From the NCBI RefSeq assembly GCF_006345805.1, contig NW_021827383.1, positions 1 to 10,490 on the forward strand: a stretch of DNA of 10,490 nt, read 5' to 3'. This document shows positions 1 through 10,490 of this stretch, piece after piece. The notes below the pieces were generated by a model, which searched no databases, had not been told where the DNA came from, and worked only from the letters and a program-made list of their open reading frames with translations. How positions within the stretch are numbered: position 1 is the stretch's first letter; the number at the start of each line of letters is the position of its first letter. Both the position numbers and the translations under genes were made by a program. Source of the DNA: Octopus sinensis. Its lineage: Eukaryota.

Positions 1-358
1 GATCACGAGCAGAAGTAGTGGGGAAGCATCATAGCCATGTGTTGAGAGGTATTCTTTGGGTTTGGATATTCACGTCTGGAAACATGGGTGTTTCGTTTAA
101 CATCCTTAAACAACCCTATTCAGGGACCTTTTGAGCGGGATGGGTTACACGACCAGAAGAAAATTCTACTTGGCCCCACCTGCAAGGTCCCCGCATGTTT
201 TGTATTATCTTGATATGAGATCACCATGTCGCGCACATATGGTTGTGATGCATGTGCCTGTGTACCCTTATCAGACGGGTAGTCATGATGGGTAGATCTG
301 GGTTCGTATATTTGTACCCCAGTGTCACTTTGATGGCATACACTGCTCTCTCACTCAA
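1..358 (+). mobile_element. 3' portion of an interspersed repeat (SINE/LINE-tail-like), truncated by the window start
   Basis: Higher-complexity, more GC-rich block with no credible ORF, ending ...ctctctcactcaata and running straight into a trinucleotide tail. It resembles an octopus interspersed repeat I recall, but only one copy is in the window. Confidence 0.4.
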
Positions 359-433
359 TACTACTACTACTACTACACTACTACTACACTACTATCTACT
401 AACAACAGCTAATCTGCTGCTGCTGCATACTAC
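359..433. repeat. (CTA)n/(CTG)n degenerate trinucleotide tract
   Basis: ctactactac...ctgctgctgctg read directly; lies between the 3' ends of two convergent elements. Confidence 0.85.
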
Positions 434-438
434 GGATA

Positions 439-652
439 TAATGGTTTTCAAATTTTGCTACAAAGACAACAGTTCTGTGGGGAGTGAGACAGTCGATTAC
501 ATCGACCCCAGTGCGTAACTGGTACTTATTTTATCGATTCCGAAATGGTGAAAGGCAAAGTCGACCTTGGCGGAATTTGAACTCAGAACGTAAAGACCGA
601 CGACATATCGCAAAGCATTTCGTCCGGCGTGCTAACGATTCTACCAGCTCGC
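439..652 (-). mobile_element. tRNA-derived SINE (family A)
   Basis: Minus strand begins GCGAGCTGGTAGAATCGTTAGC. A-box-like TGGTAGAATCG (646-636) and B-box-like GAGTTCAAATTCC (584-572), then body GCCTTTCACCATTTCGGAATCGATAAAATAAGTACCAG and a simple-repeat tail. Confidence 0.8.
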
Positions 653-690
653 AATCTTCACTCTTCTTACCACACAGACACACCTACACC

Positions 691-709
691 TATAATATAT
701 ATATATATA

Positions 710-762
<53 letters not shown>

Positions 763-825
763 ATATATATATGTATATATAATATATATATATAGGTGTA
801 GGTGTGATATTATATATATATATAA
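691..825. repeat. (TA)n microsatellite, with a 16-bp inverted repeat at 679-694/791-806
   Basis: cacacctacacctata ... tataggtgtaggtgtg are exact reverse complements around the TA tract. Confidence 0.9.
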
Positions 826-900
826 GACTACCACAGACTCGCACATTCACACAATCACATACACACATAAGAATCAATGGAATGACAAGAGAACTAATAT

Positions 901-980
901 AACCTTCATTGGTTTATAGAACCATTTAGCTCTGAGTGCGCTGGTTCTTATAGCGGAAACAGTCGTAAGCCAATGGAGTT
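901..980 (+). ncRNA. Degenerate hammerhead-ribozyme-like stem-loop (PLE terminus-like), lacking the CUGANGA box
   Basis: Outer stem ttcattggtttat (905-917) / gtaagccaatgga (965-977) with G-U pairs; inner stem agaacca (918-924) / tggttct (942-948); GAAAC-A-GTC (956-964) sits exactly before the 3' strand of the outer stem. Confidence 0.4.
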
Positions 981-1136
981 GATTGCGTAACTTCTCTTCG
1001 TTTGCCAATCTATTAAATTCTAATACATTCTGGACTCGGCTAATACTTTACTTTAAAGAATAAATACAACGAGTTTTAATAACTGGTTATTAGTATCTTT
1101 AGGCCTAAGCGAATTCCGAATATAATACAATAGAAT

Positions 1137-1548
1137 ACACACACACCACACACACACACACACACACATATATATTTACACAAACATATATGGATGTATG
1201 TAAATATATGCATATATAATATATATATATATATATGTATAATATATATATGCATACAGACATATTATATATATATGTATATATATATACATACAGACAT
1301 ATATATATAATATATATACATATCACCACTTTATGCATATATGTATATATTATATATATATATAAATATATATACGTACGTGTGGTATATTTATGCATAT
1401 ATGTATTTATATATATATGTATAATGCCATATATATATATTTATGTATATATATATATATATATATATATGTATTATATTATGATATTTATATATATGAA
1501 TATATATAATATTTATGTATATATATATATATATGTATATATGTATAA

Positions 1549-1590
<42 letters not shown>
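1137..1590. repeat. Compound (CA)n/(TA)n microsatellite
   Basis: Direct reading. Confidence 0.95.
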
Positions 1591-1596
<6 letters not shown>

Positions 1597-1671
1597 CGTA
1601 ACGCTAGCATGTATGAACCTGATGAAATATATAGTACCAGAGAAGCGAATAATGTTGTTGATGAGGCCAAT

Positions 1672-1775
1672 GACGACGACGACGACGACGACGACGACGA
1701 TGATGATGGTGATGATGATGATGATGATTATGATGATGGTGATGATGATGATGATTATGATGATGGTGATGATGA
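1672..1775. repeat. (GAC)n(GAT)n trinucleotide repeat with a higher-order 27-30 bp unit
   Basis: ggt(gat)6tat(gat)2 followed by ggt(gat)5tat(gat)2ggt. Confidence 0.9.
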
Positions 1776-1887
1776 GGAAATATGCGAAAGGCAGCGTTGC
1801 AGACGATAAAGATGGCAGCGACGAAAGTAGGGAAAAATGTCGGTGGCCATGAGCCCGAAGATTGGGGTGACGCTGACGAAGGAGGCT

Positions 1888-1950
1888 ATTGTTGTTGCTG
1901 CTGTTGTTGTCGTGGTTGCTGGTGTTGTTGTTGCTGGTGTTGTTGTTGTT
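1888..1950. repeat. (GTT/GCT)n degenerate trinucleotide repeat
   Basis: Direct reading. Confidence 0.85.
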
Positions 1951-2107
1951 TATAAAGGCTGTCCTTTGTCAGCAGCCTCGCACAATAGAACGGCACAGCA
2001 CCTTGCCACCATAAACATGGCGACCTTTATCGGAAAGACCCGGATGCAATTATAGTCCGACCTCCTAGCGAGCCGTAAACCATTCACCTTTAGACAATAT
2101 GGCCGAC

Positions 2108-2147
2108 ACTACTACTACTACGACGACGACGGCGACGACGACGACGA
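2108..2147. repeat. (CTA)n(CGA)n compound trinucleotide repeat
   Basis: Direct reading. Confidence 0.85.
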
Positions 2148-2235
2148 TATAAAGATGGCCGCCATTTTGGGGAAAGCTGTCTTTTCTGATTATTATTTAC
2201 GTAGATGCAGATCGCTTCGTTTGTGCAGAGTGAGA

Positions 2236-2480
2236 AAAACACAAACACACACGTATTAGAAAAACACACACATATTAGGAAATGCCAAGCGCACACATAT
2301 AGACATACACACCCATAGATATATATATAATCCACACAGTACGCACACGTATAGGTATACATCACCTATAAATATATCATATATACATATATATATATAT
2401 ATATATATCCATTTATCTACCTTTATATATATAAACATACATACATTCATATATAATATATATACATATATATATGCATT

Positions 2481-2529
<49 letters not shown>

Positions 2530-2595
2530 TAAATACAACATACATAGATACATGTACACATATATAATTACATATATATATATATATATTACAAT

Positions 2596-2633
<38 letters not shown>

Positions 2634-3240
2634 CATTTATATATGTTCTACTAGGTATATATATATATAGTTCTGTATATAGTTCTATATAATTATATAT
2701 ATATATATATATATATATAACACATTTATATTTATTCATAGTAGCATACATATTATTATATACATACCTATATATACAAGATATACCTTTATCAACATAT
2801 ATATGCATTTATATAAACACACAACAATTATACATGCTGAAGTATACATATATGTATACATATACAGCAAAGTACATATACGTTCATTTACATATGCATA
2901 TAAATACGTATACATCCATACACATGCCTATACACACACATACACACGCATACCTACATACGCATATATATATATACATATATATACATATATGTATGTA
3001 TATATATACATATATGTATATATATATGTATATATATATGTATATATATATACATATATATATATAACCAAACAAACACACGGACAGAAAATCACACGTA
3101 TATGTATACACACACATATATATGTATATACACACACATGAATATATATACCTGTAATAAATCATTGTACAAACTACGACACATAAATTGTCAGTCTGTT
3201 ATATACACGTGACTTGAATATATTTTAGTGAGATACTGTG

Positions 3241-3295
<55 letters not shown>

Positions 3296-3600
3296 TATAT
3301 ATATATATATACATATATAAACATATATATATATTATATAATATATACATTTATATTTATATATATATATGTAGCTCTGTGTTTTGTATACACACATACA
3401 CACACACGCACACGCATATATATATATATAGTTTATGTAATTTATACATCCTTGCCAATATATCATATAGGTGAATGTTTGTGGACATGACGATAGATTT
3501 TCATAGGGACATGTATATATATAAATATATATATACGCACGCGCGCGCGGACAGCCAGGCAAACAGACAGAACAGACACACACATACACACACATATCTA
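2236..3600. repeat. Extended degenerate (TA)n/(CA)n/(TACA)n microsatellite field
   Basis: Direct reading; source of the many YIYI ORFs. Confidence 0.9.
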
Positions 3601-3606
3601 TATATA

Positions 3607-3999
3607 TCTTTATATATAAAAGTCAAGTTGTGTGTCTGTCTCCTACGATTTAGATTCCTAACTACTCCCCCATTTTGCGGTGCAGTTTAAACCAAAACCG
3701 GGTATCTTATAGTCGTGATTCATATCAAGCCCTCTGGTATTAGCGCGCGTCTACGATGAGTCTACAATGATTAAAAATTACCATCATTTTTTCCTATTTT
3801 AATGCATTTTTTTCGGTATTATATAAGGGAAGTAACTCTCTAAAAATGTCTACGATGAGTGAACGATTTAAAAAAAAATTACCATAATTTTTTTTCCATT
3901 TTAATGCATTTTTTTGCTATTTTTTGGCTATAACTCTCTAAAAATGCTTATATAGTTATTTCCCTTACAAACCCGAGCAACGCCGGGCGATACTGCTAG
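3607..3999 (+). mobile_element. Non-autonomous Helitron, copy 1 (2 internal ~99-bp units)
   Basis: A|TCTTTATATATAAAAG 5' end (an extra TCTATATATA at 3597-3606), subterminal hairpin CCCGAGCAACGCCGGG (3972-3987), 3' CTAG|T (3996-4000), no TSD. Highly similar to 6537-7119. Confidence 0.85.
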
Positions 4000-4076
4000 T
4001 ATGTATATATAGAGGGATAGATAGCTACATGGATATACCGTTCTTTAAGAATGATTGTGTTGACAGTAACTTCGCT

Positions 4077-4102
4077 GTTTCGGCCTGCTATACCATCATC
4101 AG
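4077..4102 (-). ncRNA. Partial hammerhead-like core
   Basis: Minus strand CTGATGA-T-GGT-atagcag-GCC-GAAAC; no intact stem III/NUH/stem I downstream. Confidence 0.3.
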
Positions 4103-4104
4103 AC

Positions 4105-4200
4105 GAGACAAACAGACAGATTGATAGATTGATAGATCGATAAGTAAGTTAGGTAGCTAGGTAGATAAATTGATAGGTTGACCGATAGGTAAATAAATGA
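4105..4200. repeat. Degenerate (GACA)/(GATA)/(GGTA)n tetranucleotide tract
   Basis: Direct reading. Confidence 0.75.
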
Positions 4201-4265
4201 AATTCGTATACTGTACTTCGTGCAAGATGTCTGGGACTCATAGGAAAACTCAAATAGCCAAACCC

Positions 4266-4982
4266 ATGTATGTATGTATGTAAGTGTGTATATATTTATA
4301 TGTTTGTATGTATGTTTGTATGTATGTATGTGTGTGTATGTGTATGTGTGTATGTGTGTACGTGTTTATGTATGTATATATTTATGTATATTTGTATTGT
4401 GTGTGTGTATGTCTATATTTACATATGTATGTATGTGTGTGTGTATATATGTATGTATGTATGTATGTGTGTGTATGTATGTATGTATGTATGTATGTAT
4501 GTGTGTATGTATGTATGTGTGTATGTATGTATGTGTATGTATGTATGTATGTATGTATGTATGTATGTATGTATGTATGTATGTATGTATGTATGTGTGT
4601 ATGTATGTATGTATCTGTGTATGTATGTATGTTGTATGTATGTATGTGTGTATGTATGTATGTATGTGTGTATGTATGTGTGTGTGTATGTATGTATGTA
4701 TGTGTGTGTATGTACGTATATATATATTTACATATGTATGTGTGTGTATGTATGTATGTATCTGTGTATGTATGTATGTTGTATGTATGTATGTATGTAT
4801 GTATGTATGTATGTATGTATGTATGTGTGTATGTATGTATGTGTCTGTGTATGTATGTATGTTGTATGTATGTATGTGTGTATGTATGTATGTGTGTATG
4901 TATGTGTGTGTGTATGTATGTGTGTATGCATGTATGTATGTTTGTATGTATGTGTGTATGTATGTATGTATGTATGTATGTG

Positions 4983-5014
<32 letters not shown>

Positions 5015-5080
5015 TGAATGCATGTATGTATGTATGTATGTATGAATGCATGTATGTATGTATGTTTGTATGTATGCATG
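4266..5080. repeat. ~800-bp (TATG)n/(TG)n compound microsatellite
   Basis: Direct reading; stop-free in several frames, which explains the 237-291 aa MYVC/HTYI ORFs. Confidence 0.95.
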
Positions 5081-5293
5081 TAAGAATGTTATCTTCTGTC
5101 TTCGATTATTTAAATTCTTCCTCTGAAGAAGGGGCTGTTTTCTAACAGACATATGAAGCCCCATCCTTGGAATGTAGATGGAAAGCACATTGCCACATAT
5201 GAAACTTAATAGAAGTCTTGCATATTTTTACTGTTCCACTTACACGCTTTATTTGTACGTGTACGTGTTAGTTGATTGATTTCTTTATGTATG

Positions 5294-5325
<32 letters not shown>

Positions 5326-5329
<4 letters not shown>

Positions 5330-5590
5330 CGTGACCGACCAGGCCATCGAATGCTGCTACACATCGCTGGTCACAATGCGCTTCGCATTGTTTTAGCCTT
5401 CAAATGACCCCACCCTGCTGGCTAAGCGAGTAGGCCAACAGAAGAGAGAAGAGTGAGAGAAAGTTGTGGCGAAAGAGTACAGCAGGGATCACCACCATCC
5501 CCTGCCGGAGCATCGTGGAGCTTTAGGTGTTTTAGGTCTGGGAATCGAAACCGCGAGTCCGCTGCCCGAACCACTGGGCCATTGCGCCTC
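5326..5590 (-). mobile_element. tRNA-derived SINE (family B), head apparently shortened
   Basis: Minus strand GAGGCGCAATGGCCCAGTGGTTCGGGCAGCGGACTCGCGGTTTCGATTCCCAGACC. A-box TGGCCCAGTGG (5581-5571) and B-box GTTTCGATTCC (5551-5541); bounded by (TA)n and (CA)n. Confidence 0.75.
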
Positions 5591-5632
<42 letters not shown>

Positions 5633-5633
5633 A

Positions 5634-6282
<649 letters not shown>

Positions 6283-6536
6283 ATAATATAATATAATAAA
6301 TAAGAATATAAGAACAAATATTTGTCCCACAATCCGTTTCGGTTTATACTCAATGAATTTATAAAAAAATCACATTTAGGGTATGAATCTCATCAGGATA
6401 TTTGCCCCACACCCCCAAAAAAACAACAGAGTATTTTATGATTTAGCAACCTTTGCATGGGATTTTATCAGATATTTTTAGCAAATACTACCCTGATGAT
6501 ATTCTACCCACAAACATGAATTTTATAAATTCATTA

Positions 6537-7119
6537 TCTTTCTATATAAAAGAGAAGTTGTGTGTCTGTCTCCGACTATTTAGATTCCTAACTACTCCCA
6601 CATTTTGCGGTGCAGTTTAACCAAAACCGGGTATCTTATATCGAGCCCTTTTGGGTATTAGTGCGCGTCTACGATGAATCTACGATTAAAAAAAAAAATT
6701 ACCATCATTTTTTTCCATTTTAATGCATTTTTTTCGCTATTATATAAGGGAAGTAACTCTCTAAAAATGTCTACGATGAGTCAACGATTTAAAAAAAAAT
6801 TACTATAATTTTTTCCATTTTAATGCATTTTTTCGTTATTATATAAGGGAAGTAACTCTCTAAAAATGTCTACGATGAGTCAACGATTAAAAAAAAAATT
6901 ACTATAATTTTTTCCATTTTAATGCTTTTCTTCTCTATTATATAAGGGAAGTAACTGTCTAAAAATGTCTACGATGAGTCAACGATTTAAAAAAAAAATT
7001 ACCATCATTTTTTTCCATTTTTAATGCATGTTTTTGCTATTTTTTGGCCATAACTCTCTAAAAATGCTTATATAGTTATTTCCCTTACAAACCCGAGCAA
7101 CGCCGGGCGATACTGCTAG
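6537..7119 (+). mobile_element. Non-autonomous Helitron, copy 2 (4 internal ~99-bp units)
   Basis: A|TCTTTCTATATAAAAG 5' end; same CCCGAGCAACGCCGGG hairpin and CTAG|T 3' end (7116-7120) as copy 1. Confidence 0.85.
6667..7067 (+). repeat. ~99-bp minisatellite inside the Helitron
   Basis: Units start with gtctacgatga at 6667, 6769, 6868 and 6967 (3749 and 3848 in copy 1). Confidence 0.9.
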
Positions 7120-7411
7120 TTGAGTATAAATCGAAGCGAATTGTAGGATAAATATTTGTTTTTCAACTCCTATTCATGATATTATTTCATATTAAAGCAT
7201 AATTATATTATAATGTTGATAAATTCAATTTACAATATGTCATTCTCTATTTTCTTTTAATCTCTCTTTATTGAAAATATACCATTTTGATTTGTGACAA
7301 TTTTTTTCTCTGCAATATTTGGTGTTTAACTGAAGAACCAGTGGGAAATTGAATGTTTTCCATCCCTTAAAAGGGACCTGTTTTTCTTTGGATTGAATAT
7401 TATTTTGTATT

Positions 7412-7443
<32 letters not shown>

Positions 7444-7532
7444 TGTATGTATGTATGTATGTATGTATATATGCATGTATGTATTTATGTATATATGCAT
7501 GTTTATATGCTGCATATATATATATATATATA
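7412..7532. repeat. (TATG)n/(TA)n microsatellite
   Basis: Direct reading. Confidence 0.9.
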
Positions 7533-7758
7533 CTTTATTTTAAGCAGCAGAAAATTCAACAAAATCTGTTCTCTGAGTTTCTCGTTGCCGTTCATCAGAC
7601 AGTTTTTGCTAGCAAAAACTGTCTGATGAACGGCAACGAGAAACTCAGAGAAACAGATTTTGTGAATTTTCTGCTGCTTAAAATAAAGCATATTACTCTA
7701 CCACTGGTATTTGAGTACTCTTTTTTCAACCTTGTTTCACATTATGTGTTTACTCCGG
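7533..7758 (+). mobile_element. PLE-terminus-like insertion in (TA)n: 156-bp spacerless palindrome (7533-7688) plus a unique tail, with mirrored hammerhead-like cores
   Basis: Two 78-bp arms centred on gct|agc (7610/7611), differing by two 1-nt indels. Right arm reads ctgt-CTGATGA-a-cg-gcaa-cg-a-GAAAC-tc-a-gag-aa-acag; flanked by TA tracts. Confidence 0.65.
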
Positions 7759-7839
7759 TATATATATATATATTAATATATCAATAATTCATTAATATTG
7801 AAAACAAGTGGATGTATTCCACCGAAACTAGGTAAATAA

Positions 7840-7977
7840 AACCTTCGAACAGAGACGATCAGTGGCGTCACCTGCTGGGTCGACTACGCTACATTGACAA
7901 AGGGCAAATACCCTGAAACGCGTCTGTAGCTGTCTGACTAGCAGTGTGAAGCGGCTGACCTCCCTTGTTCGAAGGTT
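7840..7977 (+). ncRNA. Type I minimal hammerhead ribozyme fold (core mutated) at the tip of a long rod-like hairpin
   Basis: Stem I gctaca (7888-7893) / tgtagc (7925-7930); core TTGACAA (cf. CUGANGA); stem II aggg-caaata-ccct; GAAAC-GC-GTC with palindromic ACGCGT. Outer arms aaccttcgaaca (7840-7851) / tgttcgaaggtt (7966-7977) are a perfect match. Confidence 0.7.
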
Positions 7978-8154
7978 ATAATGGACACAGTTTGTGTGTC
8001 AAATAGCTATCTTAAGGCGATGGCCTCATGTAGCTAATCAGCGACAGCTTTTAGTCTTATATCTATAAGACTGCCATATTAATATGGCGATAACAATTAA
8101 TTTCCAGTAACGCTGCCGTAATCTCTTTTAGAGAGACTTAATAATTTTAATATT

Positions 8155-8163
8155 TCTCTCTCC

Positions 8164-8200
<37 letters not shown>

Positions 8201-8279
8201 TTTACTATATATATATATATATATGTTTTACTATATATATATATTATATATATATGATTTTACTGTATATCTATCTATC

Positions 8280-8316
<37 letters not shown>

Positions 8317-8317
8317 A

Positions 8318-8367
<50 letters not shown>

Positions 8368-8372
8368 TATTA
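8155..8372. repeat. (CT)n, (TA)n and (TATC)n compound microsatellite
   Basis: Direct reading. Confidence 0.9.
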
Positions 8373-8481
8373 AAGTTTTATTGTTTATTGTATAGGCAGT
8401 GTTCAAATGTGCTCAGATAAAAGTCCCGAGACGCAAATGTCTAAAAAATATTAGAGAGAATTTCAGATAAGTTCAACAATT

Positions 8482-8483
<2 letters not shown>

Positions 8484-8571
<88 letters not shown>
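8484..8571. repeat. (TA)n microsatellite
   Basis: Direct reading. Confidence 0.95.
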
Positions 8572-8573
<2 letters not shown>

Positions 8574-8581
8574 TGCCATAG

Positions 8582-8635
8582 ATCGATGCATATCAGTCTT
8601 TAAAATATATCGATGCATATCAGTCGTTAAAATAT
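8582..8635. repeat. 27-bp tandem duplication
   Basis: atcgatgcatatcagtc(t/g)ttaaaatat twice, one mismatch. Confidence 0.9.
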
Positions 8636-8639
8636 TAAA

Positions 8640-9060
8640 ATTTGGTGTTTACTCATTCCGGACTGTGAGGGGTTGACATGGCATATGGTTTTCGTTAGAA
8701 CTAGTGTTAGTTTGAGGGTTATAAAGATTTGTGTGGGCAGATTTCATAAACCTATTGATGGAAGCTAAGACCGAACCTAAATTCGGAGTAGTTCAGTACG
8801 ACAATTTCGCAGAAGATTTATTAAAAATAGGATAATATTTATGATTTTTAGGAAAAAATTTTCTTCAGGCGCAGGAGTGTCTGTGTGGTAAGTAGCTTGC
8901 TTACCAACCACATGGTTCTGGGTTCAGTCCCACTGCGTGGCACCTTGGGCAAGTGTCTTCTACTATAGCCTCGGGCCGACCAAAGCCTTGTGAGTGGATT
9001 TGATAGACGGAAACTGAAAGAAGCCCGTCGTATATATGTATATATATATATATATATAAA

Positions 9061-9094
<34 letters not shown>

Positions 9095-9840
9095 CTGTGT
9101 TTGTCCCCCTAGCATTGCTTGACAACCGATGGATGATGTGTTTATGTCCCCGTTACTTAGCGGTTCGGCAAAAGAGACCGATAGAATAAGCATTCGGGGC
9201 TTACAAAAGAATAAGTCCCGGGGTCGAGTTGCTCGATTAAAGGCGGTGCTCCAGCATGGCCGCAGTAAAATGACTGAAACAAGTAAAAGAGTAAAAGAGT
9301 ATCTTAAAAAAACAATTTGGGTAAAACTTTGACCTGAAGAGAGAAGGGCGAAGCAAACCATTTAATTTCGCACTTTCTAGATTTTGATTATTTGGTCTGA
9401 TTAGATTGGTTGGGGATATAGGGTGTATATTTATGTGAATTCCTAAATGCCATGTTATTAATTCGGGCCTCATTCATACAGTGTTTTTTAATCGGGTTAC
9501 CTAAATCGGGGTTCGTATTACAAGATTGTGAGCCAGTTCCATTCAAGATATTTGCAATTTTGCTTTTAAGAATTGTATCAGGGATATCAAATATTTCTGT
9601 CTTAAAACCAATTAACTTTAAGGCTTGGTTATAATATGGAGAATGAGTGTTAAATATCCCTTCGTCCACCATTAAGTTTGAGATTCTTATTGAGATAGCC
9701 GTTACCATACCATCGGGGGTTGATCTACGATAATCCCTGGGAGGGATTAATTTCATTTTCTCTGTGGATAGTGGAGATTAGTTTTATGATTAAGTGTGGG
9801 GTCTAAAAAATTAGGTATCTTAAGATTATTTCAAACAGAA
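8640..9840 (-). pseudogene. Decayed Penelope-like retroelement ORF fragment (C-terminal RT/thumb and linker toward GIY-YIG), with stops, frameshifts and a SINE insertion
   Basis: Hand translation gives NLKIPNFLDPTLNHKTNLHYPQRK (NFLD at 9812-9801), ISIRISNLMVDEGIFNTHSPYYNQALKLIGF (ORF 9388-9756), SRKCEIKWFASPFSLQVK (WFASPFS 9360-9340) and, beyond the SINE, FPKNHKYYPIFNKSSAKLSY*TTPNLGSVLASINR (from ~8855). These match, in order, the PLE motifs NFLDVTL, RISxLSxxExIF..Y..AL..G, RxIIWFNPPFS and HFPxxHxLxKIFNxxxxKxSYSxxPN as I recall them. Confidence 0.85.
8867..9301 (+). mobile_element. tRNA-derived CORE-like SINE (family C), full length, inserted in the PLE
   Basis: A-box-like TGTCTGTGTGG (8878-8888), B-box GGTTCAGTCCC (8921-8931), CACCTTGGGCAAGTG (8941-8955, resembles the CORE/MIR core), internal (TA)n(TG)n, (GTAAAAGA)n tail. 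Confidence 0.9.
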
Positions 9841-9848
9841 TATTTAAA

Positions 9849-10269
9849 TTACTCTCTCTTTCACTCTTTTACTTGGTTCAGTCATTTGACTGCGGCCATG
9901 CTGGAGCACCGCCTTTAGTCGAACAAATCGACCCTGGGACTTAATTTTTTTGTAAGCCCAGTACTTATTCTATCGGTTTCTTTTGCCGAACCGCTAAGTG
10001 ACGGCGACATAAACACACCAGCATCGGTTGTCAAGCAATGCTAGGGGGACAAACATAGACACACAAACATACACGCACACACACACATATATATATACAT
10101 ATATACGACGGGCTTCTTTCAGTTTCCGTCTACCAACTTCACTCACAAGGCTTTGGTTGGCCCGAGGCTATAGTTGAAGACACTTGCCCAAGGTGCCACG
10201 CAGTGGGACTGAACTCGGAACCATGTGGTTGGTAAGCAAGCTACTTACCACACAGCCACTCCTATGCCT
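9849..10269 (-). mobile_element. tRNA-derived CORE-like SINE (family C), full length
   Basis: Reverse complement of 8867-9301 along its length; tail abuts the 5' side of the PLE fragment. Confidence 0.9.
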
Positions 10270-10490
10270 GTATGCATATATACGACGGGCTTCTTTCAGT
10301 TTCCGTCTACCAAATTCACTCACAAGGCTTTGGTCGGCCCGAGGCTATAGTAGATGACACTTGCCCAAGGTGCCACGCAGTGGGACTGAACCCAGAACCA
10401 TGTGGTTGGTAAGCAAGCTACTTACCACATAGCCCCTCCTATGCCTATATACATATATACGACGGACTTCTTTCAGTTTCCGTCTACCAA
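10106..10490 (-). repeat. 177-bp tandem array of the SINE-C head (tRNA + CORE part), running off the window
   Basis: cgacgg(g/a)cttctttcagtttccgtctaccaa starts at 10106, 10283 and 10460. Confidence 0.9.

What the first reader, a model, noticed from the sequence alone, without database searches (positions are those of the whole stretch)
7840..7977. Hammerhead ribozyme fold at the tip of a ~140-nt rod-like hairpin (retrozyme/Penelope-type)
Seen: complete type I topology - gctaca, TTGACAA, aggg-caaata-ccct, GAAAC-GC-GTC, tgtagc - with the predicted cleavage site after C7924. Stem I continues outward imperfectly for ~50 bp (ctgctgggtcgac/gtctgactagcag, tcagtggcgtcac/gtgaagcggctga, aaccttcgaaca/tgttcgaaggtt). 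Known: PLEs and retrozymes carry minimal hammerheads with a palindromic short stem III (here ACGCGT) that cleave as dimers. Inference: CTGACGA decayed to TTGACAA (C>T plus a CpG-type G>A), so this copy is probably dead. The long rod with many G-U and mismatched pairs suggests a selected RNA structure rather than a recent DNA inversion, possibly an undescribed ribozyme-bearing element family.
Basis: partly seen in the sequence, partly recalled or inferred. Interest (0 to 1): 0.8.

Follow-up and report, generated by a model that had tools for sequence, protein, structure and literature searches.

The report
Hammerhead retrozyme with swapped core pair
This is one copy of a 364-base repeat found in thousands of places in this animal genome; its odd hammerhead-ribozyme core is the family norm rather than decay, and its insertions carry the footprint of Penelope-type retrotransposons, so it likely spreads as a self-cutting RNA that borrows their enzyme.

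Summary
The fold is real (z -6.7), but the 'dead copy' reading is wrong. TTGACAA is U3-U4-G5-A6-N7-A8-A9: the core's 3-8 Watson-Crick pair swapped from C-G to U-A, a known natural variant. It stands in 2,312 of 2,413 motif matches in the genome, with N7 free. The hammerhead is the canonical type (6-bp helix I, 4-bp helix II, tertiary-loop letters kept), with helix III swapped among four palindromes (96 of 100 listed). It lies in a 364-nt non-coding unit (window ~7785-8157) that forms arrays of up to 10 units: a non-LTR retrozyme. Insertions run into (TA)n and end at two fixed points 56 nt apart; 34 of 35 classifiable inverted insertions use one of each. This is the Penelope 'tail' and is insertion-level evidence that Penelope machinery moves retrozymes. 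A young Penelope-like element here also has a U3-A8 hammerhead, but no partner was identified by homology. A sister family has amplified all four 3/8 states, two of them non-Watson-Crick, so cleavage may not be strictly required. Cleavage, expression and circles are untested.

The parts
7785..8157 (+). One unit (364-nt period, 41% GC, non-coding) of the retrozyme repeat; 5' edge blurred between ~7783 and ~7795 against a (TA)n tract
   Evidence: 98% to L002; 4 substitutions from 7795 to 8157
7840..7977 (+). Rod-like hairpin that presents the hammerhead at its tip
7885..7887 (+). Loop-1 5' letters UAC (with U7931 on the 3' side), as in the Rfam HH9 consensus; predicted tertiary contact to loop 2
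7888..7930 (+). Type I hammerhead: helix I 7888-7893 with 7925-7930
   Evidence: (3 of 6 pairs change on both sides)
7894..7900 (+). Core U3-U4-G5-A6-C7-A8-A9; U3-A8 replaces C3-G8
7901..7914 (+). Helix II (4 bp) with loop CAAAUA
7915..7924 (+). GAAA core, palindromic helix III ACGCGU (7918-7923), GUC with predicted cleavage after C7924
8073..8088 (+). GCCA-N8-TGGC hairpin 13 nt before the inner end, shared with sister families; candidate recognition signal for the reverse transcriptase (inferred)
8102..8157 (+). Penelope-type 'tail' between the two fixed 3' ends of the family (inner ~8101, outer ~8157-8160)
7759..7782 (.). (TA)n-like tract on the 5' side; (CT)n then (TA)n follow on the 3' side from 8158

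Best explanation
This is a single intact unit of a 364-nt non-coding repeat with a canonical type I hammerhead fold whose 3-8 core pair is U-A across the family, and it likely spreads as a non-LTR retrozyme: transcripts of tandem arrays would self-cleave as dimers, likely circularise, and be copied back into (TA)n DNA by a Penelope-like element's enzyme. Shown by sequence: the unit, its arrays (up to 10 full units), compensatory changes in helices I and II, four interchangeable helix III palindromes, two fixed 3' ends 56 nt apart, inverted arms that pair one inner with one outer end, (TA)n targets. Inferred steps: (1) read-through transcription of arrays; (2) two hammerheads pair through the helix III palindrome (a lone copy has only 1-2 bp there) and cut after C17 to free unit-length RNA; (3) ligation to a circle; (4) a Penelope RT-endonuclease nicks AT-rich DNA, starts reverse transcription at two internal sites downstream of the GCCA hairpin, one for each arm, and runs more than once round the template, which gives partial tandems and inverted arms. 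This window's copy is a lone unit and would lack a partner in cis.
For: Core: 646 + 1666 U3-A8 matches of 713 + 1700 when positions 3 and 8 are relaxed to Y and R; N7 is C, T or A. U3-A8 is a described natural covariation (PMC3088659 passage; PMC4209133). Helix III: of the first 100 of 646 matches listed, hand count GC 21, AT 34, TA 35, CG 6, non-palindromic 4. Covariation on 30 hand-picked natural copies: 88.6% of cells paired, 12 of 52 pairs change on both sides (shuffles 7.2, 4 of 500 reach it), slid controls 33-40% paired; helix I 3 of 6, helix II 2 of 4 pairs. 27 of 30 copies fold a rod of 20 or more outer pairs alone. A natural monomer folded as a circle: -114.9 against -83.0 +/- 5.9 (60 shuffles). 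Architecture: 84 distinct complete insertions; 47 two-armed; 34 inner+outer, 1 inner+inner, 0 outer+outer, 12 with an unclassified end (p 1e-9 against even odds); sister family G 13 of 14. The tail marks two internal RT start sites in a Penelope-like element in vitro (PMC11167929, parts 1-2 of 4) and is often at one end only (PMC8557442 passage). Arms run through the cleavage site: 3 of 130 internal 5' ends lie within 6 nt of it, 4.6 expected, so the template was longer than a cleaved linear monomer. A young Penelope-like family with 781-codon open frames (RT E 1e-6, GIY-YIG E 3e-6) is present, ends in (TA)n, has a ~36-nt tail and a minimal hammerhead with U3-A8.
Against: No cleavage, circle or enzyme was observed. 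Sister family G has amplified U3.G8 (49 of the first 100 of 443 matches) and C3.A8 (6 of 100) cores beside C3-G8 (27) and U3-A8 (18) (hand count), so a Watson-Crick 3-8 pair is not required for spread there. Ribozyme-dead mutants did not impair insertion in vitro for the lizard element (PMC11167929), and 8 of 9 Xenopus retrozyme dimers did not cleave (10.64898/2026.07.22.740005). No Penelope element among 60 GIY-YIG stretches fetched (of 147 matches, 5029 candidates) shares DNA sequence or the GCCA hairpin with the unit, and tail lengths differ (36 against 56). RNAalifold's consensus did not recover the long outer rod, and helix II is in the lowest-energy fold of only 17 of 30 copies. The covariation counts do not correct for relatedness and use a structure drawn from the window copy. 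The minus strand folds almost as well (-112.9). Units in long arrays differ by 0-9 (L153) or up to 21 (L170) letters, with hints of a 4-unit duplication in L153, so DNA-level expansion or multimeric templates contribute; an uncleaved multimer would serve as template as well as a circle.
Confidence: 0.72

Rival explanations
1. A non-autonomous Penelope-mobilised repeat whose hammerhead is slow, vestigial or dispensable: uncleaved multimeric transcripts are the template, and the fold is kept for structure or protein binding.
For: Family G amplified both non-Watson-Crick 3/8 states as clades; cleavage not needed for insertion in vitro (PMC11167929); no pile-up of ends at the cleavage site; 8 of 9 Xenopus dimers inactive.
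Against: In the window's own family 96% of motif matches keep the pair; helix III changed between four palindromes, N7 is free, loop letters of the tertiary contact are kept across families only 60-75% alike: the pattern expected of selection on catalysis.
Confidence: 0.18
2. A solo terminal repeat (pLTR) of an autonomous Penelope-like element, not a stand-alone retrozyme.
For: Tail, inverted arms and (TA)n targets are those of Penelope elements; Xenopus retrozymes resemble pLTRs.
Against: Arrays of up to 10 units join head to tail with no coding body; longest ATG frame in a natural dimer is 18 codons; two Penelope proteins found only 3 short hits in the 114 loci searched; the Penelope elements sampled carry minimal, not canonical, hammerheads and share no sequence.
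Confidence: 0.06
3. A satellite-like DNA repeat spread and multiplied mainly by DNA recombination after a few retrotranspositions.
For: Some long arrays show higher-order similarity (L153 units 3/7, 4/8, 2/6).
Against: Dispersal over all large contigs, fixed 3' ends, variable 5' truncation and inverted arms in most insertions are retrotransposition marks.
Confidence: 0.03
4. One reading: a canonical CTGACGA hammerhead killed in this copy by two point mutations.
For: CpG-type G-to-A change could have been the first step historically: a C3.A8 clade lies between C3-G8 and U3-A8 in family G (weak support 92/76).
Against: 28 of 30 nearest loci share the window's core; CTGANGA with this helix II occurs 3 times in the genome, all in another family.
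Confidence: 0.01

Closest known systems
Metazoan non-LTR retrozymes (Cervera and de la Pena 2020, PMC7229834; coral, mussel 350-390 bp, axolotl 330/350 bp)
   Same: Small non-coding tandem units under 50% GC, one canonical type I hammerhead per unit, weak palindromic helix III as in the axolotl family that cleaves as dimers, highly self-paired predicted circle.
   Different: U3-A8 core (invisible to CUGANGA descriptors and missed by Rfam here); mapped Penelope tail, inverted arms and (TA)n targeting, which the parts read (2-3 of 6 plus term search: 'inverted' 0, 'octopus' 0) do not report; cleavage and circles untested here.
U3-A8 minimal hammerheads of Schistosoma mansoni Cercyon PLEs (Cervera and de la Pena 2014, PMC4209133)
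   Same: Same core covariation, about 1,300 hits there; palindromic helix III.
   Different: Those are minimal motifs (helix II 7-8 bp, helix I 4-5 bp), mostly single and tied to PLE terminal repeats; this one has 6-bp and 4-bp helices with tertiary loops in a non-coding tandem unit.
Penelope-like elements, Poseidon of Anolis (Frangieh et al. 2024, PMC11167929) and Neptune/Naiad insertion patterns (Craig et al. 2021, PMC8557442)
   Same: Two fixed internal RT start sites bounding a tail, partial tandems, inverted 5'-truncated arm, AT-rich or (TA)n targets.
   Different: No ORF; tail 56 nt rather than 30-40; canonical rather than minimal hammerhead.
Vertebrate retrozymes as non-autonomous PLE derivatives (Li, Clavereau, Pollet 2026 preprint, 10.64898/2026.07.22.740005)
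   Same: Same proposed partnership.
   Different: That case rests on co-occurrence and pLTR homology (parts 1-3 of 5 read; supplements closed); here homology to a PLE was not found but the insertion footprint was.

Membership tests
Canonical type I hammerhead | Helix I 6 bp, helix II 4 bp, short helix III, open end on helix I | tested here: met
Canonical type I hammerhead | Literal core C3-U-G-A-N-G8-A | tested here: not met
   U3 and A8; no Rfam hit
Canonical type I hammerhead | Watson-Crick pair between positions 3 and 8; GAAA; UH cleavage site | tested here: met
   U3-A8, GAAA 7915-7918, GUC 7922-7924; variant described in PMC3088659, PMC4209133
Canonical type I hammerhead | Loop 1 / loop 2 tertiary-contact letters | tested here: met
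   UAC..U and CAAAUA against UAC..U and CAAAAA in the HH9 consensus; sequence match only
Canonical type I hammerhead | Self-cleavage | not testable with these tools
   needs bench assay
Non-LTR retrozyme | 150-450-bp non-coding units in dispersed tandems, one type I hammerhead each, GC under 50% | tested here: met
   364 nt, 41% GC, longest ATG frame 18 codons, arrays up to 10 units
Non-LTR retrozyme | Highly self-paired predicted circle | tested here: met
   62% paired, z -5.4; prediction only
Non-LTR retrozyme | Accumulation as linear and circular monomer RNA | not testable with these tools
   only assembled contigs of runs not on record as RNA were available
Non-LTR retrozyme | Target-site duplication longer than 4 bp when present | tested here: inconclusive
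   ends run into (TA)n
PLE minimal hammerhead | Helix II 7-8 bp, helix I 4-5 bp, extra base after A9 | tested here: not met
Autonomous Penelope-like element | RT plus GIY-YIG frame between terminal repeats | tested here: not met
Penelope-type insertion | Tail at one end, partial tandem, inverted truncated arm, AT-rich target | tested here: met
Penelope-type insertion | Terminal sequence shared with an autonomous partner | tested here: inconclusive
   none among 60 GIY-YIG stretches of 147 matches

The most novel reading that the evidence does not exclude
This genome holds a radiation of Penelope-driven retrozymes that records a catalytic base pair being rewritten step by step (C3-G8, C3.A8, U3-A8, U3.G8, each amplified as its own subfamily), and whose shared GCCA hairpin plus tail is the cis signal by which circular ribozyme RNAs recruit Penelope reverse transcriptase. 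That would be the first insertion-level proof of how animal retrozymes move and a natural allelic series to test whether cleavage matters for their spread.
Probability: 0.4. Interest if true: 0.75.

Novelty: new variant of a known kind. Interest (0 to 1): 0.57.

Why it matters
Which enzyme moves animal retrozymes has been proposed but not shown; here thousands of young insertions carry the Penelope tail and give two exact start sites and a candidate signal to test in an existing in vitro system. More than 2,300 hammerheads in one genome escape Rfam and CUGANGA descriptors because of one swapped pair, so censuses of animal ribozymes likely undercount. The four natural 3/8 states in a sister family allow a direct test of whether self-cleavage is needed for amplification.

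Tried and rejected
Rfam scans: no hammerhead on the window copy; a C3-G8 relative reaches HH9 at E 1.5e-4, below the gathering score. Expression: no RNA holder listed. Contigs of runs guessed to be RNA cover the unit in two organism labels (A, B), one 379-nt contig spanning a whole unit, but neighbouring repeats are covered as well and contigs cannot show strand, ends or circles, so this is not used as evidence; the letter table did lead to the larger 5-nt-loop subfamily. Search for the autonomous partner: GIY-YIG search, 60 stretches compared by blastn and hairpin motif: no shared sequence beyond chance-level hits and inserted retrozyme copies; a protein search with a second Penelope family was not completed, so that family was sampled only through the GIY-YIG list. 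G.U against A.C asymmetry as strand test: 78 against 45 cells, 18 against 13 columns, too weak to use. Higher-order periodicity as a sign of multimeric circles: suggestive in L153, not clear in L170, L174, L154. Kinetic papers on 3/8 exchanges (PMC1986816, PMC2271363) were not held, so the activity of U3.G8 and C3.A8 cores is not documented here. Earlier scan findings: none. Literature searches for a prior description (term searches in PMC13282606, PMC6962438, PMC7229834) found no retrozyme described for cephalopods; the squid paper only counts 235 Rfam hammerhead hits; supplements, Repbase and Dfam were not seen and may hold this repeat under another name.

Full report
Observation. The hammerhead topology and the rod are in the sequence as described. 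The 161-nt stretch folds at -65 kcal/mol against -41.1 +/- 3.6 for 200 dinucleotide shuffles, z -6.74. Rfam gives no hammerhead match on 7820-8000 at E <= 10. The window is microsatellite-rich animal DNA, G000:C3854:1-10490 of a 2.72-Gb genome; an octopus-type host is my recalled impression from neighbouring repeats, not tested.

The element. Window 7783-8157 is one copy of an interspersed repeat: 3302 first-look candidates, 40 scored, best copies 93-98% identical. Tandem copies give a period of 364 nt, 41% GC, longest ATG frame 18 codons in a natural dimer. Arrays reach 10 full units (L153). The window copy is a lone unit, 98% identical to L002.

The core is not decayed. Of the 30 best loci, 28 read TTGACAA, 1 TTGATAA, 1 CTGACAA. 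Anchored on this helix II, 335 matches allow C/T at 3 and A/G at 8; of the first 100 listed, 96 are TTGAYAA, 1 CTGACAA, 3 CTGAGGA, and those 3 are the only CTGANGA in the genome and belong to another family. With free helix II letters: 646 U3-A8 of 713 (6-nt loop) and 1666 of 1700 (5-nt loop), together 2,312 of 2,413; a few of these belong to sister family G (3 of the first 100). Positions 3 and 8 form a Watson-Crick pair that covaries to U3-A8 in nature and was shown active in vitro (PMC3088659, passage); the variant also occurs in Schistosoma PLE minimal hammerheads (PMC4209133, parts 1-2 of 4).

Signs of selection on a hammerhead. N7 varies (C, T, A). The two letters inside helix III are GC 21, AT 34, TA 35, CG 6, other 4 in the first 100 of 646 matches (hand count): every subfamily keeps a palindrome, which would give a 6-bp intermolecular duplex (-4.6 to -8.3 kcal/mol). 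Loop letters UAC..U and CAAAUA match the HH9 consensus UAC..U and CAAAAA, so this is the canonical type, not the PLE minimal type. On 30 hand-picked natural copies, 88.6% of cells pair and 12 of 52 pairs change on both sides (shuffled 7.2; 4 of 500), slid controls pair 33-40%; helix I 3 of 6 pairs, helix II 2 of 4. Caveats: relatedness is not corrected, the structure came from the window copy, and the 3-8 column was imposed by the search patterns. RNAalifold recovered helix II, four pairs of helix I and the short extension but not the outer rod; folded singly, 27 of 30 copies form the rod, 26 helix I, 17 helix II.

Insertion footprint. Free 3' ends fall at two points, window-equivalent 8157 and about 8101, and mostly run into (TA)n or (TAA)n. 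Among 84 distinct complete insertions, 47 have two arms pointing outwards; 34 pair an inner with an outer end, 1 inner with inner, none outer with outer, 12 have an unclassified end; 36 are single-orientation, 1 complex. The sample is biased to copies that hold the hammerhead. In a lizard Poseidon element the tail is the stretch between two internal RT start sites, the enzyme nicks AT-rich DNA on both strands, and ribozyme mutants still insert in vitro (PMC11167929, parts 1-2 of 4); tails are often at one end only and Naiad elements favour (TA)n (PMC8557442, passages). Internal 5' ends of 130 arms are spread round the unit, 3 within 6 nt of the cleavage site against 4.6 expected, so the template was a circle or an uncleaved multimer.

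Partner. The genome has young Penelope-like elements: 147 GIY-YIG matches, including several 780-781-codon frames with RT, a cysteine linker and GIY-YIG (Neptune-like by the linker, label from PMC8557442). That family ends in (TA)n, shows a ~36-nt tail and carries a minimal hammerhead that also has U3-A8. It shares no DNA similarity with the unit, nor does any of the 60 stretches fetched. The partner is therefore inferred by footprint, not identified.

Sister families. Family H (C3-G8, older, 70-83% between copies) shares helix II and a recognisably similar hairpin and tail (alignment score 77 against a shuffled maximum of 53). Family G (~355-360 nt) has the same two-end architecture, 13 of 14 two-armed insertions among 25. 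A GCCA-N8-TGGC hairpin occurs in 105 of 116 loci of the window's family, 38 of 38 G, 9 of 15 H, 6 of 40 PLE stretches (other repeats) and 0 of 2 further relatives, 13-16 nt before the inner end. Against a strict reading: of the first 100 of 443 family G matches, 49 are U3.G8, 27 C3-G8, 18 U3-A8, 6 C3.A8 (hand count), and a tree of 40 rows with positions 3, 7 and 8 masked orders them C3-G8, C3.A8, U3-A8, U3.G8 (unrooted; U3.G8 clade 100/100, C3.A8 92/76, one long chimeric row). Non-Watson-Crick cores have thus amplified; their activity is unknown to me because the kinetic papers were not held.

Mechanism. Most likely (0.72) a non-LTR retrozyme: array transcripts cleave as dimers, monomers circularise, and a Penelope enzyme primes at two internal sites and copies more than one unit into (TA)n. 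Only the DNA anatomy is shown. The main rival (0.18) is the same mobilisation with a dispensable ribozyme. Expression could not be judged.

Novelty. Retrozymes, the U3-A8 variant and the PLE tail are each known. Their combination, the insertion-level link to Penelope machinery and the four-state series were not found in my searches (term searches); PMC7229834 (parts 2-3 of 6 and passages) calls PLEs a strong candidate, and the 2026 preprint (parts 1-3 of 5) argues from co-occurrence and homology. Supplements and repeat databases were not seen. Verdict: new variant of a known kind, interest 0.57.

Noticed in passing
L075, L155, L158, L175-L179, L184-L213: Sister retrozyme family G with all four 3/8 core states amplified as subfamilies; the U3.G8 clade has an 8-nt helix III palindrome.
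   Followed up: partly
L143-L149, L151, L152 (e.g. G000:C6:12729300-12736300): Young Penelope-like family, ~3.9 kb, 781-codon frame, (TA)n target, ~36-nt tail, minimal hammerhead with U3-A8.
   Followed up: partly
L031-L033, L051-L062; L150:6020; L180, L181: Further hammerhead repeat families with C3-G8 cores; H and the L150 family share the GCCA hairpin and tail, L180 is 62-70% like the window's unit.
   Followed up: partly
window 7528-7773: Near-perfect palindrome (arms 7528-7610 and 7611-7693, 90%) with a conserved extension to ~7773, also seen in L117, L131, L142 flanks; MITE-like high-copy repeat.
   Followed up: no
window 3615-4000 and 6550-7120: Two copies of a repeat with an internal 99-bp tandem unit (4 units at 6667-7066), both between (TA)-rich flanks.
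   Followed up: no
window 5700-6200, 8866-9300, 9850-10490: SINE-like repeats, the 177-bp part tandemly repeated at 10092-10490; one copy inverted.
   Followed up: no
L033 minus strand, ~287-codon frame: Frame resembling a PIF1/Helitron helicase fragment (recalled resemblance).
   Followed up: no
L153 units 2-4 and 6-8; L170: Higher-order similarity inside long arrays (period 4; alternating helix II letter in L170), which could reflect multimeric templates or DNA duplication.
   Followed up: partly
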